A stretch of 54,054 nucleotides of DNA from an uncultured Clostridia bacterium (GCA_946542465.1 CAMNKQ010000001.1:1-54054), one strand, 5' to 3'; counted from the first letter of the stretch, positions 1 through 54,054 are shown. Numbers and translations are program-made. Notes: a model not told the origin generated them from the sequence alone.

Positions 1-97
1 CCGCAAGTATCGGGAAAAGTGGCCTCTTTTCGTTCGAGAAAGTACGGAATGCGTATTACCTTGTCTGATTCTTTTTTCCGCTTCTCGACGGAAGCCG

Positions 98-160
98 CGT
101 GTTATAAGCTAGTATGGCATTTGATAGTACAAATGCCGCTTTTAGGGGCGCACCCTAACA
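98..160. repeat. Left copy of ~63-nt inverted repeat (CGTGTTATAAGCTAGTATGGCATTTG ... TTAGGGG-loop-CCCTAA hairpin)
   Basis: The reverse complement of 6911-6973 aligns by eye. A 24/26-nt core differs by one mismatch and a 2-nt indel, followed by a TTAGGGG/CCCCTAA hairpin in both copies. Confidence 0.7.
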
Positions 161-171
161 CCCGATACTAA

Positions 172-196
172 AATCCGTTTCACGGTGAAACGGATT
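172..196. repeat. 25-nt perfect palindrome AATCCGTTTCAC-G-GTGAAACGGATT (island palindrome family, GTTTCAC type)
   Basis: Read directly: 12+1+12 nt. Overlaps the stop codon of the Spo0A_C-like gene. Confidence 0.9.
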
Positions 197-566
197 AATC
201 CACGCCGTAGCGGAGAAAGGCGACCAGTATATCGATAAACTCACTGTTGGTGGGTGACTTCTCCAGCTCGATCCCGGCCACGCGGTTGAGGTCGGAATGA
301 TTGCGTCGATTCCATACCGAGGCAATCAGCGTACGGATCGCGTGTTCCACGGAGGACGGGCTAACCTTGAAATACAGGGCCGTTTCCGGGTAGGCGCATT
401 TGGTGATCCAGAAATACTCGTCCGGCTTCTGCAATATGTGATACACGATATAGACGGTGTAATGAAAGCCGACCAGTCTGCCGGAGGCGCCGATGCTGCG
501 AAGCAGCCGTGCGATCTCCTCCGGCGTCACGCCGGACATGTTGTTTTCAGAATAAAAGCTGTACAT
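195..566 (-). CDS. Spo0A C-terminal-domain-like DNA-binding protein
   Basis: ORF translation has ITKCAYPETALYFKVSPSSVEHAIRTLIASVW ... SPTNSEFIDIL. This matches the Spo0A_C signature (TK.LYP..A......S.VERAIRHAI..AW ... PTNSEFI). Confidence 0.8.
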   Translation of the reverse strand: MYSFYSENNMSGVTPEEIARLLRSIGASGRLVGFHYTVYIVYHILQKPDEYFWITKCAYPETALYFKVSPSSVEHAIRTLIASVWNRRNHSDLNRVAGIELEKSPTNSEFIDILVAFLRYGVD

Positions 567-693
567 ATCTGTCCTCCGCTTTCTGATGATATGGATTCTT
601 TTTGACAGGACACCGTGAACTTTGAGGGGAACATCCTTCTGCTAATAACCCGTTTGAGAGAAGGTGTTTTGCCAAACGTCAGCAAGAAAAATG

Positions 694-710
694 CGTTTCA
701 CCGCGAAACG
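694..710. repeat. Degenerate member of the GTTTCAC palindrome family (CGTTTCAC-C-GCGAAACG)
   Basis: 17 nt with one arm mismatch. Intergenic between the KTR and Spo0A_C-like genes. Confidence 0.5.
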
Positions 711-900
711 AATAAAAGCCGATATTATCTTTTCGCTTTTGAACGCAGACGGTGGACATTCTTAACGCAAAACCGAAACTATAGTAACGGTGCTGAATCT
801 CACCGATCTGGCCAAATCAGCAGATTTTCAGCCCCTTTCCTTCAACAATCCGTGCAGGGGAAGGGAAAATGCCTGTGTCGGATTGCCCATAACGATAGAA

Positions 901-936
901 AGAGCCTGCTTCTCCACTCACGGAGTAGCAGGCTCT
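901..936 (-). terminator. Hairpin downstream of the KTR gene
   Basis: AGAGCCTGCT ... AGCAGGCTCT 10-bp stem directly after the stop at 942. The following T-tract on the minus strand is weak. Confidence 0.5.
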
Positions 937-941
937 GCGCT

Positions 942-1130
942 TTAAGCGTCTGGCTCGTCGCTGACTACGATCTTAAATTTTATCACACCGAGTTTGGTTT
1001 CTTTCTTGCATTTGGTACAGTATAGGGGAAAGTTCAGTAGTACAGTGTCCTCGTAGATTTTGATCTTGCTTCTGGCTCCGCACTTGGGGCATGGGAGCCA
1101 GAGCGACTTCTTCTCTTGTCTTTCATTCAT
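942..1130 (-). CDS. Cysteine-rich KTR domain protein
   Basis: CPKCG...KIKIYEDTVLLNFPLYCTKCKKET pattern. AGGAGAG RBS upstream. Confidence 0.8.
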   Translation of the reverse strand: MNERQEKKSLWLPCPKCGARSKIKIYEDTVLLNFPLYCTKCKKETKLGVIKFKIVVSDEPDA

Positions 1131-1169
1131 AGGCAGCTCTCCTATAAAACGAAATGATAGTTTCGCATT

Positions 1170-1198
1170 AGAATAGGAAGTTCTTTCTTTTTTGTCAA
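1170..1198 (-). promoter_or_regulatory. Candidate sigma-A promoter for the KTR gene (TTGACA-17-TATTCT)
   Basis: Read on the minus strand. Perfect -35, 17-nt spacer, 4/6 -10. Confidence 0.45.
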
Positions 1199-1208
1199 TT
1201 TTTCTGCG

Positions 1209-3275
1209 CTATTTCCGCTCGCTGTAATAAAGCGACAGACGGGACATAATGTCCGCTGCAGCTTCCTGAGAAGTGACTTGTCCGGCAAAAAACCGCGCAG
1301 CGCTCGTAAGTACGATTGTATAAGTGGTGGAGTTGCTATCGTAAACGCCAGACACCCCATTTACCAATTCATCAAATTCGCTGATATGAGATGTATCTAC
1401 GATCGGTTCTCCGTTAATCGTTCCTCCGTTTTCAACTGCGGAATATCCCTCGCTCACTCGCCGCTCATATTCTGCTTTCAAGAGGGGGCAGTATGCTGAA
1501 CTGGAGCTTGTCCCCATTTCGGAAAGGAGCATGAATTTTATAAACTCCCATGCGCCTTCTTTATTCTCAGAACCTTTTGGAATTGCAAGTTTGCAAGACG
1601 GGACGATAATACCTGTGCCTTCAAAAAAAGGCATTCCAAATATGGCCATATCTCCGGCATTGCCGCCGAAATACTGGCGGCTGAACCACCAGCTTGCAAA
1701 GCTCTCATAACTGGACACTAAATAAAGCGGCTCCGCCCCAGTGGAATCATCGTACTCTTCTGGCAATTTAGCGGCATATTCCAAAATGGAAGCAATATCG
1801 TCCTGCGAATAGAGCTCCGTTTTTTGACTGCAAAAGGCTAATTCCAGAAAGGTATCCCGCGGCAATGTTCCGGCAAATGCTGAGTCTGGATCGCCTAAAG
1901 CGCCAAGTCTTTCGGATACAGTTGTGTGATGTTCGCTATGGACAAGTTCTTTGCTTCCGGTAATTGACCAGATAGTAAAAGCGGGCGCTATGCTCAAGAG
2001 CTTTCCGTCTTTTGTCGTCATGGCGTTTAACGGCCCTTCAAGTAAATCTGCCGTTGAAATGTCGGGATCGGCGTTGAAATATTCAACTAAGTCCTCCAAA
2101 GCATTTTCATTCGCAATGTTACTTGAAAAAGACATAATGTCAATGATGTCCGGAGCACTTCCGGCATTCATTTCTGTTGCCAAGGTTTGCATAGGATCAG
2201 TATATTGGCTATAGTCTTTGACTACCAAATGGTACTTATCATTTTCGTCATTAAACCGGATAACAATGTTAGAAAATTCATTAGGCATCCCATTGATCGC
2301 GATCACGATTTCTTTCCTTTGCGCAGAATCATCACTGTCTTCCTGTATCAGGCGAATGACGTCTGCAAACCAGACGAGATATTGACCGTTTGAATTAAGG
2401 GAAAAGCTCCCGTTGGAATGGATACCGACGCTTGTCCATTGAAATAGCCGGGTGATTGTGCCTGTTGCATTTTTATAGCAAAAGACATCCGTGGAGTTCC
2501 CAACATATATTTTCCCATCACAAGCCGCTAAAAGCCGCCCCGAGTCAAAAGCACATATCTCTGTCAGCTCTCCACTTTCGCAGTCAACGCTACTAATATG
2601 GAGCCCATCCGTATTGTTTGTCCCAATATAAATACTCACACCATCTGAGACCATCGAAAAGGGTTTTCCAATACTAATTTGCTCGCTCTTGACCCCCGTA
2701 TCCGTATATTGCGCGATAAGATATTCGTTGGAATCGACATTTACATAGCTTAAATACAGCATGTCTCCAACTTGACTAATCCCATTTATATAAATATTGG
2801 ATTGAGGTTCCAGATCTGCCAAGGCGCCGTGCCTGCCATCGGCATATGCGTTGTACAGCGAATAATGATTGCTATCATCGTTTTCTGTGCATACAACTAA
2901 TGTAATGCAATCACTGCTTTTTGCTGCGATTGCAGAAACAGACTGATTCTCCTCCAACCAGCTTAAGTCATAGGTGATTTGAACATTACCATTGAGGTCA
3001 TAGTCCCGAAGAACTAAAGCGTGGTCTTTTTCTCCATACACGATCATTTCATTATCCAGCAGCACAATGCTTCCAACAAAAGAAACTGAATCGGATAATT
3101 GCAGCGTTTTTGACCTGTATGTGCTTGATGCGTCCTCATGGCTATCTACGGAGTTTAGGATCATTGCGCCGGATTCAGAAAGCCGAGCCTGCTCATTTTT
3201 CCCACAGCCAGATAATAGGCAGCATAGAAGCGAAATGAGCAGAAGAACGCTTATCATGGTTTTGTGTTTATACAT
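1209..3275 (-). CDS. Lipoprotein with a C-terminal extracellular solute-binding-protein-like half and an uncharacterised N-terminal half
   Basis: Signal peptide plus lipobox (LLSGC). Start moved to MYKHK (GAGGAA RBS 6 nt upstream). The C-terminal half resembles ABC substrate-binding proteins. No permease nearby. Confidence 0.6.
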   Translation of the reverse strand: MYKHKTMISVLLLISLLCCLLSGCGKNEQARLSESGAMILNSVDSHEDASSTYRSKTLQLSDSVSFVGSIVLLDNEMIVYGEKDHALVLRDYDLNGNVQITYDLSWLEENQSVSAIAAKSSDCITLVVCTENDDSNHYSLYNAYADGRHGALADLEPQSNIYINGISQVGDMLYLSYVNVDSNEYLIAQYTDTGVKSEQISIGKPFSMVSDGVSIYIGTNNTDGLHISSVDCESGELTEICAFDSGRLLAACDGKIYVGNSTDVFCYKNATGTITRLFQWTSVGIHSNGSFSLNSNGQYLVWFADVIRLIQEDSDDSAQRKEIVIAINGMPNEFSNIVIRFNDENDKYHLVVKDYSQYTDPMQTLATEMNAGSAPDIIDIMSFSSNIANENALEDLVEYFNADPDISTADLLEGPLNAMTTKDGKLLSIAPAFTIWSITGSKELVHSEHHTTVSERLGALGDPDSAFAGTLPRDTFLELAFCSQKTELYSQDDIASILEYAAKLPEEYDDSTGAEPLYLVSSYESFASWWFSRQYFGGNAGDMAIFGMPFFEGTGIIVPSCKLAIPKGSENKEGAWEFIKFMLLSEMGTSSSSAYCPLLKAEYERRVSEGYSAVENGGTINGEPIVDTSHISEFDELVNGVSGVYDSNSTTYTIVLTSAARFFAGQVTSQEAAADIMSRLSLYYSERK

Positions 3276-3310
3276 TTTTGGTTCCTCTTTTTTGAGTTGT
3301 CGTGTCATTC

Positions 3311-4438
3311 TTATCGGATCGTGCTGTAATCCACCATGTCCAGTATGGTGTCAATGGCAGCGTCGCTCAGCCTGCTAACTTGTGAGATATGAAGCGTGGC
3401 GAACGAGTTTTTCAAATAGACATAAGCATAGGCATCCGTGCCATTTTGCAATACGGTGAGTTCCGTCCCGTCTGGGGTAGTATGGCTCCTAACCGTAAAG
3501 GCGCTGACATCCTCAACAACGTCAAAAATCTCATCGCCGCTGGATAGGGTGCCATAGGGGGAGTTGTAAAGATAACAGATGGGGCCGGATTCCGTCTGGT
3601 CTTCCGTGATAAAGAAGCTGACGGCAAAGGTTCCCTCGTCGAAATAATAGAATTTGTCATACCCTGCAGGCTCGACGCGGAAGAAACTGCTACCTCCGGC
3701 GCAGACTTCGTTGATTCTTGCGGTGACTTCCTCGCGGGTAGAAAACTCCTCTCTGTCTCCATAGTTCTGATAGATCACAGTAATCTGATGCCTAAGCTTT
3801 AGCTCATAGCTCGCAGCAATGCTTTCCAGCTTGTCTGCCATCTCCTGTGTATAGATGTGATAACTTGGATCGTAGCCGGGGAAGTCCTTTGATCTGACTT
3901 CCAAATATGCCTCAAACTGCGCGTAATCTTCTGCGCTGATAACACGTCTTTCGATCTCCTCTATACCGCGCAGGAAGATCATCGTCACGGTTCCGTCCTC
4001 ATTTTTCTCGTCTATAATGCCGCTGCAGTTCTCGGGCAACCTGCAGCTCTCCGGGGTGTGGGGAGCGTTCTCATCGCACCAGGAACTCCACTCTTCCCAG
4101 GCTTTTGCGGAGTTGTCGATCTTCTCTCTGATTTCATCGTCCATTTCCTCCGGCACATCCTGCGGCTGGGTAATGGACAGATAATCTGCGTTTGGATTCT
4201 CCCGCGGTTTGCTCCCTCTTATGAGCAACGCTTGTAGGCCGAAGAGATTTGTGGCATAGGCGACTCCTGTAAAAAGGGAAACGATAATAGCAGCAACCAG
4301 CAATGTGCTCCAAAGTTTCCGGTTAATGTGATGGGTTTTGGGACTTTCCGCGCTATAACCGAGAGCATTTGCGGTATCCGTGACATACTCATCTCTTATA
4401 CCGCGCATGGCGTTCAGTAAGGCAAAAGAATCTAACAT
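3311..4438 (-). CDS. Single-pass membrane protein, putative anti-sigma factor partner (paralog of 12986-14272)
   Basis: 7-nt overlap with the upstream sigma gene. Short cytoplasmic N-terminus, one TM segment, large extracytoplasmic domain. Clear similarity to 12986-14272 (QPQ.VPE.MD...REK..N..KAW.EW; YLY.S.Y.TLSSG.EI...VEDV). Confidence 0.5.
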   Translation of the reverse strand: MLDSFALLNAMRGIRDEYVTDTANALGYSAESPKTHHINRKLWSTLLVAAIIVSLFTGVAYATNLFGLQALLIRGSKPRENPNADYLSITQPQDVPEEMDDEIREKIDNSAKAWEEWSSWCDENAPHTPESCRLPENCSGIIDEKNEDGTVTMIFLRGIEEIERRVISAEDYAQFEAYLEVRSKDFPGYDPSYHIYTQEMADKLESIAASYELKLRHQITVIYQNYGDREEFSTREEVTARINEVCAGGSSFFRVEPAGYDKFYYFDEGTFAVSFFITEDQTESGPICYLYNSPYGTLSSGDEIFDVVEDVSAFTVRSHTTPDGTELTVLQNGTDAYAYVYLKNSFATLHISQVSRLSDAAIDTILDMVDYSTIR

Positions 4439-4989
4439 AAGCCTTCCTCCTGTAAGTATGTACGCAGCTTACCTCTTGACCGATATAAAGACGATTTTAC
4501 CTTGCTCTGGCTATAGCCAAGCCTTTTTGATATCTCTGCAACGGACTCTAGAAACCAGTAGCGGGCAATAAACATTCTCCGCTCTGATTCAGGTAATGTG
4601 CTGACAAATGCATCAATCGCAGTCTCCAGTTCCTTTTCTTCATAAAGCTGCTCTATACTGATTACTGTTGGGATGCACTCTTCCAGCTCATCCAAGGCCA
4701 GGGGCGTTTCACCGCCGCCGCGCTTTTTGCTGGTTCTTGCACGGTATCGGTTAAGAGCAAGATTTCGCGTAATATACCCTAAAAAAGTCGAGAGAACAGA
4801 GGGCCGCTTGTCCGGCATCAGATTCCAGGCATTAAACCATGTATCGTTCACACACTCCTCCGCATCTTCGTTGCTTGCGCATATGTTATACGCGATGGTA
4901 TGGCAATACCTGCCATACTTGCGATCCGTTTCCGATATGGCCTGATCGGAACGCTGCCAGTACAGATCAACAATCGCTGCGTCTTCCAT
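4432..4989 (-). CDS. Sigma-70 family (ECF-like) RNA polymerase sigma factor
   Basis: IVDLYWQRSDQAI...EDAEECVNDTWFNAW (region 2) and C-terminal SVAEISKRLGYSQSKVKSSLYRSRGKL (region 4 HTH). Paralog of 14269-14826. Confidence 0.8.
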   Translation of the reverse strand: MEDAAIVDLYWQRSDQAISETDRKYGRYCHTIAYNICASNEDAEECVNDTWFNAWNLMPDKRPSVLSTFLGYITRNLALNRYRARTSKKRGGGETPLALDELEECIPTVISIEQLYEEKELETAIDAFVSTLPESERRMFIARYWFLESVAEISKRLGYSQSKVKSSLYRSRGKLRTYLQEEGLC

Positions 4990-5154
4990 ACTGATCCTCC
5001 TTCGTGTTAAGAGCTCTCATAGATATATTACAAAAAAAGTCGCCGTTGGTCGCGATGATTTATTGCAAAATTCTATTTTCAGATAATAATGGCGAGACCC
5101 TTCCAAAAGAAAAGTATATCAGCACGAGAGATAAATGCAAATCTCACGGAAACT

Positions 5155-5171
5155 TGTCTCACGGTGAGACA
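5155..5171. repeat. 17-nt palindrome TGTCTCAC-G-GTGAGACA (island palindrome family, GTCTCAC type)
   Basis: Perfect 8+1+8. The 23-mer TTGTCTCACGGTGAGACACATTT is identical at 5154, 7012 and 11179. Lies 4 nt downstream of the mobC stop. Confidence 0.9.
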
Positions 5172-5174
5172 CAT

Positions 5175-5483
5175 TTACAGCGTTTCCTTCACCAGGTTCC
5201 ACGCCTTGTTTGCCAGCAGAACAGCTTGCCGGATCTCTGCCTCCTGGATGCTCTTTTTGGCGTTGGCCCAATGGGCGATCTGATTGACGTTGTTGCCGAT
5301 GGACGACAGCACCCGCAGCAGGCCCGCGTATTCGCCGGGCGGCCTTTGCCTAAGCTGCACACCGGCGAGGGCGTTGCGGATCAGTACGCTGGCAGGCAAG
5401 CCCGTGATCTTGCATTGCTCCCGCAGATGGGCGTATTCCTCATCGTTCAGCCATAGGCCGACAAAGTGATTGCGTTCTCTCAT
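5175..5483 (-). CDS. mobC: MobC-family mobilisation (relaxosome accessory) protein
   Basis: RNHFVGLWLNDEEYAHLREQCKITGL..SVLIRNAL.G...R..P..EYAGLLRVLSSIGNNVNQIAHWAN pattern. Start set at MRERNHF with a GGAGG RBS. Confidence 0.8.
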   Translation of the reverse strand: MRERNHFVGLWLNDEEYAHLREQCKITGLPASVLIRNALAGVQLRQRPPGEYAGLLRVLSSIGNNVNQIAHWANAKKSIQEAEIRQAVLLANKAWNLVKETL

Positions 5484-5501
5484 AACACCTCCATGAAAAA
5501 A

Positions 5502-5532
5502 GGAAACTTGTCTCACGGTGAGACAAGTTTCC
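5502..5532. repeat. 31-nt perfect palindrome GGAAACTTGTCTCAC-G-GTGAGACAAGTTTCC
   Basis: 15+1+15 nt. On the minus strand it is followed by TTTTTT (terminator-like), yet it sits only ~18 nt upstream of the mobC start. Confidence 0.9.
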
Positions 5533-5556
5533 GGTTAATAGCTATTCGTTTATAAA

Positions 5557-5577
5557 TTCGTTTCACGGTGAAACGAA
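5557..5577. repeat. 21-nt perfect palindrome TTCGTTTCAC-G-GTGAAACGAA
   Basis: 10+1+10 nt, just downstream of the stop of ORF 5596-5976. Confidence 0.9.
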
Positions 5578-5595
5578 AAAGCTTTGATATCCTTT

Positions 5596-5976
5596 TTACT
5601 CCGTTGGCCTGATGCTTGATTCGATGAGCGCCAATTCTTCAGATGTAAGCTGATCCCGGCGCTTCAGGCCTTTATCGAGAAGGATGTGAATTCCTTTTGC
5701 CCGAAGAAAAACTTCCGCATTTATGTATGCCTCTTGATAAGTGATGGGCCTGATTGGATGGATCGCGTTCCACGTAATAGTTTCGGCAAGATACTTAATC
5801 ATCAAATTGTTAATATGCTGCTGCATTTTTTCGTGCTGTTGGGTGTAATAGTACTCCCGAAGCTTGTGGACCTCATCAATCAAGTCCGAGATCTCTCTGA
5901 TATCTTTGTATGGCTCAAGGGAATTCAAATAATCGTTCACGCCTGTTCTCCTTCGACTTTTCTTGATAACCGCCAA
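5596..5976 (-). CDS. Hypothetical helical protein (TTG start)
   Basis: Open frame with a plausible GAGG RBS. I recognise no family. Confidence 0.4.
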   Translation of the reverse strand: MAVIKKSRRRTGVNDYLNSLEPYKDIREISDLIDEVHKLREYYYTQQHEKMQQHINNLMIKYLAETITWNAIHPIRPITYQEAYINAEVFLRAKGIHILLDKGLKRRDQLTSEELALIESSIRPTE

Positions 5977-6024
5977 TTAGCCTCAGCAACAATCCGTCTT
6001 TTGTTTCGCAATATTAAGAAAAAC

Positions 6025-6219
6025 TCAAATTTGCGAAATAGAACTCAGGTGCGCCTTATGCAGCTCGGCAAACACCTCAGCAGCCGGCGTCACACGCCCG
6101 GCAGCAGTGTCACCAAAGCCCTTCTCGATTTCCGCTTTCAACTGCTCCTTTGTGAGATTGCTCATGTCCGGGACGGGGACGACGGGCGGTTTCATCTTCG
6201 GTGCTGTTCTATTCTTCAT
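6025..6219 (-). CDS. Small hypothetical protein resembling the C-terminal tail of an antitoxin
   Basis: LTKEQLKAEIEKGFGDTAAGRVTPAAEVFAELHKA resembles the C-terminal segments of Phd/ParD-like antitoxins. The ATG overlaps the ParE stop by 11 nt. The start is uncertain (alternative MKPPVV). Confidence 0.3.
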   Translation of the reverse strand: MKNRTAPKMKPPVVPVPDMSNLTKEQLKAEIEKGFGDTAAGRVTPAAEVFAELHKAHLSSISQI

Positions 6220-6517
6220 CGATTCTGCTTCTGTCTCTCTTGCCATAGAGAAAGCGGCGAATCTCCACACGGTCTTGAAAGACGGCGTAATAGAGCACAT
6301 AGTTCTTGACCGGCACCTTGCGGATCTCGTCCTTCATCGGGCGGTCTGTCCGGTAGAGCTCATGGGCGTAGGGGAACTCCGCGATGCGCTGTACCGTCTC
6401 GTCAAACTCGGCCAGCAGATCGCGGGCGGCTTTTGGCGCGTCCAGCGTGTAGGCAATATAGCCCAGCGCGTCCATCAAGTCGCTCTCCGCCAGCGGCAAA
6501 TAAACGATCTTATGCAC
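6209..6517 (-). CDS. RelE/ParE-family type II toxin
   Basis: IVYLPLAESDL..ALGYIA......AA..LL.EFDE.V..IAEFPYA......D.........R...V.NYVLYY.V....VEIRRFLYG.RD pattern. GTG start with a GGAGGAG RBS, overlapping the Phd stop. Confidence 0.75.
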   Translation of the reverse strand: MHKIVYLPLAESDLMDALGYIAYTLDAPKAARDLLAEFDETVQRIAEFPYAHELYRTDRPMKDEIRKVPVKNYVLYYAVFQDRVEIRRFLYGKRDRSRIDEE

Positions 6518-6797
6518 GCTTTTGCTCCTCCGCACCGCTCAGAAACGCACGCGCTTTCGCCATAACATCGGCATGGCTCAAACGCTCGGTCGTGCTGGCC
6601 GCCTGCAGTTCCGCCTCACGCAGCTTGTCATAGACCATGCTGTCATAACGGTTCTGCTCATAGCTCTCCATGCTCATGACAACGATGGAGCCGACGCCGT
6701 TCTTGGTCAGGAAGATCGGCTCACCGCTGAGCTGGGCGTCTTTCGTGATCTCAGCGAAATGATTTCTCAGATCGGAAACAGGACGAATATTCGGCAT
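6510..6797 (-). CDS. Phd/YefM-family type II antitoxin
   Basis: IRPVSDLRNHFAEITKDAQLSGEPIFLTKNGVGSIVVMSMESYE is typical Phd/YefM. AAGGAGG RBS. Confidence 0.8.
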   Translation of the reverse strand: MPNIRPVSDLRNHFAEITKDAQLSGEPIFLTKNGVGSIVVMSMESYEQNRYDSMVYDKLREAELQAASTTERLSHADVMAKARAFLSGAEEQKRA

Positions 6798-6821
6798 CTC
6801 GCCACCTCCTTGCTTAGCATT

Positions 6822-6850
6822 ATTATATGCATAATTGCGCTAATTGTCAA
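6822..6850 (-). promoter_or_regulatory. Consensus sigma-A promoter of the Phd/ParE operon (TTGACA-17-TATAAT)
   Basis: Read on the minus strand: TTGACAattagcgcaattatgcaTATAAT. The palindromic TATGCATA abuts the -10 and extends into the spacer. Confidence 0.7.
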
Positions 6851-6910
6851 CGGTATATATTGGCGTGTCTGGTCGCTCCGGCAGCCTTCCGTTCATCGCG
6901 TCGCGTGGGG

Positions 6911-6973
6911 TTTTAGGGGTCATCCCCTAACAGGGGCGCTTGTGTTTAACAAATGCCATACTTGCTTAACACG
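6911..6973. repeat. Right (inverted) copy of the ~63-nt repeat seen at 98-160
   Basis: TTAGGGGtcatCCCCTAA hairpin followed by CAAATGCCATACTTGCTTAACACG, the reverse complement of the 98-123 core. Confidence 0.7.
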
Positions 6974-7012
6974 GTGCGCTGTTTCTCCGCTTGTCGCATG
7001 AAAGAGAAAATT

Positions 7013-7029
7013 TGTCTCACGGTGAGACA
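7013..7029. repeat. 17-nt palindrome TGTCTCAC-G-GTGAGACA flanked by A/T runs; probable terminator of the Ubl operon
   Basis: Perfect palindrome 58 nt downstream of the DUF6527-like stop. On the minus strand it is followed by TTTTCTCTTT. Confidence 0.85.
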
Positions 7030-7086
7030 CATTTTAATTCGAGAAAACAAGGTGTTGGGAATGCAACCCAACACCTTGCCTTTTCC

Positions 7087-7413
7087 TTAATGACACCAAA
7101 GCACTTTGCTGTTTTTTAGGTAGAAATGGCTACCGCATCCGACCTTCCGGTTGATTGAAGGCAAAAAGGACAGTGTTCCCGCTAAATGCCACTGAATCTT
7201 CCAGCAGGGTCTTGACTCTGGGTTTGCATTCAGCTCGATTTTTTGACCGCAGCCACAGGGGCATAAGAAGATTGCATACTGAGGCTTTTGCAGATCACCA
7301 ACAACATATATTTCCCTATCATTAACGGTCTCCGGATAATCGTCCAGGTTAATGATCCGATACCGCTTGCGCAATCTGCTGTTAAAAACACAAAGCTTTT
7401 GGCGGATCTTCAT
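7087..7413 (-). CDS. Small Cys/His-rich protein, DUF6527-like (fourth gene of the Ubl operon)
   Basis: LCPCGCGQKIEL ... C ... VGCGSHFYL ... WCH motifs. The ATG overlaps the E1 stop (ATGA). The family name is from memory of NCBI neighbourhoods of multiubiquitin/E2/ThiF genes. Confidence 0.6.
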   Translation of the reverse strand: MKIRQKLCVFNSRLRKRYRIINLDDYPETVNDREIYVVGDLQKPQYAIFLCPCGCGQKIELNANPESRPCWKIQWHLAGTLSFLPSINRKVGCGSHFYLKNSKVLWCH

Positions 7414-8696
7414 GATTCCCCTCCCAGAAAGGGCATATCCAAAAAGGGAATGCAATCTCCGCGGCCGAGATACTTTGCCAAGGCTGTATCTGCGTTAGCT
7501 GGAGGGTCGATGCGAAAACAGGGCTCTAGCAAATTACATGAGACTACCTCGACATCTTCGTTGGGCGTATCTCTGTAATTGTGGATTCTGTTGATCAGTT
7601 CCTGCACCGCTATACTGGACGCCATCATGTTAATACTAATCACTGCCGGTGCACTTTCTCTGGCTCCAATTATATATTTTTCCTGAAGTCTTGCTTGGTA
7701 AGCAGCAGGATCTGCCCTCCGAAGGGATTCGCTCTGTAATTGCTCGGTGCTATATACTCCCAAGCTGTGTAACGAAGCTTCGCCTGGTATAATATATCTC
7801 ACGGCAGTACTTATTTCAGAAAGCCCTCCGTCGTTGGAAACCAGTTTGACCCCGACATCAATTAAAGGAACAGTGTAAAACGTGCCAATGCGGTTCAGTT
7901 GCATTCGTCCATCTGCAGAATCAAGACATCCAAACAGAACATCACACTGCGAAAGGTGCCGTAATGCATCGCGATCTGCTATGGTTGAAGGGACTGCGAC
8001 AATTTCGCTTTTAAGCCCCATCGCTTCATAGCGCTCTTTGAGCATTTCGGCCTTGTTTCTATGCAGTATCGCGTCGGTTTTCCCTGCGTTTAATATCCGG
8101 CCAAGGTTAACTTCCTCTACCGAATCATCGTCGACCAACACTAACCGCTTCACACCCAGGCGGAATAACTGTTCAGCAACGATGCTCCCTGTGCCGGAAA
8201 CTCCAGCAATGCCTACTGTCAGCGAAGAAAAGATTTCTGTCGTTCCTTTGCCGAAAGCTTGCTTTGTTCGAATGTGAAAATCATTTGATAAGTCAATACC
8301 TGCTTTTGAAGGATTGATGACGATAGAGTGCCCGACGACCTCACATATATCAACGGGCATCAGTGCGCTATCCCAGTAATATGCTGATATTTGCTCCTTT
8401 GCCCATGTAATCCACAGGCAATTAGGAAGATCAAAGGCGACTTCCTGCAATTCTTCCGGGAGACATATGACACAAATAGAATCAGCGGAGTCAGCTAAGA
8501 TACTATTAACTGCAGAACCAGCAACCTCTTTTTCGACGGCTTTATATGACCAAGAGCGTCTCTCTGTTCCATTTGGAAAAACTGTGCGGCCTCCCCCACA
8601 GGACGCTAGGATCACGTTTCCTGAGGCCTTGGCAGCCATAAGGCTGCCAAGGTTTTCAAGTTGCTTTTGGGTAATTCGGAAGGTACGCTCTGTCAT
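7410..8696 (-). CDS. ThiF/MoeB-type E1-like adenylyltransferase with an uncharacterised ~165-aa N-terminal extension
   Basis: VGIAGVSGTGSIVAEQL (nucleotide-binding loop), RLVLVDDDSVEEVNLGRIL, LIDVGV, and SAPAVISINMMASSIAVQELINR (conserved E1 helix). Start set at MTERTF (ATGA overlap with the E2 stop). Confidence 0.8.
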   Translation of the reverse strand: MTERTFRITQKQLENLGSLMAAKASGNVILASCGGGRTVFPNGTERRSWSYKAVEKEVAGSAVNSILADSADSICVICLPEELQEVAFDLPNCLWITWAKEQISAYYWDSALMPVDICEVVGHSIVINPSKAGIDLSNDFHIRTKQAFGKGTTEIFSSLTVGIAGVSGTGSIVAEQLFRLGVKRLVLVDDDSVEEVNLGRILNAGKTDAILHRNKAEMLKERYEAMGLKSEIVAVPSTIADRDALRHLSQCDVLFGCLDSADGRMQLNRIGTFYTVPLIDVGVKLVSNDGGLSEISTAVRYIIPGEASLHSLGVYSTEQLQSESLRRADPAAYQARLQEKYIIGARESAPAVISINMMASSIAVQELINRIHNYRDTPNEDVEVVSCNLLEPCFRIDPPANADTALAKYLGRGDCIPFLDMPFLGGES

Positions 8697-9097
8697 CCTG
8701 TCACCTGCGCGGCAGACGCGCGTTCTAGCCAACCGCTGATTGCAAGTACATGCGTTGCGATGTTGTCCTCGTTGGGAACCCACTCGCCAGCCCGGTAATG
8801 CCGCGACCAACGCTGAAACGGGAGGCCATCGATTGTTACTGTGCATTCTGTCCTCGGGATCGGTTGCCCGTCAGAGCGCACCAGCGGAGGGTTAAAGTAG
8901 ACCATATCGAGCGGGACCGCAGGATAATTTGTTGGGATTTGAATTGCAGCGGTAGCCAGCTTACTCGTATAGCCTTCGCATACGGGAAAGTCATGGATCA
9001 GGAGCCACTGTCCCGAGATGGTTTCCCAGTGAGGGAAAGCGTTGCTAAGATACTCTGTGTCATCAGACGAGAGCGCAAACATTCTCCGGTCTTCCAT
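8693..9097 (-). CDS. Prokaryotic E2/UBC-like protein (family-E type)
   Basis: IQIPTNYPAVPLDMVYFNPPL...DG and FQRWSRHY motifs fit the UBC-like core of prokaryotic E2s linked to multiubiquitin genes. GGAGGG RBS inside the end of the Ubl gene. Confidence 0.7.
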   Translation of the reverse strand: MEDRRMFALSSDDTEYLSNAFPHWETISGQWLLIHDFPVCEGYTSKLATAAIQIPTNYPAVPLDMVYFNPPLVRSDGQPIPRTECTVTIDGLPFQRWSRHYRAGEWVPNEDNIATHVLAISGWLERASAAQVTG

Positions 9098-9100
9098 AGA

Positions 9101-9364
9101 TTAGCCCTCCGTCTGGTCGCGGCTGATATAGGTAAATTTTTCGATCCCAGGTTCTTCAAGATCGACCACCTGGTCAAGCTTGATCTCGCGATAATTGTTT
9201 CCGTGAGTTTTCAGGTCAAGCTTGTAGTTTTCGGGCGGAAGCAGCCCAGCGGCTGTCAAAACCTCTCTGCCGGTGATGGTTCGAGAAGGCCACTCGAAGG
9301 TTTGGTTGCGAACCTTAAATTTGTAGGTCTGCGAAGGTTTAGCTTTTTGAACTTCATTAACCAT
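9101..9364 (-). CDS. Ubiquitin-like beta-grasp protein (multiubiquitin-domain type), ending in Gly
   Basis: YKFKVRNQTFEWPSRTITGREVLTAAGLLPPENYKLDL...EIKLDQVVDLEEPGIEKF pattern. The C-terminus is ...RDQTEG-stop. GGAGGA RBS 7 nt before the ATG at 9364. An in-frame alternative start at 9412 also has an AAGGTG RBS. Confidence 0.7.
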   Translation of the reverse strand: MVNEVQKAKPSQTYKFKVRNQTFEWPSRTITGREVLTAAGLLPPENYKLDLKTHGNNYREIKLDQVVDLEEPGIEKFTYISRDQTEG

Positions 9365-9422
9365 TGTAAAATCCTCCAAAACTCTGTGTGAGTTTTTGTA
9401 CAGTTGTTCCATGCATTTCACC

Positions 9423-9451
9423 TTGCAAAATCCAACTGGAGGAAGTAAAAT
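9423..9451 (+). promoter_or_regulatory. Candidate sigma-A promoter (TTGCAA-17-TAAAAT) for a plus-strand small RNA
   Basis: Read directly. 17-nt spacer. Points away from the Ubl gene start. Confidence 0.55.
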
Positions 9452-9457
9452 AAGAAT

Positions 9458-9585
9458 GTTAGGGGACTTCGGCTCCGCCGGGTGTGGTAGCCCACGTTGG
9501 AGTTGCAAGGCGGCGTGAACCCAATGGAACGTTTGGGGTCACATCTCTATGAGAAGATCACTGGAAAAGTGGTCTTCTTTTTTTG
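9458..9585 (+). ncRNA. Candidate ~128-nt structured sRNA, antisense to the Ubl operon leader
   Basis: Bounded by the promoter at 9423-9451 and a strong intrinsic terminator at 9552-9584. GC-rich patch in AT-rich surroundings with several short hairpins (GTGG-tagc-CCAC; CGCCG...CGGCG; CCCAA...TTGGG). No convincing ORF or RBS. Confidence 0.45.
9552..9584 (+). terminator. Rho-independent terminator (10-bp stem with one G-U, 7-nt loop, T7 tract)
   Basis: AGAAGATCAC tggaaaa GTGGTCTTCT TTTTTT. The T-tract is on the plus strand only. Confidence 0.75.
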
Positions 9586-9692
9586 CGCTGCCCACAGTAT
9601 TACCTTCTCTCTGCTGCCGTAGGCGGTGGTAGACACCTACGACTTCTCTTGAGCTTGATAGGCGTTCGACTCCTTGCCTACCAGCGAGGCCC

Positions 9693-9721
9693 ATTATATG
9701 CGAGCCCGTCCGTAATGTCAA
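9693..9721 (-). promoter_or_regulatory. Perfect consensus sigma-A promoter (TTGACA-17-TATAAT) driving the Ubl operon
   Basis: The minus strand reads TTGACAttacggacgggctcgcaTATAAT. No minus-strand terminator lies between it and the Ubl start, implying a ~320-nt leader. Confidence 0.7.
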
Positions 9722-9757
9722 GCTGTTTTTCCATATTTAGATATCTGCGCAAATTCA

Positions 9758-9773
9758 AACAATATATCTTGTT
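9758..9773. promoter_or_regulatory. Candidate operator: 16-bp near-palindrome AACAATATATCTTGTT
   Basis: One symmetric mismatch pair. Lies between the two divergent promoters, ~22 nt upstream of the regulator -35. Confidence 0.3.
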
Positions 9774-9794
9774 AATTTTATTTAACATCGCCTA

Positions 9795-9823
9795 TTGACT
9801 GCCCACTTGTTCTCTGCTATACT
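9795..9823 (+). promoter_or_regulatory. Sigma-A promoter of the XRE/ImmA regulator gene (TTGACT-17-TATACT)
   Basis: Read directly. An AAGGTGA RBS precedes the ATG at 9870. Confidence 0.6.
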
Positions 9824-9869
9824 ATACGAGCGTCATGAATTAATACACGATAGGAAATAAGGTGAACAT

Positions 9870-11114
9870 ATGGAATTAGAGAATGTAGTCGCAGTAAACA
9901 TTCAACGCCTTATGGAGAAAAATCACTTAACGCAAAATGAGTTAGGTGATTATTTGCATTTAAGTCGCCAGACTATCTCAAAATATTTAAAAGGGAAGAC
10001 CACATTTAATACTGTACAGCTAATTAAGCTTGCTCATTTGTTTAGAGTCTCTATAGAACAGCTTCTTGCTGACGGCAAGGGCTCAGATGTAAAGGTATAT
10101 TATCGCCCAACCAATTTGGACGGCCAATTCTCCTCTGGCAAAAAAGATTACATTCGAGCGTATATCAAAAAATATGTTGAGATTTCTGAGCGAGTTGGAG
10201 ATTATTCGACTTTTACGCCAGAGCAGTATGATCTTTATGCATCAATAAAAGGGGAAAAAATAAACATAAACAGAGAGCTCGGCAATAGTATTTCGCAAAA
10301 AGAGGCCTTAGATGATAGAATTATAGAGGAAATCCTTGCTATAGCAGACGAGCAGAGATTGATTCTTGCGCTGAATGACATTGCTTCGATTGCATTAATC
10401 CCTGCTTTAGAGAAGAAAGGAATAAGAGTCGTTTTTCTTGACTTTGAATGCAGTGATATTTCTGGCGCTTCCGTATGTAGTGATACGTATGGTTGCTTTA
10501 TATTTGTAAACTCAAATGAAGCAATAACTATAGAGCGTCAGCTTTATACGGTTGCCCATGAATATGGGCACATATTACTGCATCGTTCTCTGTATAACAG
10601 TGAATACGTTGACATTAGTAATAAGTATTATACTGACTACCTTGATCATATGGCAAATAAGTTCGCCTCAAGGCTCGTTTTACCACCAGCGCTTTATTAC
10701 AAGTATACGAGTGAACTGAGCAAGGGCGCAAATGATCTGAAATTAATCCTTCCTGTTGCTATGCAGATTAAACAGCAAGTCCGGCTTAGTTTGCAATCTG
10801 TAATGTTGAATCTGCGAGATAATGGATATATCACGAAGGCGGTCGTTGACGAGTACTATGATTTGCTCGATGCCTTGGGGGCTCGGAGCGTAGAACCTGC
10901 GCCGATTAAAGACGAAAAAGATGTGCTTGATGAGTTCAAAAGGAAACGGAATGCAAACGTTTTTTCCTTAGTCACAAAAGCCTTTCGTGCAGGTAGCATC
11001 AACGAAGCAGACGTTGCTTTGCTGTGTGGAATAACCCAGGAAGAAGCAAAAAACACTTTGTCTTCTTTGCGTGAAGGACAGCAAAAGGTTGATGATTTCT
11101 TTACTGTGAAATAA
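9870..11114 (+). CDS. Fused XRE-family HTH / ImmA-IrrE (M78) zinc metallopeptidase regulator with a C-terminal extension
   Basis: N-terminal LTQNELGDYLHLSRQTISKYLKG (HTH_3-like). Central YTVAHEYGHILLH (HExxH) and MANKFASRLVLPP, typical of ImmA/IrrE. Confidence 0.8.
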   Translation: MELENVVAVNIQRLMEKNHLTQNELGDYLHLSRQTISKYLKGKTTFNTVQLIKLAHLFRVSIEQLLADGKGSDVKVYYRPTNLDGQFSSGKKDYIRAYIKKYVEISERVGDYSTFTPEQYDLYASIKGEKININRELGNSISQKEALDDRIIEEILAIADEQRLILALNDIASIALIPALEKKGIRVVFLDFECSDISGASVCSDTYGCFIFVNSNEAITIERQLYTVAHEYGHILLHRSLYNSEYVDISNKYYTDYLDHMANKFASRLVLPPALYYKYTSELSKGANDLKLILPVAMQIKQQVRLSLQSVMLNLRDNGYITKAVVDEYYDLLDALGARSVEPAPIKDEKDVLDEFKRKRNANVFSLVTKAFRAGSINEADVALLCGITQEEAKNTLSSLREGQQKVDDFFTVK

Positions 11115-11179
11115 TAAGACCTTTTCCCGCGGTAGGAATCCTAATCATTTTCTCGCCGCACTAACCACATGAAAAAACT

Positions 11180-11196
11180 TGTCTCACGGTGAGACA
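11180..11196. repeat. 17-nt palindrome TGTCTCAC-G-GTGAGACA downstream of the regulator gene
   Basis: Perfect palindrome. Shares the identical 23-mer with the copies at 5154 and 7012. Confidence 0.9.
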
Positions 11197-11365
11197 CATT
11201 TCAGGTTTCAGACTTCTGCTTTCGGCGCGGAGATTAGCAGTAATGATCGATAGATGGATAGATCCCTCAGTATGATTCTATCAGTTTCTTTCTATTAGTC
11301 TTATTAGGGTATAAGTTTTTGGCTTCTTGATGTAAAAGTTTTTATCCTCCAAACTTCGGAAAACC

Positions 11366-11402
11366 GGAAGTCTAGAAGTTTCCTTTTGGGAAGTCTAGAA
11401 GT
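11366..11402. repeat. Two direct copies of GGAAGTCTAGAAGT, 23 bp apart (iteron-like)
   Basis: Copies at 11366-11379 and 11389-11402, overlapping the 3' end of the RepA_N gene. Confidence 0.6.
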
Positions 11403-11745
11403 CCGGTTTGGCGCAAAATTGCAGGACATAAATCCGATCCGGCTTGCCCTGGCCTTGCTTTTTGCGCTCGATCAGGCCGATCCGCTCCAGCTCTGAGAGC
11501 AGCTTTCCGGCGGTGACGCGGCTGCAGCCGAAGTCTTCGCAGATCTCCGCAACGGCGTAATACACATACGTTCGGCCTTCCCCGTCCCGCCAGCCGTTCT
11601 TGACGGACAGGCTCACGCGGTCGAGCAGCAGGGCGAACAGCAGCTTCCCTGCGGGCGACAGCGGGCGATACTCCGTCCCTTTGACAAGCTGCCGGGGAAC
11701 CCGGTAAAAAGAAAAGCCCTCGCTCTGAGGGCGCAAATCCGTCAT
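11395..11745 (-). CDS. Short replication-initiator-A N-terminal-domain (RepA_N) protein
   Basis: FYRVPRQLV....YRPLSPAGKLLFALLLDRVSLSVKNGWRDGEGRTYVYYAVAEICEDFGCSRVTAGKLLSELERIGLIERKKQGQGKPDRIYV matches the RepA_N pattern. Only ~116 aa, so domain-only or truncated. Confidence 0.75.
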   Translation of the reverse strand: MTDLRPQSEGFSFYRVPRQLVKGTEYRPLSPAGKLLFALLLDRVSLSVKNGWRDGEGRTYVYYAVAEICEDFGCSRVTAGKLLSELERIGLIERKKQGQGKPDRIYVLQFCAKPDF

Positions 11746-11760
11746 AAAACCTCCCTAGAT

Positions 11761-11803
11761 GCAACAAGAGCGCAGCCGTGACGCTGCGCTCTTGTTGCTT
11801 TTT
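11761..11803 (+). terminator. Strong hairpin plus T-tract, oriented for the plus strand, at the island/chromosome junction
   Basis: GCAACAAGAGCGCAGC cgtga GCTGCGCTCTTGTTGC TTTTT. No plus-strand gene immediately upstream. Confidence 0.5.
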
Positions 11804-11873
11804 CCGTATTCTCGCTTTTGTATCCCGTGACTATGTAATATCGTGTGAGGAAACGCCTGTTTTTCGGTGGGTA

Positions 11874-12797
11874 TCAAGTGGTTACTGACACATGCGTCAC
11901 CGCTGCCACCAGGCGGCCGTTTTGCAGCACGGGACTGCCGCTCATGCCCTGGACGATGCCGCCGGTCCGATCCCGCAGCTCCGAATCGGTGATGACGATC
12001 ATGGCGTGCAAGCCGTCCCCGTCCTTATACAGGCGGGAGACCTCCGCCCGGTACTCCCGGGCCTCCCGGCCGCTGACCGTGGAGAGAATGGTGGCCGGGC
12101 CCAGCTCAATCGTCCCGGTCTCCACCAGACGGCCGCCCAGGGGCGCCGTCAGATGGCCATAGATGCCGTGGTCGGTGTTTTTCTCCACGTTGCCCAGCAC
12201 CCGGCCCACATCACTGCAGCCGTTGAGCTCGCCGGGGGCGCCCGCCGTGCCGCGCACCACATCCACGATCTCCGCCTCGGTGATGCTGCCGCGGCTCATG
12301 GGCAGGCTCTGCCCGCTCTTTTCATCGCTGACGCTGTGGCCCAGCGCGCCGTAGGTGCCGGTGGCCGGGTCACAGAAGGTGACGGTCCCGATACCGGAGA
12401 TCCCGTCCCGCAGCCACATGCCCAGCATCCACTGCTGCTCCCGGGAGAGCACCGGCGTGACGCTGACGCGCAGGCTCCTCTCCTCCCGCAGAAGGCTCAG
12501 CTCCGCGCTCTCGCCCTCCAGTTCGCCCACGGCGGCGATCAGTTCCGAGGCGCTGTCCACCTCCTGGCCGTTCACGGCGACGACAAAATCTCCCTCCCGG
12601 ACGCCGGCCTCCCGGGCCGGAGCCCGGCTGCCCTCCGCCGTCTCCACCTCGCCGACGCCCGCCACCAGCACACCCCGGGTGCTGATCTGAATGCCCACGA
12701 CCTGTCCGCCCAGGGCCAGCTCCTGGGCAAAGGCCAAGCCGGGCAGCGAAACGAGCAGGCTCAGGGCGAGGCCTGTCGAAATTAGCTGTCTTTTCAT
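11874..12797 (-). CDS. SpoIVB-like S55 serine peptidase with PDZ domain, apparently C-terminally truncated
   Basis: Signal peptide, PDZ-like GDFVVAVNGQEV, GTVTF.DP.TG.YGALGH and GIVQGMSGSPV catalytic Ser motif. Ends AAVTHVSVTT-stop, where canonical SpoIVB continues ~25-30 aa after GAVTHVF. Confidence 0.7.
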   Translation of the reverse strand: MKRQLISTGLALSLLVSLPGLAFAQELALGGQVVGIQISTRGVLVAGVGEVETAEGSRAPAREAGVREGDFVVAVNGQEVDSASELIAAVGELEGESAELSLLREERSLRVSVTPVLSREQQWMLGMWLRDGISGIGTVTFCDPATGTYGALGHSVSDEKSGQSLPMSRGSITEAEIVDVVRGTAGAPGELNGCSDVGRVLGNVEKNTDHGIYGHLTAPLGGRLVETGTIELGPATILSTVSGREAREYRAEVSRLYKDGDGLHAMIVITDSELRDRTGGIVQGMSGSPVLQNGRLVAAVTHVSVTT

Positions 12798-12885
12798 AAA
12801 CGCTTCTCCTCCTGCACAGACTTGTTTGCGCACGAAAGCAGTATGTGCGAAAGACGAAAAATGAAACGCGGCACTTTTTGCCGAC

Positions 12886-12927
12886 CAAAAAATGACTATC
12901 GAGACAAGAGCTCGTCTCGATAGTCAT
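12886..12927 (-). terminator. Rho-independent terminator after the anti-sigma-like gene
   Basis: 14-bp perfect stem ATGACTATCGAGAC/GTCTCGATAGTCAT, followed on the minus strand by TTTTTT. Confidence 0.8.
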
Positions 12928-12985
12928 CCTGAGCGTCAGTGAAGGATCTTCGCTCATTTAAAAATACTTTTTCTGATGATATTTT

Positions 12986-14272
12986 TTAATGAATTTCCGT
13001 ATAGGCGATGCTGTCGGCCATCTGGTCGATCTCCGCGTCGGTCAGCGGTGCGTCCGTCATGCTGGACATGCTCATGACCAGGAAGGAGTCCGGCAGATAG
13101 ACATAGAGATAGGCGCTGGCCGGGCGGCCCCAGAGGTTCGCGCCGTCGCTCTGCAGGATCGTGACCTCGGTGCCGTCGGGCGCGGTGTGGGTCCGGGTCT
13201 CATAGGAGGCGACGTCCTCCACGGTCTCAGAGATCTCCATACCGCTGGAGAGCGTGGCGTACTGGGAGTCATAGAGATAAATCTCCACCGGGCGCTCGTT
13301 CAGTTTAAACGCGCCGTAGAGGCCGAAGCTGTTTTCATTGAAATAATAGAGATGGTCGATGTAGTCCGGATTTTGGCGGAAGATCGCCCCGTGGGCGGTG
13401 CTGTCGGCAAGTTTCTGGAGCTGATCGGCGGTGGATTTCGTTCTGTCGCCGCCGCTCTTGAGGAAGTCCTCCTCGCTCATGTACTCCGGCACGCCGTAGA
13501 CAGCGATGTACTCTTTCCCGCCGCCATAGCTCACGGTCTGGCTGCGGCGCAGGTTCAGGCCGTAGTTTCCGGCGATCTGCTCCAGCGCGTCGGCCTGCTC
13601 CTGGGTGTGGATGCCGTAGTTGTAGTCATAGCCCTCAAAGTCCTGACCCATGACCTCCATCCATTGATGGAACTGCTCTACCTCTTCCTTGCTGGCGGTT
13701 CGGGTCTCCAGCAGGGTGAAGAGGGAATAATCGCCCTTCTCCGCGGAGGCCCAGCCGGTATCCGCGTCCACGTCCTCGGGAATGTTATAGAAGCGCAGGG
13801 TCACGCTGCCGTCCTCGTTCTCGTCTTCGGTGTTGAAGCTGGTGTTCTCCGGCGGATCAAAGACGGCCGGCATCTCAAAGGGATGTTCCGCTTTCCAGGC
13901 TTTCCATTCCGCCCAGGCTTTCTGATTATTCTCCAGCTTTTCCCGGGTGGCGGCGTCCATGTCCTCCGGTACGCTCTGGGGCTGAGACAGGCTCAGCACC
14001 GCGCCGTCCGGGTTTTCCACCGCCTCCACCTTGCCCTCCTCGGTCTTGACGAATTTGTAGGCCTCCGCCTCCGGGCGGCGCAGCGCGTCCAGGCCCAGGA
14101 AGCCCGCGGCATAGGCCGTGGCGCCCAGCAGCGCCATGACGGCCGCCGTCAGCAGCAGGGTTTTGCCCAGCTTGCGGCGGGGCTTGACCTTGCGGGCCAT
14201 GGCCCGGTCCAGATCCAGCAGCCAGCGGTCGTCCACGGCGCCGATGGCCTGCAGCAATTCGGTGTTTTTCAC
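12986..14272 (-). CDS. Single-pass membrane protein, putative anti-sigma partner (paralog of 3311-4438)
   Basis: GTG start overlapping the sigma stop (GTGA). One TM segment. Shared motifs with 3311-4438. Confidence 0.5.
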   Translation of the reverse strand: MKNTELLQAIGAVDDRWLLDLDRAMARKVKPRRKLGKTLLLTAAVMALLGATAYAAGFLGLDALRRPEAEAYKFVKTEEGKVEAVENPDGAVLSLSQPQSVPEDMDAATREKLENNQKAWAEWKAWKAEHPFEMPAVFDPPENTSFNTEDENEDGSVTLRFYNIPEDVDADTGWASAEKGDYSLFTLLETRTASKEEVEQFHQWMEVMGQDFEGYDYNYGIHTQEQADALEQIAGNYGLNLRRSQTVSYGGGKEYIAVYGVPEYMSEEDFLKSGGDRTKSTADQLQKLADSTAHGAIFRQNPDYIDHLYYFNENSFGLYGAFKLNERPVEIYLYDSQYATLSSGMEISETVEDVASYETRTHTAPDGTEVTILQSDGANLWGRPASAYLYVYLPDSFLVMSMSSMTDAPLTDAEIDQMADSIAYTEIH

Positions 14273-14826
14273 AGCAATTCCTCCTCCATCAGACGGCGGT
14301 GCAGACGCTTTCGCGTGCGAAAGAGCATGCTCTTGACCTTGCTCTCGCTATAGCCCAGGCGTTTGGCGATCTCGCCCACCGGCAGTAAGTACCAGTAGCG
14401 GGCCAGGAAGCAGCGCCGCTCCTCCTCGCCCAGCGAGGAAACAAAGCGGTTCACCGCCTGCTCCAGCTCCCGGGTCTCGTACTGCCGGGCCACATCCCCG
14501 GAGGCCGCCACGCACTCGGCCAGCTCCTCCAGGGCCAGGGCCGTCTCGCCGCCGCCCCGCTTTTGCCGTCCCCGGGCCTCCACCCGCGTCAGGGCGCAGT
14601 TGCGGGTGATGCGCCCCAGAAAGGGCGAGAGTACCTGAGGCCGCTTGTCCGGCATGGCGTTCCAGGCCCGCAGCCAGGTGTCGTTGACGCACTCCTCCGC
14701 GTCCTCGGCGCTGCGGCAGATCCGATAGGCGATGCTCTGGCAATAGCCGCCGTATTTTTTGTCGGTCTCCGTGATGGCCTGGGAATTGCGCTGCCAATAG
14801 AGATCGACGATTTCCGTATCGTTCAT
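14269..14826 (-). CDS. Sigma-70 family (ECF-like) sigma factor, chromosomal paralog of 4432-4989
   Basis: IVDLYWQRNSQAI...EDAEECVNDTWLRAWNAMPDKRP. Start at MNDTEI with an AAGGAGG RBS. Confidence 0.8.
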   Translation of the reverse strand: MNDTEIVDLYWQRNSQAITETDKKYGGYCQSIAYRICRSAEDAEECVNDTWLRAWNAMPDKRPQVLSPFLGRITRNCALTRVEARGRQKRGGGETALALEELAECVAASGDVARQYETRELEQAVNRFVSSLGEEERRCFLARYWYLLPVGEIAKRLGYSESKVKSMLFRTRKRLHRRLMEEELL

Positions 14827-14960
14827 TCCGATACCTCCTTCTTCGAGCGCTCTCACCTATCAAAACCGCGTTTTTCGCCGCCGGTTGCATCGGGAGGGAA
14901 TATTTCTACTTTTTTCGCCCCAGAAAGAGCAGGGCGCTCTGATAGTATACCATATCGACG

Positions 14961-14993
14961 AAAAAACAGGGAGGAACGAAGCGTTCCTCCCTG
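14961..14993 (-). terminator. Rho-independent terminator of the mscS-like gene
   Basis: CAGGGAGGAACG cttc CGTTCCTCCCTG followed by TTTTTT on the minus strand. Confidence 0.8.
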
Positions 14994-15009
14994 TGCCTGG
15001 TCTTGTCTT

Positions 15010-15810
15010 TTACTTTTCCACGATGTGGACGTTCACATGCTCGTAGCTGAACTTGACGCCCTTGGCGGCAAAGCTCTCGCGTACGTTCTCGTTGAGGTTG
15101 AAGTACACATCCCAGTAGTCGGCGTTCTTGCACCAGACGCGCACCACGTATTCCACGCTGCTGCCCTTGTACTCCAGCAGGCGGACAAAGGGCGCGGGAT
15201 CGGCGAGAATGCGGCTGTCCTTCGAAATGGCGTCGAAGATCGCGGCCTTGACCTCCTCGGTGCCGCACTCATAGGAGGCGGTGAACGTGCGGTCGACCCG
15301 GCGCAGCGGCTCCCGGCTGTAGTTGTTGACGACAGCGCCGGTCACGTCGGCATTGGGGATGGAGATGGCGATGTTGTCCAGGGTGTCCATCTGGGTGTAG
15401 AACAGGCCGACGGCCTTGATGGTGCCGGTCTTACCCGCGACCTCCACAAAATCGCCAGTGGTGAAGGGCTTGGCGATCAGCAGGGTGATGCCGGAGAAGA
15501 GATTGGACATCACGTTCTGGATGGACAGGGACAGCGCCAGGCCGGCTACGCTGACCAGGGCCACCAGAGAGGTGGTGTTGATGCCCAGGGCGTTGGCCAC
15601 GATGATGATGGCGAGGATCCAGAGGAGCGTGCGGACGCCGGAGCTGATGTAGTGGCGGATCGTGGCGTCCAGCTTGGCATTGCGGGCCAGCAGCTTTTCC
15701 ACGATGTTGGTGATGATCTTGATGGCGATGATGCAGATCACCAGGGTCGCGATCGCGGAGAGCAGCGCCTCAACCGAGCTGATGCCAAGAGTAGAAAGAA
15801 CCTGAGACAT
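15010..15810 (-). CDS. mscS: Small-conductance mechanosensitive channel (MscS family)
   Basis: Three N-terminal TM segments. LSLSIQNVMSNLFSGITLLIAKPFTTGDFVEVAGKTGTIKAVGLFYT is the MscS core. Confidence 0.8.
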   Translation of the reverse strand: MSQVLSTLGISSVEALLSAIATLVICIIAIKIITNIVEKLLARNAKLDATIRHYISSGVRTLLWILAIIIVANALGINTTSLVALVSVAGLALSLSIQNVMSNLFSGITLLIAKPFTTGDFVEVAGKTGTIKAVGLFYTQMDTLDNIAISIPNADVTGAVVNNYSREPLRRVDRTFTASYECGTEEVKAAIFDAISKDSRILADPAPFVRLLEYKGSSVEYVVRVWCKNADYWDVYFNLNENVRESFAAKGVKFSYEHVNVHIVEK

Positions 15811-15845
15811 AGGCGTTCTCCTTTCGTTTTGTGATAGGATTTAGT

Positions 15846-16188
15846 CAATTGCGAAACTCGTTTCGCAATTGAGGGCTCATGCTTACGTCGTCGCAAGCTC
15901 CCTATCGCTCGCTTCCGTGTAGCAACACGAAAGCTCGTTCAGTCCGCTGCTCCTCCTCTCAAAATCAAAGCATCTGCTTTGATTTTGTAAAGGAAGAAGG
16001 AGGGAACAGAGCATAGTTTTCGCCATGCTTGGCGGAAACGGAGCGGCGTGAGCTTCTTCTGCCGTCGGCATGAGGGCTCGCTTGGCTCGCCTCAGGGTGT
16101 TTTTGAGGCGGCAAAGCTGCCTCAAAAACGGATTTCAATACCCTCCGGGGCAATCATCCAAGCTTGCTTGCGACTTTCGCAATCGGCT
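15846..16188 (+). repeat. MITE-like hairpin-rich intergenic repeat, long copy A
   Basis: Starts CAATTGCGAAActcgTTTCGCAATTG and ends TTTCGCAATCGGCT. Shares both end segments and the TTTTTGAGGCGGCAAAGCTGCCTCAAAAA hairpin with copy C, with ~150 nt of extra internal sequence. Confidence 0.75.
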
Positions 16189-16250
16189 ATGTGATATGAT
16201 TATTGTAAACCAAAAAAGTCCGCTTGTAAAGAGATTCGCGGCGGCGATTC

Positions 16251-16661
16251 TCAGCGTCCGCTGCCCAGATAGCCCTCCAAAATCAGGCTCGCCGCCACGG
16301 CGTCCACCGCCTTGCGGTGGTTCTTTTCTTTTCGACCGTTGGCGTGGAGGATGGCATGGGCCTCGATGCTGCTGCGCCGCTCATCCCAGAGGATGACGGG
16401 CAGGCCGCTGTCCCGGATCAGCAGCTCCTGGAACTCCCGGCTTTTCTCCGCCCGGGGGCCCTCACTGCCGTCCATGTTCTTCGGCAGGCCCAGCACCAGC
16501 GTGCCCACGTCCCGGGCCTTCGCCTCCTCGGCGATGCGCCGGGAGGCCCGCTCCATGTCCCACTCCTGCAGCGTCCAGGCCTCGCCGCAGAGCATGCCCA
16601 GCAGATCGGACACGGCCAGGCCGATGCGCTGGTCGCCATAATCAATGGCCATAATGCGCAT
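16251..16661 (-). CDS. ruvX: Holliday junction resolvase-like protein RuvX (YqgF)
   Basis: MRIMAIDYGDQRIGLAVSD...GLPKNMDGSEGPRAE...DERRSS pattern. Confidence 0.9.
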   Translation of the reverse strand: MRIMAIDYGDQRIGLAVSDLLGMLCGEAWTLQEWDMERASRRIAEEAKARDVGTLVLGLPKNMDGSEGPRAEKSREFQELLIRDSGLPVILWDERRSSIEAHAILHANGRKEKNHRKAVDAVAASLILEGYLGSGR

Positions 16662-16694
16662 AGTGTTTCTCCTTTTCTTTATGCAGTCGGCTGC

Positions 16695-16878
16695 GGTAAT
16701 CGCAAACCGTTTGTATTCTGCCCCGAAGGAAATCGAATTCGTTTTTGGGGCAGCTTTGCCACCTCAAAACACCCTGAGAGGAGTAAGCGAGTCCTCGCGC
16801 CGACCAAGCGCGGCTTTTCTCGCAAGCCGCGCGCGATAAGCGCGAGTATCTCGATTGTGAAATGTCCTTTCACAATCG
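16695..16878 (-). repeat. MITE-like intergenic repeat, copy B (inverted orientation)
   Basis: Its reverse complement aligns along its length with copy C (CGATTGTGAAAggacaTTTCACAATCG ... GGTCGGCGCGAGG ... GTTTTGAGGTGGCAAAGCTGCCCCAAAAAC ...). Confidence 0.75.
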
Positions 16879-16879
16879 C

Positions 16880-18145
16880 TTAATAGAGTTGGAAGCAGGC
16901 CCGCACCGCGCCCGCCATGTAGAGCGAGCCCACCGCGCAGACCACGCCCTCCGTGCCCGCCGCCGCCATTGCGGCGGTGACGCCGTCGGGGATCGACGCG
17001 CAGACCGTGACCGGCTTTCCGAAGCGCTCCAGATGCGCGCCCAGCTCCGCCGCCGGCAGCGCCCGCTCCGAATCCGGCGTGACGCAGACAAAGGCGTCCG
17101 CCGCTGGGGCCAGGATCTCCGTCAGGGCCGCATAGTCCTTATCGGCCAGCACGCCGATCAGCAGCACGCGCTTTTGCGCCGGGAAATAGCGCTGCAGATT
17201 TTCCGCCACGGTCTCGGCGCACTGAGGGTTGTGGCCGCCGTCGACAATGAAGCTCGGCTCCTCGTGCACCAGCTCGAAACGGGCCGGCCAGGACACCGCG
17301 TAGAGTCCGTGCTCCACCGCGTCCTGCGCCAGCTTCCAGCCCCGGCCGCGCAGGACGGAGACCGTCTCCAGCACCACGGCGGCGTTGCGCAGCTGGTGGC
17401 GGCCCAGCAGCGGGATGGCATAGGGCTCGCCCCGGTAGGAGAAGACCTGTCCCTCCAGGCTGTCAAACTCCGGCGCGATCTGCGCGAAATCCGCCACATG
17501 CAGCCGGGCGCCCCGCTCCTCGCAGCAGCGGCGGACCACATCTTCCACGCTCTTGGGCTGCTGATAGAGCACTACCTCGCCGCCCGGCTTGATAATGCCG
17601 GCCTTCTCAAAGGCGATCTGCTCCACGGTATCGCCCAGAATGGCGGTGTGATCCAGACCGATGTTCATGATGACGGCCGCCTCGGGACAGTCGATCGCGT
17701 TGGTGGCGTCAAAGCGGCCGCCCAGGCCCACCTCCAGCACCACGATGTCGCACTTCTCCCGGCGGTACCAGAGCAGCGCCGCGGCGGTCATCAGCTCGAA
17801 TTCCGTCGGGTGGTCATCCATGGCGTCGGCCAGGGGCTTGATCTCCGTGACCAGCTCCGCCAGGACCTCGTCCTCGATGGGGCGGCCGTTGAGCTGCATG
17901 CGCTCGTTGAAGCGGAAGAGATAGGGCGAGGTGAAAAGCCCCGTCCGGTAGCCCGCCGCCTTCAGGACCGAGGCCAGCATGGCCGCGCAGCTGCCCTTGC
18001 CGTTGGTCCCGGCGATATGGACAAATTTCAGATGTTTCTGGGGATCGCCCAGTTTTTCCAGCAGGGCGCTCACCCGCTCCAGCCCGGGTTTGGAGCCGTA
18101 CCAGCGCACCCCGTCGATGTAATCCAGCGCTTCTTTGTAAGTCAT
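16880..18145 (-). CDS. folC: Bifunctional folylpolyglutamate synthase / dihydrofolate synthase
   Basis: HIAGTNGKGS P-loop and FTSPYL, typical of the FolC/Mur ligase family. Start set at MTYKEALDYI with a GGAGA RBS. Confidence 0.85.
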   Translation of the reverse strand: MTYKEALDYIDGVRWYGSKPGLERVSALLEKLGDPQKHLKFVHIAGTNGKGSCAAMLASVLKAAGYRTGLFTSPYLFRFNERMQLNGRPIEDEVLAELVTEIKPLADAMDDHPTEFELMTAAALLWYRREKCDIVVLEVGLGGRFDATNAIDCPEAAVIMNIGLDHTAILGDTVEQIAFEKAGIIKPGGEVVLYQQPKSVEDVVRRCCEERGARLHVADFAQIAPEFDSLEGQVFSYRGEPYAIPLLGRHQLRNAAVVLETVSVLRGRGWKLAQDAVEHGLYAVSWPARFELVHEEPSFIVDGGHNPQCAETVAENLQRYFPAQKRVLLIGVLADKDYAALTEILAPAADAFVCVTPDSERALPAAELGAHLERFGKPVTVCASIPDGVTAAMAAAGTEGVVCAVGSLYMAGAVRACFQLY

Positions 18146-18266
18146 GGTTTTTCTCCGTTGTATCGGTATTTTTCCTCTGCATGATAGCAGATTTTTCTCT
18201 CTGCCGCAAGCTTTACAGGGCGGCGGCGGCTTGCTATAATAAAAGAAAAGATGGGAGGAATGCCCT

Positions 18267-18557
18267 GTGATCAAAATCATCGCCCGCCGCATCATCAAAT
18301 CGGACTGTATCGAAGCCTTTGAGGCCCTGGCCGCCGAGCTGGTACGGGAGTCCCGGAAGAAACCGGGCTGCCTGGACTACACGCTCAACCGCAGCAACCA
18401 GGACCCCCGGAGCCATATGTTCATCGAGTCCTGGGTCGACCAGGCCGCCATTGAGGCGCACAACGCCTCCGCCCATTTCACCCGCATCGTGCCGCAGTTT
18501 GCCGCGTTGAGCGAGGAGCGGCTGCCGACGGAGTTCTTCACCGAGCTGGAGGCCTGA
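18267..18557 (+). CDS. Antibiotic-biosynthesis-monooxygenase (ABM) domain protein / putative quinol monooxygenase
   Basis: ~96 aa with ...EPGCLDY.L......P....FIE.W.D..A..AH..S.HF pattern. Confidence 0.7.
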   Translation: MIKIIARRIIKSDCIEAFEALAAELVRESRKKPGCLDYTLNRSNQDPRSHMFIESWVDQAAIEAHNASAHFTRIVPQFAALSEERLPTEFFTELEA

Positions 18558-18558
18558 A

Positions 18559-19500
18559 ATGCTGGCAAACCTCATCGCCTGTCTGGACGCCGTACTGCCC
18601 ATCTTTCTGCTGATCGCGCTGGGCTACTGGGCCAAGTGTCTGGGTCTTCTGAACCGGGACGACGTGAAAAAGCTCAACAAGGTGATCTTCCGCTTTTTCA
18701 TGCCGGTCATGCTCTTCTATAACATCTACAGCTCCGATCTGAGCCTGGCCGTACAGCCCAAGCTGATCGCCTACGCCATCGCCTGCACCCTGCTGATCTT
18801 TTTTCTGGCCCTGCTTATCGTGCGCCGGGTGGAGCCGGAGCGGCGCCGCCGCGGCGTGATCGTGCAGGGGCTGTTCCGCTCGAACCTGGTGGTGATCGGC
18901 CTGCCGGTGGTGGAGAGCCTGATGGGCGCGGAGAACGTCGCTCCGGTGGTGCTGCTGATTGCCACGGTGGTACCGGTATTCAACATTCTGGCCGTCATCG
19001 TGCTGGAGTATTACGCCGGCGAGCGCACGCGCCCCGGCCGGCTGCTGCTGGACATTCTGAAAAATCCGCTGATCCTCGGCTCCGCGGCGGGCCTGCTGGC
19101 CCTTTTTGTCGGATTGAAGCTGCCCCTGCCGCTGGAGACCACCGCGCGGCAGATGACCCAGACGGCCAGCCCCATGCTTCTCTTCCTGCTGGGCGCCTTC
19201 CTGGAGCTGGAGGGTCTGCGCCGGGACTGGCGCGCCGTAGTCTCCATCAGTCTGATCCGCCTGCTGCTCATCCCCGCCGCGACCCTGATTCCGGCGGTGC
19301 TGCTGGGCTTTCGGGGCGTGGCCCTGGCCTCTCTGCTGCCGGTCTTTGCCTCCTCCACGGCCGTCAACTCCTTCACCATGGCCCAGCAGATGGGCGGCGA
19401 CGCGGAATTGGCCGGCAACATCGTGGTCGCCACCAGCGCCCTCTGCTCGCTGACGATGTTTTTCTGGTGCTTTCTCTTCAAATCCCTGGGTCTTTTTTAA
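18559..19500 (+). CDS. AEC (auxin efflux carrier) family transporter
   Basis: Polytopic membrane protein with the N-terminal ...LPIFLLIALGY... pattern and two hydrophobic halves. Confidence 0.7.
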   Translation: MLANLIACLDAVLPIFLLIALGYWAKCLGLLNRDDVKKLNKVIFRFFMPVMLFYNIYSSDLSLAVQPKLIAYAIACTLLIFFLALLIVRRVEPERRRRGVIVQGLFRSNLVVIGLPVVESLMGAENVAPVVLLIATVVPVFNILAVIVLEYYAGERTRPGRLLLDILKNPLILGSAAGLLALFVGLKLPLPLETTARQMTQTASPMLLFLLGAFLELEGLRRDWRAVVSISLIRLLLIPAATLIPAVLLGFRGVALASLLPVFASSTAVNSFTMAQQMGGDAELAGNIVVATSALCSLTMFFWCFLFKSLGLF

Positions 19501-19540
19501 AAAAAGCCCGTTTTTTCCCGGATTTTTCCTGAAAAAAAGA

Positions 19541-19569
19541 TTGACCTCTCCCGCTGGCTGTGCTATAAT
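19541..19569 (+). promoter_or_regulatory. Sigma-A promoter (TTGACC-17-TATAAT) of rpmG-secE-nusG
   Basis: Read directly upstream of rpmG. Confidence 0.65.
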
Positions 19570-19701
19570 CTGCATTACCTGTCGGATGAGAGGTCTATTT
19601 TTTGTGCGCTTTTTTTCGCGCAGAGGGTGGACGGGCCCATTCCATACAGGGAGGCAATGCCCGCCTTTGGCTGGGTAAATAAAATAGGAGGTGCCGAAAG
19701 A

Positions 19702-19863
19702 ATGGCTGCAGGCGCAAGAGTTAAAATCACACTCAGATGCGAAGAATGCAAGCAGAGAAACTACAACACGGTCAAGAACAAGAAGAATACCTCTGACCGT
19801 TTGGAGCGGAGCAAGTATTGCCCCTTCTGCCGCAAGCACACCAAGCACGTTGAGACCAAGTAA
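19702..19863 (+). CDS. rpmG: 50S ribosomal protein L33
   Basis: [56 protein letters not shown]. Confidence 0.9.
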
Positions 19864-19885
19864 CTTCGGAAAGGATACGTGAAAC

Positions 19886-20161
19886 ATGGCTGAAGAAAAG
19901 AAAACCAATACCGCTCCGGCCAAGACTGTCACTACCGCCGTGAAGAAGGACGACACCAAGCCTGGATTTTTCCAGCGCGTGGCCAAGTGGTTCCGTGAGA
20001 TGAAGAGCGAGCTGAAAAAGGTCATCTGGCCCAACGGCAAGACCCTTTTCAACAACACCGCCATCTCCGTGGGTGTCATGCTGGCATCCGCCGTCGTGCT
20101 CTGGTGCTTTGACGAGCTGGCCCAGATGCTGGTTCGCGCTCTCTTCACTCTCGTAGGGTAA
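19886..20161 (+). CDS. secE: Preprotein translocase subunit SecE
   Basis: F.REMKSELKKVIWPN.K...NNT..V pattern. Position between rpmG and nusG. Confidence 0.85.
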   Translation: MAEEKKTNTAPAKTVTTAVKKDDTKPGFFQRVAKWFREMKSELKKVIWPNGKTLFNNTAISVGVMLASAVVLWCFDELAQMLVRALFTLVG

Positions 20162-20167
20162 GGCGAC

Positions 20168-20692
20168 ATGGCTGAAGAAGCAAAATGGTACGTTGTTCAT
20201 ACCTACTCCGGTTATGAAAACGCAGTCGCGGCCGCTGTCATGAAGGCCGCGGAAAACCGCAAGATGACGGATCTGATCCGGGAGGTCAACATCCCCATGG
20301 AGACGGTGACGGAGATCACCGACAGCGGGGAGAAGACCGTGGAGCGCAAAGTCTTCCCCGGGTACGTGCTGGTCAAGATGATCCTGACGGATGAGAGCTG
20401 GCATTTGATCCACAACGTCCGCGGTGCAACCGGCTTCGTCGGTTCCGATGGCAAGGCCATCCCCCTGACGGAGCAGGAAATTTACGATCTGGGCGTGGAA
20501 CGCAAGGAGATCGTCGTCGGCTATGCCGTCGGTGATGAGGTCAAGGTCATTGACGGACCTCTGGCCGGCTTCATCGGCACGGTCGAAGCGCTTGACGTGG
20601 ACAAGAACAGCGTCAGCGTGGTCGTCTCCATGTTTGGCCGCGAGACTCCGGTGGATCTGGAGCTCGACCAGGTCGAAGTGATTAAAGAATAA
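20168..20692 (+). CDS. nusG: Transcription termination/antitermination factor NusG
   Basis: KWYVVHTYSGYENAV...FPGYVLVKM...GDEVKVIDGPLAGFIGTVE (NGN and KOW). Confidence 0.95.
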   Translation: MAEEAKWYVVHTYSGYENAVAAAVMKAAENRKMTDLIREVNIPMETVTEITDSGEKTVERKVFPGYVLVKMILTDESWHLIHNVRGATGFVGSDGKAIPLTEQEIYDLGVERKEIVVGYAVGDEVKVIDGPLAGFIGTVEALDVDKNSVSVVVSMFGRETPVDLELDQVEVIKE

Positions 20693-20713
20693 TAAGAAAG
20701 AGGTGCTTTCTCA

Positions 20714-21139
20714 ATGGCACAGAAAGTAGTAGGATACGTTAGATTCCAGGTTCCTGCCGGCAAAGCAACTCCGGCTCCTCCCGTTGGCCCGGCTCTGGGT
20801 CAGTACGGCGTTAACATCGGTCAGTTCACCAAGGATTTCAACGAGCGCACTAAGGGCGATATGGGCATGATGATCCCCGTTGTCATCACCGTGTACTCCG
20901 ACCGCAGCTTCACCTTCATTACCAAGACTCCTCCTGCCGCCCTTCTGATCAAGAAGGCCTGCGGCATCGAGACCGCTTCCGGCGTGCCCCAGCGCGATAA
21001 GGTCGCCACGATCAGCAAGGAAGATGTCCGCAAGATCGCCGAGCAGAAGATGCCCGACCTGAACTGCACCGATATCGACTCCGCCATCAGCATGATCGCC
21101 GGCACCTGCCGCTCCATGGGCGTCGTCGTCGGAGACTGA
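20714..21139 (+). CDS. rplK: 50S ribosomal protein L11
   Basis: [28 protein letters not shown] pattern. Confidence 0.95.
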
Positions 21140-21216
21140 GCGCAAAAGGAACACGCTCAATAACGTGGGAGGATTTATCCATCCGACTGTAACCACATTA
21201 TTAGGAGGAAACGAAA

Positions 21217-21909
21217 TTGTTTAGAGGTAAAAATTATAAAGAGAGCGCAAAGCTCATTGATAAGCAGGCCCTCTACGATCCCCAGGAGGCCCTGCAGCTG
21301 GTCATCAACGCCAGCAAGGCCAAGTTCGACGAGACTGTCGAGCTGCATGTGAAGCTCGGTGTTGACGGCCGTCACGCCGACCAGCAGGTCCGCGGCGCCA
21401 TCGTGCTGCCCAACGGCACCGGCAAGACCGTCCGCGTCCTGGTCTTCTGCCCGCCCGAGCAGGTGGAAGAGGCTCTCGCTGCCGGCGCTGACTATGCCGG
21501 CGGTATGGAGTACGTCGAGAAGATCCAGAAAGAGAACTGGTTTGAGTTTGACACCGTGATCGCCAACCCCAAGATGATGGGTACTGTCGGCCGTCTCGGT
21601 AAGATCCTCGGACCCAAGGGCTTGATGCCCTCCCCCAAGGCCGGCACCGTCACCCCGAACGTGAGCCAGGCCGTCAAGGAAGCCAAAGCCGGTAAGGTCG
21701 AGTATCGTCTGGACAAGACCAACATCATCCACTGCCCCATCGGCAAGGTCTCCTTCGGTGCCGAGAAGCTGTACGAGAACTACGTCGCTCTCATCAGCGC
21801 CATCAACAAGGCCAAGCCCGCTGCCGCCAAGGGCCAGTATATCCGTTCTTGCGTCACCGCCTCCACCATGGGCCCCGGCGTCAAGATCAACGCCCAGAAG
21901 CAGCTCTAA
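21217..21909 (+). CDS. rplA: 50S ribosomal protein L1 (TTG start)
   Basis: [20 protein letters not shown]...LP.GTGK pattern. Confidence 0.95.
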
Positions 21910-21957
21910 GAGGCATTCCGCCGTTCCGGCATATGTCCGGAGCGCAGGAACCGAAAA

Positions 21958-21996
21958 GGAAATGGTACGGCGGATCGCCGTACCGTTTCCTTTTTT
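21958..21996 (+). terminator. Rho-independent terminator after rplA
   Basis: 15-bp stem GGAAATGGTACGGCG/CGCCGTACCGTTTCC followed by TTTTTT. Confidence 0.85.
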
Positions 21997-22022
21997 CGTC
22001 TATCAGGATAGAAAAAACGATC

Positions 22023-22994
22023 ATGAAACAACGCACACGCAACACCTGGCTGCTCCTCTGGGCCATCCTCTCTCTGGCTCTCGCGCTGATCTGCTCCGTG
22101 CTCTGCCTGCTGGCGGTCTATCGGCCCGGGCTGCTGCCGGCGCCCCTGGCCGCACCGGAACCGACCCTGGCGCCGACGCCGGCTCCTACACCGGAACCCA
22201 CGCCCACGCCGGAACCCACGCCGACCCCCTGGGACCTCCGCTTTGCGGAGCATTTCTCCGAAGAGCTCATCCGGGACGAGAATCACTACAGCAGTCCGAC
22301 CCTGGCCATTGAGCTGCATCGCTATTCCCATCCGGAGGCCTATCCCGATCTGAGCTATTTTGTCGCCGATCTCTATCTGACGGACGTGCATCAGCTGCGC
22401 GCCGCCTTTGCCGAAGATCTCGGAGCGATCTATGCACCCGCCACCTCCATCGCCGCCAACGCCGGTGCCTTGATCGCCATCAACGGCGATACGCTGATCA
22501 ACCACCGGCAGGGCTTTGTCGTGCGCAACGGGGAGGAGATCTACGCGGTGGACTCCCTTTTCGATCTCTGCGTCCTGTACGAGGACGGCCGCATGGAGGC
22601 GCTCGCGCCCTTTACCTATTCCTTCCGGGATGTCCTGGAGGCCGGGGCCTATCAGGTCTGGGAGTTCGGCCCCTCGCTGCTCGATGCCGACGGGCAGCCG
22701 CTGGAGCGTTTCAACGCCGATCAGAGCCTCTTTCCCCGCCATCCCCGGACCGTGCTGGGCTATTACGAGCCCGGGCACTACTGCTTTGTGGTGATCGACG
22801 GGCGCAACGCCCCCTATTCCGCCGGGGCGGATCTGCCCACGACGGCGCAGATCATGGCCGATCTCGGTTGCAAAATGGCCTACAACCTGGACGGCGGCGC
22901 CTCCACCACCCTGGTATTCAACGACAGCGTCATCAACATTCCCATCGGCGATCGCTCCCTCAACGACATGATCCTCGTGCGGGAACTCCCTTAA
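22023..22994 (+). CDS. Membrane-anchored phosphodiester glycosidase family (DUF2233-like) protein
   Basis: N-terminal TM segment, Pro/Thr/Glu linker, AINGD and AYNLDGGASTT motifs. Confidence 0.65.
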   Translation: MKQRTRNTWLLLWAILSLALALICSVLCLLAVYRPGLLPAPLAAPEPTLAPTPAPTPEPTPTPEPTPTPWDLRFAEHFSEELIRDENHYSSPTLAIELHRYSHPEAYPDLSYFVADLYLTDVHQLRAAFAEDLGAIYAPATSIAANAGALIAINGDTLINHRQGFVVRNGEEIYAVDSLFDLCVLYEDGRMEALAPFTYSFRDVLEAGAYQVWEFGPSLLDADGQPLERFNADQSLFPRHPRTVLGYYEPGHYCFVVIDGRNAPYSAGADLPTTAQIMADLGCKMAYNLDGGASTTLVFNDSVINIPIGDRSLNDMILVRELP

Positions 22995-23079
22995 GAATTC
23001 ATAAAACTTCCGCATTTCGTGGACAAAGCCCGTGTTTCACGCTATAATGAAGTCATTCCAAGGAAAGGAGTGCCCTGCT

Positions 23080-23790
23080 ATGAAAGGAAAATTCACAGCA
23101 GTTTTGTTTATCATTGTCTTTATCCTCATCGCGGCCGTTGTGTTCACCTTCCTGTCCAGCCTGGATAAGAGGGCCAACAGCAGCCCGGCGGTGGAGCCGA
23201 CCAACGAGGTGATCGCCGCCACGGCGCAGCCGGTCACCACGCCCTTTGCCGCGCCTGTGGCCACCCAGACGCTCACGCCGGTGACCCCGGCGCCGACGCC
23301 CGTGCCCGCAGCCCCGGTCGCGACGCTGCCTCCGGTCACGCCCGCGCCCGCGGCTCCCACGCCGCTGCCCACCACCGTTCCCACCTCGGTCCCCGTGATC
23401 ACCAGTTTTAGCAGCGGCTCCTTCTCTTCGGACACCGGCACCGGGCTGAACATCACCGCCGACTGGACCGTGCAGTCCCTGGATCAGGAACAGGTGAGCG
23501 TCACGGTGACGGTCTCGGTGATCTCCTTCACGCTGCAGACCCAGGCCCTGCCCAACTCGGTAAACATCGGGCTGGACGGCAACTATGTCTCCCTTGACGC
23601 GCCGGCCATCTTCTATGACGGCGGCGGCCAGGTGCGCAGCGCCCTCGCCTCCCACACCTTCACCGTGCCCCTGTCGGCCAACAGCTCCCGCGCTATGGCG
23701 CTGCAGGTGGAGTGGCAGTATAACGGCAGCTACGGCGGCGTGGAGCTGCCCGTGCTGGAGTGCGGCGGCAGCATCAACGTCTCCCGCTGA
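23080..23790 (+). CDS. Membrane-anchored hypothetical protein with a Pro/Thr/Ala/Val-rich linker
   Basis: N-terminal TM segment, low-complexity PVTPAPTPVPAAP region, C-terminal beta-rich domain. No family recognised. Confidence 0.5.
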   Translation: MKGKFTAVLFIIVFILIAAVVFTFLSSLDKRANSSPAVEPTNEVIAATAQPVTTPFAAPVATQTLTPVTPAPTPVPAAPVATLPPVTPAPAAPTPLPTTVPTSVPVITSFSSGSFSSDTGTGLNITADWTVQSLDQEQVSVTVTVSVISFTLQTQALPNSVNIGLDGNYVSLDAPAIFYDGGGQVRSALASHTFTVPLSANSSRAMALQVEWQYNGSYGGVELPVLECGGSINVSR

Positions 23791-23817
23791 ATGTGCGGCG
23801 GTAAATCCGATTGACGA

Positions 23818-23856
23818 ATCGGCAGGCTCAGGAGTATACTGGGCCTGCCGATTTTA
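23818..23856 (+). terminator. Hairpin plus short T-tract after 23080-23790
   Basis: ATCGGCAGGC ... GCCTGCCGAT followed by TTTT. Confidence 0.6.
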
Positions 23857-23880
23857 TCGTTCGACAGGAGAGAGAGACAG

Positions 23881-24516
23881 ATGCGCACCCAGGAACAGAT
23901 CAACGAGATCGTCCGCCTGCTGCTGGCGGAATATCCGGAGGAGAAATGCTCGCTGCAGTATGAAAAGCCCCATGAACTGCTCTTCGCCGTGCGGCTCTCC
24001 GCCCAGTGTACCGACGAGCGGGTCAACCTGGTGACCCCGGCGCTCTACGAGCGCTTCCCCACGCTGGAGGCCTTTGCCGAGGCGGACGTGGAGGAAGTGG
24101 AACAATACATCCACTCCTGCGGCTTTTACCGGGCCAAGGCCCGGGATATCGTCGCCTGCGCCCGGGTGCTGCTGGAAAAGCACGGCGGTCGGGTGCCCGG
24201 CACGATGGAGGAGCTGACCGCGCTGCCCGGTGTGGGCCGCAAGACCGCCAACCTGATCCTGGGCGATGTGTTTCACGTGCCCGGCTCCACCGTGGTGGAC
24301 ACCCACTGCATCCGGCTGATGAACCGGATGGGCGTGGTGGACGACGAAAAGGATCCGGTAAAAATCGAGATGCAGTTGCGAAAGCTTCTGCCCCCGGAGG
24401 ATTCCAACGATTTCTGCCACTGTCTGGTGCTGCACGGCCGGGCCGTCTGCGACGCGCGCAAGCCCCGCTGTGAGGACTGCTGCGTGCGGCATCTGTGCCG
24501 GCATTTTTCGGGCTGA
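23881..24516 (+). CDS. nth: Endonuclease III
   Basis: HhH motif LPGVGRKTANLILG and C-terminal Cys cluster C.....C....C..C. Confidence 0.9.
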   Translation: MRTQEQINEIVRLLLAEYPEEKCSLQYEKPHELLFAVRLSAQCTDERVNLVTPALYERFPTLEAFAEADVEEVEQYIHSCGFYRAKARDIVACARVLLEKHGGRVPGTMEELTALPGVGRKTANLILGDVFHVPGSTVVDTHCIRLMNRMGVVDDEKDPVKIEMQLRKLLPPEDSNDFCHCLVLHGRAVCDARKPRCEDCCVRHLCRHFSG

Positions 24517-24541
24517 AAAAAAGAATAAGGAGAACGATCCT

Positions 24542-26050
24542 ATGACAAATTCGGAAAAACTCCAGGAGCTCTTTGAGCGCCTGGATGAGATCGAGGCCTA
24601 CAGCCGCTGCCTGGGCAAGGTGCAGTTCGATATGGAGTGCTGCGCGCCGGAGGAGGGCATCGAGCAGGCCGGCGCCGACATGAGCATTCTGGGCAAATAC
24701 CTCTACACGCTGACCCACGCCGAGCGTTTTGAGCAGCTGGTGACCGAGCTGCACGCGGACGGCGAGGGCCTGACGCCGGTACAGAAGAAAGCCGTAGAGC
24801 ACCTCTATGACGGCTATGCCCGCGTCAAGAATATCTCCGCCGAGCTAAGCTTTGAGATGGACACCGTGGCCAACAAGGCCTACGGCGACTGGCTGAAGGC
24901 CAAGAAAGCCTCCGACTTCTCCCTGTTCCGGGATTCCCTGGCCGCGCTGATCGACTACAACCGCAAGGCCATCGACCTGCGGGACGAGAAAAAGGCCAGC
25001 TATTACGACACCTGCCTGAACGATCTGGAAAAGGGCGGCAGCATGGAGCAGCTGGACGCCTTCTTTGCCGCGCTGCGGAAGCGGATCGTGCCGCTGCTGC
25101 GCCGGATCCAGACCGAGGGCAAGCCGATCCGGGAGGACTTCATGACCCGTCCCGTGCCCATCCCGCAGCAGGAGGCCATGTCCCGGTATCTGCTGGAGCT
25201 GGAGGGTCTGCGCAAAAGCGCCCTGGTGCTCATGACCACGGAGCACCCCTTCACCGACAACTTCGGGCCCCACGATGTGCGCGTCACCACCCACTACCAC
25301 GAGGACAGCTTCATCTCCAACGTCTTTACCACCCTGCATGAGGGCGGCCACGCCCTCTTCATGCAGAACGAACCGGCGGAGCTTCACGAAAACCACGGCG
25401 CCAACAACATGTCTAACGCCATGCACGAGACCATCTCCCGTTTTTACGAGAATCTGGTGGGCCGCAGCGAAGAATTCATCTCCTATGTGGCGCCCAAGAT
25501 CCGGGAGCTGGCCGGCGGCACCTTCGACGACATCAGCGATCGGGAGCTCTACGAGGCCGTCAACGTTGCCCGCCCCAGCCTGATCCGCACCGAGGCGGAC
25601 GAGCTGAGCTACTGCCTGCACATCATGGTGCGCTATGAGCTGGAAAAGGCCTTTATGAACGGCGAGATCACCGTGGACGAGATCCCCGCCCTCTGGAATG
25701 CCAAATACAAGGAGTATCTGGGCATCGAGGTGCCCGACGACGCCCGGGGCTGCCTGCAGGATGTGCACTGGTGCGGCTACGCCTTTGGCTATTTCCCCTC
25801 TTACGCCCTGGGCAACGCCTACGGCGTGCAGATCCTGCGCCGCATGCAGCGGGATTTCGACGTCTTCGGCGCCATCCGCGAGGGCGAACTCAGCCTCATC
25901 CGGGACTGGCTCATCGAACACGTGTTCTCGATCGCCTCTCTCTCCACGCCGGACGAGTGGATCCGTTCCATCACAGGGGAGAGCCTGAACGTGAACTACT
26001 ACCTCGACTATCTGGAGGAGAAGTTCAGTCGCATTTATGAACTGAAATAA
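24542..26050 (+). CDS. M32 carboxypeptidase (Taq-like)
   Basis: HEGGHALF zinc motif, DVHW, and overall ~500-aa M32 layout. Confidence 0.8.
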   Translation: MTNSEKLQELFERLDEIEAYSRCLGKVQFDMECCAPEEGIEQAGADMSILGKYLYTLTHAERFEQLVTELHADGEGLTPVQKKAVEHLYDGYARVKNISAELSFEMDTVANKAYGDWLKAKKASDFSLFRDSLAALIDYNRKAIDLRDEKKASYYDTCLNDLEKGGSMEQLDAFFAALRKRIVPLLRRIQTEGKPIREDFMTRPVPIPQQEAMSRYLLELEGLRKSALVLMTTEHPFTDNFGPHDVRVTTHYHEDSFISNVFTTLHEGGHALFMQNEPAELHENHGANNMSNAMHETISRFYENLVGRSEEFISYVAPKIRELAGGTFDDISDRELYEAVNVARPSLIRTEADELSYCLHIMVRYELEKAFMNGEITVDEIPALWNAKYKEYLGIEVPDDARGCLQDVHWCGYAFGYFPSYALGNAYGVQILRRMQRDFDVFGAIREGELSLIRDWLIEHVFSIASLSTPDEWIRSITGESLNVNYYLDYLEEKFSRIYELK

Positions 26051-26059
26051 GGAAATTTT

Positions 26060-26845
26060 ATGGAAAATCTGCAAAAAATCGCGATGCTGATCGACGCGGA
26101 CAACACCCAGCTGGCCAAGCTCGAGTCGGTGATCCAGGAGGTCAACACCCTGGGCCGCATCGTTGTCAAACGCGCCTACGGCAACTGGAAAAAGGACGCG
26201 CTCAAGCGCTGGGAGGGCGAGATCAAGCGCCTGGCCATCAAGCCCGAGCAGCAGTTTGACTATGTCTCCGGCAAGAACGCCACCGACATGGCCCTGGTCA
26301 TCGACACCATTGAGCTGCTGCACCGGGAGATCTACGATGCCTTTGTCATCGTGGCCAGCGACAGCGACTACACGCCCCTGGCCATCCACCTGCGGGAGCA
26401 GGGCGTGCACGTGGTGGGTGTTGGGGAGAAGAAGACCCCCGAGGCCTTCCGCAAGAGCTGCGACGAGTTTATCTATCTGGAAAACCTGGACGCCCCGGTG
26501 GCCAATACCCCCGCGCCCGCCAAGGCCAAGGCCGAGAGCAAGAGCAAGAGCAAGAAGCCCAGCAAGCAGACCAAGGCCGAGGCCGAAGCCGTGGCCAAGG
26601 CGGAGGATATCAACGAGATCCACAAGCTGCTGCGCACCGCCTGGGACAAGTTCCAGGACGAGGACGGCTATGCCTATGTCAGCTCCGCGGGCCAGTTCCT
26701 CAAGCGCGCCAAGCCCGACTTTGACGCCCGCACCTATGGCTACTCCAAGCTCTCGGTGCTCATCAGCGCCTATCCCAAGAAGTACAAGACCAAGAAGGAG
26801 GTCGGCAAAGCCGCCGGCGCCATTCTTTCCTATCAATGCCTGTAA
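26060..26845 (+). CDS. NYN-domain (LabA-like) protein with a Lys/Ala-rich linker and a C-terminal OST-HTH/LOTUS-like domain
   Basis: IAMLIDADN...KRAYGNW...NATDMALVIDTIEL...FVIVASDSDYTPLA..LRE.G. C-terminal GYAYVSSAGQFLKRAKPDFDARTYGYSKLS. Confidence 0.7.
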   Translation: MENLQKIAMLIDADNTQLAKLESVIQEVNTLGRIVVKRAYGNWKKDALKRWEGEIKRLAIKPEQQFDYVSGKNATDMALVIDTIELLHREIYDAFVIVASDSDYTPLAIHLREQGVHVVGVGEKKTPEAFRKSCDEFIYLENLDAPVANTPAPAKAKAESKSKSKKPSKQTKAEAEAVAKAEDINEIHKLLRTAWDKFQDEDGYAYVSSAGQFLKRAKPDFDARTYGYSKLSVLISAYPKKYKTKKEVGKAAGAILSYQCL

Positions 26846-26886
26846 GAAATTGAGGGGTCGATCCGGTGGATCGCCCCCTCAATTTC
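26846..26886. terminator. Bidirectional hairpin between convergent genes
   Basis: GAAATTGAGGGGTCGATCC ggt GGATCGCCCCCTCAATTTC with a near-perfect long stem. Confidence 0.7.
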
Positions 26887-27570
26887 TTATATCTTTTCCC
26901 CCAATACCCGGGCAATTTCTTTTTCCGTCGCGCCCGGGACGGTTTTCAGCAGATGCTCATATACCCGCTGCCGGGACACCTCCGGCTCCTCCCGGTAGGC
27001 ATCGCTCATGAAATCCTCGCCCAGCAGAGATTCCGGCGTGCTGAGCCGAGCCTGCCCCCAGCCGTAGGGCTTGCCCCAGCGGTCCCGGGCGTACTCAAAG
27101 TCCGCCGTCACCACATAGCACTCCATCTGCAGCCGGGTGATCACCGTCTCATAGCCCTTGTTGCCCTCCTTGCCGTAGCCGCAGAGCCGTTTCAGATCCT
27201 TGCTCAGCAGGGAGCGGTTCTCCGCCAGCACGTCATAGACCGCCTTATCCTTGTAGGGCGCAAAGCCGTCGTCATACAAAGCGTCAAAGTCGTAGCCGTT
27301 TCGGCGGTAATTGGCGAAGACCGGGTACCAGTCCCGGCTGATATAGCCCGCCCGGCCCTTGAAGAACTTCCCGTACAGGACGCGGCCCGTGCGCACGACC
27401 GGGCCCTTCCACTCCCAGGGCCCGTCCTCCGTGTCGGAGAACCAGAGCCGGGGCGGCGTGTGCTCCCCGATGGAGAAGCCGGGGACCTCGTTTTCAAAAA
27501 AGGGATAAAAGCCCAGGCGCTCCACCTCAGCCAGGATCGCCTCGGGGCTGTCGATGCTTCGATACTGCAT
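26887..27570 (-). CDS. Conserved hypothetical protein, possibly AlkZ/YcaQ-related winged-helix protein
   Basis: Family call is from memory of similar ~230-aa clostridial proteins (FYPFF.N.VPGFS....T....WF......PW.WK). Weak. Confidence 0.35.
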   Translation of the reverse strand: MQYRSIDSPEAILAEVERLGFYPFFENEVPGFSIGEHTPPRLWFSDTEDGPWEWKGPVVRTGRVLYGKFFKGRAGYISRDWYPVFANYRRNGYDFDALYDDGFAPYKDKAVYDVLAENRSLLSKDLKRLCGYGKEGNKGYETVITRLQMECYVVTADFEYARDRWGKPYGWGQARLSTPESLLGEDFMSDAYREEPEVSRQRVYEHLLKTVPGATEKEIARVLGEKI

Positions 27571-27635
27571 AAAATGCCCCCATATCGTCAAAAACGCCGT
27601 CGAAAGCCAAGCTTTCGGCGGCGTTTCCTTCTGTT

Positions 27636-29342
27636 TTATTCCACAGAGATCATGTAGTAATACACCGGCTGTCCGCCGTCCACCACGACGATCTCCACCT
27701 CCGGCAGCAGCTCGTTCAGCGCCGCGCCGGCGGCCTCCGCGTCGGCCTGCTTCACATCCTCGCCGTAATAGACGTTGATGAATTCCGGGTTAAACTGCTT
27801 GCAGACCTCGCCCAGGTCGGTAAAGAGCTTGTTCAGATCGGTGTAGCTGCCCAGCAGCGCGCCGTCCAGCAGGGCCAGATACTCGCCCGCGTGGATGTCG
27901 TGGCCGTCAAAATCGGAGTTGCGGGCCGCATAGGTCACCATCGCGGTGTGCACCGTGCCGATGGACTCGCCCATCGCGCCGACCAGGGACTCCTCCGTCT
28001 CGTCGGGGATGAAGTTCATCAGGGCCGTGATGCCCTGGGGCACGGTCTTGGTGGGCATGACGATGACGTGCTTCTCGGTCAGATCCACGCACTGCTCCGC
28101 CGCCATAATGATGTTCTTGTTGTTGGGGAAGACAAAGACCGTTCTCGCCGGGGTGCGGTTGATGGCCTTGAGGATATCGTCGGTGGAGGGGTTCATGGTC
28201 TGGCCGCCGGTGACGATCTGATCCGCGCCCAGGTCGCGGAACATCTTCTCCATGCCCGCGCCGGCGCAGACGGCCACCACGCCGTATTCCTTCTCCGGCT
28301 CGGCCATGGTGTCTTCCTCCTCGCCGGTGAGGGCGGTGGCGCTCTCCATGGCGGTGAGCTCCTCGTCGATCTGCTGCAGATCATCGGTGCTCTTGGCCTT
28401 GTGCCCGGCCAGCAGATCCAGGGCCTGCAGGCGCATGTTCTCGATCTTGGCGATGTCCAGCGCCCCGTACTTCTGGGATTCGGTCAGCGCCGCGCCGGGG
28501 ATGTCAGTATGGACATGGACCTTGAAAATCTCGTCGTCATCGCTGATGACCAGGGAGTCGCCGATGCTGTCCAGATACAGACGCAGGGGCATCAAATCCA
28601 CGTTCGGGTCGTTCTTGCGCACCACATAGACCGTGTCGAAGATGTTCTTCTCCGGCACCTCGACTTCGTCGGCGCCCCAGGAGGCCTCGTTCGTCTCCTC
28701 GACGGAGACAGCCTCGCCGGCCACGATCTCCCCCCGCAGGGAGGCGAGGATCGCGTGCAGGATCACCATGTAGCCCTTGCCGCCCGCGTCGATCACGCCG
28801 GCCTTTTTCAGCACCGGGTTCTGGTTCACCGTGTCCTCCAGGGCCAGCTCGCCCGCCTCGATGGCGGCCCGGAGGCTCTCCTCCAGGCTGGCGCCCTTGT
28901 CGGCGGCCTTCACCGCCGCGGCGGAGGCCATGCGGGAGACGGTCAGGATCGTGCCCTCGGCGGGCTTCATGACCGCCTTGTAGGCCGCCTCCACGCCGTC
29001 GGACATGGCGCCGGCAAACTCCACCGCGCCGGCGGTCTCCGTACCCTTCAGGCGGCGGGAGATGCCCCGGAACAGCAGGGACAAAATCACGCCCGAGTTG
29101 CCGCGCGCACCGCGCAGCATGGCGCCGGCCACGCAGTCGGCCGCGGAGGCGACAGTATCAAAGCTCTTTTTCCGCAGCTCCGTGGCGGCGTTGTTGATGG
29201 TCAGGCCCATATTGGTGCCGGTATCGCCGTCGGGAACCGGGAACACGTTCAGATCGTTGATCGCCTGGATGTTGGCATGCAGAGCCGCGTCGGCGCAGAG
29301 AATCATCTCTTTGAACGAGGCGGCGTCAATATACTCTCTCAT
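27636..29342 (-). CDS. yloV: DAK2-domain fusion protein (YloV-like)
   Basis: LNVFPVPDGDTGTNM, RGNSG, and a C-terminal DegV-like half. Downstream of the Asp23 gene, as is usual. Confidence 0.85.
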   Translation of the reverse strand: MREYIDAASFKEMILCADAALHANIQAINDLNVFPVPDGDTGTNMGLTINNAATELRKKSFDTVASAADCVAGAMLRGARGNSGVILSLLFRGISRRLKGTETAGAVEFAGAMSDGVEAAYKAVMKPAEGTILTVSRMASAAAVKAADKGASLEESLRAAIEAGELALEDTVNQNPVLKKAGVIDAGGKGYMVILHAILASLRGEIVAGEAVSVEETNEASWGADEVEVPEKNIFDTVYVVRKNDPNVDLMPLRLYLDSIGDSLVISDDDEIFKVHVHTDIPGAALTESQKYGALDIAKIENMRLQALDLLAGHKAKSTDDLQQIDEELTAMESATALTGEEEDTMAEPEKEYGVVAVCAGAGMEKMFRDLGADQIVTGGQTMNPSTDDILKAINRTPARTVFVFPNNKNIIMAAEQCVDLTEKHVIVMPTKTVPQGITALMNFIPDETEESLVGAMGESIGTVHTAMVTYAARNSDFDGHDIHAGEYLALLDGALLGSYTDLNKLFTDLGEVCKQFNPEFINVYYGEDVKQADAEAAGAALNELLPEVEIVVVDGGQPVYYYMISVE

Positions 29343-29362
29343 GTCACGAAAATCCTCTATCT

Positions 29363-29713
29363 TTACCCAATTATTGTATCGACATAGACATCCACGCACT
29401 TGACCGGGATGCCGGTGTGTTTCTGCAGTTTATAGCGCACTTCTTTCATGATGCTGCGGGAGACGGCGGCGATGTTCACGCCCTGGTCCACCCCGATGTG
29501 CAGGTCCAGCGAGACGCTGCCATCGTCGTTGTAGTGGACCTCCACGCCCTTGGACATGGATTCCCGGCGCAGCAGCTGGAAGGGGCCGCTGCCCTGGCTG
29601 CGCCCGACCATGCCCTTGACGCCGAAGCAGCTGGTCGCCGCGTCGCCGGCCAGGTTGGAGACGACTTCGTTGGTAATGCAGATCCTGCCGATCGCATTGG
29701 CTATATTCACCAT
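29363..29713 (-). CDS. Asp23/Gls24-family alkaline shock protein
   Basis: I.I.NEVV..LAG.AA..C.GV.GM ... V.V.VD pattern. AAGGAG RBS. Confidence 0.8.
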   Translation of the reverse strand: MVNIANAIGRICITNEVVSNLAGDAATSCFGVKGMVGRSQGSGPFQLLRRESMSKGVEVHYNDDGSVSLDLHIGVDQGVNIAAVSRSIMKEVRYKLQKHTGIPVKCVDVYVDTIIG

Positions 29714-29888
29714 TTGGAAAACTCCTTTCCTCTGGATCCTTCGCTTTTCACGGTCGGCTCCTCTTGCCAAGGCATACCGACCGATTCTATGATTATATCG
29801 TATTAGGGCCAAAAGCACAAGAGCGTTTTTATCCAAACGTCAGAAAAAAGGATTGCCGAAAGCTGTGTTTTCGACAATCCTTTAGCAT

Positions 29889-30773
29889 TCAGAAGATAAA
29901 TTCTATCGGTGCTTCGTAGTTGCGCAGCACCACGTCCTGGTGCTCGCCCCCGGCCTCGCCGTCCCGCGTCCAGGTGACAGGCTTGTCAAAATGAAAGACC
30001 GCCTTCTTGGTGTGCAGGATCAGCAGCTTGTCGCTGTCATAGCGCTGGGAAAGCACGCTGGTCACCAGTTCCCCAAAGCCCTCCACCGTGCCGGGATCCC
30101 GGACCAGGACCAGCTCGGACCGGCCGTCGCCCAGGCTCACCATCTCCTCCTTCAGGTGGACGATGCCGGCCACGGAGGTGGAGTTGGACATGCTGCCATA
30201 GACCAGGTTGTCCTCGATGCTGCCGCCGTCGTAGTCCACCCGGACATGATAGCTCTCCAGCTTCGGCAGCTGCGCCGCACCCTGCAGCACATAGGCCAGA
30301 TGGCCCAGCGCCTTTTTCTGGTTTTGGGGCGTGGTATAGCTCACCTCAGTAAAGGCGCCGAAGGCGGCGATATAGGCGAAATACTCCTCGCCGAAACCGC
30401 CCACGTCAAAGGGATGGGGCTCGCCTTTGAGGATGCGCATGGCAGCGCCCAGGGTGTCGTTCTTCGGCAGGCCCAGGGTCGTGGCCACGTCGTTGGCCGT
30501 TCCCATAGGGAGATAAGCCAGCTTCGGGGGATTCTCCAGGGACATCAGGCCGGTGATCACCTCGCTGAGCGTTCCGTCGCCGCCGATGCAGGCCACCACG
30601 TCGTAGTTTTTTCCCTGGTCACGGACAAACGCCGTCGCGTCCTTCCGCGCCGCGGTGAAAAACAGCGTCGTGCGGTAGCCGCCCTGATCCAGCAGCTGCA
30701 GCGCCTCCGGCAGATTGAATTTATACCCGCCGCGCCCGGCAGCCGGGTTAATGACAAGCATCAGCTTTTTCAT
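29889..30773 (-). CDS. YegS/BmrU-family lipid (diacylglycerol) kinase
   Basis: INPAAGRG, GGDGTLSEV, PMGTANDVA motifs. Confidence 0.85.
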   Translation of the reverse strand: MKKLMLVINPAAGRGGYKFNLPEALQLLDQGGYRTTLFFTAARKDATAFVRDQGKNYDVVACIGGDGTLSEVITGLMSLENPPKLAYLPMGTANDVATTLGLPKNDTLGAAMRILKGEPHPFDVGGFGEEYFAYIAAFGAFTEVSYTTPQNQKKALGHLAYVLQGAAQLPKLESYHVRVDYDGGSIEDNLVYGSMSNSTSVAGIVHLKEEMVSLGDGRSELVLVRDPGTVEGFGELVTSVLSQRYDSDKLLILHTKKAVFHFDKPVTWTRDGEAGGEHQDVVLRNYEAPIEFIF

Positions 30774-30924
30774 CCTGTTGCTCTCCTGTATACAGAATGA
30801 GTGTATTTTACACTACTTCCGGCCCGTTTTCAATGGACAGGCTGTGAATAAATACTGATGTCTAATAGATAGGTCGATAAAGATTTCAAGATCTCTATTA
30901 GTAGATATTAATATAAATCCTTAT

Positions 30925-30966
30925 CAACGACAAAGGGACGCAGAAAACTGCGTCCCTTTGTCGTTG
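30925..30966 (-). terminator. Long perfect hairpin after rpsT
   Basis: CAACGACAAAGGGACGCAG ... CTGCGTCCCTTTGTCGTTG, a 19-bp stem. No clean T-tract. Confidence 0.6.
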
Positions 30967-30980
30967 CAGATGATGCAAAC

Positions 30981-31244
30981 TTACGCCATCTCGTTGAGCT
31001 TTGTAGCCATCGCAGACTTCTTATGGGCTGCATTGTTCTTGTGCAGCAGACCCTTACCGGCTGCGCGGTCAACAGTCTTAACAGCAACTTTATAGGCACT
31101 GACGGCTGTCTCGCGGTTGCCTTCGGCAACAGCTGCGTCAAACTTTTTCATCATGGTCTTAAGCTCGGTCTTGTCAGCACGATTCTTGGCCCGGAGCTCC
31201 TTGGACTTAACGTCTCTCTTGGCAGAAGATTTAATGTTGGCCAT
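30981..31244 (-). CDS. rpsT: 30S ribosomal protein S20
   Basis: MANIKSSAKR...N...K. Confidence 0.9.
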   Translation of the reverse strand: MANIKSSAKRDVKSKELRAKNRADKTELKTMMKKFDAAVAEGNRETAVSAYKVAVKTVDRAAGKGLLHKNNAAHKKSAMATKLNEMA

Positions 31245-31416
31245 GCGTTATCGCCACCTCCCCCTGTAAAGATTCACTCGCGTTTAGAGATTATAGCAAA
31301 GAAGTGGAACAAAATCAAGCTTTTTTTTCAGAAAAAATCAAGTTTTTTTCGCTGTTGCAGCTTATGTATGATTCTCCGCTCAACAGCACAAGATATAGAA
31401 AAAGGGAGGCGATAAT

Positions 31417-32268
31417 TTGGTATTTTCTGGCAGAACTGATCTGGCGGCCGAGGCCCACCGACTCTGGCAGCGGCAGGCAGATGCAAGCACGGCCCTGCCG
31501 GGTGTCAAGGCTCGAGAGGAGCAGATCAAAGGCTTGTCCCTCACAAGTGTTGAGATTCTGAATGAGGAGGGCGCCCGGGTCCTTCAGAAACCACAGGGCC
31601 GGTATTACTGTTTTCATCTCCCCGCCTCGCCGCGACGCAGCGCCGCGTGTTTTCTCCCGGCGGTCGAACTGCTGGCCGAGTTGATTCGCCGCTGTCTGCC
31701 CACCCGGGCAGACAGCATTTTGATCGCCGCGCTGGGAAATCCGGATGTGACGCCGGACGCCCTCGGCTCTCTCTGTGCCGGACACATTCTTATCACGCGG
31801 CATCTGATCGCTGATCCCCTCTTTGCCAGACTGAATAGTACCGCCCTGAGCCGTACCGGCGTGCTGGGGACTACGGGCATGGAGTCGGCGCTTCAGATCC
31901 GGGCGCTGTGTCAGGCCCTGAAGCCCGACTGCCTCATCGCCATCGACGCGCTGGCCGGAGTCGAGGCGGAAGAGCTCTGCCGCAGCGTTCAGGTCTGTGA
32001 CGCCGGCATCGCTCCCGGTTCCGGCGTCGGCAACGACCGGGAGGCCCTGGACGAGGGCAGTCTCGGCATCCCGGTGATCGCCATCGGCGTTCCCACGGTC
32101 ATCGACGCGCTCTCGCTGGGGGGCGATGATTCGCTTGGTTCGTTTTTCGTTACTCCCCGGTACATCGACAGCGCCGTCCGGGAGCTGGCGCGTCTGATTG
32201 CCTATGGGATCAATCTGGCTCTGCACCCGGGGCTCAGCTATGAGGATATGGAGATGCTCGTCGAGTAG
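31417..32268 (+). CDS. gpr: GPR (germination) endopeptidase, TTG start
   Basis: RTDLAAEA, LGNPDVTPDALG, IAIDALAG, DAGIAPGSGVGN, GIPVIAIGVPTVIDA motifs. Confidence 0.85.
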   Translation: MVFSGRTDLAAEAHRLWQRQADASTALPGVKAREEQIKGLSLTSVEILNEEGARVLQKPQGRYYCFHLPASPRRSAACFLPAVELLAELIRRCLPTRADSILIAALGNPDVTPDALGSLCAGHILITRHLIADPLFARLNSTALSRTGVLGTTGMESALQIRALCQALKPDCLIAIDALAGVEAEELCRSVQVCDAGIAPGSGVGNDREALDEGSLGIPVIAIGVPTVIDALSLGGDDSLGSFFVTPRYIDSAVRELARLIAYGINLALHPGLSYEDMEMLVE

Positions 32269-32270
32269 CA

Positions 32271-32286
32271 TGTTTCACGTGAAACA
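32271..32286. promoter_or_regulatory. parS site, perfect 16-bp consensus TGTTTCACGTGAAACA
   Basis: Exact match to the canonical Firmicute parS palindrome, upstream of parA. Confidence 0.9.
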
Positions 32287-32307
32287 TTGCCGACGCTGTC
32301 GGAAAAA

Positions 32308-32323
32308 GTTTCACGTGAAACAT
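32308..32323. promoter_or_regulatory. Second parS site (AGTTTCACGTGAAACA, 15/16)
   Basis: One outer-position mismatch. Lies 37 bp from the first site. Confidence 0.8.
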
Positions 32324-32379
32324 TGAAATTTGTATAGGGTCCTGCTATAATGTTTCCGATAAAAACAGAGGAGAATAAC

Positions 32380-33150
32380 ATGGCAAAAATCATTGCGGTG
32401 GCCAATCAGAAGGGCGGCGTGGGAAAAACCACAAGCTGTGTCAATCTGTGCGCCGCCCTGAACGCGCTGGGAAAGCGGGTTTTGCTGGTGGACTGTGATC
32501 CCCAGGGGAATGCCAGTTCGGGCATGGGCGTCTCCAAGGCGAGCCGTCCCAACACCTACGACATTCTGATTCGGGCCATTCCCCCCGAGGCCTGCATCGT
32601 ACATACCAAATACGGCGACGTGATCCCCACCGGAAAAGAACTGGCCGCCGCCTCCGTGGAGCTGATTCAGACGGAGAAGCGGGAATACGTTCTCAAAAAA
32701 GCCCTGAACCAACTGTACAGCGATTACGACTATATCTGTATCGACTGTCCGCCGTCCCTGGAACTTCTGACCGTCAATGCTCTGGTGGCCGCCGACAGCG
32801 TGCTGATTCCCATGCAGTGCGAATACTACGCGCTGGAGGGCATTGCCGATCTCATGACCAGCATCAAGCTCTGTTCCCGGCGTCTCAACCGACGTCTGGA
32901 GGTGGAGGGCATTGTGCTCACCATGTACGACGCCCGGGCCAATCTGACTGTACAGGTGGCCAATGAGCTGCGCAGTCACCTGGGAGACAAGGTCTATCAC
33001 ACCGTGATACCCCGCAGTGTCCGCCTTTCAGAAGCTCCCAGCCACGGGATTCCGGGGGTAATCTACGACAAAAGCAACAAAGGCAGCAAGGCCTATATGG
33101 CCCTTGCGGAGGAGTTTCTGGCGAGAAACGACCCCCACGGCGCCTTTTAA
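32380..33150 (+). CDS. parA: ParA/Soj chromosome-partitioning ATPase
   Basis: MAKIIAVANQKGGVGKTT deviant Walker A. Confidence 0.95.
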   Translation: MAKIIAVANQKGGVGKTTSCVNLCAALNALGKRVLLVDCDPQGNASSGMGVSKASRPNTYDILIRAIPPEACIVHTKYGDVIPTGKELAAASVELIQTEKREYVLKKALNQLYSDYDYICIDCPPSLELLTVNALVAADSVLIPMQCEYYALEGIADLMTSIKLCSRRLNRRLEVEGIVLTMYDARANLTVQVANELRSHLGDKVYHTVIPRSVRLSEAPSHGIPGVIYDKSNKGSKAYMALAEEFLARNDPHGAF

Positions 33151-33159
33151 GGAGGACAG

Positions 33160-34029
33160 ATGGCAGCAAAAGAGAAAAAAGGCCTGGGCATCGGTCTCGA
33201 CGCCCTGTTCGCCGCCAACGACTATGAGGAAGAACCGGGCTCCGAACTGCTGATCCTGCCGATCAGTAAAGTGGAACCCCGGGAGGATCAGCCTCGAGAT
33301 TATTTTGATCCCCAGGCTCTGCAGGAGCTCTCCGACTCCATTGCCCAGTACGGTCTGATCCAGCCGATCACCGTGCGAAAGCTGGATAACGGCTATTATC
33401 AGATCATTGCCGGCGAGCGCCGCTGGCGCGCCTCGCGTATGGCGGGACTCACGGAAGTGCCGGTCCGCGTCCTGGAGGCCGACGACCGCCGCACGGCGGA
33501 GCTGGCGCTGGTGGAAAACCTGCAGCGGGAGGATCTGAATCCCATTGAAGAGGCCAAGGGCTATCAGACCCTGATGCACGATTTTGGCCTGACCCAGGAG
33601 GAGACGGCGAAAAGTGTGGGCCGTTCCCGCCCCGCCGTGGCCAATTCCCTGCGGCTTTTGAGTCTCACACCGCCGGTGATGGAACTGGTGGAAAAAGGGG
33701 AGCTCTCCGCCGGCCACGCCCGCGCGCTGATTCCCATTGAAAACGGAGCCGATCAGCTCAATGCCGCCCAGGAAGTGATCAAAAAATCTCTTTCCGTGCG
33801 GAAAACCGAACGTATGGCCGCCCGTCTCTGCCGCCCGGCGGAGGAAAAGCCGGAGGAAAGTGGGGACGAGCTCAGCGTGGATTACGTGGCCGAGCTCTCT
33901 GAAGAACTCAGCAAGAAGCTGGGGAGAAAGGTGAGACTGGTGGACGGTAAGCGCAGCGGCCGTATTGAACTGGAATTCTACGGCGCCGAGGATCGGGAAA
34001 AGCTGATTGATCAGTTGAGACGCTTGTAA
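33160..34029 (+). CDS. parB: ParB/Spo0J
   Basis: IQPITVRK....[13 protein letters not shown] and [13 protein letters not shown]. Confidence 0.95.
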
Positions 34030-34058
34030 TATAATATGATGATATAGGAGTAAATCGT

Positions 34059-35378
34059 ATGTTAGACATTAAGTTTGTCCGGGAAAATCCGGATCTGGTC
34101 AAGGAGAACATCAAAAAGAAATTTCAGGACGCCAAGCTCCCCATGGTGGATGAGGTGCTGGAGCTGGATGCGAAGAATCGCGCTGCCATCACCGAGGCCA
34201 GCGATCTGCGCGCCCGGAAAAACGCCCTGAGCAAGGCCAACGGCCCCCTCTTTGGAAAACTGAAAAAGGCCGAGGGCGAGGAGAAAGCCGCCATTCAGGC
34301 TCAGATCGATGCCAACATGGCCGCCGTCAAGGCGGATGACGAGCGCCTGGCGGAACTGGAGACGCTGGAGGAGGACTACGCCAAGCGCATCCACAGCCTG
34401 ATGCTGAACATCCCGAACATCATCGATCCCTCCGTCCCCATCGGCCCGGACGACAGCTGCAACGTGGAAGTACAGCGCTTTGGCGAGCCGGTGGTGCCGC
34501 CCTATGAGATCCCCTATCACACCGACATTATGGAGCGCTTCAACGGCGTGGACATGGACGCGGCCGGCCGTGTCTCCGGCAACGGTTTCTATTATCTGAT
34601 GGGCGATATTGCCCGTCTGCACTCCGCCGTTCTGGCCTACGCCCGTGATTTTATGATCAACAAGGGCTTTATCTACTGTATCCCCCCCTTCATGATCCAC
34701 GGCAACGTGGTGGAGGGCGTCATGAGCCAGACCGATATGGACGCCATGATGTATAAAATTGAGGGCGAGGATCTCTACCTGATCGGCACCTCCGAGCACT
34801 CCATGATCGGAAAGTTTATCGATCAGATCATTCCCGAGGCCTCTCTGCCCCAGACGCTGACCAGCTATTCCCCCTGCTTCCGCAAGGAGAAGGGCGCCCA
34901 CGGCATTGAAGAGCGCGGCGTCTACCGCATCCACCAGTTTGAAAAGCAGGAGATGATCGTGGTCTGCAAGCCCGAGGACTCCATGGCCTGGTACGAAAAG
35001 ATGTGGCGCTTCTCGGTGGAGCTCTTCCGCAGCATGGGGATCCCCGTACGCCAGCTGGAGTGCTGCTCCGGCGACCTGGCCGATCTGAAGGTCAAGTCCT
35101 GCGATATTGAAGCCTGGTCCCCCCGTCAGCAGAAGTATTTTGAGGTCTGCTCTTGCTCCAACCTGGGTGATGCCCAGGCCCGCCGCCTGAAAATGCGCGT
35201 CAAGGGCGCCGACGGCAAGACCTATCTGCCCCACACTCTGAACAATACCGTCGTCGCGCCTCCCCGTATGCTGATCGCCTTCCTGGAAAATCACCTCCAG
35301 GCCGACGGCAGTGTCACGATCCCCGAGGTGCTGCGCCCCTACATGGGCGGCATTGAGATTCTGATCCCCAAAAAGTAA
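34059..35378 (+). CDS. serS: Seryl-tRNA synthetase
   Basis: MLDIKFVRENPD, class II motifs, and TLNNTVVA near the C-terminus. Confidence 0.95.
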   Translation: MLDIKFVRENPDLVKENIKKKFQDAKLPMVDEVLELDAKNRAAITEASDLRARKNALSKANGPLFGKLKKAEGEEKAAIQAQIDANMAAVKADDERLAELETLEEDYAKRIHSLMLNIPNIIDPSVPIGPDDSCNVEVQRFGEPVVPPYEIPYHTDIMERFNGVDMDAAGRVSGNGFYYLMGDIARLHSAVLAYARDFMINKGFIYCIPPFMIHGNVVEGVMSQTDMDAMMYKIEGEDLYLIGTSEHSMIGKFIDQIIPEASLPQTLTSYSPCFRKEKGAHGIEERGVYRIHQFEKQEMIVVCKPEDSMAWYEKMWRFSVELFRSMGIPVRQLECCSGDLADLKVKSCDIEAWSPRQQKYFEVCSCSNLGDAQARRLKMRVKGADGKTYLPHTLNNTVVAPPRMLIAFLENHLQADGSVTIPEVLRPYMGGIEILIPKK

Positions 35379-35451
35379 GCGTCCCACACCATACTGCAGT
35401 CCTGTCTCCCCTTGGGGAGCTTGACAATACATACCAAAGGAGAAAAGAAGA

Positions 35452-35883
35452 ATGAAGAAGTTTTTTGACGAGTTTAAAGCCTTTATTTCCCGCGGCAACG
35501 TGATGGACATGGCCATCGGCGTTATCGTCGGCGGTGCGTTCGGCGCCATCACCGGCTCCCTGGTGAACGACGTGGTCACCCCGCTGCTGGCCTTCCTGTT
35601 CAATTCCCCCAACACCGATGCCCTGAACATCACCCTCCGCGCCGCCACCGAGGAGGCTGACGCTGTCGTTCTCGGTCTCGGCACCTTTGTCGGCACCATC
35701 ATCAACTTCCTGGTCATCGCGCTGGTGCTCTTCTCTGTTATCAAGGCCATGAACAAGGCCCATGAGCTGGCCGAGAAGGCCAAGAAAAAAGAAGAGGAAG
35801 CCGCTGCCGAGGAAGAGGAGCCCAAGCCCACCACCGAAGAGCTGCTCGGCGCCATCCTCGAGGAGCTGAAGAAGAAAGACTGA
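35452..35883 (+). CDS. mscL: Large-conductance mechanosensitive channel
   Basis: FKAFISRGNVMDMAIGVIVGGAFG.I..SLV.D...P. Confidence 0.9.
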   Translation: MKKFFDEFKAFISRGNVMDMAIGVIVGGAFGAITGSLVNDVVTPLLAFLFNSPNTDALNITLRAATEEADAVVLGLGTFVGTIINFLVIALVLFSVIKAMNKAHELAEKAKKKEEEAAAEEEEPKPTTEELLGAILEELKKKD

Positions 35884-35903
35884 TTTCTTTCTCTGCAAAA
35901 AAC

Positions 35904-35935
35904 CAGACCTGGATTTATCCGGGTCTGATTTTTTT
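35904..35935 (+). terminator. Rho-independent terminator of mscL
   Basis: CAGACCTGG atttat CCGGGTCTG followed by ATTTTTTT. Confidence 0.75.
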
Positions 35936-35998
35936 GCTGCCTTTTTGGAAATATACAGATATAGGAGCCTGTTTTCCTACATTATATATATTTAGTTA

Positions 35999-36027
35999 TT
36001 GCAAAGCTGTTGAAAATTTGGTATACT
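35999..36027 (+). promoter_or_regulatory. Candidate dnaA promoter (TTGCAA-17-TATACT)
   Basis: Read directly. An AT-rich tract lies just upstream. Confidence 0.5.
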
Positions 36028-36072
36028 GGATAAGTTAGGAATACTGCGATAATTTGCCTCGAGGTGTCGTGC

Positions 36073-37389
36073 ATGAATTCGCTTCAAGAAATATGGAATG
36101 AGATCATTCGCATTCTCTCTCAACAGCTGACCCCCACCGCCATCACCACCTGGTTCTCCGACTGTGAGCCGGTGGATATGGAGGACTGCCGTCTGATCCT
36201 GCATACCACGTCCAACTTCAAACGGGATATCATCCTACAGCGCTTCGGCGATACCATCAAGGCGGCGCTGTCGGATCTCTTCTCCTGCGATTTTGACATT
36301 CTGGTTCTGGCCGGGGACGAGCTGAACGACTACGTCTCCAAATCCAAGGAGGATACCTCCCTGCCCGAGATGGCCGGCTATACCTTCGATCGCTTTATCG
36401 TTGGCAACTCCAACAAGTTTGCCCATGCCGCCGCCATCGCCGTGGCGGAGAAGCCGGGAAAAAATTACAATCCCCTCTTCATCTACGGCAATTCCGGCCT
36501 GGGTAAGACCCACCTGCTCATGGCCATCGGCCACACGATCCAGAACCGGGATCCCTCCGCGAAAATTGCCTACATCAAGGGCGATGAATTCACCATTCAG
36601 CTGGTGAAGGCCATCAAAGAGGGTACGACCGACGATTTCCGCACCCGCTTCCGGAAAGTGGATCTCCTGCTGGTGGACGATATTCAGTTTATCGCCGGCA
36701 AGCAGAGTACCCAGGAGGAATTCTTTCACACCTTTAACGCCATCTATGAGGCCGGACATCAGATCGTTATCACCTCGGACCGCCCACCGCTGGAGATGTC
36801 CCTGCTGGACGACCGGCTGCGCACCCGCTTTGAGGGCGGCCTGATGGCGGATATTCAGCCCCCCGATCTGGAGACGCGCATGGCCATCACCCGCAACAAA
36901 GCCGCGCTGCTGGGGCTGATCCTCTCCGACGACGCGGTGGAATACATCGCCACCAACATCACCGCCAACATCCGCCAGATTGAGGGCGTCATCAAGCGCC
37001 TGACCGCGTATAAAGAGATCCTCAACGACGTCATCACCATCGACTCCGTCAAGCGCGCCATCGAGGATATGATCCGCACCGGGGACAACATCCCCAAGCC
37101 CGACAACATCATCCGCGAGACCGCCAAGTTCTACTCCCTGCGGGAGGAGGATCTGCGGGGGCAGAGCCGTTCGAAGAACACCACCATGGCCCGTCAGGTC
37201 TCCATGTTCCTCATGCGCCAGCTCACCAACCTCTCCTTAAAGGATATCGGCGAGGAATACGAGGGCCGCAATCACGCCACCGTTCTCTCCTCCATCCGCA
37301 AGGTGGAGGATCTGGTGACGAAGGATCCGAAAATGGCCGGGATCGTCCGGGATATCACCTCCAACATCACCTCCAACACGGGTCTCTGA
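36073..37389 (+). CDS. dnaA: Chromosomal replication initiator DnaA
   Basis: YNPLFIYGNSGLGKTHLL, LLVDDIQF, and C-terminal domain IV. Start at MNSLQEIW. Confidence 0.95.
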   Translation: MNSLQEIWNEIIRILSQQLTPTAITTWFSDCEPVDMEDCRLILHTTSNFKRDIILQRFGDTIKAALSDLFSCDFDILVLAGDELNDYVSKSKEDTSLPEMAGYTFDRFIVGNSNKFAHAAAIAVAEKPGKNYNPLFIYGNSGLGKTHLLMAIGHTIQNRDPSAKIAYIKGDEFTIQLVKAIKEGTTDDFRTRFRKVDLLLVDDIQFIAGKQSTQEEFFHTFNAIYEAGHQIVITSDRPPLEMSLLDDRLRTRFEGGLMADIQPPDLETRMAITRNKAALLGLILSDDAVEYIATNITANIRQIEGVIKRLTAYKEILNDVITIDSVKRAIEDMIRTGDNIPKPDNIIRETAKFYSLREEDLRGQSRSKNTTMARQVSMFLMRQLTNLSLKDIGEEYEGRNHATVLSSIRKVEDLVTKDPKMAGIVRDITSNITSNTGL

Positions 37390-37424
37390 TACTGTTTTCC
37401 GATTTAACTCTTTCCCTAGTATGA

Positions 37425-37625
37425 GTTTCCACAATTTCACTGTGGATTGTGAAAAGCCGCCCTGTGGAAAGTTTTGTTTTTCTTTTTTCTGTGGAAATCT
37501 CTTCTCTTTTCAACAAAACGACAAACGTCAAAAACGCCCGTCTCCCAAGGCTTTGACGGGGTTTTCCACAGATTTTTGCTCTACAACAAGAACAACAAAA
37601 AAATTTATAAAATAAATAGATAACA
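37425..37625. other. oriC: DnaA-box cluster plus AT-rich unwinding region in the dnaA-dnaN intergenic region
   Basis: Five TT(A/T)TCCACA-like boxes: 37425-37433, 37441-37449, 37463-37471, 37490-37498, 37562-37570. Followed by ACAACAAGAACAACAAAAAAATTTATAAAATAAATAGATAA. Confidence 0.75.
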
Positions 37626-37663
37626 GACTATTGTTTCGAAAAAACGGAAACGGAGGAAACAAC

Positions 37664-38773
37664 ATGAAATTCTCTTGCGAAAAATATCTTCTCCAGAACG
37701 CCTGCGCCACGGCCAGCCGCGCCGCCGCCTCCAAGAGCCCGATCCAGGCGCTGGAAGGTCTGCTTCTGGAGGCCGGCGCCGATCTGAAGGTGACCGGTTA
37801 CGATCTGAAAAAGGGCATCTATACCACGGTTGGCGCCGATATCGCCCAGGGCGGCTCCATTGTTGTCAGCGCCCGGCTCTTCGGCGACATCATCCGCAAG
37901 CTGCCCGACGGCATTGTGACCGTGACGACGGATAACCTGAACGTCAACGTCAAATGCGGCAAGAGTGATTTCACCTTCATGGGTCTCAGCCCCGAGGACT
38001 ATCCGGAGATGCCCGTGGTGGACGGGGAGAACAACATCGCCCTGCCGGAGAAAATCCTGCGCAGCATGATCAACCAGACCATCTTCGCCGTCTCCGACAG
38101 CGATGTGCGCCCCATCTATACCGGCACCCTCTTTGAGGTCAACGGCGATGAGCTGACCCTCGTCTCCATCGACGGCTATCGCCTGGCCAAGCGCAGCGAG
38201 AAGCTGGAGAACGCCAAAATGGAAAACTGCAGCTTTGTCGTGCCCGGCGCGGCCCTATCGGATATCGAGCGCATCTGCGAGGATAAGGACGATCTGGTGA
38301 GCATCTCCGTCGGCGCCAAGCACATCTCCTTCGCCATCGGCGAGACCGTGGTGATCTCCCGCCGCCTGGAGGGCGAGTTCCTGAATTATCGCAAGTCCAT
38401 CCCCGAGAATTTCCGCCATGTGATCAAGGTGGAGCGGAGCGAATTCATGTCCGTCATCGACCGCGTCTCCCTGATCATCAGCGAGAAGAACAGCAGTCCC
38501 GTGCATCTCTTCTTCAATGACGGCAGCATCGACTGCTTCTGCGTCACGCCCATCGGCAAGGCGGAGGATACCTGCCTGTGCGAGGGCAGCGGCGACGGCC
38601 TGGAGATCGGCTTCAACGACCGCTATCTGATGGACGCGCTGAAGGCCTCCGGCAAGGATGAGCTGCATGTCTGCCTCAATACCGCCTCCTCCCCCTGCAT
38701 CATCAAGGCGGCCGACGGCAGCGAGGGCTTTACCTATATGATTCTGCCGGTGCGTCTGCGCTCCGGGGACTGA
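37664..38773 (+). CDS. dnaN: DNA polymerase III beta sliding clamp
   Basis: MKFSCEKY.L......A...A......I.ALEG.LLEA. Three-domain length. Confidence 0.95.
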   Translation: MKFSCEKYLLQNACATASRAAASKSPIQALEGLLLEAGADLKVTGYDLKKGIYTTVGADIAQGGSIVVSARLFGDIIRKLPDGIVTVTTDNLNVNVKCGKSDFTFMGLSPEDYPEMPVVDGENNIALPEKILRSMINQTIFAVSDSDVRPIYTGTLFEVNGDELTLVSIDGYRLAKRSEKLENAKMENCSFVVPGAALSDIERICEDKDDLVSISVGAKHISFAIGETVVISRRLEGEFLNYRKSIPENFRHVIKVERSEFMSVIDRVSLIISEKNSSPVHLFFNDGSIDCFCVTPIGKAEDTCLCEGSGDGLEIGFNDRYLMDALKASGKDELHVCLNTASSPCIIKAADGSEGFTYMILPVRLRSGD

Positions 38774-38785
38774 GTTTGAACAAGT

Positions 38786-38998
38786 ATGGAAAAAATAGCC
38801 ATTGAAACGGAATTCATCAAGCTGGATTCCCTGCTGAAATACGCCGCCCTGGTGGGAACCGGCGGCGAGGCCAAATACGTGATCGCCGAGGGCCTGGTCC
38901 GCGTCAACGGAGAAGTCTGCACCATGCGGGGCAAGAAAATCCGCCCGGGCGACACGGTGAGCTTTGACCAGTTCCAGCTGGAAGTTACGCAGGCATGA
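38786..38998 (+). CDS. yaaA: S4-domain RNA-binding protein YaaA
   Basis: I.LDSLLKYA......GGEAK..I..G.V.VNGE....RGKKIRPGD. Conserved position. Confidence 0.85.
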
Positions 38999-40095
38999 GA
39001 GTCGATAAGATCGCGCTGAACGGCTTTCGCAATTACGAGTGGGAGACTGTCAGCTTCGACGCCGGCACCAATGTGATCTCCGGGCCCAACGCCCAGGGAA
39101 AGACCAATCTGCTGGAGGCCGTCTACATGCTCTCCTGCGGGCGCAGCTTTCGCACCCGCTTTGACCGGGAACTGGTGGGCTTTGACTTTTCCGAGGCCGA
39201 TATCCTGGCGGATGTGTACAGCCATGACCGGGCACAGACGATCAATCTCCGCCTGCGGCCGGGACAGACGAAGAAAATCACGGTAAACTCCGTGCGGAAA
39301 ACCGCCTCCGAGCTCTCGGAGCTCATGAACGTGGTGCTCTTCTGTCCGGACGATCTGAACCTCATCAAGGAGGGCGCCGCGGTACGACGGCGCCTGCTGG
39401 ATAACGCCATCAGTCAGATCCGCCCGCGCTATGGGGAGATCCTGTCGGAGTTTAATAAGCTCTACGAGCACAAGACCCGGATCCTGAAGGACTGGCGGGA
39501 GAAACCATCCCTGCTGGATACACTGGATGAGTTTTCCGACGGCATGTGTCGGGCCTCGGCCCAGCTGATCCGCTATCGGGCGGCCTTTACCGCCCGGCTC
39601 AACGAGGCGGCGCCCCCCATCCACCGGGAGTTTTCCGGCGAGGGGGAGCAGCTGGATATCCAGTATAAGACCGTGAGCACGGTGCGGGATCCCTTCGCCT
39701 CGGCCAAGGAAATCTATTATGACCTCTGTGACCATCAGGAGAAGCACCGGCAGGCGGAGCTGGACAGCGCCCAGTGCCTCTCCGGCGCCCATAAGGACGA
39801 TCTGGAGATCGCCATCAACGGCCGCCCGGCCCGGAGCTTTGCCTCCCAGGGTCAGACGCGGACGGCGGCCCTGTCCCTGAAGCTGGCCGAGCGGGAGATC
39901 TTTCTGGCGGAGACGGGGGAATATCCGGTGCTGCTGCTGGATGACGTGCTCTCCGAACTGGACAGCCGGCGACAGGAATTCGTGCTCAACCGCATCGGCG
40001 GGGGTCAGACCCTGATCACCTGCTGTGAGGATGACGATATCTCCGCCCGTACCGGCGGCAAGGTACTCTTTATCGACAAGGGGCGGATCCGGTGA
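38995..40095 (+). CDS. recF: DNA replication and repair protein RecF
   Basis: [13 protein letters not shown] Walker A and [15 protein letters not shown] overlap with yaaA. Confidence 0.95.
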
Positions 40096-40352
40096 GCTAT
40101 CTGCATCTGGGAAAAGGGACGGTCGTCAACACGGCCCATATCGTTGGAATTTTCGATCTGGATATCACCTCCCAGTCCCATTTGACGCGCTTCTATCTGC
40201 GTGAGGCTGAGCAGGCCGGGCAGGTCGTGAACGCGGCGGAGGATATTCCCAAGACCTTTGTGGTCTGCCGGGACGGGGAGACAACGCGGGTCTATCTGAG
40301 CCAGATGGCCTCCGCGACGCTGCTGCGCCGGGCGGAGACGGGAGAACTCTGA
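40092..40352 (+). CDS. remB: DUF370 (RemB-like) protein
   Basis: Position between recF and gyrB. LHLGKGTVVNT..IVGIFDLD pattern. GTG start overlapping the recF stop. Confidence 0.7.
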   Translation: MSYLHLGKGTVVNTAHIVGIFDLDITSQSHLTRFYLREAEQAGQVVNAAEDIPKTFVVCRDGETTRVYLSQMASATLLRRAETGEL

Positions 40353-40354
40353 TC

Positions 40355-40544
40355 AATTGCGAAATTCATTTTGCAATTGAGGACTCGCGCTTATCGCAGC
40401 GGGCAAAAGCCCGCTTTGGTCGGCGCGAGGGTTCGCTTGGCTCACCTCATGGTGTTTTTGAGGCGGCAAAGCTGCCTCAAAAACGATTTGAAATTTTTTC
40501 GGGACAAATATTCTAAGTCTGTCTGAGACTTTCCCAATCGGCTT
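40355..40544 (+). repeat. MITE-like intergenic repeat, copy C
   Basis: CAATTGCGAAAttcaTTTTGCAATTG ... GCGCTTATCGCAGCGGGCAAAAGCCCGC ... TTTTTGAGGCGGCAAAGCTGCCTCAAAAA ... TTTCCCAATCGGCT. Confidence 0.75.
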
Positions 40545-40571
40545 TTGTTATTTTTTGCTTTGGAGGAAACT

Positions 40572-42503
40572 ATGTCTGATATTACGGAAAAAGTCAGCCA
40601 GGAATATGACGCCAGTCAGATTCAGGTGCTGGAAGGTCTGGAAGCGGTGCGCAAGCGCCCCGGTATGTACATCGGGTCCACCTCCTCTTCCGGTCTGCAT
40701 CACCTGGTCTATGAGATCGTCGACAACTCCATCGACGAGGCCCTGGCCGGCTACTGCACCCACATTGAGGTGAGCATTGAGGAGGGCGATATCATTCGCG
40801 TCTCCGATAACGGCCGCGGCATCCCGGTGGATATCCAGGAGCAGACGGGCAAGTCGGCCTTGGAGGTCGTCTTTACCGTGCTGCACGCGGGCGGCAAGTT
40901 CGGCGGCGGAGGCTATAAGGTCTCCGGCGGCCTGCACGGCGTGGGCGCCTCGGTGGTCAACGCCCTGTCCGAGTGGCTGGAGGTCCAGGTCCACAAGGAC
41001 GGGAAGATCCATCAGATGCGCTTTTCCCGCGGCGATATCCTGGAGCACATCCACGTGGTGGGCGAGACTGACCGCACCGGCACTACTGTGCGCTTCAAGC
41101 CCGATCCCGAAATGTTTGACGATACGGTCTACGACTATGAGATCCTGCACACCCGCATGCGGGAGCAGGCCTTCCTCAACGGCGGCCTTACCATCACGCT
41201 GGAGGATCAGCGCGCGGGAAAGGAAAACCGGGAGACCATGTGCTACGAGGGCGGCATCCGGGAGTTTGTGAGCTACCTGAACAAGCACAAGAGTCCCATC
41301 CACGAGGAGGTCATCTATCTCTCCGGCAGCAAGGGGGACGCCATCGCGGAGGTGGCGCTGCAGTATAACGACAGCTATAATGAGACCATCGTCTCCTTTG
41401 CCAACGACATCCACACCCCCGAGGGCGGCATGCACGAGACCGGCTTCAAGACGGCCCTGACCCGTGTCATCAACGCCTATGGGCAGAAAAACAACATCAT
41501 CAAGGGGGAGGATAAGGTCTCCGGCGAGGACGTGCGCGAGGGCATTGCCGCCGTCATCTCCGTCAAGCTCCCCGAGGCCCAGTTCGAGGGTCAGACCAAG
41601 CAGAAGCTGGGCAATGCCTACATCCGCACCCTGGTGGACGGCATTGTGAACGACCAGCTCTCCGAGTATTTTGAAGAACATCCGGCCACGGCCAAGGCCA
41701 TTCTGGAGAAGGCCATGATGGCCAACCGGGCCCGCGAGGCCGCGCGAAAGGCCAAGGAGTCCGTCCGCCGCAAGACCGGGCTGGAGAGCGGGCAGATGCC
41801 CGACAAGCTCCAGGACTGCAACGAGCGGGATCCCTCCCTGTGCGAGCTGTACATCGTCGAGGGCGATTCCGCCGCCGGCTCCGCCATTCAGGGCCGCGAC
41901 AGCCGCTTCCAGGCGATCCTGGCCATGTGGGGCAAGATGCTCAACGTGGAAAAGGCCCGGGCCGATAAGATCTACGGCAACGACAAGCTCTATCCCCTGA
42001 TCGTGGCCATGGGCGCCGGCATCGGGGATGAGTTCAACATCGAGAAGCTTCGCTATCACAAGATCATCATCATGGCCGATGCCGATGTGGACGGCAGCCA
42101 CATCCGCACCCTGCTGCTGACCTTCTTCTTCCGCTATATGCGCCCGCTCATCGAGCACGGCTATGTCTATTCCGCGGTGCCCCCGCTCTATAAGCTGACC
42201 CGCGGCAAGACGCAGCGGGTGGCCTACTCCGACGAGGAGCGGGACCGCATCAGCAGCGAGATGCGCGGCGACAATCCCAACGTCAAGGTGGACATCAACC
42301 GCTTCAAAGGTCTGGGCGAGATGGACCCCCACGAGCTGTGGGAGACCACCATGGATCCGGAAAAGCGCTCTCTGCGCCGGATCACCCTGGGCGATGCGAT
42401 CATGGCCGACCAGGTCTTCACCGTCCTCATGGGCGAGGACGTGGAACCCCGGCGCGAGTGGATCGAGCAGAACGCCAAGTATGTCGTAAACCTGGATATT
42501 TAA
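40572..42503 (+). CDS. gyrB: DNA gyrase subunit B
   Basis: [38 protein letters not shown]. Confidence 0.97.
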
Positions 42504-42513
42504 GGAGTGTTCC

Positions 42514-45036
42514 ATGGCACATAAAAGAGATTACAAACCCGAGGATATCGCCTTTCCCAATCAAGTCATCACCGAGTCGGAGCTGGTGGGCGAAATGCAG
42601 ACCAGCTACATCGACTATGCCATGTCGGTCATTGTCGGGCGCGCCCTGCCCGATGTGCGCGACGGCCTGAAGCCGGTGCACCGCCGTATCCTCTATACGA
42701 TGTATGAGGGCGGCCTGACCAGCGACAAGCCCTTTAAGAAATCCGCCACCTGCGTCGGCGACGTGCTGGGCCATTATCACCCCCACGGCGACGCCTCGGT
42801 CTACGACGCCATGGTGCGTCTGGCCCAGGATTTCTCCATGCGCTATATGCTGGTGGACGGCCACGGCAACTTCGGTTCCGTGGACGGCGACCCCCCTGCC
42901 GCCTACCGTTACACGGAGGCGCGGCTCTCGAAGATTTCCAATGAGATGCTGCGGGATATCGACAAGGAGACCGTGGACTGGGACCCGAACTTTGACGAGA
43001 CGAGAAAAGAACCCCGCGTTCTCCCCTCCCGTTTCCCCAACCTTCTGGTCAACGGCTCCAGCGGTATCGCCGTCGGCATGGCGACGAACATCCCGCCCCA
43101 CAACCTGACCGAGGTCATCAACGCCTGCATCTGCGTGCTGGAGAATCCCGAGGCCAGCCTGGCCGATCTGATGCAGCACGTCTCCGGCCCGGACTTTCCG
43201 ACCCGCGGCATCATCATGGGCCGCAGCGGCATCCGCCAGGCCTATGCCACGGGCCGCGGCAAGGTGATCGTCCGCGCCCGCACCGAGTTTGAGGAGCACG
43301 GGCAGAACCGCGTCCGCATTATCGTGACGGAGCTGCCCTATCAGGTCAACAAGCGCCAGCTCATCAAGAACATCGCCGATCAGGTGCACGACAAGCGCCT
43401 GGAGGGCATCTCCGACCTGCGGGATGAGACCGACCGCAACGGCATGCGCATCGTCATCGAGCTCAAGCGGGACGCCAATCCCCAGGTGGTGCTCAACCGC
43501 CTCTTCGCCCAGACGGCGCTGCAGTCCAGCTTTTCCATCAACATGCTGGCCCTGGTCAACAACCAGACCCAGCCCAAGATCCTCTCCCTGCGCCACATTC
43601 TGGACGAGTATCTGAACTTCCAGGAGGACGTCATCGTCCGCCGCACCCGCTTCGACCTGCGCAAGGCCGAGGAGCGGGCCCACTTGTTGGAGGGTCTGCT
43701 GATCGCCCAGGACAACATCGACGAGGTCATCCGCATCATCCGTTCCAGCTACGACAACGCCAAGCAGAACCTGATGGAGCGCTTCGGCCTGGACGACGTG
43801 CAGGCCCAGGCCATCTGCGACATGCGCCTGATCGCCCTGCAGGGTCTGAACCGGGAGAAGCTGGAGAACGAATACAAGGAGCTGGAGGAGAAGATCGCCT
43901 ACTTCAAGGATCTGCTGGCAGATCCCGAGAAGATCAAGGGCGTTTTGAAGGACGAGCTGATCCAGCTGCGGGACAAGTACGGCGATGCGCGCAAGACCGA
44001 GATCCAGGACGTGGCCGACGAGATCGACGTGGAGGACCTGATCGAGGAGGAAAACTGCGTCTTTACCCTGACCCACGGCGGCTACATCAAGCGCCTGCCG
44101 GTCAGCGAGTACCGGGCCCAGGGCCGCGGCGGCAAGGGTATCCGCGCCATGGCCACCAAGGAGGAGGACTATGTGGAGACCGTGTTCACCGCCTCCACCC
44201 ACGACAACATCCTCTTCTTCACCAACAAGGGCCGGGTCTATGTCAAGAAGGGCTATACCATCCCCGAGGCGGGGCGGGCCGCCCGCGGCACCAACATCGT
44301 GAACATCATCCCCGTGGAGAACGGGGAGCAGCCGGAGAAGGTGAGCGCCATGATCCGCGCCCGGGGATTGGAGGAGGACAAGTATCTCTTCTTTGTGACC
44401 CGCGAGGGCACGGTCAAGCGCATGAGCCAGTCGGCCCTGCGCAACATCCGCTCCACTGGCATCCGGGCGCTCAAGCTGGACGAGGGGGACGAGCTCATCA
44501 CCGTCATCCCCACCGACGGCAGCGAGCAGATCCTGATCGCCAGCCACCAGGGCGCGGCCGTCTGCTTCAACGAGAGCGACGTGCGTCCCATGGGCCGCGA
44601 GGCGGTGGGCGTGCGCGGCATCCGTCTGCGCGAGGGCGACTATGTCGTCGGCGCCGACAGCACCAGCGCGGGCGAGGCCCTGCTCACCATCACCGAGAAG
44701 GGCTACGGCAAGCGGACGAAGGTCGAGGAATACAGCGTCCACGGCCGCGGCGGCCTCGGCATCAAGAACTACAACATCACGGAGAAAACCGGACCCATCG
44801 CGGCGGTACGCATGGTGAACGCGGAGGACGATATTCTCATCATCACCGACGACGCCACCATCATCCGTCTCGCGGCCGGCGGCATCTCCCTGCTCGGCCG
44901 TGCCACCCAGGGCGTGCGCGTCATGCGTCCCGCTGCGGGCAGCCGCATCATCTCCATGGAGAAGACCGAGCGGGAGCCGGAGGAAGAGAGCGAAACCCAG
45001 AGCGAGGAGAACAACGAGACGACCACGGAGGAATAA
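42514..45036 (+). CDS. gyrA: DNA gyrase subunit A
   Basis: [17 protein letters not shown]-like [16 protein letters not shown]. Acidic C-terminal tail. Confidence 0.97.
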
Positions 45037-45039
45037 ACC

Positions 45040-45555
45040 ATGGCGGACTTGAAACAGCTTCAGCAGCAGCGGCAGCGGCAGAGCCGGAACAAATCCAGCT
45101 CCTCCAAGGGGGGCTGGCTCTGGATCGTGTTTGTGGTGATCGCCCTGCTGGCCAATCTGGACACGGGCGGACTGGAGAGCGCCTGGCGGGAGTTTGAATT
45201 CCGTCTGCGTTACGGCCTTGTGAATGTGGGAGAGATTTTTGCGCCCATCTTTTGCGTGATACTGCTTGTCTCGGCCCTTCTGCTGCTGAGGAAGATCGTC
45301 AAAAAGCGCAAAAAAGAAGTGGAGCACCCCTATGCCGCGGCCCGCACCTCGGCCGCCGTACAGCGGCGGGATCCCCGGACTCCGAGCTTTACAAAGCCCG
45401 AGGCACCCTGCATCGTCTGCGACCACACGGGTGAGGATCACTTTCAGCGGGACAAGGCCCGGCGCCTTGGCCAGCTGGATGAGTGGCTGCAAAACGGCCT
45501 GATCGACAAGGACGAATACCGGGTGCTGAAAGCGAGATACGAACAGGATATATGA
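45040..45555 (+). CDS. Membrane protein with a C-terminal SHOCT-like motif
   Basis: Two hydrophobic segments. LGQLDEWLQNGLIDKDEYRVLKARY resembles SHOCT. Confidence 0.5.
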   Translation: MADLKQLQQQRQRQSRNKSSSSKGGWLWIVFVVIALLANLDTGGLESAWREFEFRLRYGLVNVGEIFAPIFCVILLVSALLLLRKIVKKRKKEVEHPYAAARTSAAVQRRDPRTPSFTKPEAPCIVCDHTGEDHFQRDKARRLGQLDEWLQNGLIDKDEYRVLKARYEQDI

Positions 45556-46001
45556 AAACCGTACAGATCTATACCGACGGGGCCTGCAGCGGCAATCCGG
45601 GCCCCGGCGGCTGGGGGGCGATCCTGCTTTACAACGGCGTGGAGAAGGAGCTCTCCGGCGGCGAGGGGGAGACCACCAACAACCGCATGGAGATGACGGC
45701 GGTGATCTCCGCCCTGCTGGCCCTGAAAGAGAGCTGCATTGTGGAGCTCTATTCCGATTCCAAGTACGTCATCGACGCGCTGGAAAAGGGCTGGGCCTGG
45801 GGCTGGCGCAAAAAGGGCTGGATCAAGTCCGACAAAAAACCGGCGCTGAACCCGGATCTCTGGACCGTGCTGCTGGATCTGACGTGCCAGCATGAGATGC
45901 ACTACCACTGGGTCAAGGGCCACGCCGACAATGTCTACAACAACCGCTGTGACCAGATTGCCGTCAGGGAGAGAGATTTCTATGCCGCACAAGCCGATTG
46001 A
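45552..46001 (+). CDS. rnhA: Ribonuclease HI
   Basis: IYTDGACSGNPGPGGWG, TNNRMEM, W.KGHA....N..CD. ATGA overlap with the upstream gene. Confidence 0.9.
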   Translation: MKTVQIYTDGACSGNPGPGGWGAILLYNGVEKELSGGEGETTNNRMEMTAVISALLALKESCIVELYSDSKYVIDALEKGWAWGWRKKGWIKSDKKPALNPDLWTVLLDLTCQHEMHYHWVKGHADNVYNNRCDQIAVRERDFYAAQAD

Positions 46002-47748
46002 CTTTTCACAAAAACCCCTGAAAATCTTTATTTCCTATATAGGACATCATAAAAAGCTCTTTGCGATCGACATGGTCTGCGCCGTCCTGGTGGCGGTCAT
46101 CGACCTGGTGTTCCCCTATGTCTCCCGCAGCGCCATGCGGCTGTATCTGCCGGAGAAGCTCTATACCACCTTCTTTGTGGTGATGGGGATCCTGGTTCTG
46201 GCCTATGTGCTGAAGGGCTTTTTCTATTATGTGATCACGGTGCTGGGCCATAAGATGGGCGTTCTCACCGAGGCGGACATGCGCCGGGATCTCTTCACCC
46301 ATCTGCAGGAGCTGTCCTTCAGCTTCTACGACAAGAACCGCACCGGCGTGCTGCTCAGCCGCGTGGTCAGCGACCTCTTTGAGGTGACGGAGCTGGCCCA
46401 CCATGGCCCGGAGAACGTGCTGATCTGCTCCCTCAGCATCGTGGGCGCGCTCATCATGATGTTTTTCATCCAGTGGCAGCTGGCCCTGGTGCTGACGGTC
46501 GCGCTGCCGCTGGGCATCTGGTTTACGCTGAGCCAGCGCTTCCGCATGCGGCGGGCCAATGTGGAGGTCAAGCGGAAAACCGCCCTCATCACCGCCGCCA
46601 TCGAGTCCAGCATCTCCGGCGTGCGCACGGCCAAGGCCTTCGCCAATGAGGCGCGGGAGACGGAGAAGTTCGACGAGGCCAACGAGATCTTCAAGGGCGC
46701 CAAGGTGGAGTATTACCGCAGCATGGGCCTCTATATGAGCGGGATGGAGTTCACCACCGGCGCGATGCAGGTGCTGGTCATCGCGGCCGGCGGCCTGCTC
46801 ATCATGGGCGGGAAGATGAACTATGTGGATCTCATCACCTTCACCCTCTATGTCTCCACCTTCCTCTCGCCCCTGCGCCGCCTGGTGCAGTTTGCCGAGC
46901 AGTATATGCAGGGCACGGCGGGCTTCAGCCGTTTTCTGGAGATCATGCGCACCGAGCCGGACATCCAGGACGCGCCCGATGCCGTGGAGCTGGGACCCAT
47001 CGAGGGCCGCGTGGACTTTAACGATGTGAGCTTCCATTACGATAACGGCATCCCGGTGCTCCGCCATATCGATCTGCACGTGCGGCCGGGCGAGTGCCTG
47101 GCCGTGGTGGGCTCCTCCGGCGGCGGAAAGACCACCCTCTGCCAGCTTGTGCCCCGCTTTTATGAGGTCAGCGAGGGCAGCGTCACCGTGGACGGCGTGG
47201 ATGTGCGCCGCGTGACCCAGGGGAGCCTGCGCCGCGCCGTGGGCATCCTGCAGCAGGATGTGTTCATGTTTGCCGGTACCGTGCGGGAGAACATCCGCTA
47301 CGGCCGGCCCGATGCCACGGACGAGGAGATCGTGGAGGCGGCCAGGCGGGCCGAGATCCACGAGGAGATCATGGCCATGCCCGAGGGCTACGACACCTAT
47401 ATCGGTGAGCGGGGCGTGATGCTCTCCGGCGGACAGAAGCAGCGCATCTCCATCGCCCGGGTCTTTCTGAAAAATCCCCGGGTGCTGATTTTGGACGAGG
47501 CTACCTCGGCCCTGGACACGGTGACCGAGCAGAGCATCCAGCGCTCGCTGGACGAGCTGAGCAAGGGCCGCACCACCCTCATCATCGCCCACCGCCTCTC
47601 CACTGTCCGCCACGCGGACAGCATCGCCGTCATCGAGGACGAGCACGTGGTGGAGCAGGGCAGCCATCGGGAGCTGATGGCGAAAAACGGAATTTACGCG
47701 GGCCTGGTCAGGGCCCAGGAGATCGGCGAGGAGGACGAAGTATGCTGA
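45982..47748 (+). CDS. ABC exporter, fused permease/ATPase (MsbA-like)
   Basis: Six-TM N-terminal half, GSSGGGKTT Walker A, LSGGQKQRISIAR signature, ILDEATSALD. Confidence 0.9.
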   Translation: MPHKPIDFSQKPLKIFISYIGHHKKLFAIDMVCAVLVAVIDLVFPYVSRSAMRLYLPEKLYTTFFVVMGILVLAYVLKGFFYYVITVLGHKMGVLTEADMRRDLFTHLQELSFSFYDKNRTGVLLSRVVSDLFEVTELAHHGPENVLICSLSIVGALIMMFFIQWQLALVLTVALPLGIWFTLSQRFRMRRANVEVKRKTALITAAIESSISGVRTAKAFANEARETEKFDEANEIFKGAKVEYYRSMGLYMSGMEFTTGAMQVLVIAAGGLLIMGGKMNYVDLITFTLYVSTFLSPLRRLVQFAEQYMQGTAGFSRFLEIMRTEPDIQDAPDAVELGPIEGRVDFNDVSFHYDNGIPVLRHIDLHVRPGECLAVVGSSGGGKTTLCQLVPRFYEVSEGSVTVDGVDVRRVTQGSLRRAVGILQQDVFMFAGTVRENIRYGRPDATDEEIVEAARRAEIHEEIMAMPEGYDTYIGERGVMLSGGQKQRISIARVFLKNPRVLILDEATSALDTVTEQSIQRSLDELSKGRTTLIIAHRLSTVRHADSIAVIEDEHVVEQGSHRELMAKNGIYAGLVRAQEIGEEDEVC

Positions 47749-48323
47749 CAATTCGCAAGGGCGGACACGTGGATCTGGAGCGCCTGTACAGCGCCATGGA
47801 GATCGACTTTGATCAGAAGGAGCTGCTGGGCAAGTGGAGCATCCACAAAGCCCTCTCGGCCGGCGATCAGGAGCTGCTGGTCTTTTCCGACGGGGAATCC
47901 GGCATCGACCAGGGCTACGCGCTGGTCATGAGCCGCGGGCTCTACGGCTATGTGCTGCTCAAGTATCTGGGCATCCTGCCCTGGTTCCGGCAGCAGGGCC
48001 TGGGTATCGAGGCCATGCGCCTCATCAACAAGCGCTATGCCGATAAGCAGGGCATCCTGGCGGAGCTGACCACCTTTGACGATGAAGGCGGGGCCTACCT
48101 GCGCCGTCTGCGCAAGTTCTTTGCCCGCTTCGGCTATGTGCTGGTGGAGAGCGATTACCGCATCGGCGGCTCCCCGGTGGAGCTGATGGTCAAGCCCATC
48201 AAGGGCAGCGAGGACATCGCCCCCATTGCGCCGCGCATGATCCGGGATTTCTACTCCCGCTGCCTGCGCTTTTCCTCCTATGAGCGCATGATCGACATTC
48301 GCCCCGTGGAGACGCAGAAGTGA
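47742..48323 (+). CDS. GNAT-family N-acetyltransferase-like protein
   Basis: ILPWFRQQGLGIEAMRLI acetyl-CoA-binding-type motif. Confidence 0.55.
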   Translation: MLTIRKGGHVDLERLYSAMEIDFDQKELLGKWSIHKALSAGDQELLVFSDGESGIDQGYALVMSRGLYGYVLLKYLGILPWFRQQGLGIEAMRLINKRYADKQGILAELTTFDDEGGAYLRRLRKFFARFGYVLVESDYRIGGSPVELMVKPIKGSEDIAPIAPRMIRDFYSRCLRFSSYERMIDIRPVETQK

Positions 48324-48973
48324 GCACGAAAGCGGTTCTCTTCGATATGGACGGGCTCATCTTCGACTCCGAACGGGCCGTGCTGGCCTGCTGGCAGGAG
48401 GTGGGGGCCCGCTTTTCTCTCCGCGGGATCGAGCAGGTCTTTGTCCGCTGCGTGGGCGTGAACAAGCAGCGCACGCGGCAGATCTTCCTTGAGGCCTATC
48501 CGGAGCTGGACTTTGACCGCTTTGACGAGGCGGTGCGCGCCCTGTTTCTCTCCCGCTATGACAAAGGCCGCCTGCCCCTCAAGCCCGGCGCGCGGGAGAT
48601 CCTGACCGCGCTGAAGGAGGCCGGGATCCCCCTGGCCCTGGCCTCCTCCACCAGGCTGGTGACCGTCCGGCGGGAGCTGGACGAGGCGGGACTGCTGCCC
48701 TTTTTCGACGCCGTGATCGGCGGGGATACGGTGGCGCACTCCAAGCCCGACCCGGAGATCTTTCTCACCGCGGCCTCCCTTCTGGGCGCCGCGCCGGCGG
48801 ACTGCTGGGTGATCGAGGACTCCTTCAACGGCATCCGGGCCGCCCACGCCGGCGGCATGCACCCCATCATGGTGCCGGACCTGCTCCCGCCGGATGAGGA
48901 GATGGCGGAAAAGGCCGAGATCATTGTGAAAGACTTGTTGGAAGCGAAGGCCTACCTGCTGCCGAGAGTGTGA
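48320..48973 (+). CDS. HAD-superfamily hydrolase (subfamily IA)
   Basis: AVLFDMDGLIFDSE motif I and ...EDS.NGI.AA.AAGM motif. GTG start. Confidence 0.8.
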   Translation: MSTKAVLFDMDGLIFDSERAVLACWQEVGARFSLRGIEQVFVRCVGVNKQRTRQIFLEAYPELDFDRFDEAVRALFLSRYDKGRLPLKPGAREILTALKEAGIPLALASSTRLVTVRRELDEAGLLPFFDAVIGGDTVAHSKPDPEIFLTAASLLGAAPADCWVIEDSFNGIRAAHAGGMHPIMVPDLLPPDEEMAEKAEIIVKDLLEAKAYLLPRV

Positions 48974-49058
48974 AGAACGGATTGGTGCGACAAAGCTGGG
49001 AATCGGCGCCGATCTTCGTCTTGTCTCGCAGCGGAAAAGAGGATATAATAATCCAGTA

Positions 49059-52000
49059 ATGAACATCCTGATCAATCAAATATTTGAAAACAAGGAAGCC
49101 GCCGCCCTCCCCGGTCTGCTGGAGAGCGGAGGGCTTCCTGCGCTCGTTTCCGGGCTCTCGGCGGTGCATCGGGCCAATCTGGCCGCCGCCCTGCGGGAGA
49201 GGAGCGGTCTGCCCCTCTTTGTCATCTGCCCGGACGACACCGCGGCGGAGAACTTCGCCAACGACCTGAGCGCCATGCTGCGCCAGCCGGCGCTGAGCCT
49301 GGGCATGCGGGACTTCACCTTCTATCCCGCCGAGGCCGCCTCTCGCCAGGCCGAGCAGCGGCGCATCGCCGTGCTGCACGTCCTGGCCGAGAACCGCGCC
49401 CCGGTGGTCACGGCCTCCATCTCCGGCCTCATGCAGCGCACGATGCCCGCCGATACCCTGCGCCGGGCGGCCTTCACCATCGAGAGCAGCGGCAGCTATG
49501 CCATTGAGGACATTGAGGACGCGCTGCTGCGCTGCGGCTATGCCCGCACCAACCAGGTGGAGGGCCCGGGGCAATTTGCCCACCGCGGTGGCATTCTGGA
49601 CTTCTTCTCTCCGGCGGATCACGAGCCGGTGCGCATCGAGTTCTGGGGCGATGAGATCGACTCCATGGGCTACTTCGACGTGGCCTCCCAGCGGCGTACC
49701 GAGGCGATCGAGCGCTGCACCATCCTGCCGGCGGCGGAGACCCTGCCCTCCCTGACCGTGGGCGGTATCGAGACCCTCTGCCGCCAGATCGAGAGCTTTG
49801 CCGAGCGCTTTGCCAAAAAGCGCAGCAGCGAAAACGCCGCGACCCTGGCCGCCACCCTGCGGGGGGACGCGGAGCGGCTGCGCGGCGGCGTGGTGCTCTC
49901 GGACGCGGACCGCTACCTGCCGGTGATCTACACCGCGGCCAGCGCTCTGGACTACATCCCGGAGGACGCGCTGCTGATCCTGGATCAGCCGGCCCGCTGC
50001 GCCGAACGCGCCCGGGACTACATGAAACAGCTCACCGAGGATCTGCGGGAGCTGCAAAAGCGGGGCCAGGTGGCCGTCTCGGCCGACAGCTTCTATGAGA
50101 GCTGGGACGCGGTCGTCAAGCGCCTGGCGGATTTCCCGGTCTATATGGCCGACGCCTTTACCGTGGGCCGCACGCCCCTGCCGCCCAAGACCATGGTCAG
50201 CATTCCGGCCAAGCAGCTGCCCTCCTACGCCGGCAGCGCCCAGGCGGCGGCCGAGGATGTGAAGCTCTATCTCAAGCAGGACTACCGGGTGGTGGTGCTG
50301 GCCGGGGATGAGCGCCGGGCCAAGGTGCTGCAGGATTTCTTCAAGGAGCACGAGATCCCGGCCCTCTTCGACCCGGAGATGAAAAAGCTGCCCACGGCGG
50401 GCCAGTGCCGCATCGGCGTCGGCTCCCTCTCCGCGGGCATCGAATACCCGGGCATCAAGCTTGCCATCCTGACGGACGCCCAGCTGATCCGAAAAAAGAA
50501 CAAAAAGCCGGGCAGCAAAAAGAAGCTGCCCGCCAACCGCCAGCGGATCGAGAGCTATGCCGATCTCTCCGTGGGCGACTTCGTGGTGCATGAAAACCAC
50601 GGTATCGGCCGTTTTGCCGGCATTGTGAAGATGACGGTGGACGGCTTTGAAAAGGACTACATCAAGCTCAACTACGCCGGCACCGACACCCTCTATGTCC
50701 CGGCCACCCAGCTGGACATGGTATCCAAGTATACCGGCGGCGGGGAGGAAAAGCCTGTCAAGCTCAGCAAGATGGGCGGCACCGAGTGGGCCAAGACCCG
50801 CTCCCGGGCCAAGAGCGCGGCCAAGGACATGGCCAAGAAGCTCATCGCCCTCTATGCCGAGCGGCAGCGCCTGCCGGGTTATGCCTTTGCTCCGGACAGC
50901 GAGTGGCAGCGGGAGTTCGAGGAGAACTTCGGCTACACCGAGACCGACGATCAGCTCCGCTGCGTGGCGGAGATCAAGCAGGACATGGAGTCCTCCGTGC
51001 CCATGGACCGTCTGCTCTGCGGCGACGTGGGCTTCGGCAAGACCGAGGTGGCCCTGCGGGCGGTGATGAAATGCGTCCTGGACGGCAAGCAGGCGGCCAT
51101 TCTGGTGCCCACCACGGTCCTGGCCCAGCAGCATTACCAGACCGCGCTGCAGCGCTTCTTCGGCTTCCCGGTGAACATCGGGGTGCTCAGCCGCTTCAAG
51201 ACCGGCGGCCAGAGCAGCAAGACCCTCTCGGAGCTGGCTCAGGGCAAGATCGACCTGATCATCGGCACCCACCGGCTTCTCAGCAAGGACGTGCATTTCA
51301 AGGATCTGGGCTTGCTGGTGGTGGACGAGGAGCAGCGCTTCGGCGTCACCCACAAGGAACATATCAAGGAGCTGAGCCGCGGCGTCGACGTGCTGACCCT
51401 CTCGGCCACGCCCATCCCCCGGACGCTCAACATGGCCATGTCCGGCATCCGGGACATGTCCACCATTGAGGAGCCGCCGGAGGACCGCCTCCCGGTACAG
51501 ACCTTCGTCATGGAGCACGACTGGGGCGTGTTGGCCGACGCCATCCGAAGGGAGATCCAGCGCGGCGGGCAGGTATACTATCTGCACAACCGCATCGAGG
51601 ACATCGACCGCACGGCCCTGCGCCTCATGGATCTGCTCAAGGACGTGACGGTCGCGGTGGCCCACGGCAAGATGGATAAGAACATGCTCTCCTCGGTCAT
51701 GGACGATGTAGCCAGCGGCCAGATCCAGGTGCTGGTCTGCACCACCATCATCGAGACCGGCATCGACATCCCCAACGTCAACACCCTCATCATCGAGGAC
51801 GCGGATAAGCTGGGCCTGGCCCAGCTGCACCAGATCCGCGGGCGCGTGGGCCGCTCCACCCGCCGGGCCTCGGCCTATCTGACCTTCCGCCGGGACAAGG
51901 TGCTGACGGAGATCGCGGAGAAGCGCCTGAGCGCCATCCGGGATTTCGCGGCCTTCGGCTCCGGCTTCAAGATCGCCATGCGGGATCTGGAGATCCGCGG

Positions 52001-52571
52001 CGCGGGCAATCTCCTGGGCGCGGAGCAGTCGGGCCACATGATCGATGTGGGCTACGATATGTATATGAAGCTGCTGAACGAGGCGGTGCTGGAGGCGCGG
52101 GGCGTCCCGGTGCCCCAGCGGGCGGAATGCTCGGCGGACCTGGCTGTGGCGGCCAACATCCCGGAGCGCTATATCCCGGCCTCGGAGCAGCGCATGGACA
52201 TCTACCGGCGCATCGCCCTGATCCGCACCGAGGCGGAGGCGGACGATCTCACCGATGAGCTCATCGACCGCTTCGGCGATCCGCCGCCGGGCGTGAACGC
52301 GCTGATCCACGTGGCGCTGCTGCGCGGCGAGGCCGGCCGGGCCGGCATCACCGACATCGCCCAGAAGCAGGGCTATCTCCGCTTTACCGTGGAGGACTTC
52401 AACATGGAAAAGGTCTCCGCCCTCTACGCCCGTCCCGAGTACATAGGCCGCCTGCGGGTGGAGGCGGGCTCCAAGCCCTGCCTGAGCCTGCGCATCAAGG
52501 CCAAGGGCCGGGTCATCGACGAGGCACGCAAATTTGTCTCCGACTGGGGCGGAAATACGAATAATTCTTGA
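49059..52571 (+). CDS. mfd: Transcription-repair coupling factor
   Basis: ~1170 aa. DRLLCGDVGFGKTEVA, LVVDEEQRFGV, QLHQIRGRVGRS. Confidence 0.95.
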   Translation: MNILINQIFENKEAAALPGLLESGGLPALVSGLSAVHRANLAAALRERSGLPLFVICPDDTAAENFANDLSAMLRQPALSLGMRDFTFYPAEAASRQAEQRRIAVLHVLAENRAPVVTASISGLMQRTMPADTLRRAAFTIESSGSYAIEDIEDALLRCGYARTNQVEGPGQFAHRGGILDFFSPADHEPVRIEFWGDEIDSMGYFDVASQRRTEAIERCTILPAAETLPSLTVGGIETLCRQIESFAERFAKKRSSENAATLAATLRGDAERLRGGVVLSDADRYLPVIYTAASALDYIPEDALLILDQPARCAERARDYMKQLTEDLRELQKRGQVAVSADSFYESWDAVVKRLADFPVYMADAFTVGRTPLPPKTMVSIPAKQLPSYAGSAQAAAEDVKLYLKQDYRVVVLAGDERRAKVLQDFFKEHEIPALFDPEMKKLPTAGQCRIGVGSLSAGIEYPGIKLAILTDAQLIRKKNKKPGSKKKLPANRQRIESYADLSVGDFVVHENHGIGRFAGIVKMTVDGFEKDYIKLNYAGTDTLYVPATQLDMVSKYTGGGEEKPVKLSKMGGTEWAKTRSRAKSAAKDMAKKLIALYAERQRLPGYAFAPDSEWQREFEENFGYTETDDQLRCVAEIKQDMESSVPMDRLLCGDVGFGKTEVALRAVMKCVLDGKQAAILVPTTVLAQQHYQTALQRFFGFPVNIGVLSRFKTGGQSSKTLSELAQGKIDLIIGTHRLLSKDVHFKDLGLLVVDEEQRFGVTHKEHIKELSRGVDVLTLSATPIPRTLNMAMSGIRDMSTIEEPPEDRLPVQTFVMEHDWGVLADAIRREIQRGGQVYYLHNRIEDIDRTALRLMDLLKDVTVAVAHGKMDKNMLSSVMDDVASGQIQVLVCTTIIETGIDIPNVNTLIIEDADKLGLAQLHQIRGRVGRSTRRASAYLTFRRDKVLTEIAEKRLSAIRDFAAFGSGFKIAMRDLEIRGAGNLLGAEQSGHMIDVGYDMYMKLLNEAVLEARGVPVPQRAECSADLAVAANIPERYIPASEQRMDIYRRIALIRTEAEADDLTDELIDRFGDPPPGVNALIHVALLRGEAGRAGITDIAQKQGYLRFTVEDFNMEKVSALYARPEYIGRLRVEAGSKPCLSLRIKAKGRVIDEARKFVSDWGGNTNNS

Positions 52572-52642
52572 ATTATCGCCTCGCCTGCTTGTGAAAGCGG
52601 GACTTTGGTGGTATCATGCGGGAGAGAAAGGATCTGATACCG

Positions 52643-53836
52643 ATGAAAAAATTTGTTGTTGTGCTGCTGGCACTCTGTATCGTAGCCGGCGGCGTTCTGG
52701 GATATTCTTACGGCGTAAAGGAGCGGCTGGCTCCCCCCGCCGCCGCGGCTGCGGAGGAACCGGCGGCGAGCGCGGCGCCCGCGGTTCAAGCCGCTACGCT
52801 GGACTATGAGGCGATCTACGCCCTGCATGAGCCGGACGAGGTCGTCATGACCGTGGGCGACAAAGAGGTCACCTGGGCGGAGTATTTCTATTACCTCTAT
52901 CGCCAGGCCCAGTCGGTGGAGAGCTACTTCACCTCGATGGCCTCCTATGGCATTGAGAGCTCCTGGGACGATCCGGCCGAGGAGGACGGCACCACCTTTG
53001 CCCAGCTCACGGTAGAGAGCGCGGACAGTACGGCCCTCAGTCTGAAGGCCATGGAGAGCTTTGCCGAGGCCAACGGCATCGCTCTCAGCGAGGCCGACCG
53101 CGCCAGCATTGAAGAAAAGGTGAAGACCGATATTGCCGCCGCCTGCGGCGAGGGCGCCACCCGCGAGGATTTTGACGCCTATCTGGCCGGCTTCTATATG
53201 CCCAGCAAGCTCTACGATCAGATGAACGAGCTGAGCGTGCTCTACCAGAAGGGCTATATCCAGCTCTACGGCGAGAACGGCGAGAAACTCTCCGACGAGG
53301 AGACGCTCTCCTGGCTGGAGGGCCAGGACTATATGGCGGCCAACCATATCCTGCTCATGACCAAGGATCCCAGCAGCTATGAGAGCCTGGACGAGGAGAC
53401 CGTCGCGGCCAAGAAGGAGCTTGCCGAGCAGATCGCCGCGGAACTGCAGGGCATGGACGACGATGAGGAGATGATGGCCCGCTTTGCCGAACTGAAAGAG
53501 GAGTACGACGAGGATACCGGCAAGGTCATGTTCCCCAACGGCTATCTGTTCCTGCCCGGCAGCATGGTGGCGGAGTTTGAAAACGCGGTGAAGGCCCAGG
53601 AGGAGTACCAGGTCTCCGACCCGGTGGAATCCAACTACGGCTATCACGTGATCGTCACGCTGCCGCTGGATCCGGACGCGATCGTGGATTACAGCAGCAA
53701 CGGCACCGCCCTGACCGCCCGCAGCACGGCGGCCAACGCCATCTACGCCAAGGCGCTGGATGATTTCACCCTGGAGCAGGCGGTCGTGCCCACGGAGGGC
53801 TTCGAGGCCCCGAACTTGACCGACTATCTGAAATAA
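52643..53836 (+). CDS. PrsA/SurA-like peptidyl-prolyl isomerase lipoprotein/secreted protein
   Basis: Signal peptide with Cys, ANHILL, and NYGYHVI parvulin motifs. Confidence 0.7.
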   Translation: MKKFVVVLLALCIVAGGVLGYSYGVKERLAPPAAAAAEEPAASAAPAVQAATLDYEAIYALHEPDEVVMTVGDKEVTWAEYFYYLYRQAQSVESYFTSMASYGIESSWDDPAEEDGTTFAQLTVESADSTALSLKAMESFAEANGIALSEADRASIEEKVKTDIAAACGEGATREDFDAYLAGFYMPSKLYDQMNELSVLYQKGYIQLYGENGEKLSDEETLSWLEGQDYMAANHILLMTKDPSSYESLDEETVAAKKELAEQIAAELQGMDDDEEMMARFAELKEEYDEDTGKVMFPNGYLFLPGSMVAEFENAVKAQEEYQVSDPVESNYGYHVIVTLPLDPDAIVDYSSNGTALTARSTAANAIYAKALDDFTLEQAVVPTEGFEAPNLTDYLK

Positions 53837-53852
53837 GGAAAGATTGCATAAA

Positions 53853-53885
53853 CCGCCCTGTGACTTCGGTCACGGGGCGGTTTTT
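53853..53885. terminator. Bidirectional Rho-independent terminator
   Basis: CCGCCCTGTGAC ttcg GTCACGGGGCGG followed by TTTTT. Also contains the stop of the convergent partial gene. Confidence 0.85.
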
Positions 53886-54054
53886 CGTCGGATTTTCCCG
53901 ATCATCAGGCAAAGCGGCAACAGCAGAAACCACAGGCTGAGGTTAACCGCCGGGACGATCCGCTCCGACCAGAGGCGCAGACTCGCCAGATCCGGGGCAA
54001 GCGTCAGGGCGACGAGAATGCTGGCAAGGGCACAAAAGGGGATCAGCCAGCGCT
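53870..54054 (-). CDS. 3' end of a hydrophobic membrane protein (partial; start outside the window)
   Basis: My own translation of the minus strand gives RWLIPFCALASILVALTLAPDLASLRLWSERIVPAVNLSLWFLLLPLCLMIGKIRRKTAP-stop. Confidence 0.4.
   Translation of the reverse strand, partial: RWLIPFCALASILVALTLAPDLASLRLWSERIVPAVNLSLWFLLLPLCLMIGKIRRKTAP

Follow-up and report, generated by a model that had tools for sequence, protein, structure and literature searches.

A predicted Type I Bub conjugation operon in stripped-down form, with a pseudo-JAB domain and a candidate leader antisense RNA, in an uncultured Clostridia bacterium

The closest described relatives of the locus analysed here are the Bub (bacterial ubiquitination-like) operons, formerly called 6E or DUF6527. 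For operons from Citrobacter and E. coli, Ye, Gong, Chambers and Corbett (2024; bioRxiv 10.1101/2024.11.21.623953) showed the activities of the E1, the E2, the ubiquitin-like protein (Ubl) and the DUF6527 protein. ATP-dependent conjugation through oxyester intermediates and deconjugation by the DUF6527 protein, BubE, have been demonstrated solely for these homologues. Residue roles were established by mutagenesis and structures: a Tyr is the catalytic residue of the Bub E1, Ser, His and Asp residues serve the E2, and DUF6527 is a Ser-His protease (Ye et al, bioRxiv 10.1101/2024.11.21.623953).

The window is a 54,054-nt stretch of DNA from an uncultured Clostridia bacterium (GCA_946542465.1 CAMNKQ010000001.1:1-54054). 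It contains four minus-strand genes at 9364-7087, whose ORFs and junctions we read directly from the sequence (Table 1). The bubA TAA is separated from bubB by a 3-nt gap (tct) and the bubB/E1 and E1/bubE junctions are each an ATGA overlap, which confirms the tight packing described in an earlier note on this DNA. GGAGG lies 8 nt upstream of the bubA ATG. On the minus strand, too, the hairpin that follows bubE ends in a T-rich tail; the sequence there reads caaggtgttggg-ttgcatt-cccaacaccttg-ttttct. The earlier note had proposed a ubiquitin-like conjugation operon of Ubl, E2, ThiF-type E1 and DUF6527 protein, and all four families that it predicted were matched well over the Pfam gathering scores: Multi_ubiq (4.9e-14), Prok-E2_E (1.8e-30), ThiF (2.1e-26, aa 147-378) and DUF6527 (1.6e-20).

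Table 1. Features of the bub locus (positions counted from the first letter of the window).
Feature	Position	Strand	Description or basis
Likely operon terminator	7048..7078	(.)	G+C-rich 12-bp hairpin directly after bubE; terminator scan
bubE (gene 4)	7087..7413	(-)	108 aa, Pfam DUF6527
E1, whole ORF	8696..7410	(-)	428 aa
bubD, E1 adenylation domain	7410..8258	(-)	aa 147-428, Pfam ThiF
E1 N-terminal domain, pseudo-JAB	8292..8696	(-)	aa 1-135, MPN/JAB fold, catalytic residues gone
bubB (E2)	8693..9097	(-)	134 aa, Pfam Prok-E2_E
bubA (Ubl)	9101..9364	(-)	87 aa, Pfam Multi_ubiq
P_as, predicted promoter within leader, pointing from bubA towards regulator	9423..9451	(+)	TTGCAA-17-TAAAAT; promoter scan
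Predicted antisense small RNA	9457..9591	(+)	~130 nt; conservation, covariance
Leader hairpin 1	9616..9643	(-), bub mRNA strand	10-bp stem, loop UCUACCAC; covariation
P_bub, predicted sigma-70-type promoter	9693..9721	(-)	TTGACA-17-TATAAT; promoter scan, 12/12 matches
Divergent regulator	9870..11114	(+)	414 aa, XRE-type HTH + M78 (ImmA/IrrE-type) zinc peptidase, motif HEYGH; Pfam

The gene order is strongly conserved. Among the 80 best genome loci encoding an E1 relative, 74 were complete, and the order Ubl(-)E2-E1-DUF6527 was found in every one of these. The same order recurs in metagenome contigs, and the arrangement is therefore far beyond chance; the co-conservation expected for a four-gene unit is borne out. 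In all related loci the E1 is followed by the DUF6527 gene, including those in which gene callers had overlooked it, and the 4-nt E2/E1 overlap is maintained throughout the clade. We conclude with high confidence that this is a predicted functional Bub conjugation operon, a stripped-down member of the Type I lineage. The kinship to Bub operons suggested in the earlier note therefore holds, as the operon falls in the Bub (6E/DUF6527) family; its statement that the system has no experimentally defined function does not hold at the biochemical level, since the biochemistry of the family has already been worked out in Citrobacter and E. coli.

The catalytic residues of the Bub family could be located in each protein. 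BubA is a single beta-grasp domain with the C-terminus ...RDQTEG directly before the stop codon; it ends at Gly87, so that the reactive Gly is already exposed, and the D.TEG motif is kept in 74 of 74 related loci. In PDB sequence searches, BubA matches the multi-ubiquitin protein 9d59 (5.4e-18) and residues 155-229 of Citrobacter BubA (4.7e-8). BubB matches Citrobacter BubB (9eae_C, 5e-24), with an identical QRWSRH motif. Its catalytic position is Ser98, which aligns with S333 of BubB and is accompanied by His100 and Asp64; there is no catalytic Cys, and the E2 is thus not the Cys-based UBC protein it had been taken for. The E1 has a single adenylation domain, whose match to Citrobacter BubCD spans aa 147-425 (6.7e-45) and which carries the nucleotide loop GVSGTGS (165-171). 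Both Arg200 and Tyr341 are invariant in a set of 27 homologues and again in one of 77, and Tyr341 is the only invariant residue of a crossover loop that contains no Cys. As the Bub catalytic residues are all present in the E1, the E2 and BubE, conjugation is likely to proceed by a Tyr-to-Ser oxyester relay instead of a Cys thioester cascade.

A canonical Cys-thioester E1-E2 cascade of the kind found in eukaryotic ubiquitination, Bil and CBASS Cap2, with gene 4 as a RING-like E3 or adaptor and not a protease, would draw on the same fold families (ThiF E1, UBC-like E2, beta-grasp Ubl) and would suit the Cys-rich zinc site of gene 4. The E1 also gives weak partial matches to the PADLOC Cap2-type 'E1-E2' (best 8.9e-10) and to BilD (0.0075). 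We regard such a cascade as very improbable, given that Tyr341 stands in a Cys-free crossover loop, that the E2 uses Ser98 in the motif of BubB, that no nucleotidyltransferase gene was present among the adjacent genes examined, and that DUF6527 is a proven Ser-His protease, with both dyad residues present here. Type II CBASS (Cap2/Cap3) was rejected, with no CD-NTase among the neighbours, no Cys-type E2-E1 fusion and no active JAB, and so was a Bil operon, on the BilD score, the one adenylation domain and the absence of the catalytic Cys. The earlier note had likewise set CBASS aside; the PADLOC E1-E2 matches are confined to part of the adenylation domain, and toxin-antitoxin, mobilisation and regulator genes make up the neighbourhood. 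A sulfur-carrier or cofactor pathway, in which a ThiS/MoaD-type protein is served by a ThiF/MoeB adenylyltransferase without protein conjugation, would explain why ThiF/MoeB models are the top NCBIfam matches of the E1 and why the Ubl shares a terminal Gly with sulfur carriers. However, these scores are far under the curated cut-offs (55 bits versus 159; 52 versus 275), an E2 and a deconjugating protease belong to the same translationally coupled operon, no thiazole, thiamine or molybdopterin genes lie nearby, and the closest solved relatives are Bub proteins. This pathway, which the earlier note also dismissed, is improbable in the extreme.

Gene 4 is predicted to encode the deconjugating serine protease BubE, which would remove the Ubl. 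It has a zinc site (Cys51, 53, 55, 93) and a Ser86-His96 dyad, and its S-x6-C-x2-H spacing (S+7=C, S+10=H) is identical to that of S92/C99/H102 in the Citrobacter protein. The N-terminal tail is basic here, whereas that of the described Bub protein is clearly hydrophobic, and we count this difference against our preferred explanation.

From these conserved residues, and by analogy with the steps demonstrated for the Citrobacter homologues, which match the E1 domain and the E2 with strong E-values yet are clearly diverged, the following pathway can be proposed. BubA would be translated with its reactive Gly87 exposed from the start. This Gly would be adenylated by the E1 domain of the 428-aa protein, with the GVSGTGS loop and Arg200, and BubA would then be loaded onto the crossover-loop Tyr341 as an oxyester, handed to Ser98 of BubB with the aid of His100 and Asp64, and moved to lysines of target proteins. 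BubE, with its zinc site and dyad, would cleave the conjugates and hold the pathway back. The pseudo-JAB domain would contribute only a structural MPN fold, there being no pre-protein to process.

The earlier note had recognised no JAB or other deubiquitinase in the operon. Gene 4 is at variance with this, and so is the extra domain of the E1, which is an MPN/JAB fold with a destroyed active site. E1 aa 1-135 align with the JAB domain of JAB-bearing relatives; the JAB Glu is replaced (EAVALLLCG -> VILASCGGG), the HSHPxGxxxFSxxD block, which holds the HxH...SxxD zinc site, is deleted, and the E1 did not match PF14464 (JAB) in the Pfam search. With an AF2 model of the domain (pLDDT 91), Foldseek returned only MPN/JAB proteins, namely KIAA0157, BubCD, Rpn8/Rpn11 and JAMM1. 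An AF2 model of the full-length E1 (pLDDT 91) compares with BubCD at TM 0.77-0.80, versus 0.47 with E1-only structures.

In other Type I operons, the JAB at the E1 N-terminus cleaves a Ubl-E2 pre-protein. Among the 74 related genome loci, 34 of the 43 unfused ones keep the JAMM motif and 9 do not; the operon in the window belongs to this JAMM-less set. The 9 loci fall into at least four lineages and in every case the Ubl gene ends at Gly, and none of the 31 Ubl-E2 fusions has lost the motif (Fisher p = 1.8e-4, with kinship between loci ignored). JAB decay is seen only where the Ubl already ends at its reactive residue. With no pre-protein for it to cleave, the JAB of this operon would survive only as a structural MPN fold. 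Repeated, independent decay of the JAB site in such operons alone would be natural genetic evidence that the Bub JAB solely matures the Ubl.

The operon has its own divergent regulator and a long leader, as had been proposed: 505 nt separate bubA from the gene for a 414-aa HTH-M78 protein (HTH_3, 2.7e-12; Peptidase_M78, 2e-14), which also matches RmrA (3e-22) and capP (5e-14) in PADLOC. The same divergent gene is present in L001, L004, L006, L081-84, L087, L088, L091, L092, L143 and L212. By analogy with CapH/CapP, this regulator probably keeps bub expression low.

P_bub would yield a 5' leader of ~320 nt, and a -10-like element occupies the same relative place in relatives. Hairpin 1 of the leader is well conserved as a structure: 7 of 8 aligned pairs are changed on both sides, 92.5% of cells are paired, and the loop CTACCAC is invariant in relatives. 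In 7 of 11 relatives the sense strand gives the more stable fold, with ~14 G.U cells on that strand. The second promoter, P_as, keeps the pattern TTG(C/A)(A/G)(A/C)-17-TAnAnT in 11 of 11 relatives while its spacer sequence varies. The predicted antisense RNA downstream of it has a 5' hairpin GGG-UGUGGUAG-CCC (9480-9493) and an intrinsic terminator (9551-9579 + U7), with a variable stretch in between. This terminator is 5-14 kcal/mol more stable on the plus strand in 10 of 10 relatives. Covariation is seen at 12 of 18 pairs, with 93.9% of cells paired, and none of 500 shuffles reached the observed values. A covariance model, R1, matches the RNA throughout the clade; L091, which did not contribute to the model, is matched too (39 bits, 1e-8). 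The antisense RNA and both promoters are predictions from conservation, and the conserved promoter and covarying terminator in relatives support the RNA suggested in the earlier note.

The CUACCAC loop of hairpin 1 is complementary to a GUGGUAG loop of the antisense RNA. We propose that the RNA is made from P_as inside the bub leader and that its GUGGUAG loop would pair with CUACCAC loops of the bub mRNA leader, in which case this conserved ~130-nt RNA probably also restrains bub expression. The layout resembles that of the pCF10 prgQ/prgX Anti-Q switch. In the combined form of this proposal, to which we give somewhat less than an even chance, the 505-nt leader is a dedicated antisense RNA switch that is bistable together with the HTH-M78 protein, and the JAB serves Ubl maturation only. 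The switch would then be formed by a terminated antisense RNA and two face-to-face promoters with ~230 nt between them, the antisense loop would kiss the hairpin loops of the nascent bub leader through the same heptamer as in phage P1/Gifsy-type C4/IsrK immunity RNAs, and a potentially harmful tagging machine would be kept silent until a phage or DNA-damage signal. This would be a previously undescribed RNA switch for a ubiquitin-like conjugation operon.

The plus-strand element could instead be a 5' attenuator of the regulator mRNA, with terminated and read-through forms as in Gifsy-1 IsrK and P1 c4. The regulator gene does lie downstream of P_as and the terminator on the same strand, and IsrK acts when transcription runs past the terminator into an anti-repressor operon. 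In two proteobacterial prophage-like contigs, L100 and L127, Rfam RF01695, RF03163 and RF01394 (C4/c4-a1b1/isrK) match at 45-69 bits, and R1 cross-matches exactly these sites, if weakly (22-24 bits). No Rfam family matches the antisense RNA, however, and even at E up to 10 the window gives no C4 or isrK match. L089/L090 also keep the element beside bubA, although they have no such regulator gene next to it. Hairpin 1 with its complementary loop folds on the bub strand, and the terminator is ~230 nt from the regulator start, with a separate promoter-like site (9795-9823) in between. An attenuator thus seems rather unlikely, although it may hold together with the antisense regulation that we prefer.

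The locus lies on low-GC mobile DNA. G+C content is ~46% over 1-11.8 kb versus ~60% in the rest of the window, and a ParE/Phd toxin-antitoxin pair, a NikA/MobC protein and a RepA_N fragment are found nearby, in keeping with the low-GC mobile island and the adjacent toxin-antitoxin and mobilisation genes of the earlier note. Relatives adjoin type IV secretion genes, Fic, zeta toxin, nSTAND NTPases, RloB/AAA_15 and ResIII; a point against our explanation is that E1 relatives are rare in viral contigs, with only 2 loci found. Going by genomic context alone, we consider a defence or stress module, carried as cargo by mobile elements of gut and rumen Clostridia, the most likely role. No Bub operon tested so far protected E. 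coli from phage (Ye et al, bioRxiv 10.1101/2024.11.21.623953), and a defence role is therefore unproven for the whole family. An active operon might serve maintenance or transfer control of the mobile element (addiction, exclusion, entry control) and not antiphage immunity. Its place between the ParE/Phd pair, NikA/MobC and RepA_N on low-GC DNA, the conjugation genes beside a close relative (PrgI, VirB4-like, CHAP), the likeness of the convergent-promoter and antisense layout to plasmid and phage switches, and the lack of phage protection in the family would all agree with such a role. We nevertheless hold it to be the doubtful alternative, as other relatives sit beside defence genes (nSTAND, RloB/AAA_15, ResIII, zeta toxin), transfer genes are not always adjacent and CapH/CapP-type regulators are typical of defence systems. 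The choice between maintenance and defence concerns role, not mechanism, and the two roles are compatible.

In its four functions and their order, the operon agrees with its Type I counterpart from Citrobacter sp. RHBSTW-00271 (BubAB, BubCD, BubE; PDB 9EA4, 9EA5, 9EA8, 9EAE, 9EAV). Common to both are the E1 Tyr, the Ser-x-His and Asp of the E2, the Cys4 and Ser/His of BubE, the Ubl end ...TEG and an MPN/JAB-fold domain at the E1 N-terminus. The differences are that Ubl and E2 are separate genes here and a BubAB pre-protein there, that the Ubl has one beta-grasp domain here and three there, that the JAB here is without the Glu, HxH and Asp zinc-site residues, and that a single HTH-M78 fusion regulator and a leader encoding a predicted antisense RNA are found here. 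With respect to the features that mark Type I, the E2 has Asp and Ser-x-His (D64, S98, H100); the Ubl-E2 fusion (BubAB) is absent, the genes being divided by a TAA and 3 nt, and in place of an active JAB/JAMM on the E1 N-terminus the fold is present with its zinc site lost.

Unfused four-gene operons are nonetheless filed under Type I in Table S1 of Ye et al (bioRxiv 10.1101/2024.11.21.623953), where those of Anaerocolumna xylanovorans, Alicyclobacillus ferrooxydans and Hyphomicrobium denitrificans are given as Ubl, E2, 'DUB+E1 fusion' and DUF6527. That table labels all unfused operons 'DUB+E1 fusion', whereas our census splits JAMM-bearing from JAMM-less ones; Anaerocolumna (L007), a member of the Clostridia, is also without the JAMM motif, like the operon in the window, but lacks the conserved leader RNA. 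Type II Bub (E. coli ZDHYS365; BubA, BubBD, BubE) shares the free Ubl, the lack of an active JAB, BubE and the oxyester chemistry. Its E2, however, is fused to the E1 N-terminus and pairs Ser with Lys and His, whereas the E2 here is free and has the Type I motif. Assignment to Type II (6E.2) was rejected on the separate 134-aa E2 gene and an E1 N-terminus that matches MPN/JAB folds only. Bil and Type II CBASS Cap2/Cap3 are similar in their bacterial E1/E2 conjugation, their mobile or defence islands and a peptidase that reverses or primes conjugation, but their catalytic Cys, active JAB and, for CBASS, nucleotidyltransferase substrate are all absent here.

The regulation can be compared with two further groups. 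CapH and CapP accompany 31% of Bub operons (Ye et al, bioRxiv 10.1101/2024.11.21.623953), and the regulator here resembles CapH/CapP and ImmR/ImmA in combining an XRE-type HTH with an M78 zinc peptidase and in adjoining, divergently, the controlled operon. CapH/CapP are pairs, whereas both predicted activities reside here in one 414-aa polypeptide. The leader element resembles C4/c4-a1b1/isrK (phage P1 immI, Gifsy-1 IsrK) in being a short terminated RNA with its promoter facing or inside the controlled leader, in having a repressor or anti-repressor-type gene beyond the terminator, and in pairing through short loops; the C4-type contigs L100 and L127 share the heptamer pair CUACCAC/GUGGUAG. 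In C4 systems a single strand carries both the regulator RNA and its targets, whereas the complementary loops here are on opposite strands and, unlike in those systems, the controlled genes are a ubiquitin-like conjugation operon. The unfused four-gene layout is already known, including from a Clostridia member, and the predicted leader antisense RNA with its complementary hairpin on the sense strand appears to be the new feature of this locus.

Reading of the open reading frames bore out every detail of the gene packing described in the earlier note, with four minus-strand genes separated by a 3-nt gap and two ATGA overlaps. A GGAGG lies 8 nt upstream of the bubA ATG, and the bubE stop is followed by a 12-bp hairpin with a T-rich tail. 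The Pfam families matched were exactly those that the note had expected, all far over their gathering scores: Multi_ubiq (4.9e-14), Prok-E2_E (1.8e-30), ThiF (2.1e-26, aa 147-378) and DUF6527 (1.6e-20).

Features of the Bub operon, its leader and the surrounding low-GC DNA; promoters and terminator are predictions
Feature	Position	Strand	Description
bubA, Ubl, 87 aa	9364..9101	minus	ORF; C-terminus ...RDQTEG-TAA
bubB, E2, 134 aa	9097..8693	minus	ORF; 3 nt after bubA
E1, 428 aa	8696..7410	minus	ORF; ATGA overlap with bubB
bubE, 108 aa	7413..7087	minus	ORF; ATGA overlap with E1
Regulator, 414 aa	9870-11114	divergent from bubA	XRE HTH fused to M78 peptidase, motif HEYGH
Spacer element	9365-9869	both
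P_bub	9721-9693	bub strand	predicted promoter, perfect TTGACA-17-TATAAT
Hairpin 1	9643-9616	bub strand	loop CUACCAC invariant
A-run and hairpin	9551-9579 plus U7	opposite bub	predicted intrinsic terminator
Second hairpin	9493-9480		GGG-CUACCACA-CCC
P_as	9423-9451	opposite bub	predicted promoter, TTGCAA-17-TAnAnT
Antisense RNA	9457-9591	plus	predicted, about 130 nt
Palindrome, 17 bp	5155-5171, 5509-5525, 7013-7029, 11180-11196		TGTCTCACGGTGAGACA, four copies
Palindrome variant	171-192, 689-710, 5554-5575		three copies
Spo0A-domain ORF, 123 aa	195-566	minus	C-terminal DNA-binding domain only
Sigma factor	4432-4989	minus	ECF type; part of 1209-4989
RepA_N ORF, 116 aa	11395-11745	minus	initiator N-terminal domain only
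SpoIVB	11874-12833	minus	right edge of low-GC stretch

The DUF6527 match leads to two preprints of the Corbett laboratory, both from 2024, in one of which the 6E/DUF6527 operons were renamed Bub (Ye et al., 10.1101/2024.11.21.623953). There, the E1 adenylates Ubl and then bears it on a tyrosine of the crossover loop, the E2 bears Ubl on a serine, and BubE is a zinc-containing Ser-His protease that strips Ubl off targets; in Type II operons, Ubl is free, the E2 is fused to the E1 and BubE is also encoded (10.1101/2024.11.21.623953). Sequence comparison shows clear homology of the window proteins to those of the Citrobacter Type I operon: E1 aa 147-425 matched BubCD at 6.7e-45, the E2 matched BubB at 5e-24 with an identical active-site string (QRWSRH), and the Ubl matched BubA 155-229 at 4.7e-8 and other multi-ubiquitin structures at 5.4e-18. 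Every residue shown to be catalytic in Bub homologues is also present. In the E1, Arg200 and Tyr341 are invariant among 77 homologues and the Tyr341 loop lacks Cys; the E2 has the catalytic-type residues Asp64, Ser98 and His100; BubE has Cys51/53/55/93, Ser86 and His96, with the S+7 and S+10 spacing of Citrobacter S92/C99/H102. Three other identities for these proteins scored poorly: a Cap2-type E1-E2 gave PADLOC matches that were partial and covered the adenylation domain only, BilD reached a PADLOC score of only 0.0075, and the NCBIfam models for ThiF/MoeB stayed far under their cut-offs.

The window reveals no new kind of system. The family typing of the earlier note stands but its claim of novelty does not, as the family, the chemistry and even the four-gene layout are already published: Table S1 of Ye et al. 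lists the unfused layout, including that of Anaerocolumna xylanovorans (our locus L007), labelled "DUB+E1 fusion" (10.1101/2024.11.21.623953). We found no newer literature on Bub function past the two 2024 preprints. Beyond the Bub literature found, the additions suggested here are a Clostridia pseudo-JAB state that correlates with a mature Ubl gene, a single-chain HTH-M78 regulator, and a conserved predicted antisense RNA with a convergent-promoter leader.

The closest ~87 E1 homologues align over the whole query and carry PF00899 alone, whereas more distant ones carry PF14464 (Prok-JAB) and PF00899. The N-terminal 135 residues of the window E1 align with the JAB domain of the PF14464-bearing relatives; in this alignment the catalytic Glu context EAVALLLCG has become VILASCGGG, and a deletion has removed the HSHPxGxxxFSxxD zinc motif. 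A full-length AlphaFold2 model (pLDDT 91.4) superposes on full-length BubCD with a TM of 0.77-0.80; E1-only structures such as UBA5 gave a TM of 0.47. When the N-terminal domain was modelled in isolation (pLDDT 91), the fold search matched MPN/JAB proteins only, among them KIAA0157, Rpn8 and Npl4, which are pseudo-enzymes, and also BubCD, Rpn11 and JAMM1. A second E2 or some other domain at this position was ruled out by the alignment and two fold searches, which returned nothing but MPN/JAB. Loss of the Glu context and deletion of the zinc motif within an MPN/JAB fold mark the E1 N-terminal domain, as aligned and modelled, as a catalytically dead JAB.

A genome scan recovered 548 stretches encoding E1 relatives, and we analysed the best 80 of these 548 loci with ORF profile searches. 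Ubl, E2, E1 and BubE were found in the same order in 74/74 complete loci among the best 80. D.TEG ends all Ubl domains in the 74 loci. Ubl and E2 are fused in 31 loci, all with JAMM present, and the Ubl C-terminus is then internal to the fusion. Among the 34 loci with split genes and JAMM present, 22 Ubls end at Gly and 12 have tails of 1-13 residues; in the nine split loci where JAMM is absent, one of them (L029) with a truncated E1, every Ubl ends exactly at Gly. Fisher's exact test gave p = 1.8e-4, a statistic that ignores the relatedness of the loci. The JAMM-less set comprises a Clostridia clade and members from Geobacteraceae, Pirellulales and Spirochaetes (L061, L062 and L078), in which the JAB motif of the E1 has decayed and the reactive Gly is the last residue encoded by the adjoining Ubl gene. 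The degenerate JAB sequences differ between lineages, which indicates that JAMM was lost in independent events. Decay confined, in the 74-locus census, to operons whose Ubl is born mature fits a JAB domain that solely matures the pre-protein; the census supports the suggestion of Ye et al. that JAB does no more than process the pre-protein, with true deconjugation left to BubE (10.1101/2024.11.21.623953). At 90% identity, the proteins of the compact JAMM-less clade of gut and rumen Clostridia fall into about 87 clusters or more.

Several contigs from public metagenomes (L081-L086, L088, L089-L091) have no called gene after E1 but do contain an intact bubE ORF. These uncalled ORFs carry the Ser/Cys/His motif and abut or overlap the E1 stop (e.g. 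L081 6291-6617), and surveys based on gene calls therefore under-count BubE.

By homology, mature BubA would be adenylated by the E1, transferred to an oxyester on Tyr341, and passed on to a Ser98 oxyester of the E2 and then to lysines of targets; BubE would erase the modification, and the dead JAB domain would serve as scaffold. Among known bacterial relatives of ubiquitination, Bub operons diverge the most, because their chemistry uses oxyesters and not thioesters.

The mobile-island setting described earlier was confirmed. G+C is ~46% over 1-11.8 kb and ~60% across the rest of the window, and the low-GC stretch encodes a ParE/Phd toxin-antitoxin pair, a NikA/MobC mobilisation protein and a RepA_N replication fragment around the operon. 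Neighbours in relatives include type IV secretion genes, Fic, zeta toxin, nSTAND, RloB/AAA_15 and ResIII. This gene context points to a role as a cargo defence or stress module, or in element maintenance. E1 relatives are rare in viral contigs, where we found only two distant ones, and no phage protection by Bub operons has been found so far (10.1101/2024.11.21.623953). Candidate defence genes adjoin operons of this clade (L092/L093 5653-9308, L089 6249-7150, L090 1-883), among them a 1320-aa nSTAND NTPase, a Barstar-linked RNase toxin, a zeta toxin and an RloB/AAA_15 pair, consistent with a defence-island location.

A tRNA scan of the whole window found none, and there is therefore no visible tRNA-linked integration site; a plasmid database search with the 11.8-kb island gave no match. 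The RepA_N ORF is probably a plasmid or integrative-element remnant at the island border. Since spoIVB and spo0A adjoin in many Firmicutes, and the Spo0A-domain ORF and SpoIVB lie at the left end and right edge of the low-GC stretch, the ~11-kb island may have inserted between these genes or into that locus. SpoIVB also marks the host, with its G+C of about 60%, as a spore-former. The segment 1209-4989 (minus strand) also encodes an unannotated 375-aa protein and a 699-aa solute-binding-protein-domain protein, which, like the sigma factor, are unrelated to the Bub module. The perfect 17-bp palindrome, with a conserved AAAYTT prefix, and its variant are intergenic in all copies within the island, where chance would give 0; two copies enclose the regulator-plus-Bub module (7030-11180), and two flank the MobC gene. 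The 17-bp palindrome was found in 0/221 related loci fetched and is therefore not part of the Bub module; the copies could be bidirectional terminators, protein-binding sites or cassette junctions.

CapH and CapP adjoin 31% of Bub operons (10.1101/2024.11.21.623953). In the window, the divergent gene matched RmrA and capP in PADLOC, and CapH- and CapP-like functions are joined in one polypeptide. Most clade members have this gene, likewise divergent from bubA.

The regulator-bubA spacer is 505 nt long; across ten aligned relatives its length is kept at about 470-600 nt and its sequence partly. The element was found only beside Bub operons of the JAMM-less Clostridia clade. In hairpin 1, 7/8 aligned pairs change on both sides, and G.U pairs as well as folding energies point to the bub strand. 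The terminator is 5-14 kcal/mol more stable on the opposite strand in 10/10 sequences, with 93.9% of cells paired and 12/18 pairs covarying, values that 0/500 shuffles matched. P_as is kept in 11/11 sequences with variable spacers. Taken together, these elements predict an RNA that runs antisense to the bub leader and whose loop UGUGGUAG (GUGGUAG) is complementary to that of hairpin 1, which lies outside the sense/antisense overlap, so the complementarity would be kept by selection and not by geometry. Searches with R1, a covariance model built on this RNA, found every clade member, including the contig L091, which had been withheld from it (39 bits, 1e-8), and had no matches among JAMM-positive Bub loci.

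Two other readings of the hairpins were weighed. A leader peptide, encoded by a small ORF (GGAGG-N7-9-GTG) that runs over the A-run and hairpin, was rejected because frame and peptide differ among close relatives (MGSAKKEDHF... vs MALKKRRPPQQ vs MDLEKKKTT...); the A-run is instead accounted for by the U-tract of the antisense terminator, which it complements. The hairpins are unlikely to be DNA operator palindromes, since the flanks covary around an invariant asymmetric centre and G.U pairing is specific to one strand. To our knowledge, no RNA-level control has been reported so far for a bacterial ubiquitin-like system, and the antisense RNA would be the first. Promoter, loops and terminator offer a handle on operon-inducing conditions, needed for target identification.

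Rfam scans of the operon and leader gave no credible match (no C4, isrK, T-box or riboswitch), with chance matches of snoRNA/miRNA type only. A metagenome scan with the pattern CTACCAC-N(125-155)-GGCTACCACACC gave at least 119 matches, of which 4 were Bub leaders and 17 C4-type elements. We rejected a widespread motif, as most matches lack any other feature of the element and look like chance in unrelated, redundant sequences. Contigs assigned by Rfam to C4, c4-a1b1 and isrK, RNAs of prophage type, nevertheless share with the bub leader the heptamer pair CUACCAC/GUGGUAG and a similar hairpin-plus-terminator, and R1 weakly matched exactly these sites. The predicted leader sets two promoters face to face at a distance of about 230 nt, with a terminated countertranscript and the regulator gene past the terminator. 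This layout, predicted for bub from conservation, recalls Gifsy-1 IsrK and also resembles the prgQ/prgX Anti-Q switch of pCF10.
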